From NCBI GenBank assembly GCA_965250285.1, contig OZ252299.1, positions 1 through 64,000 on the forward strand: DNA of 64,000 bases, read 5' to 3'. Positions 1-64,000 of the stretch are shown in pieces. The position numbers and the translations under genes were made by a program. Source of the stretch: Myxococcota bacterium (GTDB taxonomy: Bacteria; Myxococcota_A; UBA9160; UBA4427). The notes under the pieces were generated by a model. That model was given only the letters and a program-made list of their open reading frames with translations. It had not been told where the DNA came from and did not search any database. Within the stretch, counting starts at the first letter, position 1. Each line of letters opens with the position of its first letter.

Positions 1-1635
1 GTCGTCCATGTCGAGGTCGACGTCGGGGGCGGCGTCCATCGGCGTCACACCCGTGGCACCGGCGGTGGCCACCCGGGCCGTCGGGTCGCTCTCGAGGATC
101 GCGTCGAGCTCGTCGTCTGAGAGGCCCGAGCTGAGCGTGATCTGGGTCGAGGCCTGCTCGCCGTTCGCGGGGTTCATCGCGGTCACGTTCACGATGCCAT
201 CGGCGTTGATCTCGAACGTGACGTCGATCTGCACCTCACCGCGCGGCGCCGGCTCGAAGCCGCTGAACGCGAACTGGCCGAGCAGCTCGTTGCCGTCGCT
301 CTGGCGGTCGTCGCCCTGGTAGACCTTGATGATCACGCTCTCCTGCATGTCCTGGATCGTCGTGAACGAGCGGGTCTGTTCGATCGGCACCGGCGTATTG
401 CGCTCGATGATCGGCTCGGCGAGGCCGCCGGCCACGCCGATCCGCAGGTCGAGGGGCGTCACGTCGAGCAGCATCGAATCCTGGCTCTCGGCGCCCACCA
501 GCGAGGCGGCGTGGATCGCGGCGCCCATGGCGACGACCTGGTCGGGATCGACGTCCGACTTCGGCTCTTGCTGGAAGTAGGTCTTCACCGACTCACGAAT
601 GACCGGCAGCCGCGTCGGACCGCCGACCAGGATCACGCCATCGAGATCGCGGGTCGTGAGGTCGCTCTGCTGCAGAGCCTCGTCGCAGACCTTGAACGTC
701 CGCTGGATCAGATCCTGCACGAGACTCGAGAACTCGGCCTGGCTGATCGTGCGCTCGAGGCCATGGGTGTTGCCCGCTTCGTCAGTGAGCACGTCGTCGA
801 GGCGAACGTGCACCTCGTCGTCGACGCTGAGCCCGTTCTTGGCCTTCTCGGCCGCGACCTTGAGCTTCTCGAACGCGAAGGGGTCGTTGCGCGGGTTGAC
901 GCCCGTCTTCGCGATGAACTCGTCGGCGAGCAGGTCGAGAATGCGATCATCGAAGTCGTCGCCGCCGAGAAACGTGTCACCGCAGGTGGCGAGCACCTCG
1001 AAGACGTCGCGGCCGATCTCGAGCACCGAGATATCGAACGTGCCACCGCCCAGGTCGTAGACGGCGACGCGCTGATTGAGCGACTTGCCGAAGCCGTAGG
1101 CGAGGGCCGCGGCCGTCGGCTCGTTGAGGATCCGGAGCACGTCGAGGCCGGCGATGCGACCCGCGTCCTTCGTGGCCTGGCGCTGGTTGTCGTTGAAGTA
1201 GGCGGGCACCGTGATGACCGCCTTCTGGACGGGCTCGCCGAGCTTCTGCTCTGCGATCTGCTTCATCTCGCGCAGCACCATCGCCGAGATCTCGGGCAGC
1301 GAGAACTCTTCGTTGCGAATCTGGATGCGGACGCTGTGGTTCGGGCCCTCGACGATCTCGTAGGCGAAGATCGCCTTGGCCTTCTTCACCTCTTCACTGA
1401 ACGAGTACCGGCCGATCAGGCGCTTCGCGCTGCTCACGGTATTGCAGGGGTCGTGGATCACGTTGGCCTTGGCCTGGTTGCCCACGCTGATGTCGCCGCC
1501 CTCGGAGAACGCGACCACGCTGGCGGTCGTGTGCTCGCCATACGCATTGGGCATCACGTCGACGTTGCCCTCGCGCATGACCGCGACGCACGAGTTGCTC
1601 GTGCCCAGGTCGATCCCGACAGCCGTTTCCGCCAT
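1..1635 (-). CDS. dnaK: Hsp70/DnaK-family chaperone, probably a paralogue; runs off the left edge
   Basis: Not in the ORF track because it has no stop in the window. My translation from ATG at 1635 gives MAETAVGIDLGTSNSCVAV..., with AVITVPAYFNDNQRQATKDAGRIAGL, INEPTAAALAYG, VYDLGGGTFDISVL, LVGGPTR and APRGEVQIDVTFEINADGIV. Confidence 0.92.
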   Translation of the reverse strand, partial: MAETAVGIDLGTSNSCVAVMREGNVDVMPNAYGEHTTASVVAFSEGGDISVGNQAKANVIHDPCNTVSSAKRLIGRYSFSEEVKKAKAIFAYEIVEGPNHSVRIQIRNEEFSLPEISAMVLREMKQIAEQKLGEPVQKAVITVPAYFNDNQRQATKDAGRIAGLDVLRILNEPTAAALAYGFGKSLNQRVAVYDLGGGTFDISVLEIGRDVFEVLATCGDTFLGGDDFDDRILDLLADEFIAKTGVNPRNDPFAFEKLKVAAEKAKNGLSVDDEVHVRLDDVLTDEAGNTHGLERTISQAEFSSLVQDLIQRTFKVCDEALQQSDLTTRDLDGVILVGGPTRLPVIRESVKTYFQQEPKSDVDPDQVVAMGAAIHAASLVGAESQDSMLLDVTPLDLRIGVAGGLAEPIIERNTPVPIEQTRSFTTIQDMQESVIIKVYQGDDRQSDGNELLGQFAFSGFEPAPRGEVQIDVTFEINADGIVNVTAMNPANGEQASTQITLSSGLSDDELDAILESDPTARVATAGATGVTPMDAAPDVDLDMDD

Positions 1636-1923
1636 GTCTGCTTGACCCCTCTGTGCGCCCCGGCAGCGTGCAGCCGAGGTGTGCGTCCCCGACGCCGAGC
1701 GTGCAATCGCACGCACCGGCGCCCTGCGGGGGGACTCCCTCTCTCTCCTTACTTCGGCCAGTCGGAGGGCTGGCTGAACGACTGTGCACGCTCGGCGGGG
1801 CCGATTGGCCGCGAGGGGAGCCCGGTGCTAAACGCAGGGGCCCGAACGAATTTTCGGGCCTGCCCGGGGCGGATCGCCGCCGCCTGGGCGGCCCCGGAGC
1901 CAGCTTCCCCGCGAGGAAACTCC

Positions 1924-2670
1924 ATGTCCGGTCACTCGAAATGGTCGACGATCAAGCGCAAGAAAGGCGCGCTCGACGCCAAGCGCGGGAAGATCTTCAC
2001 CAAGCTGATTCGCGAGCTGCAGACCGCGGCGCGGATCGGCGGCGGTGACCCCGACACGAACCCGCGGCTGCGCCTGGTGGTCGACAAGGCCAAGCAGGCC
2101 AACATGCCCAAGGACAACATCCAGCGCGCGATCGACAAGGGCGCCGGCGGTGGCGAGGGCGAGTCGTTCGACGAGGTCGTGTACGAGGGCTACGGGCCCG
2201 GCGGCGCGGCGATCTTCATCGAGACGCTGACCGACAACAAGAACCGCACCGTCGCCGACGTGCGCCACGTCCTCTCGAAGAACGGCGGCAATCTCGGCGC
2301 GTCGGGCTCGGTCGCGTACCTCTTCGAGAAGCGGGGGCTGCTGAGCTTCGAACGCGACGGCGTCGACGGCGACGCGCTCATGGAGGCAGCGCTCGAGGCC
2401 GGTGCCGACGACATCGTCGAGAGCGACGACGCGATCGACGTCGTCACCACGCCGGGCGACTTCGAATCGGTGAAGACGGCGGTCGCCGAGGCGGGCTTCG
2501 AGCCGGCCAACGCCGAGGTCACGATGGAGGCGAGCACGAAGGTCGCGCTGACGGGCAAGGACGCCGAGCAGATGCTGCGTCTCGCCGATGCGCTCGAAGA
2601 CCTCGACGACGTGCAGAACTTCTACGCGAACTTCGACATCAGCGACGAAGAGCTGGCCCAGCTCGCGTAG
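1924..2670 (+). CDS. yebC: YebC/PmpR family protein
   Basis: MSGHSKWSTIKRKKG...YEGYGPGG...LEDLDDVQNFYANF. GAGG upstream of ATG 1924. Canonical position before ruvC. Confidence 0.96.
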   Translation: MSGHSKWSTIKRKKGALDAKRGKIFTKLIRELQTAARIGGGDPDTNPRLRLVVDKAKQANMPKDNIQRAIDKGAGGGEGESFDEVVYEGYGPGGAAIFIETLTDNKNRTVADVRHVLSKNGGNLGASGSVAYLFEKRGLLSFERDGVDGDALMEAALEAGADDIVESDDAIDVVTTPGDFESVKTAVAEAGFEPANAEVTMEASTKVALTGKDAEQMLRLADALEDLDDVQNFYANFDISDEELAQLA

Positions 2671-2675
2671 CTCTC

Positions 2676-2970
2676 GGCTTCACCAGGACGCGGGACCGCG
2701 GGATCGCGAGAAACCTGGCGCGCGAGTACAGACGATCTTCGCGCTCGCGAACCTCTATGCGATGCGACCCAAGCCGACGCGACCGGAAGCGAGTGCTGCG
2801 CTGTGACCGAAGCATCCCGAGGCCGGGGCAGGCGGGGGTACCGCGCGCAGTTCGCAGGCGCGACGTGCGCGACATACGTGCTTCCCAGGAAGGTCGCGCC
2901 GAGAATGTCTGAGCACGGTGCCCCCGCCTGACCCGGCCCGAGCACGGCGGGCCGTGCAGACGTGCCCCAG
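2676..2970 (+). mobile_element. IS5-family right-end relic (degraded transposase tail, hairpin unit, terminal IR-like end)
   Basis: Encodes ...QTIFALANLYAMR...*, homologous to 7018-7147. Ends GTGCAGACGTGCCC-CAG, similar to the end of the second copy. Confidence 0.65.
2821..2938. repeat. ~120-bp long imperfect palindrome, copy 1
   Basis: ggccggggcaggcgggggtacc...ggtgcccccgcctgacccggcc outer stem and ggcgcgac/gtcgcgcc inner stem. Similar copies at ~7162-7279 and ~7297-7409. Confidence 0.85.
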
Positions 2971-3092
2971 GCCCGCACGACCGCGACCTCCCTGAGCGCT
3001 CGGGCTTTCGCCTCGCTTGCGCCTCGGCGCCATGCCCCTCATTCTCTCCGCGAGCGCGCGGGCCTCTCGCGCCGCGCGCCGGGGGGATCCGC

Positions 3093-3659
3093 ATGCGAAT
3101 TCTGGGCGTCGACCCGGGTTCGTCGGTCACCGGGTTCGGCGTGATCGAACGGGCCGGCTCGGGTCGCCGTGGCTTCGTCCACGTCGCGCACGGCACCCTG
3201 CGCACACCGCGCGGCGCCTCCCTCCCCGAGCGGCTCGAATCGATTCGCAGTCGCCTGTGTGACGTGGTCGCCGAGCACCGGCCCGACATCGCGGTGGTCG
3301 AGCGCGTCTTCGTGCACGCCAACGTGCGCTCGGCGCTCGTGCTGGGTCAGGCGCGCGGCGTCGTGCTGGCCGCCATGGCCGCCGGGGGCATCGAGGTCGA
3401 AGAGGTCGCCCCGCGCGAGGTGAAGAAGGCGGTCACCGGCACCGGCGACGCCGACAAGGCCCAGGTGAAGCAGATGGTGGCGCGGCTGCTCGGTCTCGAG
3501 CGCGAGCCGCCCAGCGATGCAGCCGATGCCCTCGCGCTGGCCCTGCACCGCGCCCAGGCCGGACGCCTTGCCGGCCTCGACGTGCGCACCCGCGCGCGAC
3601 GTCGCAGCCGCCGTGATCTCGCAGCGCTGGTCGAAGCAAGGGAGACCCCCCCGCGATGA
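3093..3659 (+). CDS. ruvC: Holliday junction resolvase RuvC
   Basis: MRILGVDPGS, VERVF, LGQARG, VKKAVTGTG.ADKAQV, DAADALALA. Confidence 0.96.
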   Translation: MRILGVDPGSSVTGFGVIERAGSGRRGFVHVAHGTLRTPRGASLPERLESIRSRLCDVVAEHRPDIAVVERVFVHANVRSALVLGQARGVVLAAMAAGGIEVEEVAPREVKKAVTGTGDADKAQVKQMVARLLGLEREPPSDAADALALALHRAQAGRLAGLDVRTRARRRSRRDLAALVEARETPPR

Positions 3660-3925
3660 TCGGTCGAGTCGAAGGCGTCCTGCTCCGTATCGCACTCTTG
3701 GTCACGCCCAGCCTCGACGAGGGGGAGCGCCCGCAATGATCGGTCGAGTCGAAGGCGTCCTGTTCCGTATCGCACTCTTGGTCACGCCCAGCCTCGACGA
3801 GGGGGAGCGCCCGCAATGATCGGTCGAGTCGAAGGCGTCCTGCTCCGTTTCGCACTCTCGGTCACGCCCAGCCTCGACGAGGGGGAGCGCCCGCAATGAT
3901 CGGTCGAGTCGAAGGCGTCCTGCTC
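3656..3925 (+). repeat. 3 x 80-bp tandem repeat plus 30 bp of the ruvA start; each unit is a 27-aa mini-ORF
   Basis: Units begin at 3656, 3736 and 3816 and differ at only 1-3 nt. Each reads MIGRVEGVL(L/F)R(I/F)AL(L/S)VTPSLDEGERPQ* with its TGA overlapping the next ATG. Confidence 0.95.
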
Positions 3926-4507
3926 GAGCGCGAGCCCTCCCATGCGCTCGTCGACGTGAACGGCGTCGGCTACGAGCTGCTCATCTCACTGCGCACCTTC
4001 GAGCAGCTGCCCGAGCCGGGCAAGACCGTCGCGCTGCACGTGCGCACCGTCGTGCGTGAAGACGCGATCACGCTCTTCGGCTTCGCTTCGGGGCTCGAGC
4101 GGCGCACGTTCGATCTGCTGCTGCGCGCGAGTCGCGTGGGGCCGAAGCTCGCGCAGGCGATCCTGTCGGGCGTCGAGCCCGCGCTGTTGCTGCGCGCGCT
4201 GCGCGACGGCGAGGTGGCGGTGCTGAAGCGCTCGCCGGGCGTCGGCCCCAAGCTCGCCGAGCGCATGGCCCTCGAGCTGCGCGATCGCGCGGCCGACGAG
4301 CTGAAGATCGGCGCGCCCGACGCGGCGGAGGGCTCCATCGACGCCCCCGCTGAGGATGTCTCGACGCAGCTGCTCTCGGCGCTGCTCAACCTCGGCTATC
4401 CCCGCGCCCAGGCCGAAAAGGTCGCCGACAAGGCGGTGCGTGAGGCCGGCGCCGAAGCCAGCCTCGAGTCGGCGATCCGCGTCGCGCTGAAGCACCTCGC
4501 GCCGTAA
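3896..4507 (+). CDS. ruvA: Holliday junction branch migration protein RuvA
   Basis: VDVNGVGYE, VREDAITLFGF, VGPKLAQAIL, PGVGPKLAERMALEL, ALLNLGY. Confidence 0.95.
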   Translation: MIGRVEGVLLEREPSHALVDVNGVGYELLISLRTFEQLPEPGKTVALHVRTVVREDAITLFGFASGLERRTFDLLLRASRVGPKLAQAILSGVEPALLLRALRDGEVAVLKRSPGVGPKLAERMALELRDRAADELKIGAPDAAEGSIDAPAEDVSTQLLSALLNLGYPRAQAEKVADKAVREAGAEASLESAIRVALKHLAP

Positions 4508-4542
4508 CGCGGCTCGCTCACCTCCGCTCAACCGATCGCGCG

Positions 4543-4607
4543 CCCGGTTCGCCCGGGCCGACACAGGGTCGACCCGGTTCGCCCGGGCCGACACAGGGTC
4601 GACCCGG
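4543..4607. repeat. 2 x 30-bp tandem hairpin repeat between convergent ruvA and csp; possible terminator or REP-like element
   Basis: cccggttcgcccgggccgacacagggtcga occurs twice. Each copy has a cccgg/ccggg stem, and a gggtcgaccc palindrome spans the junctions. Confidence 0.75.
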
Positions 4608-4629
4608 GCGGGTGGGACGTTCGCCCGAC

Positions 4630-5094
4630 CTAGCCGGCGAGCGACTCGCAGGCCTCGGCGCAGGTCTGGCAGGCCTCGAGGCAGGCCTTGCACTCGGCGT
4701 GCTTGTCGGCGTGCGGCTCGCAGGCCTTCGCGCAGTCAGCACAGAACGCGCCGCACACGGCGGCGAGCTCGCGCGTGCGCTCGCTCGGCTTCGTCTCCGA
4801 AGCGGCCACCGCGTTCATGGCGAGCACCACGGCCTGCATGCGGTTCGCGCTCGCGAGGCACTCGGCGAGCGAGGTGTCTCCGTCGCCCAGCAGCTCGATG
4901 CAGTGACGAATGCAGTCGCCGGCGGCCGCGTCGCAGTCGGCCGTGGTGACCCGCACCTTCGTGAGCTTCGGGTCGATGGCGCCGTGGTGGCCGTGGCCAC
5001 CGTGGTCGGCGTGAGACGCGGCGGCGGTCTGACCCGCGACGCCGGCCGCGGCCAGTCCAGCCGCGGCGCTGATGACGAATTCTCTTCGGTCCAT
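4630..5094 (-). CDS. Tat-exported four-helix-bundle copper storage protein (Csp1/2-like)
   Basis: MDRREF twin-Arg signal, His-rich linker, 13 Cys mostly in CxxC/CxxxC repeats (CGAFCADCAKAC, CKACLEACQTCAEAC). GGGAGG RBS. Confidence 0.88.
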   Translation of the reverse strand: MDRREFVISAAAGLAAAGVAGQTAAASHADHGGHGHHGAIDPKLTKVRVTTADCDAAAGDCIRHCIELLGDGDTSLAECLASANRMQAVVLAMNAVAASETKPSERTRELAAVCGAFCADCAKACEPHADKHAECKACLEACQTCAEACESLAG

Positions 5095-5231
5095 GATGGA
5101 TCCTCCCGGATCTCCTGCCCGCGCGACCATCGCGTCGGTGCAGGGATCTCGTTCGATGAATCGAGTCGCAGTGCGCGCCGGGTGGGTCACCGACGCGTGA
5201 GCGTCAGGTGGGTCACCGACGCGCGGGCGTC
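5095..5231 (-). promoter_or_regulatory. Structured intercistronic RNA: 2 x 25-bp double-hairpin repeat and hairpins next to the csp RBS
   Basis: ggtgggtcaccgacgcg(t/c)g(a/g)gcgtc at 5181-5205 and 5207-5231. On the mRNA, gatccctgc/gcaggagatc and gatcc-ggga-ggatc stems compete around the SD. Confidence 0.55.
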
Positions 5232-5672
5232 TCAATTCAGCAGAACGACCGTGTTCTCGGCGAAGCCGGGATAGGGGGGTGGGATCCAGTGCGCGCGGCT
5301 GCCCGCGGTGGCCGTCGCCGGGGCCGGGCCCGTCCACGGATGCGGCGGGAGCGCGAGCCAGGTCGCGTGGGCATTTGGCTCGAACGTCGCCTGGGCCGGC
5401 GGGACGCTCTCGGCGAGGCCATCGCAGCCATCACACTCGCAGTCGGCCATCGGCGGACTGCTCGGGTCCGCATCGATCGGCGCCTCGGCGTGGCAGGGCG
5501 GCGTCGAATGCGCGTGGGCGCTCGGTTCGCTGGGACCGACGGGGCTGCCTGCGTCACCGGACACGCGGCAGTGCGGGCAAGCGAAGCCGAGCACGAGGAG
5601 TGCGACCACCCAGGTCGTGGCGACCCGGGCGAGGCGGCGTGCGCGGTGCGTGTTCGAGGCAGTCTGCGTCAT
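5232..5672 (-). CDS. Cys/His-rich signal-bearing protein with Pro-rich C-terminus (DUF2946/CutF-like candidate)
   Basis: Hydrophobic N-terminal segment, CPHC, HAH..PPCH, CECDGC, terminal WIPPPYPGFAENTVVLLN. Directly upstream of csp. Alternative start at 5708. Confidence 0.65.
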   Translation of the reverse strand: MTQTASNTHRARRLARVATTWVVALLVLGFACPHCRVSGDAGSPVGPSEPSAHAHSTPPCHAEAPIDADPSSPPMADCECDGCDGLAESVPPAQATFEPNAHATWLALPPHPWTGPAPATATAGSRAHWIPPPYPGFAENTVVLLN

Positions 5673-5885
5673 GACTCGATCGAGAAGGTAGGGCAGGGCG
5701 GTCCACATGGACCGCCGACGTGATTTGGAAGCCCGGCCGCGCCTCCGGGTTCCATCGGCACCCGGGCGGCGGCGCTGGATCGGCCGGCCCTCTCGAGCGC
5801 CTCAGCCGCCCGGCGCCGAGCGATTCCAGTCGGACTGCGATATGACACGGGTTGCCCCCCGCGCACGCCCCACCGGGAGAGTCGC

Positions 5886-6908
5886 ATGCCGGTCGAGAAC
5901 GAGTCCGCCCGAGACACCGTCGACCCCGGTCTGCACGACGGCGAGCGCAATCAGGAAGACTCGCTTCGCCCGCAGCAGCTCGACGAGATGATCGGGCAGG
6001 ACAGGCTGCGCGAGAACCTCGAGGTCTTCGTCGGAGCCGCGCGTCGGCGCGACGAGGCCCTCGACCACCTGCTCTTTCACGGCCCGCCGGGGCTCGGCAA
6101 GACGTCGCTCGCGCGCATCGTCGCCGCCGAGATGGCTGCGCCGTTTCGCGCGACGAGCGGGCCTGCGATCGAGCGGCCGGGCGACCTCGCGGCGCTGCTC
6201 TCGAACGTCGAGGCGGGCGAGGTGCTCTTCATCGACGAGATCCACCGGCTCTCGCCCACGGTCGAAGAGATCCTCTACCCGGCGATGGAGGATTTTCAGC
6301 TCGACATCCTGATCGGCGAAGGGCCGAGCGCGCGCAGCGTGCGCCTCGATCTCCCGCGCTTCACGCTGGTGGGCGCGACGACGCGCGCAGGTCTGCTGAC
6401 GTCGCCCCTGCGCGACCGCTTCGGCTGGACGGCTCGCCTCGAGTACTACCCGGTGCCCGATCTCGAGCGCATCGTGCGGCGCAGCGGCCGGCTGCTCGGC
6501 GTCGAGGTCGAGATCGATGCGGCCGGCGAGATCGCCTCGCGCTCGCGGGGCACGCCGCGCATCGCCAATCGCCTGCTGCGCCGGGTGCGCGACTTCGCCG
6601 AGATGCGCGACGGGGTGGGCAAGGCGGTCGGGCTCGAGACCGCGCGCTACGCCCTCGATCGCCTCGAGGTCGACGAGGCCGGCTTCGACCGCCTCGACCG
6701 GCGACTGCTCGAAGCGCTGATCGACAAGTTCGACGGCGGGCCGGTGGGGCTCGCGACGCTGGCCGCCGCGGTCGGCGAGGACGAGGGCACGCTCGAAGAC
6801 ATCGTCGAGCCGTTTCTGATTCACCACGGCTATCTCGACCGCACGCCGCGCGGCCGCGTCGCCACGGCGCGCGCCATCGAGTTCTGGAAGGCGGGCGACG
6901 GCACCTGA
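5886..6908 (+). CDS. ruvB: Holliday junction branch migration ATPase RuvB
   Basis: [52 protein letters not shown]. Confidence 0.97.
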
Positions 6909-6962
6909 GGGCCGCTGCTCAGGTTTGCGCGCCGTCGCGCGTCCGGCGCGAGGGATGCTCCG

Positions 6963-7440
6963 TATCACGGACACGCGCGCGTGGTGCGCACGCGTTCCGC
7001 ATCGTGAAGCAACTCTGGGGCTTCCAGCAGACGCGCTACCGGGGGATCGCAAAGAACCTGGCCCGGGCGCAGACGATGTTCGCGCTCGCGAACCTCCACG
7101 CCGTGCGACACAAGCTCATGCCACCGGCAGCAAACGCTGCGCTCTGACGGAAGCGTCCCGAGGCCGGGGCAGGCGGGGGTACCGCGCGCAGTTCGCAGGC
7201 GCGACGTGCGCACCATACGAGCTTCCCAGTCAGGTCGCGCCGAGAATGTCTGAGCACGGTGCCCCCGCCTGCCCCGGCCCTGGCACGGCGGACCGAGGCA
7301 GGCCGGGAGACCGCGCGCAGATCGCAGGCGCGACGGGCGCAACAAACGAGCTTCCCAGGCAGGTCGCGCCGAGAATGTCTGAGCACGGTGCCCCCGCCTG
7401 CCCCGGCCCTGGCAAGGCAGACCGTGCACAGGTTCCCTAG
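6963..7440 (+). mobile_element. IS5-family (IS5 subgroup) relic: transposase C-terminal fragment, two hairpin units and right end at CTAG
   Basis: SRTRARGAHAFRIVKQLWGFQQTRYRGIAKNLARAQTMFALANL resembles the IS5 tail R..VEH.F..IK..FGF...RY.G..KN....F.LANL, with the catalytic Glu lost. Ends GTGCACAGGTTCC followed by CTAG. Confidence 0.75.
7162..7409. repeat. Two tandem copies of the ~120-bp long palindrome unit
   Basis: aggtcgcgccgagaatgtctgagcacggtgcccccgcctg is identical in all three copies. The second copy here has a degenerate 5' arm. Confidence 0.85.
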
Positions 7441-9020
7441 TCGGCGGCCTCCATCCGTGGCGCGGTCCCCGGCAGCACGCCCCGGTTGTACGACACGTAG
7501 AGACGGCCCTCGGCGTCGCGCGGGTCGTAGCTCACGAAGTCGTCGAGCCCATCGCCGTCGAGGTCGCTGACGCGCAGGAACCCGGCCGACACCCGGCTCG
7601 GCTGCTCGGCCACCTTCGAGCCGAAGCCCGGGCCGTTCTCGCGCAGCACGCCGAGGCGCACGCCCAGCGTGTCGCTGTTGTGCTGATACAGCGCGTCCTT
7701 CAGGCCGTCGCCATTCCAGTCGCCCTCCGAGTTGGGCAGCAGGCCGTCGACGCGGCCTTCCGAGAAGTTCAGCTTGAACGTCATGTCCTCGGACCACGAC
7801 GTGCGCAGCTCGCCATCCGGCCCCGCCGTCAGCACGCGCACCTTGATCTCGGCCTTCCGCGTGAGCAGCACGCGCACGACCTGCATGATGCCGAACTTCA
7901 CCGATGACTCGATCAGCTCGACGTGGCCGTCGCCATCGAGGTCGATCGGGTCGATGCCGCTGAAGCCCTTCTCGAGCCGAAACTGCAGGTCGGGCGCGCG
8001 GTCGGTGTCGACGCCCGCGCGGCCCTCGGCGTCGCGTCGGTTGAAGTAGAAGTCGGTCTCCGACAGACCGTCGTTGAAGCCGCCCGAGATGCGATGGAGC
8101 ATGAGATCGACGAGGTCGTCGCCGTTCACGTCGGTGGCGAAGTAGGTGATCTCGGTGGTCTCGAAACGCAGCTCGGTCTCGGCGTCGAATGGCCGAAGTC
8201 GGATGCGCCGAGAGGGCTCGCTCGGCAGGCCCTCGCCGGTCTCGTGGTAGATGGCGATCTCCCAGCGCGTGAGCGCGAAGAGGTCGGGGCGTCCGTCCCC
8301 GTTGTCGTCCCCGCGGCGCAGCACGGGCCAGTGGAGCATCGCGATCATCAGCTTGCGCACGCGGGCCGGCAGGTCGGGATCCCAGGTCTCGTACTGCGCG
8401 ACGATCGGCATCTCGATCGCGCGCTGCTCTCCCGACACGAGATCGACGAGCAGGCCGCCCGTCGTGGCCGGGACGAAGGCCTTTGCGCGGCCATCGTTGT
8501 CCCAGTCGTCGACCAGGGGCATGCGCGAGACGAGCCGCTGGCGCGGGGGCAGCGGCAGCGGGGTCTCGAAGTCGATGCGCCGGGGCGGTGTGTCGCCGAA
8601 GGGCCGAATCAGCGTCAGCCCGCGGTGATCGAGCCACACGAGCTCGCCGCCCGGCCGATCGTCGACGTCGGCCACGTCGAGCGCGACCGCGTCGGCCGGC
8701 ACCGGGATGCGCAGCGGTGTGCTCGCCTCGCCGCTCGCGCCGCGCCCACACGGGAACACGCTGACTTCGCGCTGCTCGTCCGGCGGCCCGCCCGCGACCG
8801 AAATCACGAGGATATCCGATGTATTGGCGCCACATTTGCCGGTCAGCTGAACCGGCCAGACCTGAATCGGCCGGCCGATGACGCGCAGCTCCACGGTCTC
8901 GAACGGGGGCTCGTCGGCCCAGGCGTTTGCGCCGAAGAGCACCCCCGCGCAGCACAGCGCGGCGATTCGCAGCAGGTGTGGGCGGCGCGGGGCAGCGGGG
9001 CGGGACGATCGCGTCGGCAT
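7437..9020 (-). CDS. Secreted FG-GAP/VCBS repeat protein
   Basis: Signal peptide (ANAWA-DE) and repeated DxDGDGxxD motifs (DDNGDGRPDL, DVNGDDLVDL, DWNGDGLKD, DLDGDGLDD). Start at 9020 or 9038. Confidence 0.8.
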   Translation of the reverse strand: MPTRSSRPAAPRRPHLLRIAALCCAGVLFGANAWADEPPFETVELRVIGRPIQVWPVQLTGKCGANTSDILVISVAGGPPDEQREVSVFPCGRGASGEASTPLRIPVPADAVALDVADVDDRPGGELVWLDHRGLTLIRPFGDTPPRRIDFETPLPLPPRQRLVSRMPLVDDWDNDGRAKAFVPATTGGLLVDLVSGEQRAIEMPIVAQYETWDPDLPARVRKLMIAMLHWPVLRRGDDNGDGRPDLFALTRWEIAIYHETGEGLPSEPSRRIRLRPFDAETELRFETTEITYFATDVNGDDLVDLMLHRISGGFNDGLSETDFYFNRRDAEGRAGVDTDRAPDLQFRLEKGFSGIDPIDLDGDGHVELIESSVKFGIMQVVRVLLTRKAEIKVRVLTAGPDGELRTSWSEDMTFKLNFSEGRVDGLLPNSEGDWNGDGLKDALYQHNSDTLGVRLGVLRENGPGFGSKVAEQPSRVSAGFLRVSDLDGDGLDDFVSYDPRDAEGRLYVSYNRGVLPGTAPRMEAAD

Positions 9021-9216
9021 CAGCACGCCCACAAGCATACGCGAGTCGGTCGCGAGCCCGCCGCGGCGCCCCTGAGCGGCCCGCCCGAAGGCGCCGGGGC
9101 GCGCTCCGAGCCTCAAATCAGGGGTCCGTTCGGCCGATACGACCCCTGTTGAGCCGGGCAAGCCCCGGTCTCCCTTTCGCGCGGCCCGCCGGCCGCGACG
9201 TCGAGGAACGCGCCGC

Positions 9217-11862
9217 GTGGTGTTGATCGGACGCATCTTTGCCGGACTCCTGGCGATCCCGCTGCTGCTCGTGGGTGCGCTCGCGCTCACCCTCGCACAC
9301 ATGCAGGGCACCGAGCTGGTGCAGAGCCTCTACACCGCGATGCAGTCGGGCAACGCGTGGTTGATCGATCAGGGCGCCGACATCCCGCTCGATGCGTCGG
9401 TCCGGTTCGAGGAATGGCTGGTCCACCCGCTGCTGCGTTTCACGATGCTGCCGCTCGGGCTCGTGTTCGTCTTCCTCGCCAGCGGCATCGGCATGGCCGG
9501 CAAGACCACGAAGGCCAAAGCGTCGAAGAAGACGAAGGGCGCCGACGCCGACGAAGAGCAGGCCGAAGAGCAGAACGACAAGAAGACGTCGAAGAAGCTG
9601 CGAAAGACCGCCGCCGCGATGGCGAAGAAGGGCGAGGCCGAAGAGGCCGCCCAGATGCTCTGGAGCGCGGGCGAGCTCGACGCCGCCGCCGAGCTCTTCA
9701 TCGAGCAGGAGAAATTCGAAGAGGCCGCGGCGATCCGGCACGACCAGAATCGCTTTCACGAGTCGGCCGAGCTGCATCTCCAGGCCGGCAACCACGAGAA
9801 CGCCGGCGCGATCTACGCGCAGGTCGAGGCCTGGAAGGAGGCCGGCGACTGCTACCACAAGGCCGACAGCCTCTCGGTGGCCGCCGAGATGTACGAGAAG
9901 GGCGGCCAGCACGGTCGCGCCGCCGAGTGTTACAAGGCGGTCGAGTTTCATCGCCACGCGGCGTCCAACTACGTCAAGGTGCAGAAGTGGGCCGAGGCGG
10001 CCGAGTGCCTCGGCGAGGTCCTGCGCGACGAGTTGAACAAGTCGAAGGGCGATCCGGCCAAGGGGGCCGAGCTCAAGAAGCTCGGTCGCCAGGTCGCGAA
10101 GCTGCACCTGCGCGCCGAGGACAAAGAGCAGGCGCAGGCCGTGCTGAAAGAAGCCGAGTGCTTCGAAGATGCGGCCAAGGTCGCGCTCAGCCTCGAGAAG
10201 TTCGCCGAGGCCGCCGAGCTCTTCCGCGACGCCCAGCAGCCCGAAGCGGCCGCCGACGCGCTGCGCCAGCTCGGCGAGGACGAAGCGGCGGCCCGCCTGC
10301 TCGGCGCCATGCACCGTGATCGCGGAGAGCTGGCCGAGGCCGCCGAGCTGATGCGCGAAGCGAAGGACTTCCTCGAGGCGGGCGACCTGTTCCGGCAGAT
10401 GGAGCAGTACGAGCAAGCCGGCGACTGCTACGAGAAGCAGGGCGACTGGGGGCAGGCCGCCGAGATGTTCCAGATCGGCGGCGACCGCGCGCGCGCCGCC
10501 GCCGACTACGAGAAGGCCGGCAAGTTCCCCGAGGCCGCCGAGTGCTGGGCGCTGGCGGGCGTGCCCGAGAAGGAGGCCGAGGCCCTCGATCACGCGGGTC
10601 GGTTCCTGAAGTCGGGTCAGGTCTACCACCGAGAAGGGCGCGACGAAGAGGCGATCACGGTGCTGCAGAAGCTGCAGCCCGACGACGACGGCTTCGGCAA
10701 GGCGTCGGCGCTGCTCGGCGACATCTTCCGGTCGCGCGGCCAGCTCTCGCTCGCGATCAAGAAGCTGCAGCAGAGCCTCGGCGGCGCGGTGCTCGACACC
10801 GCGAACATGCCGATCTACTACACCCTCGCTTCGATCCACGCCGAGGCGGGCGAGCTGCCCCAGGCGGTCGAAATCTTCGAGAAGATCCTCGCCCTCGACT
10901 ATCACTTCGAAGACGTCGAGCAGCGACTCGTGCAGCTGAAGGAGCGGCTGGGCGCGGCGCCGCCAGGCGCAGTCGGGCCGGCGCAGACCCCGGTGATGGG
11001 CGCGACCGATGCGAGCGCTGGCCAGACGCCCGGCGTGTCGGCCGCACAGCCGGGTCGCTACCAGATCCTGGGTGAGCTCGGCCGCGGCGGCATGGGCATC
11101 GTGTACAAGGCGAAGGACACGGTGCTCGACCGTCTCGTCGCCTACAAGGTGCTGCCCGAGTCGCTGAAGGAGAACCCGCAGGCCGTCGAGAACTTCCTGC
11201 GCGAGGCCAAGGCGGCGGCGAAGCTCAACCACCCGAACATCGTGACGGTGTACGACTGCGGCGAGCAGGATGGTCGCTACTACATCGCGATGGAGTACGT
11301 CGACGGCACGACGCTCAAGGAGATCTTGCGCCGACGCGGGCGGATCTCAGCCGCCGGCATCCTCCACGTGCTCGTGCAGATGTCGGAGGCGCTCGCCTAC
11401 GCCCACGAACAGAAGGTCGTGCACCGCGACATCAAGCCCGCCAACGCGATGTGGACGCGCGACAAGAAGGCCAAGCTCATGGACTTCGGTCTCGCCAAGG
11501 TCGTCGAAGAGGTGCGCAACCACACGACGGCCGTGGCCGGAACGCCGTACTACATGAGCCCCGAGCAGACGCTCGGCAAGAACATCGACCATCGCACCGA
11601 CATCTATTCACTCGGCGTGGCGCTCTTCGAGATGTCGGCGGGGATCGTGCCCTTCAAGGAGGGCAACATCCCCTACCACCACGTGCACACGCCGCCGCCG
11701 AACGTGCTCGAGGCGAGCCCCGATCTGCCGAAGACCCTCGCGGCGATCATCCACAAGTGCCTCGAGAAGGATCCCGCCAAGCGCTTCCAGTCGGCGCGCG
11801 AGATTCTGACCGCCGTGCGCAGCCATCTCGGCGGCCCGGCCGGTGGCAGCGCCGCCGAATAG
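9217..11862 (+). CDS. Membrane-anchored helical-repeat/TPR protein with C-terminal Hanks-type Ser/Thr kinase
   Basis: Two N-terminal TM segments, many AAExYEKxG-type repeats, then LGRGGMGIVY, HRDIKPAN, DFG and GTPYYMSPE. Confidence 0.9.
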   Translation: MVLIGRIFAGLLAIPLLLVGALALTLAHMQGTELVQSLYTAMQSGNAWLIDQGADIPLDASVRFEEWLVHPLLRFTMLPLGLVFVFLASGIGMAGKTTKAKASKKTKGADADEEQAEEQNDKKTSKKLRKTAAAMAKKGEAEEAAQMLWSAGELDAAAELFIEQEKFEEAAAIRHDQNRFHESAELHLQAGNHENAGAIYAQVEAWKEAGDCYHKADSLSVAAEMYEKGGQHGRAAECYKAVEFHRHAASNYVKVQKWAEAAECLGEVLRDELNKSKGDPAKGAELKKLGRQVAKLHLRAEDKEQAQAVLKEAECFEDAAKVALSLEKFAEAAELFRDAQQPEAAADALRQLGEDEAAARLLGAMHRDRGELAEAAELMREAKDFLEAGDLFRQMEQYEQAGDCYEKQGDWGQAAEMFQIGGDRARAAADYEKAGKFPEAAECWALAGVPEKEAEALDHAGRFLKSGQVYHREGRDEEAITVLQKLQPDDDGFGKASALLGDIFRSRGQLSLAIKKLQQSLGGAVLDTANMPIYYTLASIHAEAGELPQAVEIFEKILALDYHFEDVEQRLVQLKERLGAAPPGAVGPAQTPVMGATDASAGQTPGVSAAQPGRYQILGELGRGGMGIVYKAKDTVLDRLVAYKVLPESLKENPQAVENFLREAKAAAKLNHPNIVTVYDCGEQDGRYYIAMEYVDGTTLKEILRRRGRISAAGILHVLVQMSEALAYAHEQKVVHRDIKPANAMWTRDKKAKLMDFGLAKVVEEVRNHTTAVAGTPYYMSPEQTLGKNIDHRTDIYSLGVALFEMSAGIVPFKEGNIPYHHVHTPPPNVLEASPDLPKTLAAIIHKCLEKDPAKRFQSAREILTAVRSHLGGPAGGSAAE

Positions 11863-11939
11863 GCGCGGCCCCCTCCGCCGGCGACCTCGCTCCGATCGGC
11901 CCGGCGTTACACTCCGTCGCTCGGCAGGAGAGCGCGGAG

Positions 11940-12788
11940 TTGCCTCGACACACCCTGGCAGGGCCCTTCACGTGCGAAGGGGTTGCGATCCATTCGGGCG
12001 CGCGCGCGCATCTCGTTGCGAGTGCGGCGGCGCCGGGGCATGGCCTGCGCTTCGTGCGCGTCGATCTCGAGGGGGCCCCCGAGATTCCCGTGACACGCCC
12101 CGCGCTCGCCGGTGCGTCGTTCGCCACGCACCTGGCCGCGCCCGGTCGAACTGACGTGGGCGTCTCGACCGTCGAGCACCTGCTCGCCGCGCTCACCGCC
12201 GCGGGCGTCGACGACGCGCGGCTCGAAGTCGACGGCCCCGAGCTGCCCATCGGCGACGGCAGCGCTGCCGCGTTCGCCGCCGAGATCGGTCGGGTCGGGC
12301 GCCGCGCGCAGGCGGGCGATCGACCCGAGATCGTCCTCGACGGGCCGATCGAGATCGTCGACGGCAACCGGCGCATCCAGGCGCGCCCGGCCGACGTCTT
12401 CGGGATCGACGTGGCGATCGACTTCGATCACCCGGCGATCGGGCGCCAGCGGATCGCGTGCGCCGCATTCGACTTCGACTGGTTTGCCCGTGAGCTCGCG
12501 CCGGCGCGCACGTTCGGGTTCTTGGCCGATGTCGAGGCGCTGCGCGCAGCAGACCGCGCGGGGGGCGCGTCGCTCGACAACACCGTCGTCTTCGACGAAG
12601 CCGGCGTGGCGAATCGAGAGGGGCTGCGCTTCGACGATGAGCCGGTGCGCCACAAGGCGCTCGATCTCGTCGGCGATCTCGCCCTGCTCGGCGCCCCGCT
12701 GCGGGCCCACGTCGAAGTCGAACGCGGCGGCCACGCCCTGCACCACCGCCTGGTGCGCGCGATCGACGAGTCGACGCGCGTCAGTTGA
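11940..12788 (+). CDS. lpxC: UDP-3-O-acyl-GlcNAc deacetylase LpxC
   Basis: TTG start after AGGAG. GVAIHSG, STVEHLLAAL, ELPIGDGSA, APARTFGF, HKALDLVGDL. Confidence 0.9.
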   Translation: MPRHTLAGPFTCEGVAIHSGARAHLVASAAAPGHGLRFVRVDLEGAPEIPVTRPALAGASFATHLAAPGRTDVGVSTVEHLLAALTAAGVDDARLEVDGPELPIGDGSAAAFAAEIGRVGRRAQAGDRPEIVLDGPIEIVDGNRRIQARPADVFGIDVAIDFDHPAIGRQRIACAAFDFDWFARELAPARTFGFLADVEALRAADRAGGASLDNTVVFDEAGVANREGLRFDDEPVRHKALDLVGDLALLGAPLRAHVEVERGGHALHHRLVRAIDESTRVS

Positions 12789-13371
12789 GCAGCGGCGCCT
12801 CGGCGCCCGCCTCACTCAGTCGCTCCGCATGCGCCTCGACGTGCTCCGTCATCGACGCCGGCCACTCGGGCATTGGCGTCGCGTCGAAGACGAGCTTCGA
12901 CTCGTTCAGCTCGCCCAGCTCGTAGAGGCAGACCGAGTGGTTGTAGCGGCGAGCGAACTCGAGGTCGGCGTTGCGCAGCGGGCCCGCGATGCGGTCGAAC
13001 GCCTCGAGGGCACGGCCATAGTCGCCGAGCTGGCAGCGCGCGTGCGCGAGCTCCGAGAGCCAGCCGTCGGTCATCCAACCGCGTCGATCGGCCGCCTCGA
13101 GCATCTGCTCGACGGTGGGCCAGTCGGCGCGGTGGTACGCGCGCTGGAATCGCCAGTCGAGCAGCGCGAACGGCGCGAAGTCGAGCAGCAGCCAGCGCCA
13201 GGCGACGGCGAGACCGATGGCGGACACGAGGGGCAGGATCAGCTCGAGGCGCGATTCGCCGTGGCGAAGCACGAGCATCACCGTGCGCACCGTCATCGCC
13301 GTGATGAACGGGATCGCGACGGCCGCGGCGAGGTTCAGCCAGCCGAGGTTGCGGGGGGAGGGGGGAAGCAT
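12781..13371 (-). CDS. Hypothetical membrane protein with TPR-like helices
   Basis: Two N-terminal hydrophobic segments, then TPR-like LAHARCQLGDYGRALEAF and YNHSVCLYELGELNES. Confidence 0.65.
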   Translation of the reverse strand: MLPPSPRNLGWLNLAAAVAIPFITAMTVRTVMLVLRHGESRLELILPLVSAIGLAVAWRWLLLDFAPFALLDWRFQRAYHRADWPTVEQMLEAADRRGWMTDGWLSELAHARCQLGDYGRALEAFDRIAGPLRNADLEFARRYNHSVCLYELGELNESKLVFDATPMPEWPASMTEHVEAHAERLSEAGAEAPLLN

Positions 13372-13387
13372 GTGAGCGGGGCCGGGT

Positions 13388-13738
13388 CTAGACCTCGTAG
13401 TCCTCGAGCTCGCGGGCCAGCTGGGCCGTGGCGGCCGAGTCGATGAACTGCACGCCCGCGCCGGGGGCCCCGGCCGGTTCGCCGGGCTTCACCGTGCGTA
13501 CCCAGACGACGCGGCCCTCGAGCTCGTGCAGGCTCTCGTAGCCGGGCAGCCGGAATCGCAGCTTCAGGATGTCGCCTTTGCGGAGCGACTCGGTGGTCGC
13601 GAGGAACATGCCGCCTGCCCCGAGCGTCGTCGCGTAGTCGCAGTGCAGACCGTCGGGCGTGCGGTAGTCGACGAGCACGCGAATCGTCTGCCGGCGGTAG
13701 CGCCGCGTCTCTTCGGGGCTGCGTTGCTGGTTGGCCAT
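13388..13738 (-). CDS. Single-domain PilZ protein (TIGR02266-like)
   Basis: RRYRR, TLGAGGMFL, LRFRLPG, GRVVW, GAGVQF. GGGAG RBS. Confidence 0.85.
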   Translation of the reverse strand: MANQQRSPEETRRYRRQTIRVLVDYRTPDGLHCDYATTLGAGGMFLATTESLRKGDILKLRFRLPGYESLHELEGRVVWVRTVKPGEPAGAPGAGVQFIDSAATAQLARELEDYEV

Positions 13739-13800
13739 GTCCACTCTCCCTGCCCGGGCAGCGCGCTGGGCGCCGCGGTTCGTTCCGTTCGTTCGACGTG

Positions 13801-16800
13801 CTAGAGGCCGCGCCGGATCTTCTCGCACCAGGTCGCCACCATGCGGGCGACCAGCGCGCGTGCATCGCTCGAGCCTTCGACCCAGTCGCTCAGGTCGGCG
13901 TTCGAAGCCGGCTGCGTGTCGTGCCCCGTCGCGAGCTGGATCAGTGCCGCGCGTAGATCGCCGTCGCTTCGGTCGATGGCGATGCGGGCGGCCAGCACGC
14001 GCACGGCCGATCGCCACGCGTCGTAGTCGAGGCTCTGCACCTCGCGCACCGAGTACTCGCCGAGCGTCTTGCGAATGCGACGCCGGGTCCAGCGACCCAG
14101 GCCGCGATCGAGCCCGTGCAGATACGGGCTGTCGGCGCAGTTGCCGCCCGGATCGGCGGCGAGCGCCGTGACCGTATAGACGACCGAGCTCAGGCCCTCG
14201 GTCGGGAGGGCGCACACCGCCGGCGCGGTGATCTCGTCGAGCGCTTCGCGCAGCGCGGCGTCGAAGCCCGACGCGCCTTCGGCGGCGGCCGGGCCCTCAC
14301 CGAGGGCGTCGAGCACCTGCGCGATCTCGTCGCGGGCCTGGGAGCAGATGCGGCGCGCGGTCTCGAAGAGCGGGTCGTCGAGCTTCGGCGTCGGCGACAG
14401 CCGCACGGGCAGCAGCTCGGATGCTTCGCTCATCTCGGAGGGCGAAGCGAGACCGACGGCGCGAAGCAGCGCGAGGCCGAACTGCACCGACAGCTCGAGG
14501 TCGCGACGACGTGCGATCTCGAGCAGCGCTCGCAGCGACGCGTTTCGCAGCGGATCGTCGCGCAGCAGCACCGCGTGATGCTCGACCGCCTCGGCCCAGC
14601 GTTCGGGCACGCGGGCGAGCAGGCCGGCGAGCGGCTCGCGGGCGGCCGTGAGCTCGGGGTCGAGCTCGAGGGCGCGCTCGTAAGCGCCGAGCGCTTCGTC
14701 GACGTCCTCCATGGGGCCTGCGAGCAGGCGACCTCGCTCGAGATGAACGGGTGCGAGCGCTCGGTCGTCGGCGTCGGGGTGCTGCTCGATGAACGTCTGC
14801 AGCGCCTGATTCGCAGCGAACCAATCGCCGGCATTTCGCAAGAGGCGCGCCTGCGCGAGAACAGCCACGGTGGCGCGCGGGTCGGTCTCGGCCGCGATGG
14901 CGTAGGCCTCGGCCGCGCCCTCGCGGTCGCCCTTCGCCTCGAGCAGCTCACCTCGGATGGCGGCGACCGATGCGCGCTCCGGCTGATCGCCGAGATGCGG
15001 CACGGCCTGGGTGGCGGCTTCGAGGGCAGCGTCGGCGCGCTCGGCGTCGTGCAGCAGCGCGACGAGTCGCGCCCAGGCAGCGCCGAGCGACGCGTCGGCG
15101 TCGCAGGCCTTGCGCAGGTGCGACTCGGCCTCGTCGGTGCGGCCGAGCGTCATCAGATGATCCGCGGCGCGCAGATGAGTACGCGCCCGCGAAGGGGCCT
15201 GTGCGTCGTGCTCGAGCCAGCGGTCGAGGGCTTCGAACGCGGCCGCCGCATCGTCTCGGGCCTCGTGGATGCGCGCGGTGCCTTCGTGCGCGAACGCGTC
15301 GTCCGGCGCGAGCTCGAGGGCCGCTGCGTAGTGCTCGAGCGCGGCGTCGATCTCGTCGGCCTCTTCGAGGCAGCGAGCGAGCAGGCCTTCCTGCTCGGCG
15401 CGCAGCGGGTTGTCGCCCGACTGGGCAAGGCGCGCTTCGAGGAGCGGTCGCGCGGGCGCGAGGTCGCCCGCATCGAAGAGGATGCGACTCTGGGCATCGA
15501 GTGCCTCGGTCTCTTCGGGCTCGAGGCTGAGGGCGATGCCATAGAAGCGCGAGGCGGCTTCGCTGCGATCCTGGCGCAGCGCGCAACGTCCACCGACGAG
15601 CGCCGTGGCCAGCATCGTCTCGGCATCGATGGCCTCGGCTTCGGTGCCGGCATCGAGGGCCAACCCCGCGGCCTCTTCGGCCTCGTCGTCGAGCTGGCGG
15701 CGGTCGGCGATGCGCGCCCGCGCCGCGTGGGCGAGCGCGTGCCCCGGCTCGACCTCGACGGCCTTGCGCAGCCGCTCGAGGGCCAGATCGGCGTCGCCGT
15801 CTTCGACGAGCAGGGCGGCATCGAGCAGGCGCTTCGATGCCTCGACCGGCGGCAGCAGGGTGGCAGCGCGTTCGAGCGCTTCGCCCGCGGCCGCGTCGTC
15901 GGCGCCGCGACGGCAGAGGTCGGCGACGGTGTCCCACGCGGTGGCACTGCGCGCGTCGAGCTCGGTCGCCATGCGCGCCCACTCGAGGGCATCGGGCACG
16001 CGACCGAGGTCGGCGAGCACGCCCGAGAGGCGCAGCGCGTCTTCGCCGCTCGGGCTCGCATCGGCGTGACGGCACCAGTCGCCGAAGGTGTCGACGAAGG
16101 GCTCCTTGGCGTCGAGCGCCGCGTGGAGCTCGGCGAGGTCGCGCAGGTCGGCCGCTTCGAGGTCGGCGATCGCGGCGGCCGCTTCGTACGCGCGCAGCGC
16201 GCGTGCGTCGTCCCCCACGTGGTCGCGCGCGATGGTGCCGGCGCGCAGCCAGACCTCGCGGCGTCGCGCCGGATCGTCCTCACCGAGCAGCTCGATCTCA
16301 CGGTCGAAGTGATCGAGCGCGTCGGACCATGCGCTGCGCTCCTCGCAGAGGTGCTCGAGCGCGCGCAGCGCGGCGAGGTCGGATGCGTCGACGTCGAGCG
16401 CGGCCGCGAACGCCGCGGCGGCGCCGTCGAGCTCGTTCAGTCGCCGCCATCGCACCTCGCCGAGTCGGCGCCAGAGCGCCGTGGGTCGGTGGGTCGAGTC
16501 GTCGTCGGGTGCGCCCGCTTCGAGCTCGAGCTCGAGGCCTCGGCCGACCCGAACCCAGTCGCGCAGCAACTCGCCCGCCGCGCGCAGCCCACGGATCGCC
16601 TCGAGGTCGCTGGCATCGCGCTCGATCAAGGCCTCCCAGGCCTGGGCGGCACCGAGGGGCGCGTGCAGTCGCTCGGCCCGCAGTCGCGCGAGCTCGCGCC
16701 AGCCTTCGAGTCGTTCGGTCGCGTCGAGATCGTCGCGGCCCAGCCGCGTCTCGAGGCGCTCGGCGAGCTCGACGGTGTGACCGCACGAGCGCAGCAGGTC

Positions 16801-19800
16801 GATCAGCGCGCGCTCGCTGCGGTCGCGTTGATCACGCGACAGCGCGCCGGCGGCTTCGGTCGGTGTCGAGTCGAACAGCGCCATGAGCTCGCGCAGGTGG
16901 GCCATCGCCGAGTCGGGGCGGGCGAGATGCGTGCGGTCGACGTCGGCGAGCTCGAAGCGCAGCTCGGCGACGCGGTGGCGCTCGTCTGCTTCGCGCTCGA
17001 TGCGCGAGAGCTCCTCGATGGCGCAGCGCGACCACGCGTCGACGGCGCCGCTCGCGCGCAGGCTCGCGCCGAGCGAGCGCAGCCGTTCGAGTCGCTCGGT
17101 TTCGTCGTCGCCCGCGAGTTCGACGAGGTGAAGCTGGTGCGGCACCGCGCGATGCGGGTCGCCGAACACCGACACCTGCAGCTCGGCCGCGGCCTGATGC
17201 AGGCGCTCGACGTCGTCCTGGGGCGCATCGAGCAGCAGCGTCTCGATGATCTGGATGCGTTCGTGGGGCATGCCCAGCATGTCGTAGAGCCGGTCGAGCT
17301 CGTGGAGCACGCTGCGATCCCGGGGCGCGCAGCTGCGTGCCGATTCGTAGGCCGCGATGGCCCGGCCGGGGGCGTGCAGGTCGCGCTCGAGGATGCGGGC
17401 GCACTCCATCCACAGATCGCGCCGTCGCGCAGGCTCGGGCGAGAGCTCGATCTCGGCTTCGAGGGCGCGCAGCCGCGCCTCGGGGCGTCCGCCTTGACCG
17501 TGCAGCTCGGCGATCCGCGAGACGATCTGCGGGTCTTCGGGCTTCTCGACGCGCAGGCGCTCGAGCCAGGGCAGGGCGGCGTCGGTCGACAGGTGCTCGA
17601 CCGCGATCGTGATCGCGTGCTCGAGCACGTCGCAACGGGCTTCGCCTTCGAGAACGCCCGCCTCCATGTGCAGGCAGTCGAGCACCGCCGACCAGCGTCC
17701 GAGCTGTTCGAGGCAGCCGCGCATCGATGCGCGGGCGTGGCTTCGATCGGGGGCGAGGGCGAGCGCCTCACGGTAGGCCGCCGCCGCCTCGTCCAGCATG
17801 CCGAGGCTGCCGGCGAGGAGATCGCCGCGGCGTTCGAGCAGTGAAGCCCGCAGCTGCGGGTCGCGCTCGACGGTGAGCCGAGCTTCGAGGATCGCGGCGA
17901 GGTCTTCGTGGCGATCGAGCCGCTCGGCGAGATCCACCGCGACCTGCAGCGCGTCTTCGTGGTCGGGCTCGACGTCGAGCACCCACTTCACGTGCTCGAG
18001 CGCGTCCTCGAGCCGCAGGCCCGCGCGCGCGAGCACCGACGCGAGCTCGGCCCGAATCGGCACCTGGCTCTCGACCGAGGCCGTATCGAGGTCGACCATC
18101 AGCAGCTCGGCGAGCGACTCGTGCTCTTCGAGATCGCGGTAGAGGTCGGCGAGGGCGCCGCGCGCCGCGCGGTCGGTTGGCGCGAGCTCGAGCACCTGTC
18201 GATAGGCGCGCATCGCATGATGCCGCGAGCCGGCCTCCTCGAGCAGCTCGGCCTCGCGCACGCGCCACTGCAGTCGCTCTTCATTGGCTTCGACGCCGTC
18301 GGCCATCTGCCCGCAAAGTGCCGCGGCCTCTTCGGCGCGACCGACCTGCTCGTAGAGTGTCGAGAGGGGCACCGCGATCTCGACCAGATCGCCCGGCTCC
18401 TCGAGGCCCGGTGTCAGCGCGTCGATCGCGGCTTCGGCGTCGTCGAGGTGCCCCGAGAGCGTCTCGGCGAGTCGCAGGCGGACGCTGCGCCGCGCCGCCG
18501 CGTCGGTCTCGACGTCGAGCCGCTCGAGTCGATCGCGCAACAGCTCGATCATGCGGTCGGCGTCGCCGTCGGCCTCGGCGTGGGCGACGAGATATTCAGC
18601 GGCGCGCGAGTGACCGGGCTCGATCTCGAGCACGCGGCGCCAGTGATCGGCCACGCGATCACGCGGGTCGCCTTCTGCGTCGTCGTCGAGCTGTTCGATC
18701 AGGTCGGCGGCGCGTCCGCGCAGGACGAGCTCACGCTCGGGCGACTCGACCTGCTCGATCTCGGATTCCATCACGCGCAGCACGTCGGTCGTGCGGCCTT
18801 GATCTTCGTAGAGCTGCGCGAGCAGGCGCCAGGTCTCGGTGGCTTCGGGGCGCAGGCGGCCCATCGCCTCGAGATGCTCCGCCGCCGCATCGACGTCGTC
18901 GAGTCGATCGCGACACAGCGCGGTGAGCCGTTCGTGCAGCATGAAGTCGGCGTCTTCGGTGCTCTCGCCGAGGTGGCGTTCGAGACGCGTGCGCAGGGTG
19001 GCCCAGTCGCCGCGGCGCTCGAGCAGCTGCTCGAGTCGGGCTTCGGCCTTGAAGGCGAGCTCGGGGACCTCGGCCTGGTCGGCCAGCTCGATGTAGACGG
19101 CCTGGGCCGCCTCGCGCTCGCCGAGCGACTCGTCGAGGAGACTGGCGCGCTCGAACTCGATCTCGGCGCGGGCGATCGGGTCGGACTCATCGCGCGCCTT
19201 GCTCTCGAGCAGCACGACGAGGCCGCCCGCGTCATTGCCCATGCGCAGGGCCTGTTCGAGCAGCACGGTGGCCTCATCGCACTCGGGATGCCGCGTGCGC
19301 AACGTGCGGAAGATCTGTGCGGCCTCTTCGAGCTGGCCGAGCTGATCGAGCAGCAGCCGCCCGCGACGCAAGTCGATGGCGACGGCCTGTTCGTCGTCGT
19401 CCCCGGCGGCGCGGCGCAGCTCGAGCAGGTGCTGGGCCAGCTCCTCGAAACGACCGGTGCGCTCGAGCAGCCGCGCGAGCCGGTCGCGCGCCTCGGTGCT
19501 GCAGTCGGGGGCGCTCGTCAGGCGCCAGAGCACCACGATGGCGGCCTCGACGTCGTCGAGCCGCTCTTCGAGGATCATCGAGAGCTCGTCGAGCACCGGT
19601 GCGACGCGGTCGTTCGGCAGCGAGTCGGACCAGCGTCGCAGCACCCGCGCGAGATCGTCCCAGCGGTTGAGCGTGCGGTAGCCATCGGCGAGGCGCTCGA
19701 GCGATTCGACGTCGCGCGGCGAAGCCTCGGTCGCGGCCTCGAACGCCGCGATCGCCTGCTCGTCTCGGCCGGCGGCGGCGTGCAGCGCGGCCACCTCGCG

Positions 19801-21696
19801 GCGGTTCGCGCCGAGGTCGTTGCCGACGACGTGCGCCGAAAGCCGGTCCAGCGTCGTGACCAGCTCGTCGCCGTGCCCGAGCTCGCGCTGCAGGCCCGCC
19901 ATGTGCTCGAGCAGCTCGCGATCGTCGGCGTCCTGCATGCGCAGGCCATCGAGCCAGCCGAGCGCCTGCTCGTGTCGATTCGAACGCTCGAGGATCGGAA
20001 CGATCGCGAAGACGAGCTCGCGCATGCGGGTCGGGTCGTCGGTCACCCGGGCTTCGCGCTCGTAGGCGCGCAGCAGCGCGTCGTCGTCGCCCGAGTCGGC
20101 CGCGATGCGGGCGAGGCCGGCGAGCGCGACCGATTCCTCGGCGCGCAGCTCGAGCGCGCGCTCGAAGTACTGCACGGCCGCGTCGGGATCGCCGTGCTTG
20201 GTCAGGCGCAGCTCGCCCAGCGCGGCCAGCGCCCGTGCTCGGTCGTCGCTCTCGCCCTGCTCGCAGAGCGCCGACAGCAGCGCTTCGAGCGCGTCATCGC
20301 GGTCGAGCTCGCGGTACAGCCGCTCGAGATGCTTGAGCCAGGCGCTGCGCGGCGGCACCAGCTGGCAGGCCTGGGCCAGGGCGTCGGCTGCGTCGGCCTT
20401 GCGATCGAGGTCGCGCTCGTAGACCCGCGACAGCTCGGCGAGGCTCTCGGCCTGCACGTCGATGTCGTCGCTCGTTTCGATGCGCTGCTCGAGCAGCCCG
20501 GCCAGATCGGTGCCCGTACCGACCCGGCTCATCACGTCCGCGAGCGAGTCGGCGATCAGATCGTCGTCGGGCTTGCGCTCGTGTGCGCGCTTCAGCAGAT
20601 CGAGGGCCTGCTCGTCGTGGCCCTGATCGAGATGCAGCTCGGCCGCCTCGGCGAGCACGCCGGCCGGGGCGTTGGCCCCCGACAGCTCGATCACGCGATC
20701 GAGGGCCTGCAGCAGCGCCGCGTCGTCTTCTTGCTGGCGCGCCAACTCGGCCAGGGCGAAGTGCACCGACGTATCGTCGTGCGACAGCTCGGTCGCGCGC
20801 TCGAACCACATGCGCGCGGTCTCGACGTTCTGGAGTCGCTCCATCGCCATGTGGCCGGCTTCGATGGCGATCGCTGCGCGATGGCGGGCGCCGGCGGCGA
20901 GATCGAAGCGTCGCTCGTAGAGATCGGCGACGAGTGGCCACTGCTCCAGCGCCGCGGCGTTCACGAGCAGCGCCTCGACGGCCGGCTCGTTGCGCGGATC
21001 GTCGCTGATGGCGCGGCGAAAGCACTCGGTCGCGCGGTCTCGATCCTGGAGCGGACCCGCGTAGAGCTGGCCGAGGGCGACCAGCACCGTCGCGCGCTCG
21101 AGACCCCGGCGAATGTCGACGAGGCGTTCGTACAGCTCGGCGGCCTTCGCCGCGTTGCCCTCGGCCGCGACGGCCCCGGCGAGGCCTTCGAGGGCCGACT
21201 GTTGATGGGGGTCGGCGTCGAGGGCGCGCTCGAAGCACTGCTTGGCTTCGCCCGGATCCTCGAGGTAGTCGAGCCAGATCTTCCCCATGTCGGCCATGAA
21301 GACGGCGAGCTCGTGCGCCGGCATCTCGGTGCGGCTCTCCATCTCGGCGATCTGCAGCACCATGTCCCACTGCGTGCGCAGTTCGTAGACCGAGCGCAGC
21401 TGACGCAGCGCCGGGCGATAGGTGGGGTCGATGCGGATGATCTCGGTGTAGATCTCGGCCGCTTCGTCGAGTCGGTCGAGGCGGTCCTGCATCACCTGAC
21501 CCAGGCGGAAGAGCAGGGGCACTCGGGCGGCGGTGTCGTCGACGAGGCTCGGTGCCTCGAGTCGGCGGCGGCAGACGGCGACGAACTCGTCCCAGTCGCC
21601 CTCGAGGAAGAAGTGCTCCTGGAGCGCCTCGAACGCGCGGCGATCCTCGGGGTCCTCGGCCAGCGCCTGCCGGTTTCGATCCAAGAGCGTGCTCAC
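13801..21696 (-). CDS. Giant TPR-repeat protein (~2630 aa), myxobacterial AgmK/GltI-like architecture
   Basis: One uninterrupted frame of TPR helices (A...YR.AL.L.P....A...L..L). GTG start after AAGGGGGA. Confidence 0.85.
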   Translation of the reverse strand: MSTLLDRNRQALAEDPEDRRAFEALQEHFFLEGDWDEFVAVCRRRLEAPSLVDDTAARVPLLFRLGQVMQDRLDRLDEAAEIYTEIIRIDPTYRPALRQLRSVYELRTQWDMVLQIAEMESRTEMPAHELAVFMADMGKIWLDYLEDPGEAKQCFERALDADPHQQSALEGLAGAVAAEGNAAKAAELYERLVDIRRGLERATVLVALGQLYAGPLQDRDRATECFRRAISDDPRNEPAVEALLVNAAALEQWPLVADLYERRFDLAAGARHRAAIAIEAGHMAMERLQNVETARMWFERATELSHDDTSVHFALAELARQQEDDAALLQALDRVIELSGANAPAGVLAEAAELHLDQGHDEQALDLLKRAHERKPDDDLIADSLADVMSRVGTGTDLAGLLEQRIETSDDIDVQAESLAELSRVYERDLDRKADAADALAQACQLVPPRSAWLKHLERLYRELDRDDALEALLSALCEQGESDDRARALAALGELRLTKHGDPDAAVQYFERALELRAEESVALAGLARIAADSGDDDALLRAYEREARVTDDPTRMRELVFAIVPILERSNRHEQALGWLDGLRMQDADDRELLEHMAGLQRELGHGDELVTTLDRLSAHVVGNDLGANRREVAALHAAAGRDEQAIAAFEAATEASPRDVESLERLADGYRTLNRWDDLARVLRRWSDSLPNDRVAPVLDELSMILEERLDDVEAAIVVLWRLTSAPDCSTEARDRLARLLERTGRFEELAQHLLELRRAAGDDDEQAVAIDLRRGRLLLDQLGQLEEAAQIFRTLRTRHPECDEATVLLEQALRMGNDAGGLVVLLESKARDESDPIARAEIEFERASLLDESLGEREAAQAVYIELADQAEVPELAFKAEARLEQLLERRGDWATLRTRLERHLGESTEDADFMLHERLTALCRDRLDDVDAAAEHLEAMGRLRPEATETWRLLAQLYEDQGRTTDVLRVMESEIEQVESPERELVLRGRAADLIEQLDDDAEGDPRDRVADHWRRVLEIEPGHSRAAEYLVAHAEADGDADRMIELLRDRLERLDVETDAAARRSVRLRLAETLSGHLDDAEAAIDALTPGLEEPGDLVEIAVPLSTLYEQVGRAEEAAALCGQMADGVEANEERLQWRVREAELLEEAGSRHHAMRAYRQVLELAPTDRAARGALADLYRDLEEHESLAELLMVDLDTASVESQVPIRAELASVLARAGLRLEDALEHVKWVLDVEPDHEDALQVAVDLAERLDRHEDLAAILEARLTVERDPQLRASLLERRGDLLAGSLGMLDEAAAAYREALALAPDRSHARASMRGCLEQLGRWSAVLDCLHMEAGVLEGEARCDVLEHAITIAVEHLSTDAALPWLERLRVEKPEDPQIVSRIAELHGQGGRPEARLRALEAEIELSPEPARRRDLWMECARILERDLHAPGRAIAAYESARSCAPRDRSVLHELDRLYDMLGMPHERIQIIETLLLDAPQDDVERLHQAAAELQVSVFGDPHRAVPHQLHLVELAGDDETERLERLRSLGASLRASGAVDAWSRCAIEELSRIEREADERHRVAELRFELADVDRTHLARPDSAMAHLRELMALFDSTPTEAAGALSRDQRDRSERALIDLLRSCGHTVELAERLETRLGRDDLDATERLEGWRELARLRAERLHAPLGAAQAWEALIERDASDLEAIRGLRAAGELLRDWVRVGRGLELELEAGAPDDDSTHRPTALWRRLGEVRWRRLNELDGAAAAFAAALDVDASDLAALRALEHLCEERSAWSDALDHFDREIELLGEDDPARRREVWLRAGTIARDHVGDDARALRAYEAAAAIADLEAADLRDLAELHAALDAKEPFVDTFGDWCRHADASPSGEDALRLSGVLADLGRVPDALEWARMATELDARSATAWDTVADLCRRGADDAAAGEALERAATLLPPVEASKRLLDAALLVEDGDADLALERLRKAVEVEPGHALAHAARARIADRRQLDDEAEEAAGLALDAGTEAEAIDAETMLATALVGGRCALRQDRSEAASRFYGIALSLEPEETEALDAQSRILFDAGDLAPARPLLEARLAQSGDNPLRAEQEGLLARCLEEADEIDAALEHYAAALELAPDDAFAHEGTARIHEARDDAAAAFEALDRWLEHDAQAPSRARTHLRAADHLMTLGRTDEAESHLRKACDADASLGAAWARLVALLHDAERADAALEAATQAVPHLGDQPERASVAAIRGELLEAKGDREGAAEAYAIAAETDPRATVAVLAQARLLRNAGDWFAANQALQTFIEQHPDADDRALAPVHLERGRLLAGPMEDVDEALGAYERALELDPELTAAREPLAGLLARVPERWAEAVEHHAVLLRDDPLRNASLRALLEIARRRDLELSVQFGLALLRAVGLASPSEMSEASELLPVRLSPTPKLDDPLFETARRICSQARDEIAQVLDALGEGPAAAEGASGFDAALREALDEITAPAVCALPTEGLSSVVYTVTALAADPGGNCADSPYLHGLDRGLGRWTRRRIRKTLGEYSVREVQSLDYDAWRSAVRVLAARIAIDRSDGDLRAALIQLATGHDTQPASNADLSDWVEGSSDARALVARMVATWCEKIRRGL

Positions 21697-22044
21697 GACT
21701 TCCCCCTTCGGATGCGAGCGCGCGCGCCCGATCCATCGGCCCACCCCGCGATTCGGGTCACGGGGACACCTCTTCATCGGCCGCTCCGGCCTCTCACTTT
21801 GGCCTTTCATTCCGGATACTTGGGTTCTCGACTCGCGGGGCCCCGCGGCGTCGTCTGAGCGGGGGGCGTTCGCCCCTCATGCGTCTCGGCCGCGACGTGG
21901 TTGGCGCGGCCGCGCCGCGCTACACCCCGCTCCGCCGGCACACCGCCCCGCGGCCACCCGGCGCCCCCAGAAACACGGGCCGAGGCCCCGAAACCCCACG
22001 TTTTCGAGGGGTTGGCCGACCCCCGAGCCGGAGACCCCGAGGCC

Positions 22045-22887
22045 GTGCCCAGACCTGCCCCCGCCGAGGCGCCGCCGATTCGCACCGAGGCGATCGTCAC
22101 GGGCCACGAGGCGCGCGGCGGATCGAACCGCTGGATCGAGTGCGCAGTGCCGGGCTGGCCGGGCGCTCGGCCAGGGCAATTCCTGATGATTTCTCCTGGG
22201 CCCCTCGGGGCCGCGCCGACCAGCGACCCGCTGCTGCCTCGGCCGATGGCGGTGTTCCGGCAGCGGCCCGACCCCGACGCGCCGGGCTCGGCGCGGGTCG
22301 AGATCCTCTACAAGACCGAGGGGCGCGGAACCCTGCTGCTCGCCGGTGCCGAGGTCGGCGATCGCGTCGCGATCGTCGGGCCGCTCGGCCGGGGCTTCCC
22401 TGTGATCGAGTCGGGCCAGACCGCGCTGCTCGTCGGCGGCGGCACCGGGGTCGCGTCGCTCTACGAGCTCGCCGCATCGGCGCCCGCCGACGCCGATGTG
22501 CACGTGCTGCTCGGCGCCCGCAGCGCGGGCGACCTGATGGGGCACGCCGACTTCGAGGCGCTCGAGGGCATCGAGGTCGGGGTGGCCACCGAGGACGGCA
22601 GCCTCGGCACCCGCGGTCTCGTGACGGCGCTGCTCGAGCCCAAGCTGGCCGGGCAGGGGGACCGCGTCGTGTACGCCTGCGGCCCCACCCCGATGATGGC
22701 CGCGTGCGCCAGGCTCGCCGCGGCTGCCGACGTTCGCTGCTGGGTGTCGCTCGAGAACAACATGGCCTGCGGCTACGGCGTCTGCCTCGGCTGCGCCGCC
22801 CCGACGACGGGCGACGCCTACGCGCTCGTGTGTCGAGCGGGTCCGGTCTTCGACGCGGCCGAAGTCGGCTGGGAGGCGATGCCGTGA
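22045..22887 (+). CDS. pyrK: Dihydroorotate dehydrogenase electron transfer subunit
   Basis: RPGQFLM, GPLGRGF, LVGGGTG, YACGPTPM, MACGYGVCLGC...VC..GPVF. Start uncertain between 21901 and 22045. Confidence 0.9.
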   Translation: MPRPAPAEAPPIRTEAIVTGHEARGGSNRWIECAVPGWPGARPGQFLMISPGPLGAAPTSDPLLPRPMAVFRQRPDPDAPGSARVEILYKTEGRGTLLLAGAEVGDRVAIVGPLGRGFPVIESGQTALLVGGGTGVASLYELAASAPADADVHVLLGARSAGDLMGHADFEALEGIEVGVATEDGSLGTRGLVTALLEPKLAGQGDRVVYACGPTPMMAACARLAAAADVRCWVSLENNMACGYGVCLGCAAPTTGDAYALVCRAGPVFDAAEVGWEAMP

Positions 22888-23807
22888 CGGTCGTCGACCA
22901 GCGGGTGAATCTCGGCGGAATCGAGCTCAGAAACCCGGTTCTGACGGCTTCGGGCACATTCGGCTACGGCACCGAGCTCGCCCCGTTTCTCGATCTGCGC
23001 GCGATCGGAGGCTTCGTCGCGAAGAGCCTCACCTGGGAGCCGCGCATCGGCAACCCGCCGCCGCGCATCGCAGAGGCGCCCTCGGGCATGCTCAATGCGA
23101 TCAGCATCGAGAACGTCGGGGTCGAGGCCTTCCTCGAAGAGAAGCTGCCCGCGCTGCACGAAGACGTGGTCGTCATCGCGAGCACCTTCGGCACCGCACC
23201 CGAAGAGTATGCGCAGCTCGCCGAGCGGCTGGCGTCTTCGGATCGGGTCGCGGGCATCGAGATCAATGCGTCGTGCCCGCACGTGAAGGCGGGGGGCATC
23301 GAATTCGGCCAGGATCCGAACCTGCTCGCCGAGCTCGTTCGCACCGTGCGCGGCGCCGTCGGGTCGAAACCGCTGCTGATCAAGCTCTCGCCGAACGTCA
23401 CCCGCGTGGCCGACATGGCGCGGATCTGTGAAGCCGAAGGGGCCGACGGGCTCTCGCTGATCAACGCCGTGCAGGCCATGGAGGTCGACGTCGAGACGCG
23501 GCGGCCCGTGCTGCGCAACGTGTTGGGGGGGCTCTCGGGCCCGGCGATCCGCCCGATCGCCCTGCGCATGGTGTGGCAGGTGGCTCAGGCCGTGTCCCTC
23601 CCGATCTGCGGCATCGGCGGCATCATGAATGCCGAAGATGCGGTGAAGTTCCTGCTCTGTGGCGCGACGGCCGTGCAGGTGGGCACGGCGAACTACCTCG
23701 ACCCGACCGTCGCGGCCCGCATCGTCGATGGCGTCGCCGACTACGCGGCCCGCCACGGCTTCGGGCGCGTCGCCGACCTGACCGGCGCGCTCGAGCTGCC
23801 CGGTTGA
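22884..23807 (+). CDS. pyrD: Dihydroorotate dehydrogenase (family 1B) catalytic subunit
   Basis: NPVLTASGTFG, GNPPPR, INASCPH, KLSPNV, GGLSGPAIRP, VQVGTA. GTGA overlap with pyrK. Confidence 0.93.
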   Translation: MTVVDQRVNLGGIELRNPVLTASGTFGYGTELAPFLDLRAIGGFVAKSLTWEPRIGNPPPRIAEAPSGMLNAISIENVGVEAFLEEKLPALHEDVVVIASTFGTAPEEYAQLAERLASSDRVAGIEINASCPHVKAGGIEFGQDPNLLAELVRTVRGAVGSKPLLIKLSPNVTRVADMARICEAEGADGLSLINAVQAMEVDVETRRPVLRNVLGGLSGPAIRPIALRMVWQVAQAVSLPICGIGGIMNAEDAVKFLLCGATAVQVGTANYLDPTVAARIVDGVADYAARHGFGRVADLTGALELPG

Positions 23808-23893
23808 CCGGCCGATCGGGGGGCGTTCGGCCCGATTCGGCGCCGAGCGGGCCTCGACCTCGGACCGAGTCGCCTCGAGATGCGCTACGTCGG

Positions 23894-23922
23894 TTGCCAA
23901 GAACGGGCAATTCATATATTTT
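23894..23922 (+). promoter_or_regulatory. Putative sigma70 promoter of the rimP-nusA-infB operon
   Basis: TTGCCA-17 nt-TATTTT in a rare AT-rich patch. Confidence 0.45.
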
Positions 23923-24192
23923 GCGCGGGCTTACGAGAGCGCCCACCGGCGGGTGATCACACCCGGGGGCGGGTCTTTCGGGGTCGCGAAGCCGACGGGC
24001 TCCGTGCGAGGCACCGCGGTTCGTCGAACCGGGTGTGCGCACGACGTCGACGGTTTCGTGTGCTGCGGTTCACGCGGCGGAGCAGCCGCTCCGACGGGTG
24101 GACGGCCGGCGATCAGAGCGCGCATCACTCGTCCGATCGCCGGGCGCGGGATGCGGGGCGGGGGTCACCGAGAGTCGGTGAGCTCCCTTCTG

Positions 24193-24224
24193 AAAGTGGA
24201 CGCGCGTCCGCTTTTTTTGTTTTT
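24193..24224 (+). terminator. rimP-leader intrinsic terminator/attenuator
   Basis: AAAGTGGAC-gcgc-GTCCGCTTT followed by a T-rich tail, about 80 nt upstream of rimP. Matches the known rimP leader hairpin type. Confidence 0.75.
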
Positions 24225-24302
24225 GGGGATCGTCTCTTGCCCGTCTGGTTCGACGGGGCGGCGAGTGTCGATTCGAGTCGGACAGCGCTGGGGCGCGGGG
24301 CC

Positions 24303-24791
24303 ATGTACCACGACATCCCCGACGACCTGCGCGACCACATCGAACCGATCCTCGACGATCACGGCTGTGAGCTGGTGAACGTCGAGCGAACGGGAGGTCA
24401 GGGCAAGACGATCCTGCGCGTGATCGTCGACAACACGAGCGGGGACGGTCGCGTCGAGATCGACGCGCTCGCGCGCATGTCGCGCGAGATCGAAGCGCAG
24501 TTCGATGCGGCCGACGTCATCCCGGGCGCCTACGACCTCGAGTTGTCGTCGCCCGGTCTCGATCGTGTCCTCGCCCGCGAGAAGGATTTCGTCGCCTCGG
24601 TGGGCGACCAGGTGAAGCTGAAGGCGCGACGACCGGTCGACGGTCGAAGGCACTTCAAGGGAAGGTTGCTCGGTTTCGAAGCGGGGCTGCTTCGGATCGA
24701 GATCGACGGGAAGGACGTCTCGGTGCCCTTCGAGGCCATCGAGAAAGCGAACAAGATCTACGAGTTCAGCGCGGCCGACTTCGAGGGCTGA
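24303..24791 (+). CDS. rimP: Ribosome maturation factor RimP
   Basis: ILRVIVD, YDLELSSPGLDR, GRRHFKGRL. Upstream of nusA. Confidence 0.93.
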   Translation: MYHDIPDDLRDHIEPILDDHGCELVNVERTGGQGKTILRVIVDNTSGDGRVEIDALARMSREIEAQFDAADVIPGAYDLELSSPGLDRVLAREKDFVASVGDQVKLKARRPVDGRRHFKGRLLGFEAGLLRIEIDGKDVSVPFEAIEKANKIYEFSAADFEG

Positions 24792-24931
24792 GGCCGACGA
24801 CGCGGCCGGCGCGCGCCTTCGGGCGACCGGCGGGCGCGTTGCGGCGGAGCCGAGGCGCGAGATCGAACGAGACACGAACCGCATCGCCGCGACGGCGCGC
24901 GATGCAGGTGAGAAGGACTGGAGCCAGCGAG

Positions 24932-26335
24932 ATGCTTCCGAACCTGAAGCGAGAGATCGACCAGATTGCCAAGGACAAGGGCATCGACTCGATGGAGATC
25001 ATCGGCGCGCTCGAGGAGGCCATGAAGCAGGCCGCCCGCAAGCGTCATGGTCAAGAGAAGGAGATCGAGGCCCGGTACAACGACGAGCTCGGTGAGATCG
25101 AACTCTTCGAGTTCCTCGAGGTGGTCGAAGAAGTGAACGACCCCGATTCGCAGATCGGCCTCAAGCGGGCCCAGGCCGAGTTCGATCCCGAGGCCGAGGT
25201 CGGCGACGAGATCGGCGTGAAGATGGATACGACCGACTTCGGTCGCATCCTCGCCCAGGCTGCCAAGCAGGTGATCATCCAGCGCATCCGCGACGCCGAG
25301 CGCGACCAGACCTACGAGGAGTATCACGACCGCGAAGGCGAGGTCGTGAACGGCATCGTCCGCCGCTTCGAGAAGGGCGCGATCATCGTCGACCTCGGTC
25401 GGGCGGAGGCCGTGATCCCCGCGAAGGAGCAGGTGCCTCGCGAGAGCTATCGCCCCGGCGATCGCGTGCGCGCCTACGTGAGCGAGGTGGCCCGCGTGGC
25501 CAAGGGCCCGCAGATCGTGCTCTCGCGCGCTTCGATCGACCTGCTCAAGAAGCTGTTCGAGCAGGAAGTGCCCGAGATGTACGAGAAGATCGTGACGATC
25601 GAGAGCGCCGCGCGCGAACCGGGCGGCCGATCGAAGATCGCGGTGTCGTCGCGTGACAGCGACGTCGACCCGGTCGGCGCGTGCGTCGGCATGAAGGGCA
25701 GCCGTGTGCAGGCGGTCGTGCAGGAGCTGCGCGGCGAGCGCATCGACATCGTGCCGTGGAGCCCCGACGCCGCCCGCTACGTCTGCAGCGCCCTCAGCCC
25801 TGCTCAGGTCTCGAAGGTGATCATCGACGAGGACACGCAGTCGATGGACGTCATCGTGCCCGACGATCAGCTCTCGCTGGCGATCGGCCGTCGAGGTCAG
25901 AACGTGCGCCTCGCGGTGCAGCTGACCGGCTGGAAGATCGACATCAAGAGCGAGTCGAAGATGAAGGAGATCGCGCAGTGGCTGTCGCGCGCGGTGGGTG
26001 TCGTCGAGAACTGCGGTGACCCCGAAGCCGAGCTGCTCCTGCAGCAGGGCGTGACGTCGCTCGAAGATCTCGCCGAGTGCCCGGTCGAGATGCTGACGTC
26101 GCTGCCGGGGATCGACGAACAGGGGGCCGCGAACATCAAGGCTTCGGCCCTCGAGCTCGTCGACGTCAAGCGCGTCGAGGACGAGCGCAAGGCCGAAGAA
26201 GAGGCCAAGCGGGCCGCCGAGGCGGCAGCCGCCGAAGCGGCGGCGGCGGCCGCCGCGGTCGATGCACCGGCGGCCGAAGACGGCGCCGATGCAGCGGCGC
26301 CCGCCGAGGGGCCGCAAGCGGAGGCGGACTCGTGA
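24932..26335 (+). CDS. nusA: Transcription termination factor NusA
   Basis: FGRILAQAAKQVIIQRIR, AREPGGRSKIAV, GACVGMKGSR, LSLAIGRRGQNVRLA. Confidence 0.97.
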   Translation: MLPNLKREIDQIAKDKGIDSMEIIGALEEAMKQAARKRHGQEKEIEARYNDELGEIELFEFLEVVEEVNDPDSQIGLKRAQAEFDPEAEVGDEIGVKMDTTDFGRILAQAAKQVIIQRIRDAERDQTYEEYHDREGEVVNGIVRRFEKGAIIVDLGRAEAVIPAKEQVPRESYRPGDRVRAYVSEVARVAKGPQIVLSRASIDLLKKLFEQEVPEMYEKIVTIESAAREPGGRSKIAVSSRDSDVDPVGACVGMKGSRVQAVVQELRGERIDIVPWSPDAARYVCSALSPAQVSKVIIDEDTQSMDVIVPDDQLSLAIGRRGQNVRLAVQLTGWKIDIKSESKMKEIAQWLSRAVGVVENCGDPEAELLLQQGVTSLEDLAECPVEMLTSLPGIDEQGAANIKASALELVDVKRVEDERKAEEEAKRAAEAAAAEAAAAAAAVDAPAAEDGADAAAPAEGPQAEADS

Positions 26336-26471
26336 GCGGTGGGCCGGCCCACCGGGTGGCGGGTCGGTCATGAAATAGGGAACACGCCGGCGCGATCGAA
26401 CGCGAAGATCGCTGGCCGGATCACTCAGTGAACGGCTCTTCGGAGCCAGTACGGATCAAGACCAGGAATCC

Positions 26472-28952
26472 ATGGCCAACATCAGGGCATACAAGCTCGC
26501 AGAAGAGCTCGGCATCGAGAAGGACGACCTCGTCGAGCGCGCGCAGGGCATCGGCATCGAGCTGAAGAACGCAATGGCGTCGCTCGACGAGGACCAGGCC
26601 GACAAGATTCGCGAAGCCATCGGTGCGCCGCGCGCCAAGCAGCGCAACGTCACCGAGCGCCGCGTCGAAGGCAAGGCGGGCACGACCGTGCTGCGCCGCC
26701 GCCGCAAGGCCGCCCCCGAGCCCGAGCCCGAAGTGGTGCCCGAGCCCGAGGCGATCGTCGAGCCGGCCGCGGAAGAAGAGGATCAGGCGCTCGAGGGTGC
26801 CGTCGTCGAGCCGGTGGCCGACGAACCCGAGGCCGAAGAGCCCGCCGCCGAGGTCGACGAGCCCGAGGTGGCCGAGCCGGCTGCGGCCGAAGCCGATGCC
26901 CCTGCACCGACCGAGCAGCCTGCTGCCGCGCGCCCGGCGGCGCGCGTCGCCGAGCAGCCCGGCGGTGGTGCGGCCCAGGATCGCCGCGGCAAGCAGCGCA
27001 AGCGCGTCCGAGAAGTCGTCAACCTGCAGGAGCAGGAGCAGTTCGCGCGGCAGATCACCGACCGCGGTGGCCGCACCCGCCGCGTCACGACGGCGCCCGC
27101 GCGCCCCCAGACCAACCCGCGCCGCAAGCGCCGCGACAAGCTCGCGCCCGTCGCTGCACGCCCGACCTCGGAGCAGAAGAAGGTGATCAAGGTCCCCGGT
27201 GAGATCACGGTGGGCGAGCTCGCGAAGCTGCTCGGCCAGAAGGCGCCGCAGATTCAGGGTCGCCTGATGGCCCTCGGTACGATGGTGTCGATCAATCAGC
27301 TGGTCGACGTCGAGACCTGCAAGAAGGTCGCGCAGGAGTTCGGCTTCGAGGTGCAGGACACCGGGTTCAAGGAGGAGGAGTTCCTCGAGCCCGGCACGAC
27401 CGAGGTGGCCGAAGAGGCCCAGGTCGACAAGAGCCTGCCGCTGCGGCCGCCGGTGATCACCGTCATGGGCCACGTCGATCACGGCAAGACGACGCTGCTC
27501 GATACGCTTCGCAAGGCCGACGATCAGATCACCGAAGGTGAGGCCGGCGGCATCACCCAGCACGTCGGCGCCTATCAGGTCGAGCACGACGGCCATCGCC
27601 TGACGTTCATCGATACGCCCGGCCATGCGGCGTTCACGTCGATGCGCGCCCGCGGCGCCAAGGCGACCGACCTGGTCGTGCTCGTCGTCGCCGCGAACGA
27701 CGGCGTCATGCCGCAGACGGTCGAGGCCATCGAGCACGCCCAGGCGGCCGAGGTGCCGATCGTCGTCGCGGTGAACAAGGTCGACCTGCCCGACAGCGAT
27801 CCCGACCGCGTGCGCCAGCGACTCACCGAGCACAACCTCGTGCCCGAGGAGTTCGGTGGTGACGTCATCTGCGTGAACGTCTCGGCGAAGACCGGCGAGG
27901 GCATCGATCAGCTGATCGAGATGCTCTCGCTGCAGGCCGAGGTGCTCGAGCTGCACGCCGACCCCGAGCGCCGCGCGAAGGGTGTCGTGATCGAAGCCCG
28001 GCTCGACAAGGGCCGCGGCGCCGTCGCGACCGTGCTCGTACAAGAGGGCACGCTGCGACGGGGCGACATCATCGTCTGCGACACGTTCAGCGGTCGCGTT
28101 CGCGTGATGGAGGACGACACCGGCGCCAAGGTCAAGGAGGCCGGGCCCTCGATGCCGGTGCAGGTGGTCGGGCTGAATGGTGTGCCTTCGGCGGGTGCCG
28201 GTTTTCACGCGGTCGAGAGCGACCGGGTGGCGAAGCAGATCACGTCGCACCGCGAGGACAGCCAGCGCGGCCCGGTCGAGAAGCCGAAGCCGCGCCTCAC
28301 CCTCGAAGAGTTCTTCGCACAGGCGGAGGGCGACGGGCCGAAGGAGCTGCCCGTGGTGCTCAAGGCCGACGTGCAGGGTACCTGCGAGGCCGTGCGCGAC
28401 GCGCTCGAAGAGCTTTCGACCGAGGAGGTCACGCTGCGCATCCTGTCGAGCGGTGTGGGCGCGATCAACGAGAACGACGTCATGCTCGCGAAGGCCAGCG
28501 ACGCGATCGTCGTCGGCTTCCACGTGCGCCCCGATACGGCGGCGCGCCGCGCAGCGGACAACGACGGCGTCGACATCCGCAACTACACCGTGATCATGAA
28601 TCTCCTCGACGAGGTGCGGGACGCGATGGCGGGCCTGCTGCCGCCGACGATCAAGGAGAACATGCTCGGTCGGGCCGAGGTGCTGCAGACCTTCACGATC
28701 CCTCGCGTCGGCACGATTGCCGGTTCGCAGGTCGTCGAGGGCAAGGTCGTTCGCCACGCGCACGCACGACTCGTGCGCGACGGTGTGCAGGTCTACGACG
28801 GCACGGTCGGCTCGCTCAGGCGCTTCAAGGACGACGTCCGCGAGGTGATCAACGGCACCGAGTGCGGCATCGGCATCGAGAACTTCAACGACGTCAAGAT
28901 CGGCGATGTGATCGAGGTCTACGAGGTCGAGGAGGTGCCGGCGACGCTCTAG
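26472..28952 (+). CDS. infB: Translation initiation factor IF-2
   Basis: [47 protein letters not shown]. Confidence 0.98.
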
Positions 28953-29016
28953 TGCCCAGGTGCTGGGCACGGGTGCCGTCGAGAACGAGCCGCAGCGGGC
29001 TTCAGGGTGGGCTCCG

Positions 29017-29418
29017 ATGATCGTCGGTGCAGCACTGATCGAGCTCCACGTGCACGGCTCGCACTCGCTCAAGGCGAAGCGCGGCGTCGTCAAGTCGCTC
29101 TCCGCCCGACTGAGGAACAAGTTCAACGTTTCGGTCGCCGAGGTCGGCGGTCAGGACACGTGGCAACGAGCGGTGCTCGGTCTGTCGGCCTGCGGCAGCG
29201 ACCCGCTGCGCGTTCGGCAGATCCTCGAGCGCGCGATCGACTTCGTCGAAGCGCAACACCTCGCCGAGGTGCGCGAGACGGACATCGAGATCCTCACCCT
29301 CGACCACGAGGCGGGGGCCGGGCTCTCGGACGACGACACGCCCTGGCGAGCGGGCGAACGCGAGGTCGGTGAGCTGCCCTGGCGCGCCGAGGACGAGGAC
29401 GCCGGGAGCGCGGAGTAG
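29017..29418 (+). CDS. DUF503 (YlxP-like) protein
   Basis: SLKAKRGVVKSL..RLRNKFNVSVAEV..QDTWQR. Lies between infB and rbfA. Confidence 0.9.
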   Translation: MIVGAALIELHVHGSHSLKAKRGVVKSLSARLRNKFNVSVAEVGGQDTWQRAVLGLSACGSDPLRVRQILERAIDFVEAQHLAEVRETDIEILTLDHEAGAGLSDDDTPWRAGEREVGELPWRAEDEDAGSAE

Positions 29419-29430
29419 GACGTCTGCACG

Positions 29431-29850
29431 ATGTCGATTCGAACGGAACGCATTGCGGAGCAGCTGAGGCAGGAGATCTCGGTCATCTTGCGCGACGAGG
29501 TCACCGACCCGCGCGTCGAGACGTGCTCGATTACGCGGATCAAGCTGTCGCGCGATCTCTCGCACGCCCAGGTCTATTGGAGCCCGCTCGGGGGCGACGT
29601 CGACGTCGACGAGATGGAGGACGGGCTGGTCTCGGCTGCGGGCTACGTGCGCAAGCTGATCGCGGGTCGGCTCGACCTGCGCCACACGCCCGAGCTGCAG
29701 TTCAGATACGACCCGTCGATCGGGGAGGGCGACCGCATGCTCGCGCTGCTGAAGGAGGTGCGCGACGACGACGACGTTCGGCGCGCCGAGGCCGGCGATG
29801 GCGGCGATACCGCGGGCGAGGGTGAGCCCGACCCGACGAGAGAGAGCTGA
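29431..29850 (+). CDS. rbfA: Ribosome-binding factor A
   Basis: RTERIAEQL, DPR, SRDLSHAQVY, LRHTPELQFRYDPS. Confidence 0.95.
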   Translation: MSIRTERIAEQLRQEISVILRDEVTDPRVETCSITRIKLSRDLSHAQVYWSPLGGDVDVDEMEDGLVSAAGYVRKLIAGRLDLRHTPELQFRYDPSIGEGDRMLALLKEVRDDDDVRRAEAGDGGDTAGEGEPDPTRES

Positions 29851-29852
29851 AG

Positions 29853-30785
29853 ATGGCCCAGCGACGCAGGAAAGGTCGCCGCGAGGACAAGGGGCCGGCA
29901 GGCTTCGTCGTCGTCGACAAGCCCGCGGGCATGACCAGCCACGACGTGGTCGACGCGGCGCGCCGGTGCTTCGGAGCCCGCCGGATCGGCCACCTCGGTA
30001 CGCTCGATCCCCAGGCCACCGGCGTGCTGCCTCTGGCCGTGCGCGGCGCGACGAAGCTGGTCCCTTTCTTCGATGCGAGCCGCAAGGCCTATGAGGGCAC
30101 GATCACGCTCGGCGTCACGACCGACACACTCGATGCCGAAGGCGAGGTGACCGGCCGCTTCGAGGGCGCGCTGCCCGACGAGGCCGCGGTGCGCGCCGTG
30201 CTGCCCGAGTTCATGGGTGACATCGAGCAGGTGCCGCCGATGTACAGCGCGGTGAAGCAGGGCGGCGTGCCGCTTCACAAGCTCGCGCGCCAGGGTGAGG
30301 TGGTCGAGCGGCCTCCGAAGAAGGTGCGCATCGAGGCGCTCGAGATCGCGGCCTTCGAGGGCGAATCGTTCGATCTCGTCGTGCAGTGCAGCGCCGGCAC
30401 GTACGTGCGCACGCTGGCGGCCGACATCGGGGAGGCCCTCGGCTGCGGCGCCCATCTCTCGGCGCTGCGCCGCACCCGGTCGGGCCCGTTCGAGGTCGAG
30501 CAGGCGGTGCCGCTCGAGCGCCTCGAAGAGGCGGCGGCCGACGATCGCATCGACGAGCTGCTGATCGCACCGCAGTTGGCGCTGGGGTTCCCGATCACCG
30601 AGCTGAACGAGACCGGCGTGCGCAGTCTGCGCAACGGCGGCGAGATCGGCTCGGGCGAGCTGCACCGGTCGGCCCCCGGCACGAAGGTGTCGGCGGTCGG
30701 GCCCGAGGGCGAGATGGTCGGCGTGCTCGAGATGCAGCCCGACCGCACGCTGCGGTCACTGCGGCTGCTGCCGCCGCCGCGCTGA
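29853..30785 (+). CDS. truB: tRNA pseudouridine(55) synthase
   Basis: DKPAGMTSHDVV, GHLGTLDP.ATGVL, QVPPMYSAVK, CSAGTYVRTL. Confidence 0.96.
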   Translation: MAQRRRKGRREDKGPAGFVVVDKPAGMTSHDVVDAARRCFGARRIGHLGTLDPQATGVLPLAVRGATKLVPFFDASRKAYEGTITLGVTTDTLDAEGEVTGRFEGALPDEAAVRAVLPEFMGDIEQVPPMYSAVKQGGVPLHKLARQGEVVERPPKKVRIEALEIAAFEGESFDLVVQCSAGTYVRTLAADIGEALGCGAHLSALRRTRSGPFEVEQAVPLERLEEAAADDRIDELLIAPQLALGFPITELNETGVRSLRNGGEIGSGELHRSAPGTKVSAVGPEGEMVGVLEMQPDRTLRSLRLLPPPR

Positions 30786-30823
30786 GCCCGTGGGGAGATG
30801 CCTGCACCCGCGCCCCTGCTCGC

Positions 30824-30852
30824 TTGCACCGCCCCGGGGTGTCTGCCACACT
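30824..30852 (+). promoter_or_regulatory. Putative sigma70 promoter for rpsO
   Basis: TTGCAC-17 nt-CACACT with an extended -10 TG. Confidence 0.4.
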
Positions 30853-31179
30853 GCGCCGCGTTCGAGGAGGGGGGCTTCGCCCATCGCGGCCGTCCCCCCG
30901 TTTCGTGACCCGGTTTCAAGCGCGCACCGGTCGACTCTGGATCTCCCCGTTCTCGGAATCCGTGGGTTGCCCTGGGGTGGCGCACCCGATCGTCCCGCCT
31001 GAATCCCGTGTCGACCTTCCTCACGCCCCTCTGGCGGAGCGGCGAGGAAGTGAACGCGAACCTCGAGAGCGCCCCCATCCGAATCGACTCAGGGCCTCGT
31101 CGCCCCGGGCCGATGGGTGGGCACGACGAAGAAGCGTGAGAAGAGAAGAAGACGAGAGAACGTACGAAGGAAACGCCCC

Positions 31180-31446
31180 TTGATCAGTGGAGCGACCAAG
31201 CAAGAAGTCATCGAGAAGTACAAGCAGCACCCCAACGACACCGGTTCGCCGGAGGTGCAGATCGCACTGCTCACTGCTCGCCTCGATGAGCTCGCAGAGC
31301 ACTTCAAGACCCACAAGAAAGACCACCATTCCCGACGCGGCCTGCTCAAGATCGTGAGCCAGCGCCGACGCCTCCTCGATTATCTGAAGCGAGAGGACGT
31401 CGAGCGCTACAAGAAGCTCATCGATCAGCTTGGACTGCGTCGCTGA
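31180..31446 (+). CDS. rpsO: 30S ribosomal protein S15
   Basis: [34 protein letters not shown] start after AAGGA gives 88 aa. Confidence 0.96.
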
Positions 31447-31537
31447 TCCCACCTGCGCCCCCGCCCCGACCCGATCGGGACGGGGGCGTTCGCGATGGCC
31501 CGCTTGCGAATGGCGCGGGCGAGGCCTCGCAACCATG

Positions 31538-31664
31538 AGGGGTGGATCGAAGATGATTCGTTGCGGAATGTAGGAGTCGGTCATACGTGAACGCGTGCTG
31601 CGGCACGCGCTTCGCGCATGGGTGATCCTGCATTCCAAGACGCATCCCGCTCCGATCTCCCCCC
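31538..31664 (+). promoter_or_regulatory. Long stem-loop in the pnp leader, candidate RNase III site
   Basis: GGAATGTAGGA (31565) pairs with TCCTGCATTCC (31636), with nested catacgtgaa/ttcgcgcatg and cgcgtgc/gcacgcg stems. Confidence 0.6.
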
Positions 31665-31730
31665 AAGCACTCGCAAGAGAAACGTCCGGCCGGGCAAGGG
31701 CCCGGTGACACGGACAGGAGAACGGCAGAC

Positions 31731-33962
31731 ATGCCTTATTGGTTCGAACCGACCACCGTCTCGATGGAGCTCGGCGGTCGAACCGTCACCATCGAGACCG
31801 GCAAGATTGCGAAGCAGGCGGCAGGCGCCGCCCTGGTCACGATGGGCGACACGATGGTGCTGGTCACCGCGGTGCACAGCTCGCCGCGCCCCGGCATCGA
31901 CTTCTTTCCGCTGACCGTCGACTTCGTCGAGAAGTTCGCTGCGGCCGGCAAGATCCCCGGCGGCTTCTTCAAGCGCGAGGGGCGGCTGAGCGACCGCGAG
32001 GTGCTCGTCTCGCGCTTCATCGATCGCTCGATCCGCCCGCTCTTCGCAGACGGCTACAACGACGACACGCAGATCACCGCGACGGTCCTCTCGGCCGACA
32101 GCGAGAACTCACCCGACATGTGTGCGTTCATCGGTGCGTCGGCCGCGCTCGCGATCTCGGAGATCCCTTTCCTCGGCCCGATCGGCGCAGTGCGCCTCGG
32201 CCGCCAGGACGGCGAGTTCGTGATCAACCCGAGCGTCGAGCAGGTCGCCGAGTGCGACATCGAGCTCATCGTGGCCGGCACGCGCCAGTCGATCGTCATG
32301 GTCGAGGGCAAGGCCGACCAGGTGCCCGAGAGCCAGATCGTCGGCGCGCTGCGCGAGGCCCACGGCGAGATCGTGCGCGTCATCGAGACGATCGAGTCGC
32401 TCCAGAGCAAGGTCGGCAAGACCAAGCTCGAGATGGGCGAGGCCGACGATCTGACCGAGCTCGAGAGCGAGATCCGCGGCAAGGCCGAGGCGCGGCTGGC
32501 GGACGCGTTCCAGATCAAGACGAAGAAGGAGCGCAACGACACGGTCCGGGCGATCGAGAAGGAGATCATCGCCGAGTACGTGGCCGAGTACTCCGCCCAG
32601 AAGGTCGCACTCGACAGCCTCGACGCCGTCGAAGAGCGCCGAAACGGCCTCGCGAAGCTGCGAGGCCAGGTGAAGGACATCCTCCACGACCTCGGCGCCG
32701 AGCTGATGCGCGACCGAGTGCTGTCGGGCGGCGACCGCATCGATGGGCGCTCGCCCACCGACATCCGCCCGATCGCGTCGGACGTGCGCGTCGTGCCGCG
32801 GCCCCACGGTGTCGCGCTCTTCACGCGCGGCGAAACCCAGGCCATCGTCACCGCGACGCTCGGCTCGGGCTTCGACGAGCAGACCATCGACGGCATGGGC
32901 GGACGCTTCAAGAAGACGTTCATGCTGCACTACAACTTCCCGCCGTTCTCGGTCGGTGAGGCGCGGCCCCTGCGCGGCCCGGGGCGACGCGAAGTCGGTC
33001 ACGGCACGCTCGCCGAGAAGGCGATCACGCCGGTGCTGCCCGCCCACGAGGATTTCCCGTACACGATTCGCGTCGTGAGCGAGACCCTCGAGAGCAACGG
33101 CTCGTCGTCGATGGCGGCGGTCTGCGGGTCGACCCTCTCGCTGCTCGACGCCGGTGTGCCGCTCAAGGCGCCGGTGGCCGGCATCGCCATGGGTCTGATG
33201 ACCGACGGCGAACGCACCGTGGTGCTGAGCGACATCCTCGGCGACGAGGATCATCTCGGCGACATGGACTTCAAGGTCGCGGGCACGCCCGAGGGCATCA
33301 CCGCCCTGCAGATGGACATCAAGGTCAAGCAGATCGACTGGGACATCCTGACCACGGCCATGAACCAGGCCAAGGACGGGCGCCTGCACATCCTCGACTG
33401 CATGAGCAAGGACACCGAGGAGGCCCTCGGTGGCCTCAACCCGCGTGCCGAGCTGCACGAGTACGCGCCGCGACTCGAGGTGCTGCAGGTCAAGCCCGAT
33501 CGCATTCGCGACATCATCGGCCCTGGCGGCAAGGTGATCCGCGCGATCCAGGAGACGACCGGTACCAAGGTCGACGTCGAAGACTCGGGCCGCGTGTCGG
33601 TCTTCGGTCCCGACGCCGCGTCGGTGCAGCAGGCCATGTCGATGGTCGACGAGCTCACGCAGGAGGCCGAGATCGGTCGCATCTACCTGGGCAAGGTCAA
33701 GCGGGTCGCCGACTTCGGCGCGTTCGCCGAGATCTTCCCCGGCACCGATGGCCTGATCCACATCAGCCACCTCGCCGAGGGCCGCGTCAACGAGGTCACC
33801 GACATCGTGAGCGAAGGCGACGAGGTGCTCGCCAAGTGCATCGACATCGACCCCGCCGGCCGCATCCGCCTCTCGCGCAAGGAGGCGTTGGCCGACATCG
33901 CCGCGCTCGAGGCCGCGACCGCCGAAGGCGACGCGTCGAGCGACGACGGCGACGACGACTGA
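31731..33962 (+). CDS. pnp: Polyribonucleotide nucleotidyltransferase
   Basis: [56 protein letters not shown] and S1 domains. Confidence 0.98.
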
Positions 33963-33963
33963 C

Positions 33964-34449
33964 GTGAGCGGAGGCGATCGCGACGCAGCGGGCGACGACC
34001 GACCGGTGGTTCGCGTGCGCGTCGCGAGGCTTCCCCACGCAGAAGGATTGGAACCGCCGCGTCCGGCGACGCCGGGCGCGGCGGGCTCCGATCTGCGGGC
34101 CGCGGTCGAGGCCGAGATCTCGATTGCGCCCGGCGCGCGTGTGCTGGTCCCGACCGGCTTCCGGATCGCGATCCCCGACGGCTACGAAGGGCAGGTGCGC
34201 CCGCGTAGCGGCCTCGCGCTGCGCCACGGCATCACCGTGCCCAATGCCCCGGGGACCATCGACAGCGACTACCGCGGCGAGCTGCAGGTCATCCTGCAGA
34301 ACACCGGCGACGCGCCCTTCGCGGTGAAACGCGGCGACCGCATCGCGCAGCTGGTGATCGCGCCCGTGCCTCGGGTGGCCATCGACGAGGTCGACGCCCT
34401 CGACGACACCGAGCGCGGTGAGGGTGGATTCGGTCACACGGGAATCTGA
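33964..34449 (+). CDS. dut: dUTPase
   Basis: [43 protein letters not shown]. Confidence 0.96.
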
Positions 34450-34538
34450 CGCGCCGCGCCCCGTGCGCGCGGTGGCCCCCCGCCCGGGTGGTATCATCCC
34501 CACTCGATCGGCGCCGATCGTCGGCGCGAGGAGGGGGC

Positions 34539-35597
34539 GTGAGCGAAGCGAGCGATCGAGAAGCGGTGGAGGCCGCCGAGGCCCAGACGACGCCGTCGAC
34601 CGAGGGAGACCCGGCCACCGTCGAGGCCGCCGAAGTCGAAGACGCGACCGAAGAGTTCGCGAACCGACCCGAGCGCAAGCAGAGCGATCTCTTGTTGCGG
34701 CTGGGGACCGCCGCCGTCCTGATCCCCACCGTTCTCTGGATCATCGTGATCGGCGGCTGGCCGTTCATCGGCGTCGTCATGCTCTTCGGCCTGATCGCAC
34801 AGTACGAGTTCTACAACATGATCGAGGCGAAGGGCGCGAAGCCCCTGCGCCTGTGGGGCATCGGCTTCGGCGCGGGCGTCATGGCGGTCGCCTCGTTCGG
34901 CAGCGAGTACAGCGCCACCCTGCTGATGACGGCGTCACTGCTCGTCATGATGGTTGCGCAGCTGCGCAAAGCGGCGATCCACGACGCCCTGGCGAGCATC
35001 TCGGGCACGTTCTTCGGCGTCTTCTACGTCGCTTGGCTGATCTCGCATGCCATCCTCCTGCGCAACTTCGATACGGCCGTCGGCCAACAGTTCGGCGCCG
35101 ACGCGGTCGCGACGCTCGGCTTCACGCCCGAGACGGGTCTCTTCTTGATGATCTATACGCTTGCCGCCGTGATCGGCTGCGATGCGGGGGCGTACTTCGC
35201 GGGCCGGGCCTGGGGCAAACGCCCGCTGGCGCCCGCGGTGAGCCCCAACAAGAGCATCGAGGGGGCCGTCGGAGGCGTCGTCTTCGGCGTCGCGCTCGCG
35301 GCGTTCTTCAAGCTCTTCTTCGACTTCTTCTGGCCGAGCGCATCGGCCGCCATGCCCTGGTCGATCGTCGCGCCGTTCGCCTTCGTGCTGACGCTCGTCG
35401 GCATCGTGGGCGATCTCGTCGAGTCGCTGCTCAAGCGCGACGCCGACGTGAAGGACGCGGGCTCGCTGCTGCCCGGCATGGGGGGCGTGCTCGACCGCAT
35501 CGACTCGCCGCTGCTCGCCTTCCCCGTCATCTACTACATGCTGATCGGCTGGGTCACCTACAAGATGTCCGGCTTCGACGCGGTCGCGGGCCTCTGA
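34539..35597 (+). CDS. cdsA: Phosphatidate cytidylyltransferase
   Basis: Multiple TM segments. DAGAYFAG, SPNKSIEG, GDLVESLLKRDADVKD.GSLLPG.GGVLDRIDS. Confidence 0.93.
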   Translation: MSEASDREAVEAAEAQTTPSTEGDPATVEAAEVEDATEEFANRPERKQSDLLLRLGTAAVLIPTVLWIIVIGGWPFIGVVMLFGLIAQYEFYNMIEAKGAKPLRLWGIGFGAGVMAVASFGSEYSATLLMTASLLVMMVAQLRKAAIHDALASISGTFFGVFYVAWLISHAILLRNFDTAVGQQFGADAVATLGFTPETGLFLMIYTLAAVIGCDAGAYFAGRAWGKRPLAPAVSPNKSIEGAVGGVVFGVALAAFFKLFFDFFWPSASAAMPWSIVAPFAFVLTLVGIVGDLVESLLKRDADVKDAGSLLPGMGGVLDRIDSPLLAFPVIYYMLIGWVTYKMSGFDAVAGL

Positions 35598-35691
35598 GCC
35601 CAGCCTCGAATTCGACTGTTCAGGTCGTCTCGGTGATCGGCCGAAGAGCTGGGGTGCACCCGCTCGCTCGCGCGAGCGCCGAGGAGCCCCG

Positions 35692-36270
35692 ATGTCTCGC
35701 AGCCCTGCCGCACGGGCCAGCGCCGCCCGTGACAATCTCGAGTTCGCCGACGTCTACCGCCCGGGCGCCGTCGATCGCATCCGCGCGCTGATCCCCGCCG
35801 ACGTGCTCGACGTGATCGACACCCGCGCGGGCTCGTCGTGGCTCGAGTTCGAGTACGACCACTATCTGATGGACGGGGCGGTCGAGGTGCTCGGGGTCGA
35901 CGACGCGGTGCGCTGCTGGCACCAGTCGATCGGGTTCCTGATCGACAAGCCCCTGCTCCGCAGCTTCGTGCACGGGGCGCTGCGCATGTACGGCGCGCGG
36001 CCGGGCAAGATCCTGAAGCTCGTGCCCAAGGGCTGGACGCTCGCCTACCGCGACTTCTGCGCGCCGGTCTACACGCTCTTCGAAGAGGGCCACGCCGAGA
36101 TCCGCTTCACCGACGTGGCACCCGAGGCCTTCGAGAGCCCGGGCTACCTGCACTGCTGGCACGGCATCTGCCTCGGCGTCTTCGACCTAGAGAAGCCGTC
36201 GAATGGCCGCGTCGAGTTCGAGTTCGACGCAGCGAAGCTCGAGGCCTGCGCGACGTTCCGTTGGGGCTAA
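35692..36270 (+). CDS. Hypothetical protein (possibly myxobacterial DUF2378/V4R-like)
   Basis: GAGGAG RBS and globular composition. Family guess rests on general resemblance only. Confidence 0.6.
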   Translation: MSRSPAARASAARDNLEFADVYRPGAVDRIRALIPADVLDVIDTRAGSSWLEFEYDHYLMDGAVEVLGVDDAVRCWHQSIGFLIDKPLLRSFVHGALRMYGARPGKILKLVPKGWTLAYRDFCAPVYTLFEEGHAEIRFTDVAPEAFESPGYLHCWHGICLGVFDLEKPSNGRVEFEFDAAKLEACATFRWG

Positions 36271-36277
36271 GCCGAGG

Positions 36278-37888
36278 CTACTGCTCGACGCAGTAGAACC
36301 GGCGCTCGAAGTTGCAGGCGATGCCGCTGCTCGTGTCGGTCCAGTCCGATGTGAGGGTGCCCGAAAGACCCTGTCGACCGGAGACGCCCGACGAACTCGA
36401 CGTCCAGCCCTGGCAATGACTCGGAGTGCCCGTGCCTCCGCCGCCCACCGCAGCGACACCGGACCACACCGGGACGGGGGTCGAGACCGTCGACGAAGCG
36501 GCTGTGACGCTGATGCCAAAATCGAGCGTGCCGTCGGTGAGATCGGCCCAGTCGTCGGCGATGACCGTTCCCAATGGGTCGATATAGGGCGCACCCGACC
36601 GGCTCTCGCGCGTGGCGGGACTGGCGACCCCGTCTGCCAGCCAGGCCTGATACGTGCCTGTGAGGCCCGCCGCATCGGCTTCGCTCTGGCAGGTCGCATC
36701 GGCTCCGCTGAGTCCCCCCAGATCGCCCATCGATGCGGCAGCCGAGAGGAAGATGGTGCGTGGACTGCCCGTGTTGATCAAGACGCCCGTCCCTGACCAC
36801 GACTTGCCGTTGGGCAGCGTGACCGTGATCAGCGGGAACCCGGGCGGCTCGGTGCCTGCGACGGCGATGTCGAGGCTCGTGGGGGTCACGTTGGTCGGCG
36901 TCGGCGACTGCGTGCCGAACTGAGCGGTCATGCCGGGCTCGAAGTTCGTGCCCGTCAGGGTGATCGTCGCGGCCTGACCTTCGTCGAGGACGTCGGGGGC
37001 GAAGCCGGTCACCGTGGGCTTGATCAGGAAGAACGGGAACGAGCCCGAGGTCGACTCGGCGTTCGGGAGCGTGACCGTCACGCTGGCGTCGCCTTCGGGC
37101 TGTGAGCCGACGGTGACGTCGAAGCTCGTCGGCGTGATGTTCGACGGCGTCGGGTTCTGGCTGCCGAAGGCGACGGTCATGCCCGCGACGAAGCTGGTGC
37201 CCGAGACCGTGACGACCGTGCTCTCGAAGCCGTCTGCCGACGCGGGCGAGAAGCCCGAGATCGTGGGCGTGACGACGTTGATGTTCGAACCCTGTGCCAG
37301 CTCGTCTCCGTCGAGGATGCCATCGCCGTCGTTGTCGGCATCGACGAAGTTCGCGCGACCGTCGCCGTCGGTATCGCCGAGACCTTCATCGGGGTGGAGA
37401 TTTTCGGGGCTCTGCCCGTCGAACTGAAAGTACTCGAGCATCTGCGTGATGTACCCCGACTCGATGCCGCCGACGTTCTCGGCGACCTCGGCACGCAGGG
37501 CGTAGGGGACCATGAGGAGCTGGGTTCGCGGGGTGAGGGTTTCGCCCTCGACGGTGACCTCGAGGTGGATCGCGCCGCCTTCGACGACGGCTTGATCGAT
37601 GGGCGTGATGGCCCCGAGCACGACGTCGTAGACGCCGTCGACGACCTGGACGGCCGGGTGGCTCTCGTACCAGAGGGCGGCGCCGCCGGCGGGAGCGTCG
37701 AAGAGCTCGAACTCCATGGCGACGGTCGCGGTGACCGGATCGCCCTGGTCGTCGAGCAGCAGACCCTGGTAGCTGGTTTCGCCGGGGACGGCGGCGAACG
37801 CGCTGGAGGCGATCCAAGCCGAGGCGACGACTCGGACGAGGAGGGATGAGAAGAGTGAAGCCCGGGATCGGAGCGGGCGAGAAGTCAT
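36278..37888 (-). CDS. Secreted surface protein: conserved N-domain, Asp-rich Ca-binding repeat, 2 IPT/TIG domains, DUF1554/endostatin-like C-terminal domain
   Basis: Signal peptide AFA-AV, SYQG...PRTQLLMVPYALRAE, DTDGDG..NFVDADNDGDG, GTNF.PGMT repeats, GDLGGLSGADATCQ...YQAWL...FYCVEQ. Confidence 0.8.
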   Translation of the reverse strand: MTSRPLRSRASLFSSLLVRVVASAWIASSAFAAVPGETSYQGLLLDDQGDPVTATVAMEFELFDAPAGGAALWYESHPAVQVVDGVYDVVLGAITPIDQAVVEGGAIHLEVTVEGETLTPRTQLLMVPYALRAEVAENVGGIESGYITQMLEYFQFDGQSPENLHPDEGLGDTDGDGRANFVDADNDGDGILDGDELAQGSNINVVTPTISGFSPASADGFESTVVTVSGTSFVAGMTVAFGSQNPTPSNITPTSFDVTVGSQPEGDASVTVTLPNAESTSGSFPFFLIKPTVTGFAPDVLDEGQAATITLTGTNFEPGMTAQFGTQSPTPTNVTPTSLDIAVAGTEPPGFPLITVTLPNGKSWSGTGVLINTGSPRTIFLSAAASMGDLGGLSGADATCQSEADAAGLTGTYQAWLADGVASPATRESRSGAPYIDPLGTVIADDWADLTDGTLDFGISVTAASSTVSTPVPVWSGVAAVGGGGTGTPSHCQGWTSSSSGVSGRQGLSGTLTSDWTDTSSGIACNFERRFYCVEQ

Positions 37889-37977
37889 GCAGGGCCTCGG
37901 TCTGGGGGATTCGGACGGATCGTTTTCGACTCGGCGCTCGCGTGGGTCTCCGCCGTCGCCCGAGCGTCTCGCGCTGA

Positions 37978-39321
37978 CTATTGCTCGATGCAGTAGAGGC
38001 GTGTCGTGCTCGTGCCGCAGGTGAGACCGGACGCGCGGTTGCTCCAGTCGGAGTCGATCTCGCCGATCTCGCCGACGCGTCCCGCGACCCCACTCGAGCC
38101 CGAGGTCCAGCCCGCGCAGTGCAGCGCGCCCGCGCTGGTCGCGCCGCTGGCCGTGACGTTCGACCAGACGAGCCCCGATGCGGCCTGGCCCGATGCCGTC
38201 TTGTCGATGCCTGCATCGAGGGTGCCGTCGGTGAGGTCGGCCCAGTCGTTGGCAATGACCGTTCCGGTCGGGTCGACGAAGACGCTGCCGAGCTGGGAGG
38301 CGCGCGTCGCCGGGCTATCGACGCCATCCGAGAGCCAGGCCTGGAACGTGCCCACGAGGCCCGCGTTGTCGGCGTTGGCTTGGCACGTGGCGTCGGCGCC
38401 GGCGAGGCCGCCGAGGTTGCCGCCGCTGCTCGATCCGGTGACGAAGATGATGCGCTCGGTGCGAAAGTAGTACGACGACGCCGTCGTCTCTCCGTTCACT
38501 CGCGTGACCGTGACCGGCACGGTCGACTCGGTGACCGGGCCCACGGTCACCTCAAACGAGGTCGGAGTGACGTTCGTCGGCGTCGGTGTCTCGGCACCCA
38601 CCGTGACCGTCATGCCGGCCTCGAAGTTGGTGCCCTGGATCTCGATGACCGTGGCCGCTTCTCCGTACGAAAACGGAGGATCGAAGCCGGAGATCGTCGG
38701 CGTGACCATGTTGATGTCGGAGCCCTGATCGACCTCGTCGCCATCGAGCAGGCCGTCATTGTCGTTGTCGGAATCGACGAAGTTCGGGCGGCCGTCGCCA
38801 TCGGTGTCGACCGTGCCCTCGTCGGGGTGGGTGTTCCCGGGCTGCTGGTTGTCGAGATTCACGTACTCGATGATCGCGTCGAAGTAGGCCGCATCGAACG
38901 ATCCCAACGAGCCAGCATTCTCGGCGACCTCGGCTCGCAGCGCGTACGGAACCATGAGGAGCTGGGTTCGCGGGGTGAGGGTTTCGCCCTCGACGGTGAC
39001 CTCGAGGTGGATCGCGCCGCCTTCGACGACGGCTTGATCGATGGGCGTGATGGCCCCGAGCACGACGTCGTAGACGCCGTCGATGACCTGAACCGCGGGG
39101 TGGCTCTCGAACCAGAGCGCCGAACCGCCAGCCGGGGCGTCGAAGAGTTCGAACTCCATGGCGACGGTCGCGGTGACTGGATCGCCCTGGTCGTCGAGCA
39201 GCAGACCCTGGTAGCTGGTTTCGCCGGGTACGGCGGCGAACGCGCTGGCAGCGATCCAAGCCGAAGCGACGACGGAGAAGCTAAAGAGCGAAGACAAGAA
39301 TCGATGCGGGCGAGTCATCAT
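37978..39321 (-). CDS. Paralogous secreted surface protein with 1 IPT/TIG domain and a DUF1554-like C-terminal domain
   Basis: Same N-domain as 36278-37888. GNLGGLAGADATCQ...FQAWL...LYCIEQ. Confidence 0.8.
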   Translation of the reverse strand: MMTRPHRFLSSLFSFSVVASAWIAASAFAAVPGETSYQGLLLDDQGDPVTATVAMEFELFDAPAGGSALWFESHPAVQVIDGVYDVVLGAITPIDQAVVEGGAIHLEVTVEGETLTPRTQLLMVPYALRAEVAENAGSLGSFDAAYFDAIIEYVNLDNQQPGNTHPDEGTVDTDGDGRPNFVDSDNDNDGLLDGDEVDQGSDINMVTPTISGFDPPFSYGEAATVIEIQGTNFEAGMTVTVGAETPTPTNVTPTSFEVTVGPVTESTVPVTVTRVNGETTASSYYFRTERIIFVTGSSSGGNLGGLAGADATCQANADNAGLVGTFQAWLSDGVDSPATRASQLGSVFVDPTGTVIANDWADLTDGTLDAGIDKTASGQAASGLVWSNVTASGATSAGALHCAGWTSGSSGVAGRVGEIGEIDSDWSNRASGLTCGTSTTRLYCIEQ

Positions 39322-39329
39322 GCAGATCC

Positions 39330-39914
39330 TCAACGGCGCACGAGGCGTCGGGTGCGCAGCACGCGCACGGTGGTGAAGCCGACCAGGAGCGCGAGGGCGA
39401 GCTGGCCGATGGCTCCGAGCAGCGGGACGAGCTCGGGCAGCGAGAACGGATCGTTCGGGTCGGTGTTGGCCGTCACCTCGACGCCGTCACCGATGCCGTC
39501 GCCATCGGAGTCGACGATCAACGAGTCGGTGCCCGTATCGGAGGGCGAGGCGAAGACGGCCGTGTTGGTCTCGACGACGTCGTCGAGGCCGTCGCCATCA
39601 TCGTCGCTGTCGAGGAAGTACGCCTCGCCGTCGCCGTCGAGGTCGAGGCTCGGCAGGGCGCCGGCGAGCAGCGGGGGAAAGCCGGGCACGATCGAGGCGA
39701 GATCGACCTCGCTGCCCGACGGGCCCACGGGTTCTGACTGGCCGAGCGCGGCGGTGTTCGAGAATGAAGCGCTCGCCGAGCTCGTGCCGCCGGCCGAGAC
39801 GTGGCCCCCGCGCACCGTGTAGCTGGCGCTCGAGAGATCGCCGAACGCGGGAGGCGCGATCCACAAGACGCCCGCAGCGAGGGTCAGGCCGAGTGCGATG
39901 GATGTGTGCGTCAT
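39330..39914 (-). CDS. Secreted Asp-rich (TSP3-like) protein with IPTL-CTERM-like sorting tail
   Basis: Signal peptide, DSDDDGDGLDD and DSDGDGIGDG, then VPLLGAIG, a TM helix and RTRRLVRR. Confidence 0.75.
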   Translation of the reverse strand: MTHTSIALGLTLAAGVLWIAPPAFGDLSSASYTVRGGHVSAGGTSSASASFSNTAALGQSEPVGPSGSEVDLASIVPGFPPLLAGALPSLDLDGDGEAYFLDSDDDGDGLDDVVETNTAVFASPSDTGTDSLIVDSDGDGIGDGVEVTANTDPNDPFSLPELVPLLGAIGQLALALLVGFTTVRVLRTRRLVRR

Positions 39915-40276
39915 TCGGCCACCCTATCACCCCATTTGGGGGATCGGTGCGAAGAATGGGTGGCGAGCCGTCTTCTTTACCTGTGGATAGATCGGTCGCG
40001 ACCCATTGGCGGGGCCGATTCGGCGAGCCGCGCGCAGCATCCCCCGACACCCCCCATGTCGAACGATCGCTTCATCGTGGCGAAGCCCCTTCGCTGAGGC
40101 ACCCGCCCTACGCTCAATGGCGTCACCTGCAACCGGAGTCATGCGTCGAATGCGACGGCGTGACCGATGCCCCCACAATCGCACGCATGGTCGATTCGAA
40201 TCATCTGGGTTGACCAGTAATCAAACTCGGATCGTGATGCCGGGCGAACCCGATCCGCGGGCGGCGAGCGCCGCGC

Positions 40277-41029
40277 TCAGGCCACCTGGCCCCCATCGAT
40301 GCGCACCGCCTCGCCCGTCATGTAGCCGGCTTCGTCCGAGGCGAGATACGTCACGAGGGCGGCGATCTCTTCGGGCGATCCGAGTCGCGGCATCAAGGGC
40401 GCCGTGCGGGCCATCAGCGCGGGATCGAGATCGTCGACGGCGAAGCCGGCCTGGGTCATGGGCGTGAGCACGCCGCCCGGGCAGATGCAGTTGACCCGAA
40501 CGTTGCGGCGCGCGTACTCGGCCGCGAGCGATTGCGTGAGACCGACGACGCCGGCCTTCGACGCGCAGTACGCCGCGTTGTAGGGCACCCCCTGCAGCGC
40601 CGCGGCCGAGGCCATGTTGACGATGGCGCCGCCGCCGTCGAGCAGGTGGGGCAGGGCGGATCGACACATATAGAAGGTGCCCGAGAGATTGATCGCGACG
40701 GTGCGGTCGAAGAGCTCGGGTGCGAGCTCGGTCGTGTGACCGGGCTGGAGGATGCCCGCGATGTTGCAGAGCGTGTCGAGCCCGCCGAGCGCCTCGAACG
40801 CCGCAGCGACCGCGGCCTCGCACGATGCGAGATCGGCGACATCGACCCCGCCGCTCGCTGCGGCTCCGCCCGAGGCCCGGATCTGCTCGGCCGTCTCCTT
40901 CGCTGCATCGGCAGCGATGTCGGCGCAGAACACCCGGGCGCCCTCTTCGGCGAGTCGGAGCGCGCTGGCGCGTCCGATCCCCGAGGCGGCTCCCGTGACG
41001 AGGGCGCGTCTTCCTTCCATTCGCTCCAT
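40277..41029 (-). CDS. SDR family oxidoreductase
   Basis: VTGAASGIG, NIAG, YCASK, VNCICPG, GEAVRIDGG. Confidence 0.92.
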   Translation of the reverse strand: MERMEGRRALVTGAASGIGRASALRLAEEGARVFCADIAADAAKETAEQIRASGGAAASGGVDVADLASCEAAVAAAFEALGGLDTLCNIAGILQPGHTTELAPELFDRTVAINLSGTFYMCRSALPHLLDGGGAIVNMASAAALQGVPYNAAYCASKAGVVGLTQSLAAEYARRNVRVNCICPGGVLTPMTQAGFAVDDLDPALMARTAPLMPRLGSPEEIAALVTYLASDEAGYMTGEAVRIDGGQVA

Positions 41030-41195
41030 GGCTGCTTCGGTCTCCTCCGTTTGGATGGTGTCGTTCGAATCGGACGCGGCGCGAGGGGCGCGCGCCGGCA
41101 CCCGATTGAGCGTACGCTCCCCGGGCCCGCTTCGCCGCGCGGAACGCCCGCGATCGACCCGGCCCTCAACGGAACATCCCATGGAGGAATCCACC

Positions 41196-41675
41196 ATGAG
41201 CGCCCGCGTCCGCATCGGACTGCTTCTGGCCGTCTTGGTCTTCAGCACCCCCTTGCTCGCCTGTGGCCCGCTCGGTCCGATCCCGGGCGGCCGACTCAAG
41301 GGGGAGGTCGTCGATCCGCCGCCCGACGACTGGACCGAGTACGCCGCGGTCGAGACCGCGCAGCTCGAGACCCGCCCCGACGACCCGCATTCGATCAACA
41401 TCTGGCTCGGCGTGGTCGACGGTCGACTCTATGTGACGACGTCGCTGATCCGCGGCCCCGACGACCCGAACGAACGTGACTGGGTGCGGCACGTCGCGGC
41501 CGACCCGCGCGTGCGCCTGCGCGTGGATGGCCGGGTCTACGAGTTGAACGCCGTGCGGGTCGAATCGCCGGAGACGATCGAGGCCGTGCGCCGCGCGATG
41601 ATCGCGAAGTACGACGTCGAGCCCGATGCCCATTCGGATGCAGCCTGGGTGTATCGGCTGAACCCGCGCACGTAG
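41196..41675 (+). CDS. Exported/lipoprotein split-barrel protein (DUF2255/deazaflavin-reductase-like)
   Basis: LLAC lipobox-like signal, GPIPGGRL.G, SINIW, WVRHVAADPRVRLRVDGRVY. Confidence 0.65.
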   Translation: MSARVRIGLLLAVLVFSTPLLACGPLGPIPGGRLKGEVVDPPPDDWTEYAAVETAQLETRPDDPHSINIWLGVVDGRLYVTTSLIRGPDDPNERDWVRHVAADPRVRLRVDGRVYELNAVRVESPETIEAVRRAMIAKYDVEPDAHSDAAWVYRLNPRT

Positions 41676-41739
41676 AGGGGTCTCTCGTGCCGCGGACCGT
41701 GGTGCGCGAAGCGTCGAGGGCGGATCGAACGACGACCGG

Positions 41740-42771
41740 CTAGGCGATCCCGAGATGGCTGCGGATGCGCGCCATCGGCTCGCTCGTGTCGGGCTCGAAG
41801 GCGAGGCCGCTCACCTGCTCGTACGCGGCGATGTAGCGTCGGGCTGCCTCGACCCGCACTTCGTCGGGCAGCGGCGGCGGCGGACCGTCGCCCTTGTAGC
41901 CCTGTTCGCCGAGCCAGAGGCGCACGTACTCCTTCGAGATCGCCTTCGGGTCTTCGCCCGCGCTCATCGCCGCTTCGTAGCGGTCGAGGTACCAGTATCG
42001 CGACGAGTCGGGGGTGTGGATCTCGTCGATGACGACCAGCTCATCGTCTTCGGTCAGGCCGAGCTCGTACTTCGTATCGACGAGGATCAGCCCGCGCTCC
42101 TTCGCGAAGTGAGCGCCCGCCTCGAAGAGCGCGGCACACATCGCGGCGGCCTCGTCGAAGAGCGCCTCGCTCAGGATGCCGCGCTCGATGATGTCGGCGC
42201 GGCTCGTGTTCTCGTCGTGGGCGCCCATCTGCGCCTTGGTCGAAGGGGTGAGCAGCGGCTCGGGCAGGCGCTCGTGGCGCTTCATGCCGTCGGGCAGCGT
42301 GTGGCCACAGTACTCGCGCTCGCCACGCTCGTAGGCGGTCCAGATCGACGTGCTCGTCGAGCCGGTGAGATAGCCGCGATACACGAACTCGACGGGCAGC
42401 GACCGGCACTCTCGCACGACCGAGACGCTCGGGTCGGGCACGTCGATCAGGTGATTCGGTGCCACGTCGGCGAGCTTCCTGAACCAGAAGGCCGCCATCT
42501 GGTTGAGGATCTGCCCCTTCAACGGGATCGTGCCGACCACCACGTCGAAGCACGAGACGCGATCGGTGACCACGATCGTGCGCTGGCCGTCGCCGATGTA
42601 GCTGTCGCGCACCTTGCCCGGCTGCTTCTGGCCGAGCGCCGAGAAGTCGGTGTCGTCGATGGTGCGCTGGCAGAGCTCGAATAGAAGTTGGTCGTCGATC
42701 GCCAAAGCGTCGCTCGAAAGGGCTCGGGTGGGTCTGGGGACGGGCGCCGCCTTCGGCGCCTTCCCGGTCAA
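41740..42771 (-). CDS. purC: SAICAR synthetase
   Basis: GKVRD.Y, TDRVSCFD, IPLKG, PVEFVYRGYLTGS, LVDTKYE.G, DEIHTPDSSRYW. Start uncertain (TTG at 42771 or 42705). Confidence 0.93.
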   Translation of the reverse strand: MTGKAPKAAPVPRPTRALSSDALAIDDQLLFELCQRTIDDTDFSALGQKQPGKVRDSYIGDGQRTIVVTDRVSCFDVVVGTIPLKGQILNQMAAFWFRKLADVAPNHLIDVPDPSVSVVRECRSLPVEFVYRGYLTGSTSTSIWTAYERGEREYCGHTLPDGMKRHERLPEPLLTPSTKAQMGAHDENTSRADIIERGILSEALFDEAAAMCAALFEAGAHFAKERGLILVDTKYELGLTEDDELVVIDEIHTPDSSRYWYLDRYEAAMSAGEDPKAISKEYVRLWLGEQGYKGDGPPPPLPDEVRVEAARRYIAAYEQVSGLAFEPDTSEPMARIRSHLGIA

Positions 42772-42893
42772 TCAAACCTCGCCTCGCGCCGGTCGGCAAG
42801 CCCGGGCGCACGATCCGGCGACCGACGGTCGGAATGCATTAGGATGGCGCTCCCCGGGGCCGTTCGGGCCGCGCCGGGGCACCGGGAGCGCGT

Positions 42894-44702
42894 GTGAGCG
42901 AGGCAGGGCAGGGGCCGTCGGCCGACGAGGCCGGGTCGGCGAAGCCGGCTGGCGAAGGGGCCCGCGACGTTCTTGCGCCGCCCCCGGGTGCGCGCGCCTT
43001 CGGCGCCGGCGACGCTGCCCTCGTCTTCGGCGTCGCCCTGGCCCTGCGCCTGATCCACCTCGCCTACGTCGCCGACATGCCCTTCGTCGAGGTGCCGATC
43101 GTCGACGCCAAGGCGTACGACGAGTGGGGTCAGCGCATTGCCGCGGGCGACTGGTGGGGCGACCAGGTGTTCTACCAGGCGCCGCTCTACCCCTACTTCC
43201 TGGGCAGCTTCTATGCGGTGTTCGGGCACAGCCTGATGGGCGTGCACGTGCTGCAGATGGCGATGGGCGCGGCGTCGTGCGTGCTGTTGGCCCTCGGCGC
43301 CGATGCGCTGTTTCGCGACCGCAGCGTCGCATGGGTCACGGGCCTCGCGATGGCGTTGTACCCGCCCGCGATCTTCTTCGACGGCCTGATCGGCAAGCAG
43401 GGGCTCGGGCTGCTGCTGCTGTCGGCGCTGCTCTGGCTGCTGCTGCGCCAGCAGGCCGGCGGCGCCGAGGGGGCGCGGCGCGGTGAGCTCGTCGGCGCCG
43501 GGGCGCTGCTCGGCCTGCTCTGCCTGACGCGCGAGAACGCGCTGGCCCTCGTCCCGGCGCTGCTCGCCTGGCTGGTGTGGCGCTTCTGGGTGCGCGGGCC
43601 CGGTCGGGTCGCGTCGGTCGTGGCGCTCTTCTCGTTGGGGATCGCGCTCGTGCTCGTGCCGGTCGGCCTGCGCAACCTCGCGGTCGGCGACACCTTCGCC
43701 CTCACGACCTCGCAGATGGGCCCCAACTTCTACATCGGCAACCACGCCGGTGCCTCTGGGCTCTACGAGCCCCTGCTGCCCGGCCGACAGACCCCGCGGT
43801 TCGAGGCGACCGACGCCGAGCTGCTCGCCGAGCGCGCGCTCGGCCGCGAGCTCAACCGAGGCGAGGTGTCCGACTATTGGATGGAGCAGGGCCTGGCCTT
43901 CGTCCGCGAAGAGCCTGTGGCCTGGCTCGGCTTGATGGTGCGCAAGACGGTGCTCACGTGGGGGGCCTTCGAGGTGCCCGACGTCGAGGACATCTACGTG
44001 TTCGGCGACTGGTCGCCGATCGTGCGCTTCGGCCTGCCGGTCTTTCATTTCGGCCTGTTCGCGGGGCTGGCCGTGGCGGGGGCGGTCTTCGCCTGGCCCA
44101 GCCGGCGCGACATCGCCCTGTTGCTCTGGCTCGCCGGGGTGTACACGGGCAGCGTCGCGCTGTTCATGACGTTCGCGCGGTTTCGCTACCCGCTCGTGCC
44201 GATGCTCGCGCCGCTGCTCGGCTACGGGCTCGTCTGCGCCTTCCGCGTGGCCCGCTCGGCCGATCGCGGGCGCGCCCTCGCGCCCGCCACCGCCTGCGTG
44301 CTCGTGGTGGCGCTCTCGAGCATCGACCTGGTCGACCGCGCGCAGATGACCGTGACGTCGTACACCAACCTCGGCGGCATCATGCTGGGCGAGGATCGGC
44401 TCGACGAGGCCGAGACGTACCTGACGCGCGCCGAGGCGGCGCGGGCCGACAACGCCGACCTGCAGCTGCACCTCGCCGTGCTGCGTGAGAAGCAGGGCCG
44501 GCTGGAAGACGCACTGAGGCATCTCGGCGAGATGCGGCGCCTCGCCCCCGAAGACTTCCGCGGCTACGCACTGCTCGCCCGCGTGCTCGAGGCCCAGGGC
44601 CGTCGGGCGCAGGCCAAGCGCGCGCGCTTGCGTGCGCGTGCGCTCAACCCCGACGCACCCCCGATCCGTCCGCGTCGCCAGGGTCGTGACGCAACGCGAT
44701 GA
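42894..44702 (+). CDS. GT-C fold (ArnT/PMT-like) membrane glycosyltransferase with C-terminal TPR
   Basis: Many TM segments, DAKAYDEW, YQAPLYPYFL, NFYIGN, RFRYPLVP, TPR tail. Confidence 0.8.
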   Translation: MSEAGQGPSADEAGSAKPAGEGARDVLAPPPGARAFGAGDAALVFGVALALRLIHLAYVADMPFVEVPIVDAKAYDEWGQRIAAGDWWGDQVFYQAPLYPYFLGSFYAVFGHSLMGVHVLQMAMGAASCVLLALGADALFRDRSVAWVTGLAMALYPPAIFFDGLIGKQGLGLLLLSALLWLLLRQQAGGAEGARRGELVGAGALLGLLCLTRENALALVPALLAWLVWRFWVRGPGRVASVVALFSLGIALVLVPVGLRNLAVGDTFALTTSQMGPNFYIGNHAGASGLYEPLLPGRQTPRFEATDAELLAERALGRELNRGEVSDYWMEQGLAFVREEPVAWLGLMVRKTVLTWGAFEVPDVEDIYVFGDWSPIVRFGLPVFHFGLFAGLAVAGAVFAWPSRRDIALLLWLAGVYTGSVALFMTFARFRYPLVPMLAPLLGYGLVCAFRVARSADRGRALAPATACVLVVALSSIDLVDRAQMTVTSYTNLGGIMLGEDRLDEAETYLTRAEAARADNADLQLHLAVLREKQGRLEDALRHLGEMRRLAPEDFRGYALLARVLEAQGRRAQAKRARLRARALNPDAPPIRPRRQGRDATR

Positions 44703-45071
44703 GGCGGCATCCGAGTCCGAGCGACACGCCTGCCGGGCGCGGGCACCCGCGGGCGCGGGCCGCGTAGCGATTCGGTTTCAGCTGGGCGACGCGTCTTCGT
44801 TTACGCCACCGTCGCCCTTCGATATCTTCCCTGCTTCTCGACACACACCCGAATCTGGAGCGAGGCCCCCCAGCCCTGGCCGAGACCGTCGTTTCGTGCT
44901 CACTCGTTCGTGCCGACGCCGACCGCGGCGTAGGGGCGACGTGTACGCATGCGGCGTTCGCGCTCCAGACGGCGTGTCGAAGAGTCGATGGATCTGCGAC
45001 GCGGCGCCCACGCCGTTCGATGCAACCGACGAGCCCGAAGGTCGCCGAGGCCCGAAGGCCGTGGAGATGAG

Positions 45072-46622
45072 ATGAGCGACGCGCCCGACCCCAAGCCGCA
45101 AGCCCCCTGCGCCGCCCGGTCCGGTCTCGCCCCGCGGCCCCACGTGTCGGACGGTCTCTCGGCCGTCCAACGCGACGCGCTCCGAACCGAGCGCGAAGCC
45201 GATCGCTTCCATGACGAGTGCGGTGTCTTCGGCATCCACGGCCACGACGAGGCGTCGCACATCGTCTATCTCGGTCTCTACGCCCTGCAGCATCGCGGGC
45301 AGGAGAGCTGCGGCATCGTTTCGAGCAACGGCCGCGAGCACACGGCGCACCGCGCGATGGGACTCGTGGCCGATACGTTCGGTGAGAAGACGCTCAACCG
45401 GCTCAAGGGCCGGCACGCCATTGGCCACGTGCGCTACTCGACCGCCGGAGAGAGCCACCTCCGCAACGCCCAGCCGATCTGCGCGAACACCGACGGTGGC
45501 CCCGTTTCGATCGCCCACAACGGCAACATCGTGAACGCCGTGGCGATCCGACGCGAGCTCGAGGGGCGCGGCGCGATCTTCGGCTCGACGAGCGACAGCG
45601 AGGTCGTGCTGCACCTGCTCGCGCGCTCGCGCGAGGAGCACCTCGAAGACCGCTTCATCGACGCGATCAGTCGGGTCAAGGGCGCCTACTCGATCGTGAT
45701 GCTGACCGACGAGGCGCTGATCGCCGCCCGCGACCCGAGCGGGTTCCGTCCGCTGGCGCTCGGCCGCCTGGGCAATGCCTACGTCGTGGCGAGCGAGACC
45801 TGCGCGTTCGATCTCGTGGGCGCGACGTATGAGCGTGATCTCGAGCCCGGTGAGGTCGTGGTGATCCGCCGCGGAAGGCTGCGCAGCCTGCGGCCGCTCG
45901 CGCGGCAGTCGAAGGAGACGTTCTGCGTCTTCGAGTACATCTACTTCGCGCGGCCCGACTCGAACATCATGGCGCACAACGTCTACGCGTTCCGCAAGGA
46001 GCTCGGGCGTGCGCTCGCGCGCGAACATCCGGTGGCGGCCGACATGGTCGTGCCGGTGCTCGATTCGGGCACGCCCTCTGCGCTCGGCTTCGCCGAAGAG
46101 CAGGGCATCCCCTACGAGACGGCGTTGATCCGCAATCACTACGTGCGGCGCACGTTCATCGAACCGGCGCAGTCGATCCGCAACTTCGGCGTGAAGGTGA
46201 AGCACAACGCGATCCGCTCGTTCCTCGAAGGCAAGCGTGTCGTGCTCGTCGATGATTCGATCGTGCGGGGCACGACTCTGGTGAAGATCGTTGGCATGTT
46301 GCGCCAGGCCGGCGCGCGCGAGGTGCACGTGCGCATCTCGTCGCCGCCGACGAAGGGCCCCTGCTACTACGGCATCGACACGCCCAAGCAGAGCGAGCTG
46401 ATCGCCCACGAGCACACGCCCGAAGAGATCCGCGAGATCATCGGGGCCGATTCGCTCGGGTATCTGACGATCGACACGCTCGGCCAGTCGGCCGCCAAGG
46501 AGCTCAAGCGCGGCATGTGCGATGCGTGCTTCTCGGGCGACTACCCGGTGCCGATCGATGCGAGCGGTGAGACGCCGCAGCTTTCGCTCTTCCGCTCGAT
46601 CGAAGACGAGCCCGAGGGCTGA
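45072..46622 (+). CDS. purF: Amidophosphoribosyltransferase ([4Fe-4S] type)
   Basis: ECGVFG, LQHRGQE, GHVRYST, HNGN, CVFEYIYFARPDS, VDDSIVRGTT, CYYGID, CDAC. Confidence 0.96.
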   Translation: MSDAPDPKPQAPCAARSGLAPRPHVSDGLSAVQRDALRTEREADRFHDECGVFGIHGHDEASHIVYLGLYALQHRGQESCGIVSSNGREHTAHRAMGLVADTFGEKTLNRLKGRHAIGHVRYSTAGESHLRNAQPICANTDGGPVSIAHNGNIVNAVAIRRELEGRGAIFGSTSDSEVVLHLLARSREEHLEDRFIDAISRVKGAYSIVMLTDEALIAARDPSGFRPLALGRLGNAYVVASETCAFDLVGATYERDLEPGEVVVIRRGRLRSLRPLARQSKETFCVFEYIYFARPDSNIMAHNVYAFRKELGRALAREHPVAADMVVPVLDSGTPSALGFAEEQGIPYETALIRNHYVRRTFIEPAQSIRNFGVKVKHNAIRSFLEGKRVVLVDDSIVRGTTLVKIVGMLRQAGAREVHVRISSPPTKGPCYYGIDTPKQSELIAHEHTPEEIREIIGADSLGYLTIDTLGQSAAKELKRGMCDACFSGDYPVPIDASGETPQLSLFRSIEDEPEG

Positions 46623-46755
46623 TCGCCGCGCCCGATCCGGGCCACGCAGCCGTACTCCGCAGAGCGAAGCCGCGTCGGTGACAGACGCACCGACGCCTCG
46701 AGAGCGTCGTGGTAGCCTCCCGAGCGTCGAACTCGACCCACGGGAGGCACGCAAC

Positions 46756-48171
46756 ATGGCGGACTCGGCGCACGAGCCGGCGCTCGGCGACCACGGGCTG
46801 ATCGATCGAACGATGCTCGAGCAGGGGATCGCGAACGGCACGATCGAGACGGTGCTGACCGTGCTGCCCGACCTCTACGGGCGCCTCATGGGCAAGCGCA
46901 TCGTCGGTCGCTACTTCCTCGAAGAGATCGCCGGCGACGGCATGCACGCCTGCGACTACCTGCTCGCGAGCGACATGGAGATGGAGCCCACCCCCGGCTA
47001 CGCGTGGACGAGCTGGGAGAGCGGCTACGGCGACATGCGCGCGATCCCCGACTTCTCGACGCTGCGCATGGCCGACTGGATGGACCGCACGGCGATCGTC
47101 ATGTGCGATCTGCTCGAAGAAGAAGAGGACGAACCGGTGGCGGTGTCGCCGCGCCGGATCCTGCAGCACCAGGTCGAGCGAGCGTTGAAGCTGGGCTTCG
47201 AGCCGTTCTGTGCGAGCGAACTCGAGTTCTTCTTGTTTCGCGAGAGCTTCGATGAGGCCCAGGCGAGCGACTACCGCGGCCTGACCACGAGCCGGGCGTA
47301 CAACGAGGACTATCACGTGCTCTCGGGCGGGTTCAGCGAGCACGTGATCGGCGCGATTCGCCGCCACGTCGACCGATCGGGCGTGCCGGTCGAGTTCAGC
47401 AAGGGCGAGGCGAGCCCGGGCCAACACGAGATCAATCTGCGCTACGGCGCGGCGGTCGAAATGGCCGACCGCCACGTGATCTACAAGCTCGCTGCCAAGG
47501 AGATTGCCGCTGCACACGGCGCGTCCCTGACGTTCATGGCGAAGTGGGATACCGACCATGCCGGAAACAGCCTGCATGTGCACATGAGCCTGCGTGACCT
47601 CGCTGGGCAGCCCGTGTTCGCCGGCGACGGAAAGCCGATCGAGGGCACCCAAGCGAAGCCGTCCGAGACCTTCAAGCACGCGGTGGGTGGCATGCTCGAA
47701 CACGCCCGCGCGCTCTCGATGCTGTTCGCGCCGAACCCCAACTCGTACAAGCGCTACGTCGAGGGCACCTTCGCACCCACGCGCATCGCGTGGAGCTACG
47801 ACAACCGCACCGTCGGGTTCCGCGTCGTCGGGCACGGTGAATCGCTTCGCATCGAATGCCGGATCCCGGGCGGCGACGCGAACCCGTACCTCGTCTACGC
47901 CGGGCTGATTGCAGCCGCACTGGACGGCATCGAGCACCAGCGGGATCCCGGCCCGCTCTTCACCGGCGACGGCTACATGGCCACCGACCTGCCCCGCGTG
48001 CCCCTCAACCTGGGCGAGGCGATCGGCTGCTTCAGCGAGAGTGCGTTCACGCGAGCCGCCTTCGGGGAGGAGGTGGTTCAGCATCTCGCCCACTTCGCGC
48101 GCGCCGAGCTCGAGGCCAGCGAGCGGGCCGTGACCGACTTCGAGCGCCGACGCTGGTTCGAGCGGGGCTAG
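46756..48171 (+). CDS. Glutamine synthetase-family protein (likely gamma-glutamyl-amine ligase type)
   Basis: GRLMGKR, GYGDM, ELEFF, GE.SPGQHEIN, GNSLHVHMSL, DNRT, RIECR.PGGDANPYL. Confidence 0.88.
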   Translation: MADSAHEPALGDHGLIDRTMLEQGIANGTIETVLTVLPDLYGRLMGKRIVGRYFLEEIAGDGMHACDYLLASDMEMEPTPGYAWTSWESGYGDMRAIPDFSTLRMADWMDRTAIVMCDLLEEEEDEPVAVSPRRILQHQVERALKLGFEPFCASELEFFLFRESFDEAQASDYRGLTTSRAYNEDYHVLSGGFSEHVIGAIRRHVDRSGVPVEFSKGEASPGQHEINLRYGAAVEMADRHVIYKLAAKEIAAAHGASLTFMAKWDTDHAGNSLHVHMSLRDLAGQPVFAGDGKPIEGTQAKPSETFKHAVGGMLEHARALSMLFAPNPNSYKRYVEGTFAPTRIAWSYDNRTVGFRVVGHGESLRIECRIPGGDANPYLVYAGLIAAALDGIEHQRDPGPLFTGDGYMATDLPRVPLNLGEAIGCFSESAFTRAAFGEEVVQHLAHFARAELEASERAVTDFERRRWFERG

Positions 48172-48418
48172 CGACCCGCCGGCCAGGCGTGACTCACGGT
48201 ACAGGAAAGTCCAATCAATCCGGACATTTGGCAGCTGGACCCCGTCAGGTTCCCGGCGCTGCTCGCCGATACGAGAGACAGGATTTCGTCTGCGCGCGTG
48301 GCGAAGATCACACGTTTGCCGAAAGGCAAGCCCGGGTGATTTCAAGAAACGACGCGGTGGATCCGGGTAGGTCGGCGACTCGTGCGGCGCGAGCGTCGCC
48401 GGCGATCGAGGTGTGCGC

Positions 48419-49753
48419 ATGACGATGGGCCAGGCACTTCAGGTCCAATACTCGACGCAGGAAGCGTTCAGAGCCGAGTACGCGAGCAATATCTCGCGCG
48501 GCGGCATCTTCATCGCGACCACCGAACCGTTCGAGGTCCGTGACACGGTCGAGGTCGAGCTGTCGCTGCTCTTCTGCGACGAGCACCTGTACCTCGAGGG
48601 CGAGGTCGTGCACTGCATCGTGCCCGAGATGGAGTCGGCCGGCGCGACCCCCGGCATCGCCGTTCAGTTCACCATCTCGGTCAAGGAGCTGCGCGAGCGC
48701 CTCGGAGAGCACGCCGGGGCCCAGGCTTCGCCCGACGAGCGTGTGACCAAGACCGGGCGCCGCGCGGCGCCGCGTTCACGTGCGCGCGTGCGGGCGACCG
48801 TCGAACGCAGCGACGACGAGCAGATCGAAGCGCAGACCCGCGACGTCAGCGCATCGGGCCTGCTGCTCGAGGTCGAGGGCGAGCCGTTGCCGGTCGGTGA
48901 GTCGATCCAGCTGAACCTCGATCACCCTGTGACCGGTGAATCGATGCCGATCGAGGGCAAGGTCGTGCGTCACGTGACTTCGGCCTCCGGGCGGGTCACG
49001 GCGATGGGCGTCGAGCTGGCGCACTCGGACGCGCGCCAGACCGAAGTCGCGAGCTTCATGAACGACGTGCAGGCGACCGAGCACAGCAAGCGGCTGGGTG
49101 CAATCAACGGACCGATCGCCGAGCTCGGTATTGCCGATCTGCTGCAGATGTTCGCTTCGACGATGCCCCTCGGCACGCTGTCGATCACCGGTGAGGCCGC
49201 AGAGGGCTCGATCGGTTTCGAAGCCGGGCAGCTGTTGTGGGCCGAGATCGATGGGCTCCATGGCCAGCCGGCGCTCGAAACGATGCTCGCGCTGCGCACC
49301 GGTCACTTCGAGCTGCTGACCGAACTCGTCGATCCGCTCTCGGGTCGGGCCGAGCCGGTTGCGCTCGAGGGCGCGATCCTCGAGGCCCTCTGCGCGCTCG
49401 ACGAGATCAATCACGACGGTCGTTCTTCGGCGACTGCCAAGGCGCCGGCGCCCGGATCTCCCCCCAGGTCGAAGTCGAAGCCGACGCGCAAGAAGAAGTC
49501 GAAGCCGCGCGCCGACGAGGCCGCGGCGAGCGAGGCGCCCGGTCGAATCCCGGCGACCGCCACCTTCCGGATCGACGCCGACGCGGCCGAAGAGGCCGCG
49601 GACCAGCTCGACCAGACCGAGAGCGCCGTGCTCGAGCTCGCGCAGGTCGGCATGAGCGTCGGCAAGATGCTCGAGGTCATCCCCGAGCCCGAGATCGGTG
49701 TGCTGCTGGCGATCGACTCGCTGCTGGCGCGCGGTGTGCTCGAGCTCGACTAG
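48419..49753 (+). CDS. Tandem PilZ-PilZ-DUF4388-like signalling protein
   Basis: NISRGGIFI (TIGR02266-like), RRAAPR...DVSASG, then G.IAELGIADLLQM...GTL.I...G.I.FEAG. Confidence 0.75.
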   Translation: MTMGQALQVQYSTQEAFRAEYASNISRGGIFIATTEPFEVRDTVEVELSLLFCDEHLYLEGEVVHCIVPEMESAGATPGIAVQFTISVKELRERLGEHAGAQASPDERVTKTGRRAAPRSRARVRATVERSDDEQIEAQTRDVSASGLLLEVEGEPLPVGESIQLNLDHPVTGESMPIEGKVVRHVTSASGRVTAMGVELAHSDARQTEVASFMNDVQATEHSKRLGAINGPIAELGIADLLQMFASTMPLGTLSITGEAAEGSIGFEAGQLLWAEIDGLHGQPALETMLALRTGHFELLTELVDPLSGRAEPVALEGAILEALCALDEINHDGRSSATAKAPAPGSPPRSKSKPTRKKKSKPRADEAAASEAPGRIPATATFRIDADAAEEAADQLDQTESAVLELAQVGMSVGKMLEVIPEPEIGVLLAIDSLLARGVLELD

Positions 49754-49760
49754 GCGCCGT

Positions 49761-49822
49761 CGCCGTCACCCCAGGCCGAAGTGCGCGGCGCGCCCGCCGC
49801 CGTCACCCCAGGCCGAAGTGCG
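49761..49822. repeat. 25-bp direct repeat duplicating the 3' end of the SDR gene
   Basis: cgccgtcaccccaggccgaagtgcg at 49761-49785 and 49798-49822. Confidence 0.8.
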
Positions 49823-50618
49823 AAGCGACCACGCGCGTGGCAATCGAGTCGGGCAGGATCCGCTTGGCGATCCCGACGAGCAGCGCCTCGTTGCCGACGG
49901 CGTAGCGCATGCGCGGTTGCGCCGCGTCGAGCGCCTGCTCGACCGCGCGCACGACGATCTCGGGACCGGGCGCTTTCGGTAGAGATTCGCGGATCACCTT
50001 CTCGCACTTCGCGAGCTGCTCGGCGTAGGCCGACGCGTCGGGACTCGAATCCCAGGTCATTGCATCGTTGAACGGGGTCGAGATGTCGCCCGGCTCGATC
50101 AGTACGACGTCGATGCCGTGGCCGCGCAACTCGCTTCGCATGGCCGAGACGGTCGCTTCGAGGGCCGCCTTGCTCGCCGAGTAGTGCGACTGAAAAGGGA
50201 TCGGCGCGCGGCCGGCCAGCGACCCGACCACGAGCAGTCGGCCGTGCCCCTGGGCACGCATCACGGGGAGCAGCGCACGCAGGCAGCGCAGCACGCCGAA
50301 GTAGTTCGTATCGAACTGCTGCTGCGCGGCCTCGATCGTGACGTCCTCGACGCTGCCGAAGATGCCGAACCCCGCGCTGAGCACGGCGGCGTCGATGGTC
50401 TCGGTGCGCTTCGAGAGCTCGTCGATGGCCGCATCGACGCTCGCATCCTGCTGCACGTCGAGGGCGAGCCACTCGATGCCGTCCGCGTCTTCGCGCGCGC
50501 TGCGGCTGGTTCCGAAGACGCGATCCCCTCGGTCGGCGAGACGCCTCGCGACGGCCTCACCGATGCCCGAAGAGGCGCCCGTTACGAGGATGGTCTGGGG
50601 TGTTCGAGAAGGCGGCAT
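49803..50618 (-). CDS. SDR family oxidoreductase
   Basis: VTGASSGIG, FDTNYFG, YSASK, IEPG. Confidence 0.92.
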   Translation of the reverse strand: MPPSRTPQTILVTGASSGIGEAVARRLADRGDRVFGTSRSAREDADGIEWLALDVQQDASVDAAIDELSKRTETIDAAVLSAGFGIFGSVEDVTIEAAQQQFDTNYFGVLRCLRALLPVMRAQGHGRLLVVGSLAGRAPIPFQSHYSASKAALEATVSAMRSELRGHGIDVVLIEPGDISTPFNDAMTWDSSPDASAYAEQLAKCEKVIRESLPKAPGPEIVVRAVEQALDAAQPRMRYAVGNEALLVGIAKRILPDSIATRVVASHFGLG

Positions 50619-50633
50619 GGGATGGCTCCTGGC

Positions 50634-51452
50634 TCAGCGCTCAGTGGGCGATGTCAGCGCTCGCTCGATCGCGAGGGTCTCGGTCAGCAGGGCATCGAAG
50701 GCGGCTGGGGTGATCTGGCACGGCCCGTCGACGGGTGCAGCGTCGGGGTCGGGGTGCACCTCGATGAACAGGGCATCGACGCCTGCGGCGATGGCGGCGC
50801 GGGCCAGCGGCGCGACGACCTCGCGCGCGCCGCCCGACGCGCCGTCGCGTGCCCCCGGGCGCTGCGCTGCGTGCGTGGCATCGAAGCAAACGGGCGCGAA
50901 CTGCCGCATCGCTGCGAGCCCCCGAAAGTCGACGACGAGATCGTGGTGGCCAAAGCTCGTGCCGCGCTCTGTGACGAGGACGTCGTCGCAGCCGAACGTC
51001 GCGAGCTTGTCGACGGCGTGGCGCATGTCTTCGGGCGCGACGAACTGACCCTTCTTGAGATTCACGGCGCGGCCGGTCTCGGCGCAGGCGCGCAACAGAT
51101 CGGTCTGGCGACACAGGAAGGCCGGGATCTGCAGGCCATCGACGACCTCGGCGACGCGAGCCGCCTGCGCGGTTTCGTGGACGTCGGTGACGACGGGTAG
51201 GCCGGTCTCGGCGCGCACTGCTGCGAGCATCTCGAGCCCCGCGTCGAGCCCGGGCCCTCGAAACCCGTCGACCCGGGTCCGGTTCGCCTTGTCGAACGAG
51301 GCCTTGAAGACGACGGGCCGGCGGTGCGCGCCCCCGAGCCGGGCGACCGTGCGCGCGACGTCGAGCGCGCCCTCGAGCGTTTCGAGCACGTTCAGCCCGG
51401 CGATGAGAGCGAGCGGATTTCGATCACCGATGACGACGTCGCGCAGCTTCAC
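50634..51452 (-). CDS. kdsA: KDO 8-phosphate synthase
   Basis: FKASFDKANRT, TDVHE, QIPAFLCRQTDL, KKGQF, ERGTSFG, DATH, FIEVHPDP. Confidence 0.93.
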   Translation of the reverse strand: MKLRDVVIGDRNPLALIAGLNVLETLEGALDVARTVARLGGAHRRPVVFKASFDKANRTRVDGFRGPGLDAGLEMLAAVRAETGLPVVTDVHETAQAARVAEVVDGLQIPAFLCRQTDLLRACAETGRAVNLKKGQFVAPEDMRHAVDKLATFGCDDVLVTERGTSFGHHDLVVDFRGLAAMRQFAPVCFDATHAAQRPGARDGASGGAREVVAPLARAAIAAGVDALFIEVHPDPDAAPVDGPCQITPAAFDALLTETLAIERALTSPTER

Positions 51453-51499
51453 CTGACCCCACTCCCGGCCGCTCGTTCGGGTACCGAGCGCCCGGGATG

Positions 51500-52681
51500 C
51501 TAGCTCGATTCGCCGGACGGCTTCGCGCGCGGGCCGTTCGCCGGCCCCAGGGCCAGTGCGACCTCGGCGGCGATGGCGTGATAGCCGGCCGCCGTCGGGT
51601 GGGTATCGGCCGAGCGCAGATAGATGCGCTCGCGCATCGAGGCGGCGTGGAGCGGAGGAAATGCGTCGATCCACTCGACGCCGAGGGCGTCGAGCCGTTG
51701 CGTCACCTGGCGAACCGCTTCGAGCTCGCCGGTCACGAGCTGGTCGAGCAGGGTCCGGCACTCGGCCGCGAGCGGCCCGGCGCGGTCGGCCAGGACGTGT
51801 TCCTTACCCGGGATCAGCACGACGACCAGCTCGATGCCTGCAGCCTCGGCGGTGCTCGCCATCTGCTCGACCAGCGTGAGCGTGAGCGCCAGGCCGGTGG
51901 TGACCCCGTCGCTTTCGAGTTCGATCCCGATACGCCTTGTTTCGAGCTTCAACACGGTGGCGAACGGCGATTCGATCGCCACGTTGCAGTGGGCCCCGTC
52001 CGCTTGCTTCGGCCGCGCGTCGCCGATGGCGTTCAACCGCTGACCGAGTGGACTGGCCTCGAACGATCGCACCAGCATGCTGCGGCCACGCAGCCAACGC
52101 CGCGGGGACATCTCGTCGACGAACTGGACGCTGTGGGTCGTCTCGATGTTCGGATCGTCTGCTGCGGGCCAATCGGCCGGAGTGGTCGCGCGCAGCGAAC
52201 GCCAGTGCGGGCGTCGCAGCACCGAGATGTATGCGTTGTGAAGATCGTTGCCGAAGTAGAGGCCGACGAGCACGCGCCGGGGTTGCAGCGCGATCACTTC
52301 GGTTTCGAGCAGGTACGCGTACTCGGCGGGGCCGTAGCCGCCGACGCCCATGTTGTAGACGACGTCACCCGTCAGCTCCCCGAGCTGGCTCGGCCAAGAC
52401 TCGCGCATGCGTGCCACGAAGCCGTACGTGATCGAGTCGCCGAGCACCACGACATCGGCCCGGTCGGGAACGTTGGGATTGCGGTAGCCACGTGCATCGT
52501 GTCCACCGGTCTCGGGCGCAATCGCATGACCGAGCACGTCGTGGCGTATTCGGTCGGGCTTCAGAAGGTCGATGGGGTCGCGGATGATGCGCAGCGCGAT
52601 CTCGAGGACGCCGATGCAGAGGACGGTCGTCGCCAACACCGTGATCACGGCGAAGAGCGTCTTCTGACCGGCTCGGTTCAT
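51500..52681 (-). CDS. SGNH/GDSL hydrolase-family protein with N-terminal membrane anchor
   Basis: LGDSITYG, NMGVGGYG, GND, DTHPTAAG. Confidence 0.85.
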   Translation of the reverse strand: MNRAGQKTLFAVITVLATTVLCIGVLEIALRIIRDPIDLLKPDRIRHDVLGHAIAPETGGHDARGYRNPNVPDRADVVVLGDSITYGFVARMRESWPSQLGELTGDVVYNMGVGGYGPAEYAYLLETEVIALQPRRVLVGLYFGNDLHNAYISVLRRPHWRSLRATTPADWPAADDPNIETTHSVQFVDEMSPRRWLRGRSMLVRSFEASPLGQRLNAIGDARPKQADGAHCNVAIESPFATVLKLETRRIGIELESDGVTTGLALTLTLVEQMASTAEAAGIELVVVLIPGKEHVLADRAGPLAAECRTLLDQLVTGELEAVRQVTQRLDALGVEWIDAFPPLHAASMRERIYLRSADTHPTAAGYHAIAAEVALALGPANGPRAKPSGESS

Positions 52682-52865
52682 GGGCGCGCACGCTAGCAGA
52701 GCTCCGGGCCCGAGATTCGACCGGAAGAGCCGTTTCGAGACGTTCTGGCCGGTGCCGGACAGAGGGGGGCAGACTCACTACGATCCACCCCGGCCGACCC
52801 GCCGAGTGAACGCGCGGGTGGACCGCGCCCTTCGGGCGCGCTCCCGACGGCCGCCCGCAGGAAGG

Positions 52866-54020
52866 ATGAGCATGCGCAGAGAGATCTTCTCCGACGAGCA
52901 CGAGCAGTTTCGAAGTGAGTTTCGGCGCTTCGCCGCGGCCGAGATCGAGCCGCGCATCGAGGCCTGGAACGCCGCCGGGATCAGCGACCGAGAGACGTGG
53001 CGCAAGATGGGGGAAGCCGGCTTCCTGGGGCCCGATATGCCCGAAGAGTACGGTGGGGCTGGCGCCGACTTTCTCTACGACGCGATCGTGATGGAAGAGC
53101 TCGCCTACCTTCGCGCGCACGCGCTGCAGACGTCGCTCCACGTCGACATCTGCCTGCCCTACCTGCGCGACTTCGGCACGGAGGCGCAGAAGCAGAAGTA
53201 CCTCGTGCCCGCGATCACCGGCGAGTGCCTCGTCGCAATCGCGATGACCGAGCCGGGCACGGGAAGCGATCTGGCGAACGTGCAGTCGCGCGCGATTCGC
53301 GATGGCGATCACTACGTCTTGAACGGCGCCAAGACCTTCATCTCGAACGGCCAGAACTGCGATCTCGTGATCGTCGTGTGCAAGACCGACCCCGACGCGA
53401 GTCCACCCCACGCCGGCGTCAGCCTGCTGCTCGTCGAGGCCGATGCCGCCGGCTTCGAGCGCGGACGCAATCTGAAGAAGCTCGGGCTGAAGGGGCAAGA
53501 TACCAGCGAGCTGTTCTTCAATGATTGTCGCGTGCCGGTCGAGAATCTGCTGGGGCAGGAGGGGCAGGGCTTCAAGATGCTCATGCAGAAGCTGCAGCAG
53601 GAGCGCCTCTGCATCGGGATCAGCTCGATGGCGAGCTGCCGCCGCGCGCTCGACGACACGATCGCCTACGTCAAGGATCGAAAGGCGTTCGGTCAGTCGA
53701 TCGCCGGCTTTCAGAATACGCAGTTCAAGCTCGCCGAGCTCGAGACCGAGGTGCAGATCGGCCAGGCGTTCGTCGATCGTCTGCTCGCGGCTCACGTACG
53801 CGGTGACGACATCGTGAGCGAGGTCAGCATGGCGAAGTGGTGGACCACCGATCTGCAGAAGAAGCTCACGAGCGAGTGTCTGCAGCTGCACGGTGGCTAC
53901 GGCTTCATGGACGAGTATCCGATCAGCCGCGACTACGCCGACGCCGCGGTCCAGTCGATCTACGCGGGCACCAACGAGATCATGAAGGTGATCATCGCCC
54001 GCCGGATGGGGCTTGGCTGA
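52866..54020 (+). CDS. Acyl-CoA dehydrogenase
   Basis: AMTEPGTGSDL, LNGAKTFISNG, DTSELFF, RKAFG, QLHGGYG, IYAGTNEIMK. Confidence 0.95.
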   Translation: MSMRREIFSDEHEQFRSEFRRFAAAEIEPRIEAWNAAGISDRETWRKMGEAGFLGPDMPEEYGGAGADFLYDAIVMEELAYLRAHALQTSLHVDICLPYLRDFGTEAQKQKYLVPAITGECLVAIAMTEPGTGSDLANVQSRAIRDGDHYVLNGAKTFISNGQNCDLVIVVCKTDPDASPPHAGVSLLLVEADAAGFERGRNLKKLGLKGQDTSELFFNDCRVPVENLLGQEGQGFKMLMQKLQQERLCIGISSMASCRRALDDTIAYVKDRKAFGQSIAGFQNTQFKLAELETEVQIGQAFVDRLLAAHVRGDDIVSEVSMAKWWTTDLQKKLTSECLQLHGGYGFMDEYPISRDYADAAVQSIYAGTNEIMKVIIARRMGLG

Positions 54021-54789
54021 GCGCGCCGCGAACCCGGCGCCCGAAGGCGAGATTGGCCGGCTCGAGGCGATCGCGGCGGCGGCCTGGCCGGCCGCGCGCG
54101 TCGAGACCGTCGACGGCTGGCGGCTCTACGAGAGTGGCGGTGGGCCGCGCCGGACCCAGTCGGTGCAGACGTCGGCGTGGCGAGGGGACGCAGTCGACGC
54201 GTCGATCCAAGCGTGTGAGCGCTTCTACGAGGCGGTCGGCGAGCCCCCGGTGTTCAAGATGACTGAGGCGAGTGAGCCACGCGGGCTCGACGATGTGCTC
54301 GCCGGGCGGGGCTACGCGCGGCGCGACGACACGATCGTGCAGACCGCATCGCTCGACTCGATCGGGGCGGGCGGCGAGTGCCTCGTCGACGGCCGCCCCT
54401 CGCGTGCGTGGGTGGCGCTCTGTCTCGAGGTCTCGGGCGGGAGCGAGCGCGACCGGGGCGCACACGGCGAGATCCTGAAGCGCGTGGCTGCGCGGCCAGG
54501 CCCGTCGGCCTTCGCGTCGATCGAGGTCAACGGCGGCCTGGCGGCGATCGGGCTCGGTGCCATCGAAGCGGGCGTCTGCTTCGTGGGCGAGGTGGCGACG
54601 CACCCGGCGCATCGACGCGCCGGCCACGCCCGCGAGATCGTGCGTGGCCTGATGGCGTGGGCTGCGGGCGAGGGCGCGCATGAGGCGCTCTTGCAGGTCG
54701 TGGCTGCGAACGCCCCGGCGCGCCGCATCTACGCCGAGCTCGGCTTCTGCGATCGCTACGTCTACTGGTATCGACAGCCGGCTGTGTGA
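54013..54789 (+). CDS. GNAT family N-acetyltransferase
   Basis: VATHPAHRRAGHA, LQVVAANAPARRIYAELGF, YWYR. Confidence 0.85.
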   Translation: MAERAANPAPEGEIGRLEAIAAAAWPAARVETVDGWRLYESGGGPRRTQSVQTSAWRGDAVDASIQACERFYEAVGEPPVFKMTEASEPRGLDDVLAGRGYARRDDTIVQTASLDSIGAGGECLVDGRPSRAWVALCLEVSGGSERDRGAHGEILKRVAARPGPSAFASIEVNGGLAAIGLGAIEAGVCFVGEVATHPAHRRAGHAREIVRGLMAWAAGEGAHEALLQVVAANAPARRIYAELGFCDRYVYWYRQPAV

Positions 54790-54882
54790 GCAGGTATGAC
54801 GCGCCGCTCGATTCGACCGCCGCCCGCGTGACGCACGCCTCAAGCGCCGCTCGATTCGACCCAGGGCCGCGTGACCGCCGCG

Positions 54883-55875
54883 CTACACGCCGCCTGACTC
54901 GACCCACGGCAGCGCACCGAGATCGACGTTGCCGCCGCTTGCGACCCACGCCACGCGTCGGCCGGCGAAGCGCTCGCGGTGGGCGAGCACACCGGCGAGC
55001 GGGACGGCCCCCGACGGCTCGACGACCTGCTTCATGCGCGAGAACACGAGGCGCATCGCCTCGATGATCATGTCGTCGTCGACGGTGACGATGTCGTCGA
55101 CGTGCTTCTGGATCAGCTCGAAGTTGATCTGGCCCAGGGACGTCAGAAGGCCATCTGCGATGGTGTCGGGGGCGAGCTGGGCGACCCACACGCCGCTGCG
55201 AAAGCTGCGCGCGGCGTCGTCTGCGCCGATCGGCTCGACCGCGATCACCTCGCAACCGGGCAGCAGGCTCTTGATCGCGACGGCCAGACCGGCGAGCAGC
55301 CCGCCGCCGCCGACCGGAGCGAGCACGACGTCGGGTTCGGTCCCGCCCATCTGAAAGGCGATCTCGACGCCGACCGTGCCCTGGCCGTTGATCACGCGTG
55401 GATCCTCGTATGGATGGACGGGCTCGGCGCCGGTTCGCTCGATGACGCGAGCGAGGGTCGACTCGCGCGCGTCGAGGGTCGGCTCGCACCAGATGATCTC
55501 GGCGCCGTAGCCCTCGACGGCGACCTTCTTCACGATGGGCGCGTTCTCGGGCATGACGACGTAGGCGGGGATGCCGCGGTTGCGGGCGGCGAGGGCCAGG
55601 GCCGCGGCATGGTTGCCCGATGAGTGGGCGGCGACGCCGCGGCGCGCGGCTTCGTCGTCGAGCTGCAGCACGGCGTTGTGGGCGCCCCGCGCCTTGAAGG
55701 CGCCCACGCGCTGCAGATGCTCCGACTTCATGTGCAGGTCGCATCCGGCGATTTCGTCGATCGCGCGGCTCGTCAGGATCGGCGTGCGGTGCACCCAGGG
55801 CTCGATGCGCGTCGCCGCCTCGTGAATCGTGTCGATCGAGACGAGGTCGCTCGCCGCCGGGCGCTGCGCACTCAC
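54883..55875 (-). CDS. PLP-dependent serine/threonine dehydratase or serine racemase family protein
   Basis: KSEHLQRVGAFKARGA, HSSGNHA, GQGT, PVGGGGL, VEPSGA, SGGNVD. GTGA overlap. Confidence 0.9.
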   Translation of the reverse strand: MSAQRPAASDLVSIDTIHEAATRIEPWVHRTPILTSRAIDEIAGCDLHMKSEHLQRVGAFKARGAHNAVLQLDDEAARRGVAAHSSGNHAAALALAARNRGIPAYVVMPENAPIVKKVAVEGYGAEIIWCEPTLDARESTLARVIERTGAEPVHPYEDPRVINGQGTVGVEIAFQMGGTEPDVVLAPVGGGGLLAGLAVAIKSLLPGCEVIAVEPIGADDAARSFRSGVWVAQLAPDTIADGLLTSLGQINFELIQKHVDDIVTVDDDMIIEAMRLVFSRMKQVVEPSGAVPLAGVLAHRERFAGRRVAWVASGGNVDLGALPWVESGGV

Positions 55876-56981
55876 GTCGACGCTCCGAACAGCGCCGCCG
55901 CCGCGCGCGACAGCACGCGGCGGCCATGCTCGACGACGGCGGCCTCCCAGGCGCGGTCGTCCGGGATGCTCGCGACCCGATGGCCCCACGCGATCTCTCC
56001 GCCCAGGCGGGTCATGTGGTTGCCCTTTCGATGCAGCCAGTGCTCGCGCCGCTCGGCGAGGATCATCGTCGTGTCGTCGACCGTTCCGATCTCGAGCGTC
56101 ACGGCGGCGCAGCGCGCGCTCTGCACGCGTTCGCAGAGCCCGATCGAGAGCTGGCCGCGCTTGTGGGGGGTGGTGGCGCCGGGGTTGTCGATCGTGCGCT
56201 CGATCGTCTCGCCCTCGAAGGCGGCGCGCACCATCGCATCGCCGGTGCTGCCTTCGGGTTCGCCCGAGAGCAGGGTACAGGCTGCGTGGGCGCCGTGTCC
56301 GGTATGCAGGTCGACGACGAGCATCGCCTCGCAGTCGACCAGGTGCTGCGCCGCCAGCGTGTCGAGGATCTGCGTCGACGCCTCTCGGCGATGGCCGCCG
56401 TAGTAGAGGCCGTCGGCGTACTCGTACTGGCCCACCGTGATCGATTCCTTGACCCAGTCGTAGCCGCGCTCTTCGATGAAGCGCGACGTGGCGTCGAGGA
56501 ACGCCCGGTCTGTCTCGTCGTCGATCACCTCGGGGCAGAGCCAGGGGTGCAGCTCTCGGTAGCCGGCGTTCTCGGGTGGGGGGGCTCCGAAGTCGATCCA
56601 GTTGCGGTTGAGGTCGACGTTCGACTCGTTCTGGCGTCGCCACCACGCCATGCCCCATGGATTGACCGCGTGCACGTGCATCACCGAGCAGCCCGGCGGC
56701 ACGTCGGCCGCGATCGCATCTCGGAGCACGTCGGTCTGGATCGCCGAGCCGGCAAAGCCCTCGATTCCGTGCACGCCCGACATCACCACCAGCGTGCGCG
56801 TCGCGTCGGGGTCGCCGAGCAGCGCGACGTCGACCGAGAGCCGCTCGCCCTCGGGTCCACGGGCCTCGATCGGGCGGCGTTCGTGTCGCGCGCCGGCCCG
56901 CCCGGCCGCCTGCATGAACCGAGCGCGGCACTCGACGAACGTCAGGGGAAAGGCCCCGGTCGAATCGGACGCTGGGTTCAC
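55872..56981 (-). CDS. DUF2817/M14-like zinc hydrolase
   Basis: SGVHGIEG, HAVNPWG, RRQNESNVDLNRN, DLHTGHG, TLEIGT. Confidence 0.85.
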   Translation of the reverse strand: MNPASDSTGAFPLTFVECRARFMQAAGRAGARHERRPIEARGPEGERLSVDVALLGDPDATRTLVVMSGVHGIEGFAGSAIQTDVLRDAIAADVPPGCSVMHVHAVNPWGMAWWRRQNESNVDLNRNWIDFGAPPPENAGYRELHPWLCPEVIDDETDRAFLDATSRFIEERGYDWVKESITVGQYEYADGLYYGGHRREASTQILDTLAAQHLVDCEAMLVVDLHTGHGAHAACTLLSGEPEGSTGDAMVRAAFEGETIERTIDNPGATTPHKRGQLSIGLCERVQSARCAAVTLEIGTVDDTTMILAERREHWLHRKGNHMTRLGGEIAWGHRVASIPDDRAWEAAVVEHGRRVLSRAAAALFGAST

Positions 56982-58360
56982 GCGCCGTCTCCCAGGCCCG
57001 GCAGAATCTCAGCGGCCCAGCGGTCGAGCCCCCGGCGAAAGCGCGCGAGCACCTCGTCGATCTCGTCTTCGGCGATCACGAGCGGCGGGCACAGGGCGAG
57101 GTGATCGCCGAGCGCGCGTGAGACGACACCCTCGCCGAGCAGGGCACGGTGGAGCGATAGCCCGCTCTTCCATTCGGGGGGCAGGGCCCGCCCGCCGTCG
57201 GCGACGAGTGAGGCCCCCGCGATCAGCCCCTCGCCGCGAATCTCGCCGACGTTCGGGTGGCCCTTCAGCACATTGCGAAGGCGCGCCTGGAACTCGGGCC
57301 CGAGCTCGCTGGCCCGCGTGAACAACCCCTCGCGTTCCATGATGTCGAGGTTCGCGAGCGCTGCGGCCGCGCCGACGGGATGCATGCTCGTCGTGTGCCC
57401 GTGGGCGACCGGGCCTTGCTGCGGCGAGGCGGCCGCGAGCTCTTCGTAGATCGCGTTCGAGACGATCGCCGCCGAGACCGGGAAGTACGCGCTCGAGATC
57501 GCCTTGGCCACGATCATGAGATCGGGCTCGATGCCGTAGTGCTGCGATGCGAAGGGCGTCCCGACGCGACCGAAACCCGTGATCACCTCGTCGGCGACGA
57601 CGAGCACGTCGTGGCGACGGCAGACGGCCTGAATCGCAGGCCAGTAGCCTTCGGGCGGCGTGAAGACGCCGCCGGCGCCCATGACCGGCTCGCCCCAGAA
57701 GGCGGCGACGGTCTCGGGCCCCTCGCGCACGATGAGCGCCTCGAGCTCGTGTGCGCAGCGCTCGGCGAACTCTGCCTCGGTCTCGCCTTCGCGCCCCTGG
57801 CTTCCGAAGTGGGCCTGGGTGGTGTGCAGGAAGCGATCGAGCGGCGCGTCGAAGAGGGCGTGCATGTAGGGCAGCCCGGACAGGCTCGTCGCCGCGAGCG
57901 TCACGCCGTGATACGCCCCCTCGCGTGAGATGATCTTCTTCTTCTCGGGCTGGCCCCGGAGGTTACGGAGCAGCCAGACGAGCTTGACGGCCGTGTCGTT
58001 GGCCTCCGAGCCCGAGTTGCAGAAGAAGAAGTGATCGAGGCCGTCGGGGGTCCACCGCGAGAGCCGCCGCGCGAGCTCGATGCCCGGCTCGTTGCTCTGA
58101 CCGAGAAAGCTGTGGCCGTAGCCGAGCTGCTTCGCCTGCGCGGCCATGGCGTCGGCGATCTCGTCGCGCCCGTAGCCGACGGCCACGCACCACAAGCCGG
58201 CCATGGCGTCGATGATCTCGTTGCCGTCGGTGTCGGTGATCCACACGCCGCGCCCGGCGCGCAGGATGCGTCCGTCCTGCCCGCGCTGCTCGGCGATCGA
58301 CGTGTAGGGATGAAAGACGTGGGCGCGGTCGGCGCTTCGGAGATCGTGCGAACTGCTCAT
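56978..58360 (-). CDS. Class III PLP aminotransferase (omega-transaminase type)
   Basis: DAMAGLWC, SGSEAND, YHG, EPVMGAGG, DEVITGFGR, AKAISS. Confidence 0.93.
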   Translation of the reverse strand: MSSSHDLRSADRAHVFHPYTSIAEQRGQDGRILRAGRGVWITDTDGNEIIDAMAGLWCVAVGYGRDEIADAMAAQAKQLGYGHSFLGQSNEPGIELARRLSRWTPDGLDHFFFCNSGSEANDTAVKLVWLLRNLRGQPEKKKIISREGAYHGVTLAATSLSGLPYMHALFDAPLDRFLHTTQAHFGSQGREGETEAEFAERCAHELEALIVREGPETVAAFWGEPVMGAGGVFTPPEGYWPAIQAVCRRHDVLVVADEVITGFGRVGTPFASQHYGIEPDLMIVAKAISSAYFPVSAAIVSNAIYEELAAASPQQGPVAHGHTTSMHPVGAAAALANLDIMEREGLFTRASELGPEFQARLRNVLKGHPNVGEIRGEGLIAGASLVADGGRALPPEWKSGLSLHRALLGEGVVSRALGDHLALCPPLVIAEDEIDEVLARFRRGLDRWAAEILPGLGDGA

Positions 58361-58462
58361 CCTGGGCCATCCTCGATGACGAGGGCCGAGGTCGGCGCCC
58401 GTCCTGCAGGATTGTCGGCCGACGTCTCATGGGTGGTCAAGGCCGACGCGGACGAAGCCTGC

Positions 58463-58891
58463 TCAGCTCGAGATCCCATCGAAGGCCTGGACCTTCGCCG
58501 GCACCAGCTCCCAGACGAGCTCGTCATCGCCGCCGTTGCGCTCGCCAAACTCTTCGGCCCGGTCTTCGCCCATGTATCGCCGTCCCGTCTCGGTAGCGAC
58601 GTGGCGTACGAGCGTGGGGTCTTCATTCAGGCGAATCTCGCCGTCGACGCGCACGAACGCGTAGGGCGGATGCTCGAGGTCGACGACGAGGCTGGCACGA
58701 GGCTCCTTGCGAAGGGCGCGTGCCTTGGCCGAAGCCTTGGTGGTCTGCCCGCGGAACACGCCGTCATCTTCGAGGATGAACCAGACGGGGGTCACCGCCG
58801 GTCGGCCGCTCGGCAATACGATCGCGAGCTTGGCAGTGCGCGTGCCCTCGCGGACGAACGCCTGCCACTCGGCTTCGCTCATGGGTTGCAT
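58463..58891 (-). CDS. PPOX-class probable F420-dependent oxidoreductase
   Basis: TRTAKLA...GRP.VTPVWF, KARAL..EPRASLVVD, RRYMG...AEEFGERNG. Confidence 0.85.
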   Translation of the reverse strand: MQPMSEAEWQAFVREGTRTAKLAIVLPSGRPAVTPVWFILEDDGVFRGQTTKASAKARALRKEPRASLVVDLEHPPYAFVRVDGEIRLNEDPTLVRHVATETGRRYMGEDRAEEFGERNGGDDELVWELVPAKVQAFDGISS

Positions 58892-59077
58892 CGGTCGGCC
58901 TCCAGGTCGGTGCGGCGTGCCTGACGTTTCGCCCGCTCCGGGGCATCGTGGTCACGCGCGAACGCTCTCTTGCCCTCGGGCACCCCGGGGCAGGCGCGAG
59001 ATGCCGCTCGCCTCGGTTCGGGCACGCTCTATTCTCTCCGATCACGCGGCCGCGCGCCGCGCACAGAGGACATCGCC

Positions 59078-60154
59078 ATGGACCGCATGAACGAGATCGC
59101 CTTCTACACCCTCGCCGGTGCGCCGAAGTCGCCCCGCGACCTGATCGACGAGGTGCAGCAGGCCGAGTCGCTGGGCATCGGCGGCTGCTTCATCTCGGAG
59201 CGATTCAACATCAAGGAAGCGGCCACGCTGTCGGGCGCCGTCGGCGCCGTGTCGAGCGAGATCGGCATTGCAACCGCGGCGACGAACCACAACACACGAC
59301 ATCCGATGGTCACCGCTGCGTTTGCAATGACGATGCACAAGCTCACCGGGGGTCGCTTCTCGCTCGGCCTCGGTCGCGGCATCGCGCCGCTCTTCGACGC
59401 CTACGGCCTGCCCCACATCAAGACGGCCCAGATCGAAGACTTCGTGGGTCTCATGCGACGCATCTGGCGCGGCGAGATCGTCGTCGGCCACGACGGCCCG
59501 GCGGGCCAGTACCCGCTGCTCACGATGGGCCCCGACTACGACGAACACATCCCGATGACCTTCACGGCGTTCGGGCCGAACTCGCTCGCCCTCGGCGGAC
59601 GCGCTTTCGATGCGGTGGTGCTGCACACCTTCTTCACCGACGAGACGACCGCGCGGTGTGTCCAGACGGTGAAGCGCGCCGCCGAGGAGGCGGGTCGCGA
59701 TCCGGCGACGGTGCGCGTGTGGTCGTGCTTCGCGACCGTCGGCGACCATCTGCCCGAAGCCGTCCGTCTCAAGAAGACGGTCGGTCGCATGGCGACGTAT
59801 CTGCAGGGCTACGGTGATCTGATGGTCGAGACGAACCGCTGGGATCCGGCCGTGCTGCAGCGATTTCGAGAAGACGAGCTCGTCGCGGGTTTCCGCGGCG
59901 CGCTCGATGCGACGGGCACGACCGAACAGCTCGAGCACGTCGCTTCGTTGATCCCGGAGGCGTGGCTCGCGCCCGCCGCTACGGGCACGCCCGAGCAGTG
60001 CGTCGCGAAGATCCAGGGGCAGTTCGACCTCGGCTGCGACGGCGTGATCATGCACGGCGCGAGCCCGGCCGAGCTCGAGCCGATCGTGGCCGCCTATCGC
60101 AAGGCGCGGCCGGCGGGTCGCTTCGACCACCTGGCCGCCAATCCGGCGGGCTGA
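59078..60154 (+). CDS. LLM-class probable F420-dependent oxidoreductase (TIGR03857-like)
   Basis: FISERFNIKEAATLSGA, ATNHNTRHP, LGLGRG, GHDGPAG, MHGASP. Confidence 0.85.
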   Translation: MDRMNEIAFYTLAGAPKSPRDLIDEVQQAESLGIGGCFISERFNIKEAATLSGAVGAVSSEIGIATAATNHNTRHPMVTAAFAMTMHKLTGGRFSLGLGRGIAPLFDAYGLPHIKTAQIEDFVGLMRRIWRGEIVVGHDGPAGQYPLLTMGPDYDEHIPMTFTAFGPNSLALGGRAFDAVVLHTFFTDETTARCVQTVKRAAEEAGRDPATVRVWSCFATVGDHLPEAVRLKKTVGRMATYLQGYGDLMVETNRWDPAVLQRFREDELVAGFRGALDATGTTEQLEHVASLIPEAWLAPAATGTPEQCVAKIQGQFDLGCDGVIMHGASPAELEPIVAAYRKARPAGRFDHLAANPAG

Positions 60155-60205
60155 GCGCTACGCTTCTCTTGAATTTCATCGGGCGATTCGCCCGGGGAGG
60201 AAGCC

Positions 60206-62134
60206 GTGCGACCCGGCCTGTACTCGTTCGTTCTCGTGTTCGTGCTCGGGATGGCGACCGACGCGACCGCGCAGATTCCGTCCCCGCCCGCCGGCGAAGA
60301 GGGGCTGGCTCAGCAGTACACCGGGCGCGTGTACTCGCCCTACGCCGAGCGCGACTTTCCGAACGGTCTCTACTGGGGCGACACGCACCTGCACACGGCG
60401 TACTCGATGGACGCCGGTGCGTTCGGCAATCGACTCGGTCTCGACGACGCCTACCGCTTCGCTCGCGGCGAGCAGGTGACGTCGAGCACCGGCCAGGCGG
60501 TGCGGCTCGCGCGTCCGCTCGACTTCCTCGTCGTGAGCGACCACAGCGACAACATGGGTTTCTTTCCCGACCTCGCCGCGGGAAAGCCGCACATCCTCGC
60601 CGACGAGACGGGCCGCGACTGGTACGACCGGATCGAGGCGGGGGAGGGCGTCGCGGTCGCGCTCGAGTTGATCACCCTTTTCTCTCAGGGTGAGTTCCCG
60701 ACCGGTCTCATCTATACACCCGACTCGAAGCCGTACCGTTCGGCCTGGGACGCGACCGTCGACGCGGCCGAGCGCTACGACGACCCGGGAACGTTCACCG
60801 CGTTCATCGGCTACGAGTGGACATCGCTCGTACGCGGCAACAACATGCACCGCGTCGTCCTCTATCGCGACGGCAAGGACAAGGGGGCCCAGCAGGTGCC
60901 CTACACGACGTATCCGCCTCACGGCAGCCCGAACCCGCGCGACCTCTGGACGTGGATGGAGGGCTACGAGACGGCGACCGACGGTCGGGTTCTCGCCATC
61001 GCGCACAACGGCAACCTCGCCAACGGCATCATGTTTCCGCTCGAGATGCAGTACGACGGCAAACTGCTCGATCAGGAATACGTCGAGACCCGCGCGCGGC
61101 GCGAGCCGCTCTACGAGGTGACCCAGATCAAGGGCGACGGCGAGACGCACCCCTTCCTCTCCCCAGACGACGAGTTCGCCGACTACGAGACATGGGACAT
61201 CGGCAATCTCGATGTTTCGGAGGTCAAGACCGACGACATGCTCGCGGGCGAGTACGCGCGGGAGGCCCTGAAGCGTGGCCTCGCGCTCGAGACGAAGCTC
61301 GGCACGAACCCCTATCGGTTCGGGATGATCGGCTCGACCGACAGCCACACGTCGCTGTCGACGGCCGAAGAGAACAACTTCTTCGGCAAACACTCGGGTG
61401 CCGAGCCTGGACCCGAGCGCATGATGCACCCGTTCATGGAGAACGAGAACGGCCAGATCATGGGCTGGCAGACGGTGGCTTCGGGGCTCGCGGCGGTCTG
61501 GGCGCGCGAGAACACCCGCGAAGCGATCTTCGACGCGATGGAGCGCAAGGAGGTCTACGCGACCACCGGCTCGCGCATGGGCGTGCGATTCTTCGGCGGC
61601 TGGAGCTATACCGACGCCGACGTGAACAGTCGCGAGCCCGCCTTCGCTGGCTACGACAAGGGCGTGCCGATGGGTGGCACGCTGCCGGCGCGCGCCGAGG
61701 GGGACGAAGCGCCGACCTTCATGGTCTATGCCCTGCGCGATCCGATCGGGGCGAATCTCGACCGCATCCAGATCATCAAGGGTTGGCTCGATGCGGCCGG
61801 CGAGACCCATGAACGGGTCTACGACGTCGCCTGGGACGGTCGACGCAAGCGCCTCTTTGGCGACGGCCTGCGACCGGTCGGTGACACGGTCGATGCGGCG
61901 ACGGCGAGCTGGACGAACACGATCGGTGCATCGGAGCTCGCCTCGGTCTGGACCGATCCCGAATTCGATCCCAGCGAGAAGGCCTTCTACTACGCGCGGG
62001 TGATCGAGATCCCCACGCCCCGGTGGTCGACGTACGAGGCCTATCGGCTCGGGCTCGAGCTGCCCGAGGGCGCGCCCGTCAGCACGCAGGAGCGCGCCTA
62101 TACCTCGCCGATCTGGTACGACCCCGGCGAGTAG
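60206..62134 (+). CDS. DUF3604 (PHP-like) secreted protein
   Basis: Signal peptide, [42 protein letters not shown]. Confidence 0.88.
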
Positions 62135-62137
62135 AGC

Positions 62138-64000
62138 TCAGGCGGGTGCGCGCGTCGGTGCGGCTGATTCGTCGGCCTCGACTCGAGCGTCGCGGCCGAA
62201 GAGCGCCGCCTTGACGTCCTCGACGATCAGATAGATGGCTGGAACGAGCAGCAGCGTGATCGCCGTCGCCGCCAACACGCCGAAGCCGAGCGAGATGGCC
62301 ATCGGGATCAGCATCTGCGCCTGCACGCTCGTCTCGAGCAGCAGCGGTGTCAGGCCAGCGAACGTGGTCAGAGACGTCAGCAGGATCGCTCGAAAGCGTG
62401 CGCGGCCGGCGACGCGCACGGCGTCTTCGAGCCCCTGGCCTTCGCGACGTCGTCCGTTGACGTAGTCGACCATGACGAGGCTGTCGTTGACGACGACGCC
62501 CGAGAGTGCGACCAGCCCAATCAGCGAGAACATGCTGAAGTCGTGGCCCATCAGCGCGTGGCCCCAGACGGCGCCGACGAGGCCGAAGGGGATCGCCGCC
62601 ATGATGATGAAGGGTTGGGCGTACGACCTGAGCGGGACGGCCAGCAGCGCATAGATCGCGAGCATCGCGATCAGCCAGCCTCGGCCGAGGCTCGACAGGA
62701 ACTCCGACTGCTCGCGCTGCTCGCCGCCGAACGAGAAGACGACGTCGGGATGCGCGCGCTCGAGGGCATCGAGGCGACCTGCCGCGGCGAGGTCGGCGAC
62801 GATCTCGTTGGCCGTCACGACGTTCTCGTCGACCTCGGCGGTCACGGTCACGATGCGTCGGCGATCCTTGCGGCTGATCGACGAAAAGCCCTCGACGAGC
62901 GTCGCGCCAGCCACGGCCGAGAAGGGCACCGCGTCGCCTTCCCGCGTGCGGATGCGCATCTGCTCGAGCGAGCCGAGGCTGTGCCGGTCTTCGGCCGGGT
63001 ACCTCACCATGACCGGGACATCGGCGCGTCCGCGCTGCAGCCGCTGCGCTTCGGCCCCGTAGAAGGCCTGGCGCACCTGGCGTCCGAGGTCTTCGTCGGT
63101 GAGGCCGAGCAGCTCGGCGGCGGGCTTCAGCTCGATCTCGAGCTCCTGCTTACCGCCGCGAAACGTATCGGTGATGTCGAGCACGCCGGGGTAGCCCGCC
63201 AGTGCCTGGGTCAAGCCATCGGCCGCCGCGCGCAGCGCGTCGAGATCGTCGCCCGCGACCTCGACGGCGAGGGGCGACCCGGCCGACAGGATCGAAGAGG
63301 TGAAGCCGAGCTCCTCGGCACCTGGAATCGCGCCGGTGGCGGCGCGCCAGCGCCGCGTGATCTCGGCGACGCTGACGGCGCGCAGCTCGCTCGGCACGAC
63401 CTCGAGCTGGACCTCGCCGAGATGGCTGCCGGTCTGCATCGCGGCCGCGTAGGCCGAGGGGCCGGTCGCCTGCTTGAGCTTGTAGGGCTGCTGGCCCACG
63501 GTGGTCAGCACGTGCTTGAACACGGCGGCATCGTCGCCGTGGGCGCCGCCCTCTGCGGCGATCTCGGCCGCGACGCGGGCGGCGGCCTGCTCGATGTGGT
63601 GGACGGCCTCGGCCGTGGCTTCGGGCGGTGTGCCGAGAGGCATGTTCACATACGCCACGGTCACGTCGCCTTCGACGTCGGGCTGAAAAACGAAGCGCAC
63701 CCAGCCCCCTTGGAGCAGCCCGGCCGTGACGACGAGCGTGGCCACGGCCACGGCGGCCGTCAGATAGCGCCACTCGAGAGCGCGGTCGAGGAAGGGCCGG
63801 TAGTGGATCTCGAGGAAGTGCTCGAGACCATGGGCGATGGCGTTCTGCAGGGCGCGCCATCGCCGCGAGACGGGGTGGGTCGGCGTGTCTTCGTCTGCGT
63901 TCTTTGCGCCCTGGCCATGGCCGAGGTGAGCCGGCAGGACGAAGAGTGACTCGATCAACGAGAAGACGAGGCAAGCGCATACGACGAGCGGAATGACCCG
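62138..64000 (-). CDS. AcrB/AcrD/AcrF-family RND permease; 5' part outside the window
   Basis: SLIESLFVLPAH, GVVVNDSLVMVD, RFRAILLTSLTTFAGLTPL, LIPMAISLGFG. Confidence 0.92.
   Translation of the reverse strand, partial: RVIPLVVCACLVFSLIESLFVLPAHLGHGQGAKNADEDTPTHPVSRRWRALQNAIAHGLEHFLEIHYRPFLDRALEWRYLTAAVAVATLVVTAGLLQGGWVRFVFQPDVEGDVTVAYVNMPLGTPPEATAEAVHHIEQAAARVAAEIAAEGGAHGDDAAVFKHVLTTVGQQPYKLKQATGPSAYAAAMQTGSHLGEVQLEVVPSELRAVSVAEITRRWRAATGAIPGAEELGFTSSILSAGSPLAVEVAGDDLDALRAAADGLTQALAGYPGVLDITDTFRGGKQELEIELKPAAELLGLTDEDLGRQVRQAFYGAEAQRLQRGRADVPVMVRYPAEDRHSLGSLEQMRIRTREGDAVPFSAVAGATLVEGFSSISRKDRRRIVTVTAEVDENVVTANEIVADLAAAGRLDALERAHPDVVFSFGGEQREQSEFLSSLGRGWLIAMLAIYALLAVPLRSYAQPFIIMAAIPFGLVGAVWGHALMGHDFSMFSLIGLVALSGVVVNDSLVMVDYVNGRRREGQGLEDAVRVAGRARFRAILLTSLTTFAGLTPLLLETSVQAQMLIPMAISLGFGVLAATAITLLLVPAIYLIVEDVKAALFGRDARVEADESAAPTRAPA

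Follow-up and report, generated by a model that had tools for sequence, protein, structure and literature searches.

Three tandem 80-bp units between ruvC and ruvA of a Myxococcota bacterium: a probable local duplication tolerated as a chain of translationally coupled mini-ORFs

The junction between ruvC and ruvA of a Myxococcota bacterium (GTDB lineage Myxococcota_A; UBA9160; UBA4427; assembly GCA_965250285.1) is widened by three tandem 80-bp units, each carrying a 27-aa mini-ORF whose start and stop overlap those of its neighbors. The array lies in the first 64,000 nucleotides of contig OZ252299.1, which is the whole stretch of DNA that was analyzed and is called the window here. It is probably a local tandem duplication of an ancestral overlap between the ruvC stop and the ruvA start, tolerated as a ribosome relay, and a by-product rather than a Ruv-specific device. 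Its status as a tolerated by-product is likely because the same layout recurs at eight other junctions of this genome.

The window contains yebC, ruvC, ruvA, and ruvB. The ruvC gene (3093 to 3659, plus strand) encodes 188 aa with a match to PF02075 (E value of 6.7e-44), and its TGA stop codon at 3657 to 3659 lies inside the ATGA at 3656 to 3659. The ruvA gene (3896 to 4507, plus strand) encodes 203 aa with PF01330 and PF07499 matches, and ruvB (5886 to 6908) was confirmed by Pfam. In 31 of 31 loci of relatives, ruvA and ruvB are direct neighbors, but here they are split by about 1.4 kb (4508 to 5885) of opposite-strand genes, namely, a Csp1-family copper storage protein gene (4630 to 5094, minus strand; TIGR04401, E value of 7e-34) and a gene for a 158-aa protein (5232 to 5708, minus strand), which had no match in the family search. 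Two more short tandem duplications are found in this insert, at 4543 to 4607 (30 bp, 2.2 copies) and 5181 to 5231 (26 bp, 2.0 copies). A dispersed repeat family of about 119 to 146 bp, which has 38 matches of at least 100 nt in the genome and is very deep in public runs, occurs in the window at about 2760 to 2970 and 7164 to 7424, and both of these copies come after remnants of an IS5-like transposase tail (2676 to 2803 and 7004 to 7147). A search for promoter and terminator consensus sequences, which is a weak test at 69% GC, gave no hit in 2600 to 6000.

Tandem Repeats Finder (TRF) places the array at 3650 to 3925 on the plus strand, with a period of 80, 3.5 copies, and 97% identity. The units start at 3656, 3736, and 3816, and behind the last of them, at 3896 to 3925, come the initial 30 nt of ruvA itself. 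Mini-ORF1 (3656 to 3739), mini-ORF2 (3736 to 3819), and mini-ORF3 (3816 to 3899), all on the plus strand, each encode 27 aa, made up of ruvA codons 1 to 10 and 17 further codons, and each ends at the TGA within the ATGA that follows, the last of these stops lying inside the ATGA of ruvA. Four ATGA overlaps thereby link the ruvC stop, the three mini-ORFs, and ruvA, as the initial annotation had described. The 50-nt segments outside the ruvA copies are 96 to 100% identical to one another, which rules out a CRISPR-like array with differing spacers. The units differ by three substitutions in total, one in mini-ORF2 (3763 C>T, giving L10F) and two in mini-ORF3 (3849 A>T and 3859 T>C, giving I12F and L15S), and all three are nonsynonymous, an outcome with a chance probability of about 0.34. 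It had been pointed out that the mini-ORFs use all three frames and that the substitutions spare every frame, Shine-Dalgarno (SD) sequence, and overlap. Both statements are true, but the former gives no sign of design because any unit length of 2 mod 3 produces it, and the latter carries no weight, since three random substitutions would do the same with a P of about 0.55.

Each unit carries an SD-like sequence on the plus strand. That of unit 1, GAGGGGGAG, lies at 3719 to 3727, 8 nt ahead of the next ATG, and those read from the sequence of units 2 and 3 lie at 3799 to 3807 and 3879 to 3887, with the same spacing to the downstream ATG; the last is now the SD ahead of ruvA. The duplex of GAGGGGGAG with the 16S rRNA end has a predicted energy of -10.7 kcal/mol, compared with a median of -7.5 kcal/mol for 477 genes coupled by a 4-nt (-4) overlap. 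The own tail of ruvC offers AGGGAG, 12 nt from the ATG, at -8.6 kcal/mol, and the tail in the same-genus genome gives -7.7 kcal/mol. The array has the sequence features of a coupled gene pair, namely, a -4 overlap and an SD that lies within the preceding frame. Six segments of the region, including the three units, were all less stable on folding than their shuffles (z scores of +0.85 to +1.78; +0.85 to +1.31 for the units), which rules out a structured RNA or an SD-occluding switch.

The assembly and the unit number were assessed with read-derived contigs. In run X1, the flanking contigs stop exactly at 3685 and resume at 3896. The unit itself forms a 110-nt contig with a depth of 43.8, compared with 16.9 and 22.9 for the flanks; the resulting ratio of 2.2 fits the value of 2.1 predicted for three such units. 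In run X2, the unit 1 and unit 3 alleles lie on separate contigs at 11 to 15x, the common part has 42x, and the flanks have 28 to 49x; no unit 2 allele is present among the pieces listed. A misassembly of the three-unit array, against which the initial annotation had advised a check, is therefore unlikely and was ruled out as an explanation by the contig depth and the separate alleles. In run X3, the unit depth is 6.2x, compared with 11 to 13x for the flanks, and two contigs diverge from the window sequence, at 3086 and 4469, which makes a strain mixture likely. The depths in X2 and X3 suggest an average of fewer than three copies per genome, for example, a mixture of three-unit and zero-unit strains. 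Because the evidence consists of contigs with one depth figure apiece, and because the three public runs, which belong to one study, may include the source of the assembly, copy number polymorphism is suggested only. The proposal that the array expands and contracts by recombination is thus plausible from depth in two of three runs as far as copy number is concerned, while its tie to the Ruv pathway was not borne out. Two marine runs with a small share of the stretch, X4 and X5, showed only pieces of relatives, and one X4 contig joins ruvC to ruvA without units. The public runs listed as containing the stretch included no RNA runs.

A comparison with relatives shows that the array is restricted to this lineage. 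Of 40 relatives, 38 had a RuvA match. The ruv locus was taken from 29 of these, and one was excluded as its contig had no ruvC, leaving 28 order-level loci that hold both genes. In 26 of these, ruvC overlaps ruvA directly by 4 nt, and L031 (92% RuvA identity) and L032, which are the closest two loci from metagenomes, share this direct overlap. In the other two, L020 (1484 to 1504) and L025 (1454 to 1504), the junction is bridged by one unrelated mini-ORF of 6 and 16 aa, respectively, with ATGA at both ends, and the relay of L025 is built on a 24-bp duplication. The -4 handover is thus kept at all 28 junctions, directly or through a mini-ORF, and the distribution identifies the direct ATGA overlap, from sequence comparison, as the ancestral state. 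None of the relatives' ruv loci contain the three-unit array, and a DNA search of 67 other genomes of the family gave no unit-spanning match, with 26- to 72-nt pieces in the seven genomes that matched. Among the genomes searched, the array is present in this one alone.

The 50 nt that separate the ruvA copies were examined for their origin. The initial annotation had advised searching the genome for this segment next to other gene starts; no second copy exists in the 6.25-Mb genome, in which the longest other match is 16 nt exact or 19 nt with one mismatch. An exact 28-nt junction pattern had no match in metagenome contigs. A dispersed 50-nt element was ruled out on these grounds, together with the lack of a unit-spanning match in the 67 genomes. 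The segment is read in the same frame as a ruvC tail would be, and in BLAST the match to the same-genus genome continues for about 25 nt of its ruvC tail, where LDEG of the unit faces LVEG of the tail. When the global scores against three ruvC tails were summed, 14 of 477 control tails reached that value. Single-tail scores are weak, being reached by 38, 30, and 103 of the 477 controls, and ungapped identities are 18/50 to the own ruvC tail and 22/50 to that of L031. Local alignment scores were reached by 80 and 345 of 2,000 shuffles, and end-anchored scores were reached by 9 and 173 of 2,000. The junction ahead of the proteasome alpha gene of this genome offers a parallel, in that the ends of its 80-bp copy are conserved and the middle is unrecognizable. 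The 17 non-ruvA codons are probably a decayed ruvC tail, an assignment that we hold with moderate confidence.

The genome carries a general load of 25- to 85-bp tandem duplications. With a period of at least 25, a match of at least 80%, and one dispersed family removed, TRF gave 194 arrays, of which 61 straddle a stop codon alone (11 expected under random placement), 12 straddle a stop and a start (8 expected), 6 straddle a start alone (13 expected), 54 are intergenic (15 expected), and 61 lie inside genes (147 expected), 58 of these in frame. Outside coding frames, the duplications cluster at unit lengths of about 33 to 46 and 70 to 84 bp; they are enriched at stop codons, convergent stops the most (36/81). 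The same-genus genome has 6 arrays in 213 kb (28 per Mb, compared with 31 per Mb here), four of them with 36- to 39-bp units; G016 has 38 arrays in 400 kb, which are mostly of low complexity and hence not comparable. As to a driver of duplication, searches gave no match to RVT_1 or Ku. MutS is present in the genome. A Cas1 gene lies at 3245666 to 3246523 of G000:C1, and a simple 24-mer count showed no CRISPR array in the neighboring 50 kb. The stop codon sits at no fixed place in the unit, which speaks against a site-specific or footprint origin. Of the exact two-copy duplications of at least 28 bp, three of six show microhomology of 0 to 1 nt, a sample too small to decide.

Mini-ORF relays like that of ruv occur at eight other junctions of this genome, so that the ruv array is one of nine. 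They precede genes for an LLM oxidoreductase (83-bp unit, one mini-ORF), pepN (35 bp, one), secY at the rplO-secY junction (35 bp, two), cdaA at the folP-cdaA junction (77 bp, four mini-ORFs of 26 aa), luxC at the luxE-luxC junction (43 bp, four), the proteasome alpha gene (80 bp, one), and two unnamed genes (26 bp, one; 41 bp, three). On G000:C1, these relays, given in another order than the genes above, lie at 1592906 to 1593271, 1211675 to 1211761, 4687506 to 4687668, 5104182 to 5104369, 582828 to 583009, 1102860 to 1102929, 4302251 to 4302310, and about 3420675 to 3420755. They are derived from their junctions, each with its own local sequence and length. In relatives, folP and cdaA overlap directly in 20 of 20 loci that hold both genes (4 of 24 loci lack the pair), and rplO and secY overlap in 18 of 19 loci and abut in the other.

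The lengths of the duplications bear the mark of a frame filter at overlapped junctions and at starts. Genes were called with a home-made caller (5,151 genes, 87% coding) that gives a small bonus to ATGA and GTGA starts, which is a caveat for all three censuses. In the stop-anchored census of 81 duplications, 71 lie at convergent or distant stops, 1 lies at a junction with a 10-nt gap, and 9 lie at overlapped junctions. At the 71 convergent or distant stops, the periods are frame neutral (27, 21, and 23 with 0, 1, and 2 mod 3, respectively), whereas the 9 at overlapped junctions comprise 8 relays, 1 in-frame extension, and no coupling-breaking case. Seven of the relays have a period of 2 mod 3 at -4 or -1 overlaps, and one has a period of 1 mod 3 at a -8 overlap. 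The difference between overlapped and other stops is significant (Fisher's P of 0.004), and the absence of a breaking case in nine has a P of 0.026. In the start-anchored census, 12 of 15 false starts lead to a stop that lies on the real start, against an expectation of 15% (P of 5e-8; 3e-4 at a one-third rate); of the other three, one is in frame and two belong to neither class. Doubly overlapped mini-ORFs bridge 176 of 2,628 codirectional gaps of 1 to 400 nt, and shifts by 1, 2, and 3 nt leave 60, 72, and 168, respectively. The surplus thus amounts to about 100 such mini-ORFs, and genuine small genes may account for some of it. Eight relay arrays were seen among 592 overlapped stops, where about three are expected by hand arithmetic from the rate at other stops, and relays may therefore be mildly favored or the other classes partly purged.

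The relay geometry at ruvC-ruvA is real and likely under selection, because all 28 junctions keep the -4 handover and none of the nine overlapped duplications breaks coupling; this much of the ribosome relay first proposed for the locus stands, and a role specific to Ruv is not supported. We propose that one 80-bp segment, consisting of about 50 nt of the ruvC tail and 30 nt of the ruvA start, was duplicated. A ribosome that finishes ruvC would restart at the false ATG, read 27 codons, and stop at the next ATGA, and the supply of RuvA would be largely maintained through the relay; duplications whose length lets translation from the false start run across the real start in another frame would be purged. 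The copied tail would then have drifted away from the original at the end of ruvC, and a subsequent event of slippage or unequal exchange would have produced three near-identical units. The 27-aa peptides would be by-products, and the copy number would drift among strains, changing the RuvA level modestly at most. The geometry, the ancestral overlap, the restriction to one lineage, the duplication load, and the frame bias at starts and overlapped stops are all direct observations. A diverged 50 nt beside an identical 30 nt requires long persistence together with homogenization, which pure neutrality fits poorly.

The divergence of the 50 nt, the stronger SD of the units, and the excess of relays (8 compared with about 3) leave room for a tuning or ratchet role. 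It is rather unlikely, though conceivable, that the length-biased duplication of this lineage (about 33 to 46 and 70 to 84 bp) makes a strain-variable, genome-wide layer of translational tuning, in which the ruv unit number sets the output of RuvA. If so, about 100 decayed relays and a handful of live multicopy relays would form this layer, a copy would have taken over the SD of ruvA, and the genome would be a natural experiment on selection for translational coupling. A ratchet of SD handover, in which, once the first copy existed, the true ruvC tail became partly worse at binding ribosomes and the copy acquired a stronger SD, so that full translation of ruvA now needs at least one unit and extra units tune output, is unlikely. 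It would accord with the unit SD being stronger and nearer than that of the own tail, with the persistence of the 50 nt for long enough to diverge, and with reports that repeat number in Mycobacterium tuberculosis tracks downstream expression (PMC2734929; PMC4803746, the latter citing others). However, the own tail still surpasses both the coupled-gene median and the same-genus tail, and the depths in X2 and X3 hint that molecules with fewer units or none occur alongside.

The initial annotation had suggested a Ruv-specific rheostat, in which recombination alters the unit number and the resulting RuvA:RuvC ratio feeds back on the Ruv pathway. The retention of the handover at all 28 order-level loci and the depth hints of copy number variation agree with such a device, but it is disfavored because the other relay junctions (folP-cdaA, rplO-secY, luxE-luxC, and those ahead of pepN and the proteasome alpha gene) are unrelated to recombination and because ruvB is detached from ruvA here. 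The array is also absent from the other genomes searched, and the slippage of short tandem repeats works without Ruv. We consider the rheostat very unlikely. Equally improbable is that the 50 nt are a foreign, mobile, MIRU-like element that entered at the ruvA start, duplicated 30 nt in doing so, and was then amplified. The order of 30-nt repeat, 50 nt, and 30-nt repeat would suit an insertion, the resemblance of the 50 nt to a ruvC tail is weak, and insertion at start codons with -4 coupling has been reported for MIRUs (PMC12548453). Against this stand the lack of a second copy in the genome, of the exact 28-nt junction pattern in metagenome contigs, and of a unit-spanning match in the 67 family genomes, and the derivation of the other relay arrays from their own junctions, with differing sequences and lengths. 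An action of the 27-aa peptides on RuvA or RuvC, also raised at the outset, is extremely unlikely. The peptides carry RuvA residues 1 to 10 and would be made at a predicted three times the stoichiometry of RuvA, but a Pfam search gave no match for them, the substitutions show no sign of constraint, no conservation is seen, and the relay peptides of L020 and L025 are unrelated.

Local duplication under selection for coupling, the reading that we prefer, can be set beside known systems. Translational coupling at -4 and -1 overlaps, including termination-reinitiation, has been described (PMC12548453; PMC6728339); it is reported to be most efficient at -4 to +3 nt and to be aided by an SD, and short ORFs can pass ribosomes to a downstream gene (PMC12548453). 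The ruv array agrees with this and resembles such pairs in having an ATGA overlap and an SD placed within the frame before it. Unlike simple coupled pairs, it performs the handover four times in series through three nonconserved mini-ORFs. The MIRUs of mycobacteria occupy 41 loci and are described as direct repeats of 40 to 100 bp that contain small ORFs (PMC5056196) and as insertions at start codons with -4 coupling and a minimal effect on expression (PMC12548453), and repeat number has been tied to downstream expression at some loci (PMC2734929; PMC4803746). The ruv units resemble these descriptions in being direct tandem repeats of comparable size (80 bp) between codirectional genes and oriented with transcription, in carrying small ORFs whose starts and stops overlap their neighbors by -4, and in having no obvious palindrome or stable structure. 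They differ in that MIRUs are described as a dispersed and apparently mobile family, while the ruv unit has no second genomic copy and opens with the start of its own neighbor (30 of 80 nt are ruvA). The ruv array works like a MIRU but is not classed as one, because no dispersed family was found.

A further parallel is VNTR3239 (ETR-F) at the rnc-fpg1 junction of M. tuberculosis, which is likewise a lineage-specific repeat that widens a tight operon junction before a DNA repair gene and whose variable length is reported to correlate modestly with expression (PMC2734929). It differs in its complex 55/79-bp structure, which starts 40 bp past the upstream stop, and the account of this locus describes an effect at the mRNA level and not a chain of overlapped ORFs (PMC2734929). 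A literature search, largely outside subscription papers and by title and abstract for ruv, found no ruv relay and no locally derived junction relays.

As a matter of Ruv biology, the array is of little weight, being one of nine such junctions in the genome. Its meaning lies in the contrast between duplications that are frame neutral at ordinary stops and frame filtered at overlapped junctions and starts, which is sequence-level evidence that selection protects the handover of ribosomes. With its three units, the cassette could be used as it stands to measure what share of translation persists through serial reinitiation. The array further suggests how repeats resembling MIRUs can form with no mobile element involved, and it illustrates one way in which operon genes that once overlapped can move apart and yet stay coupled.
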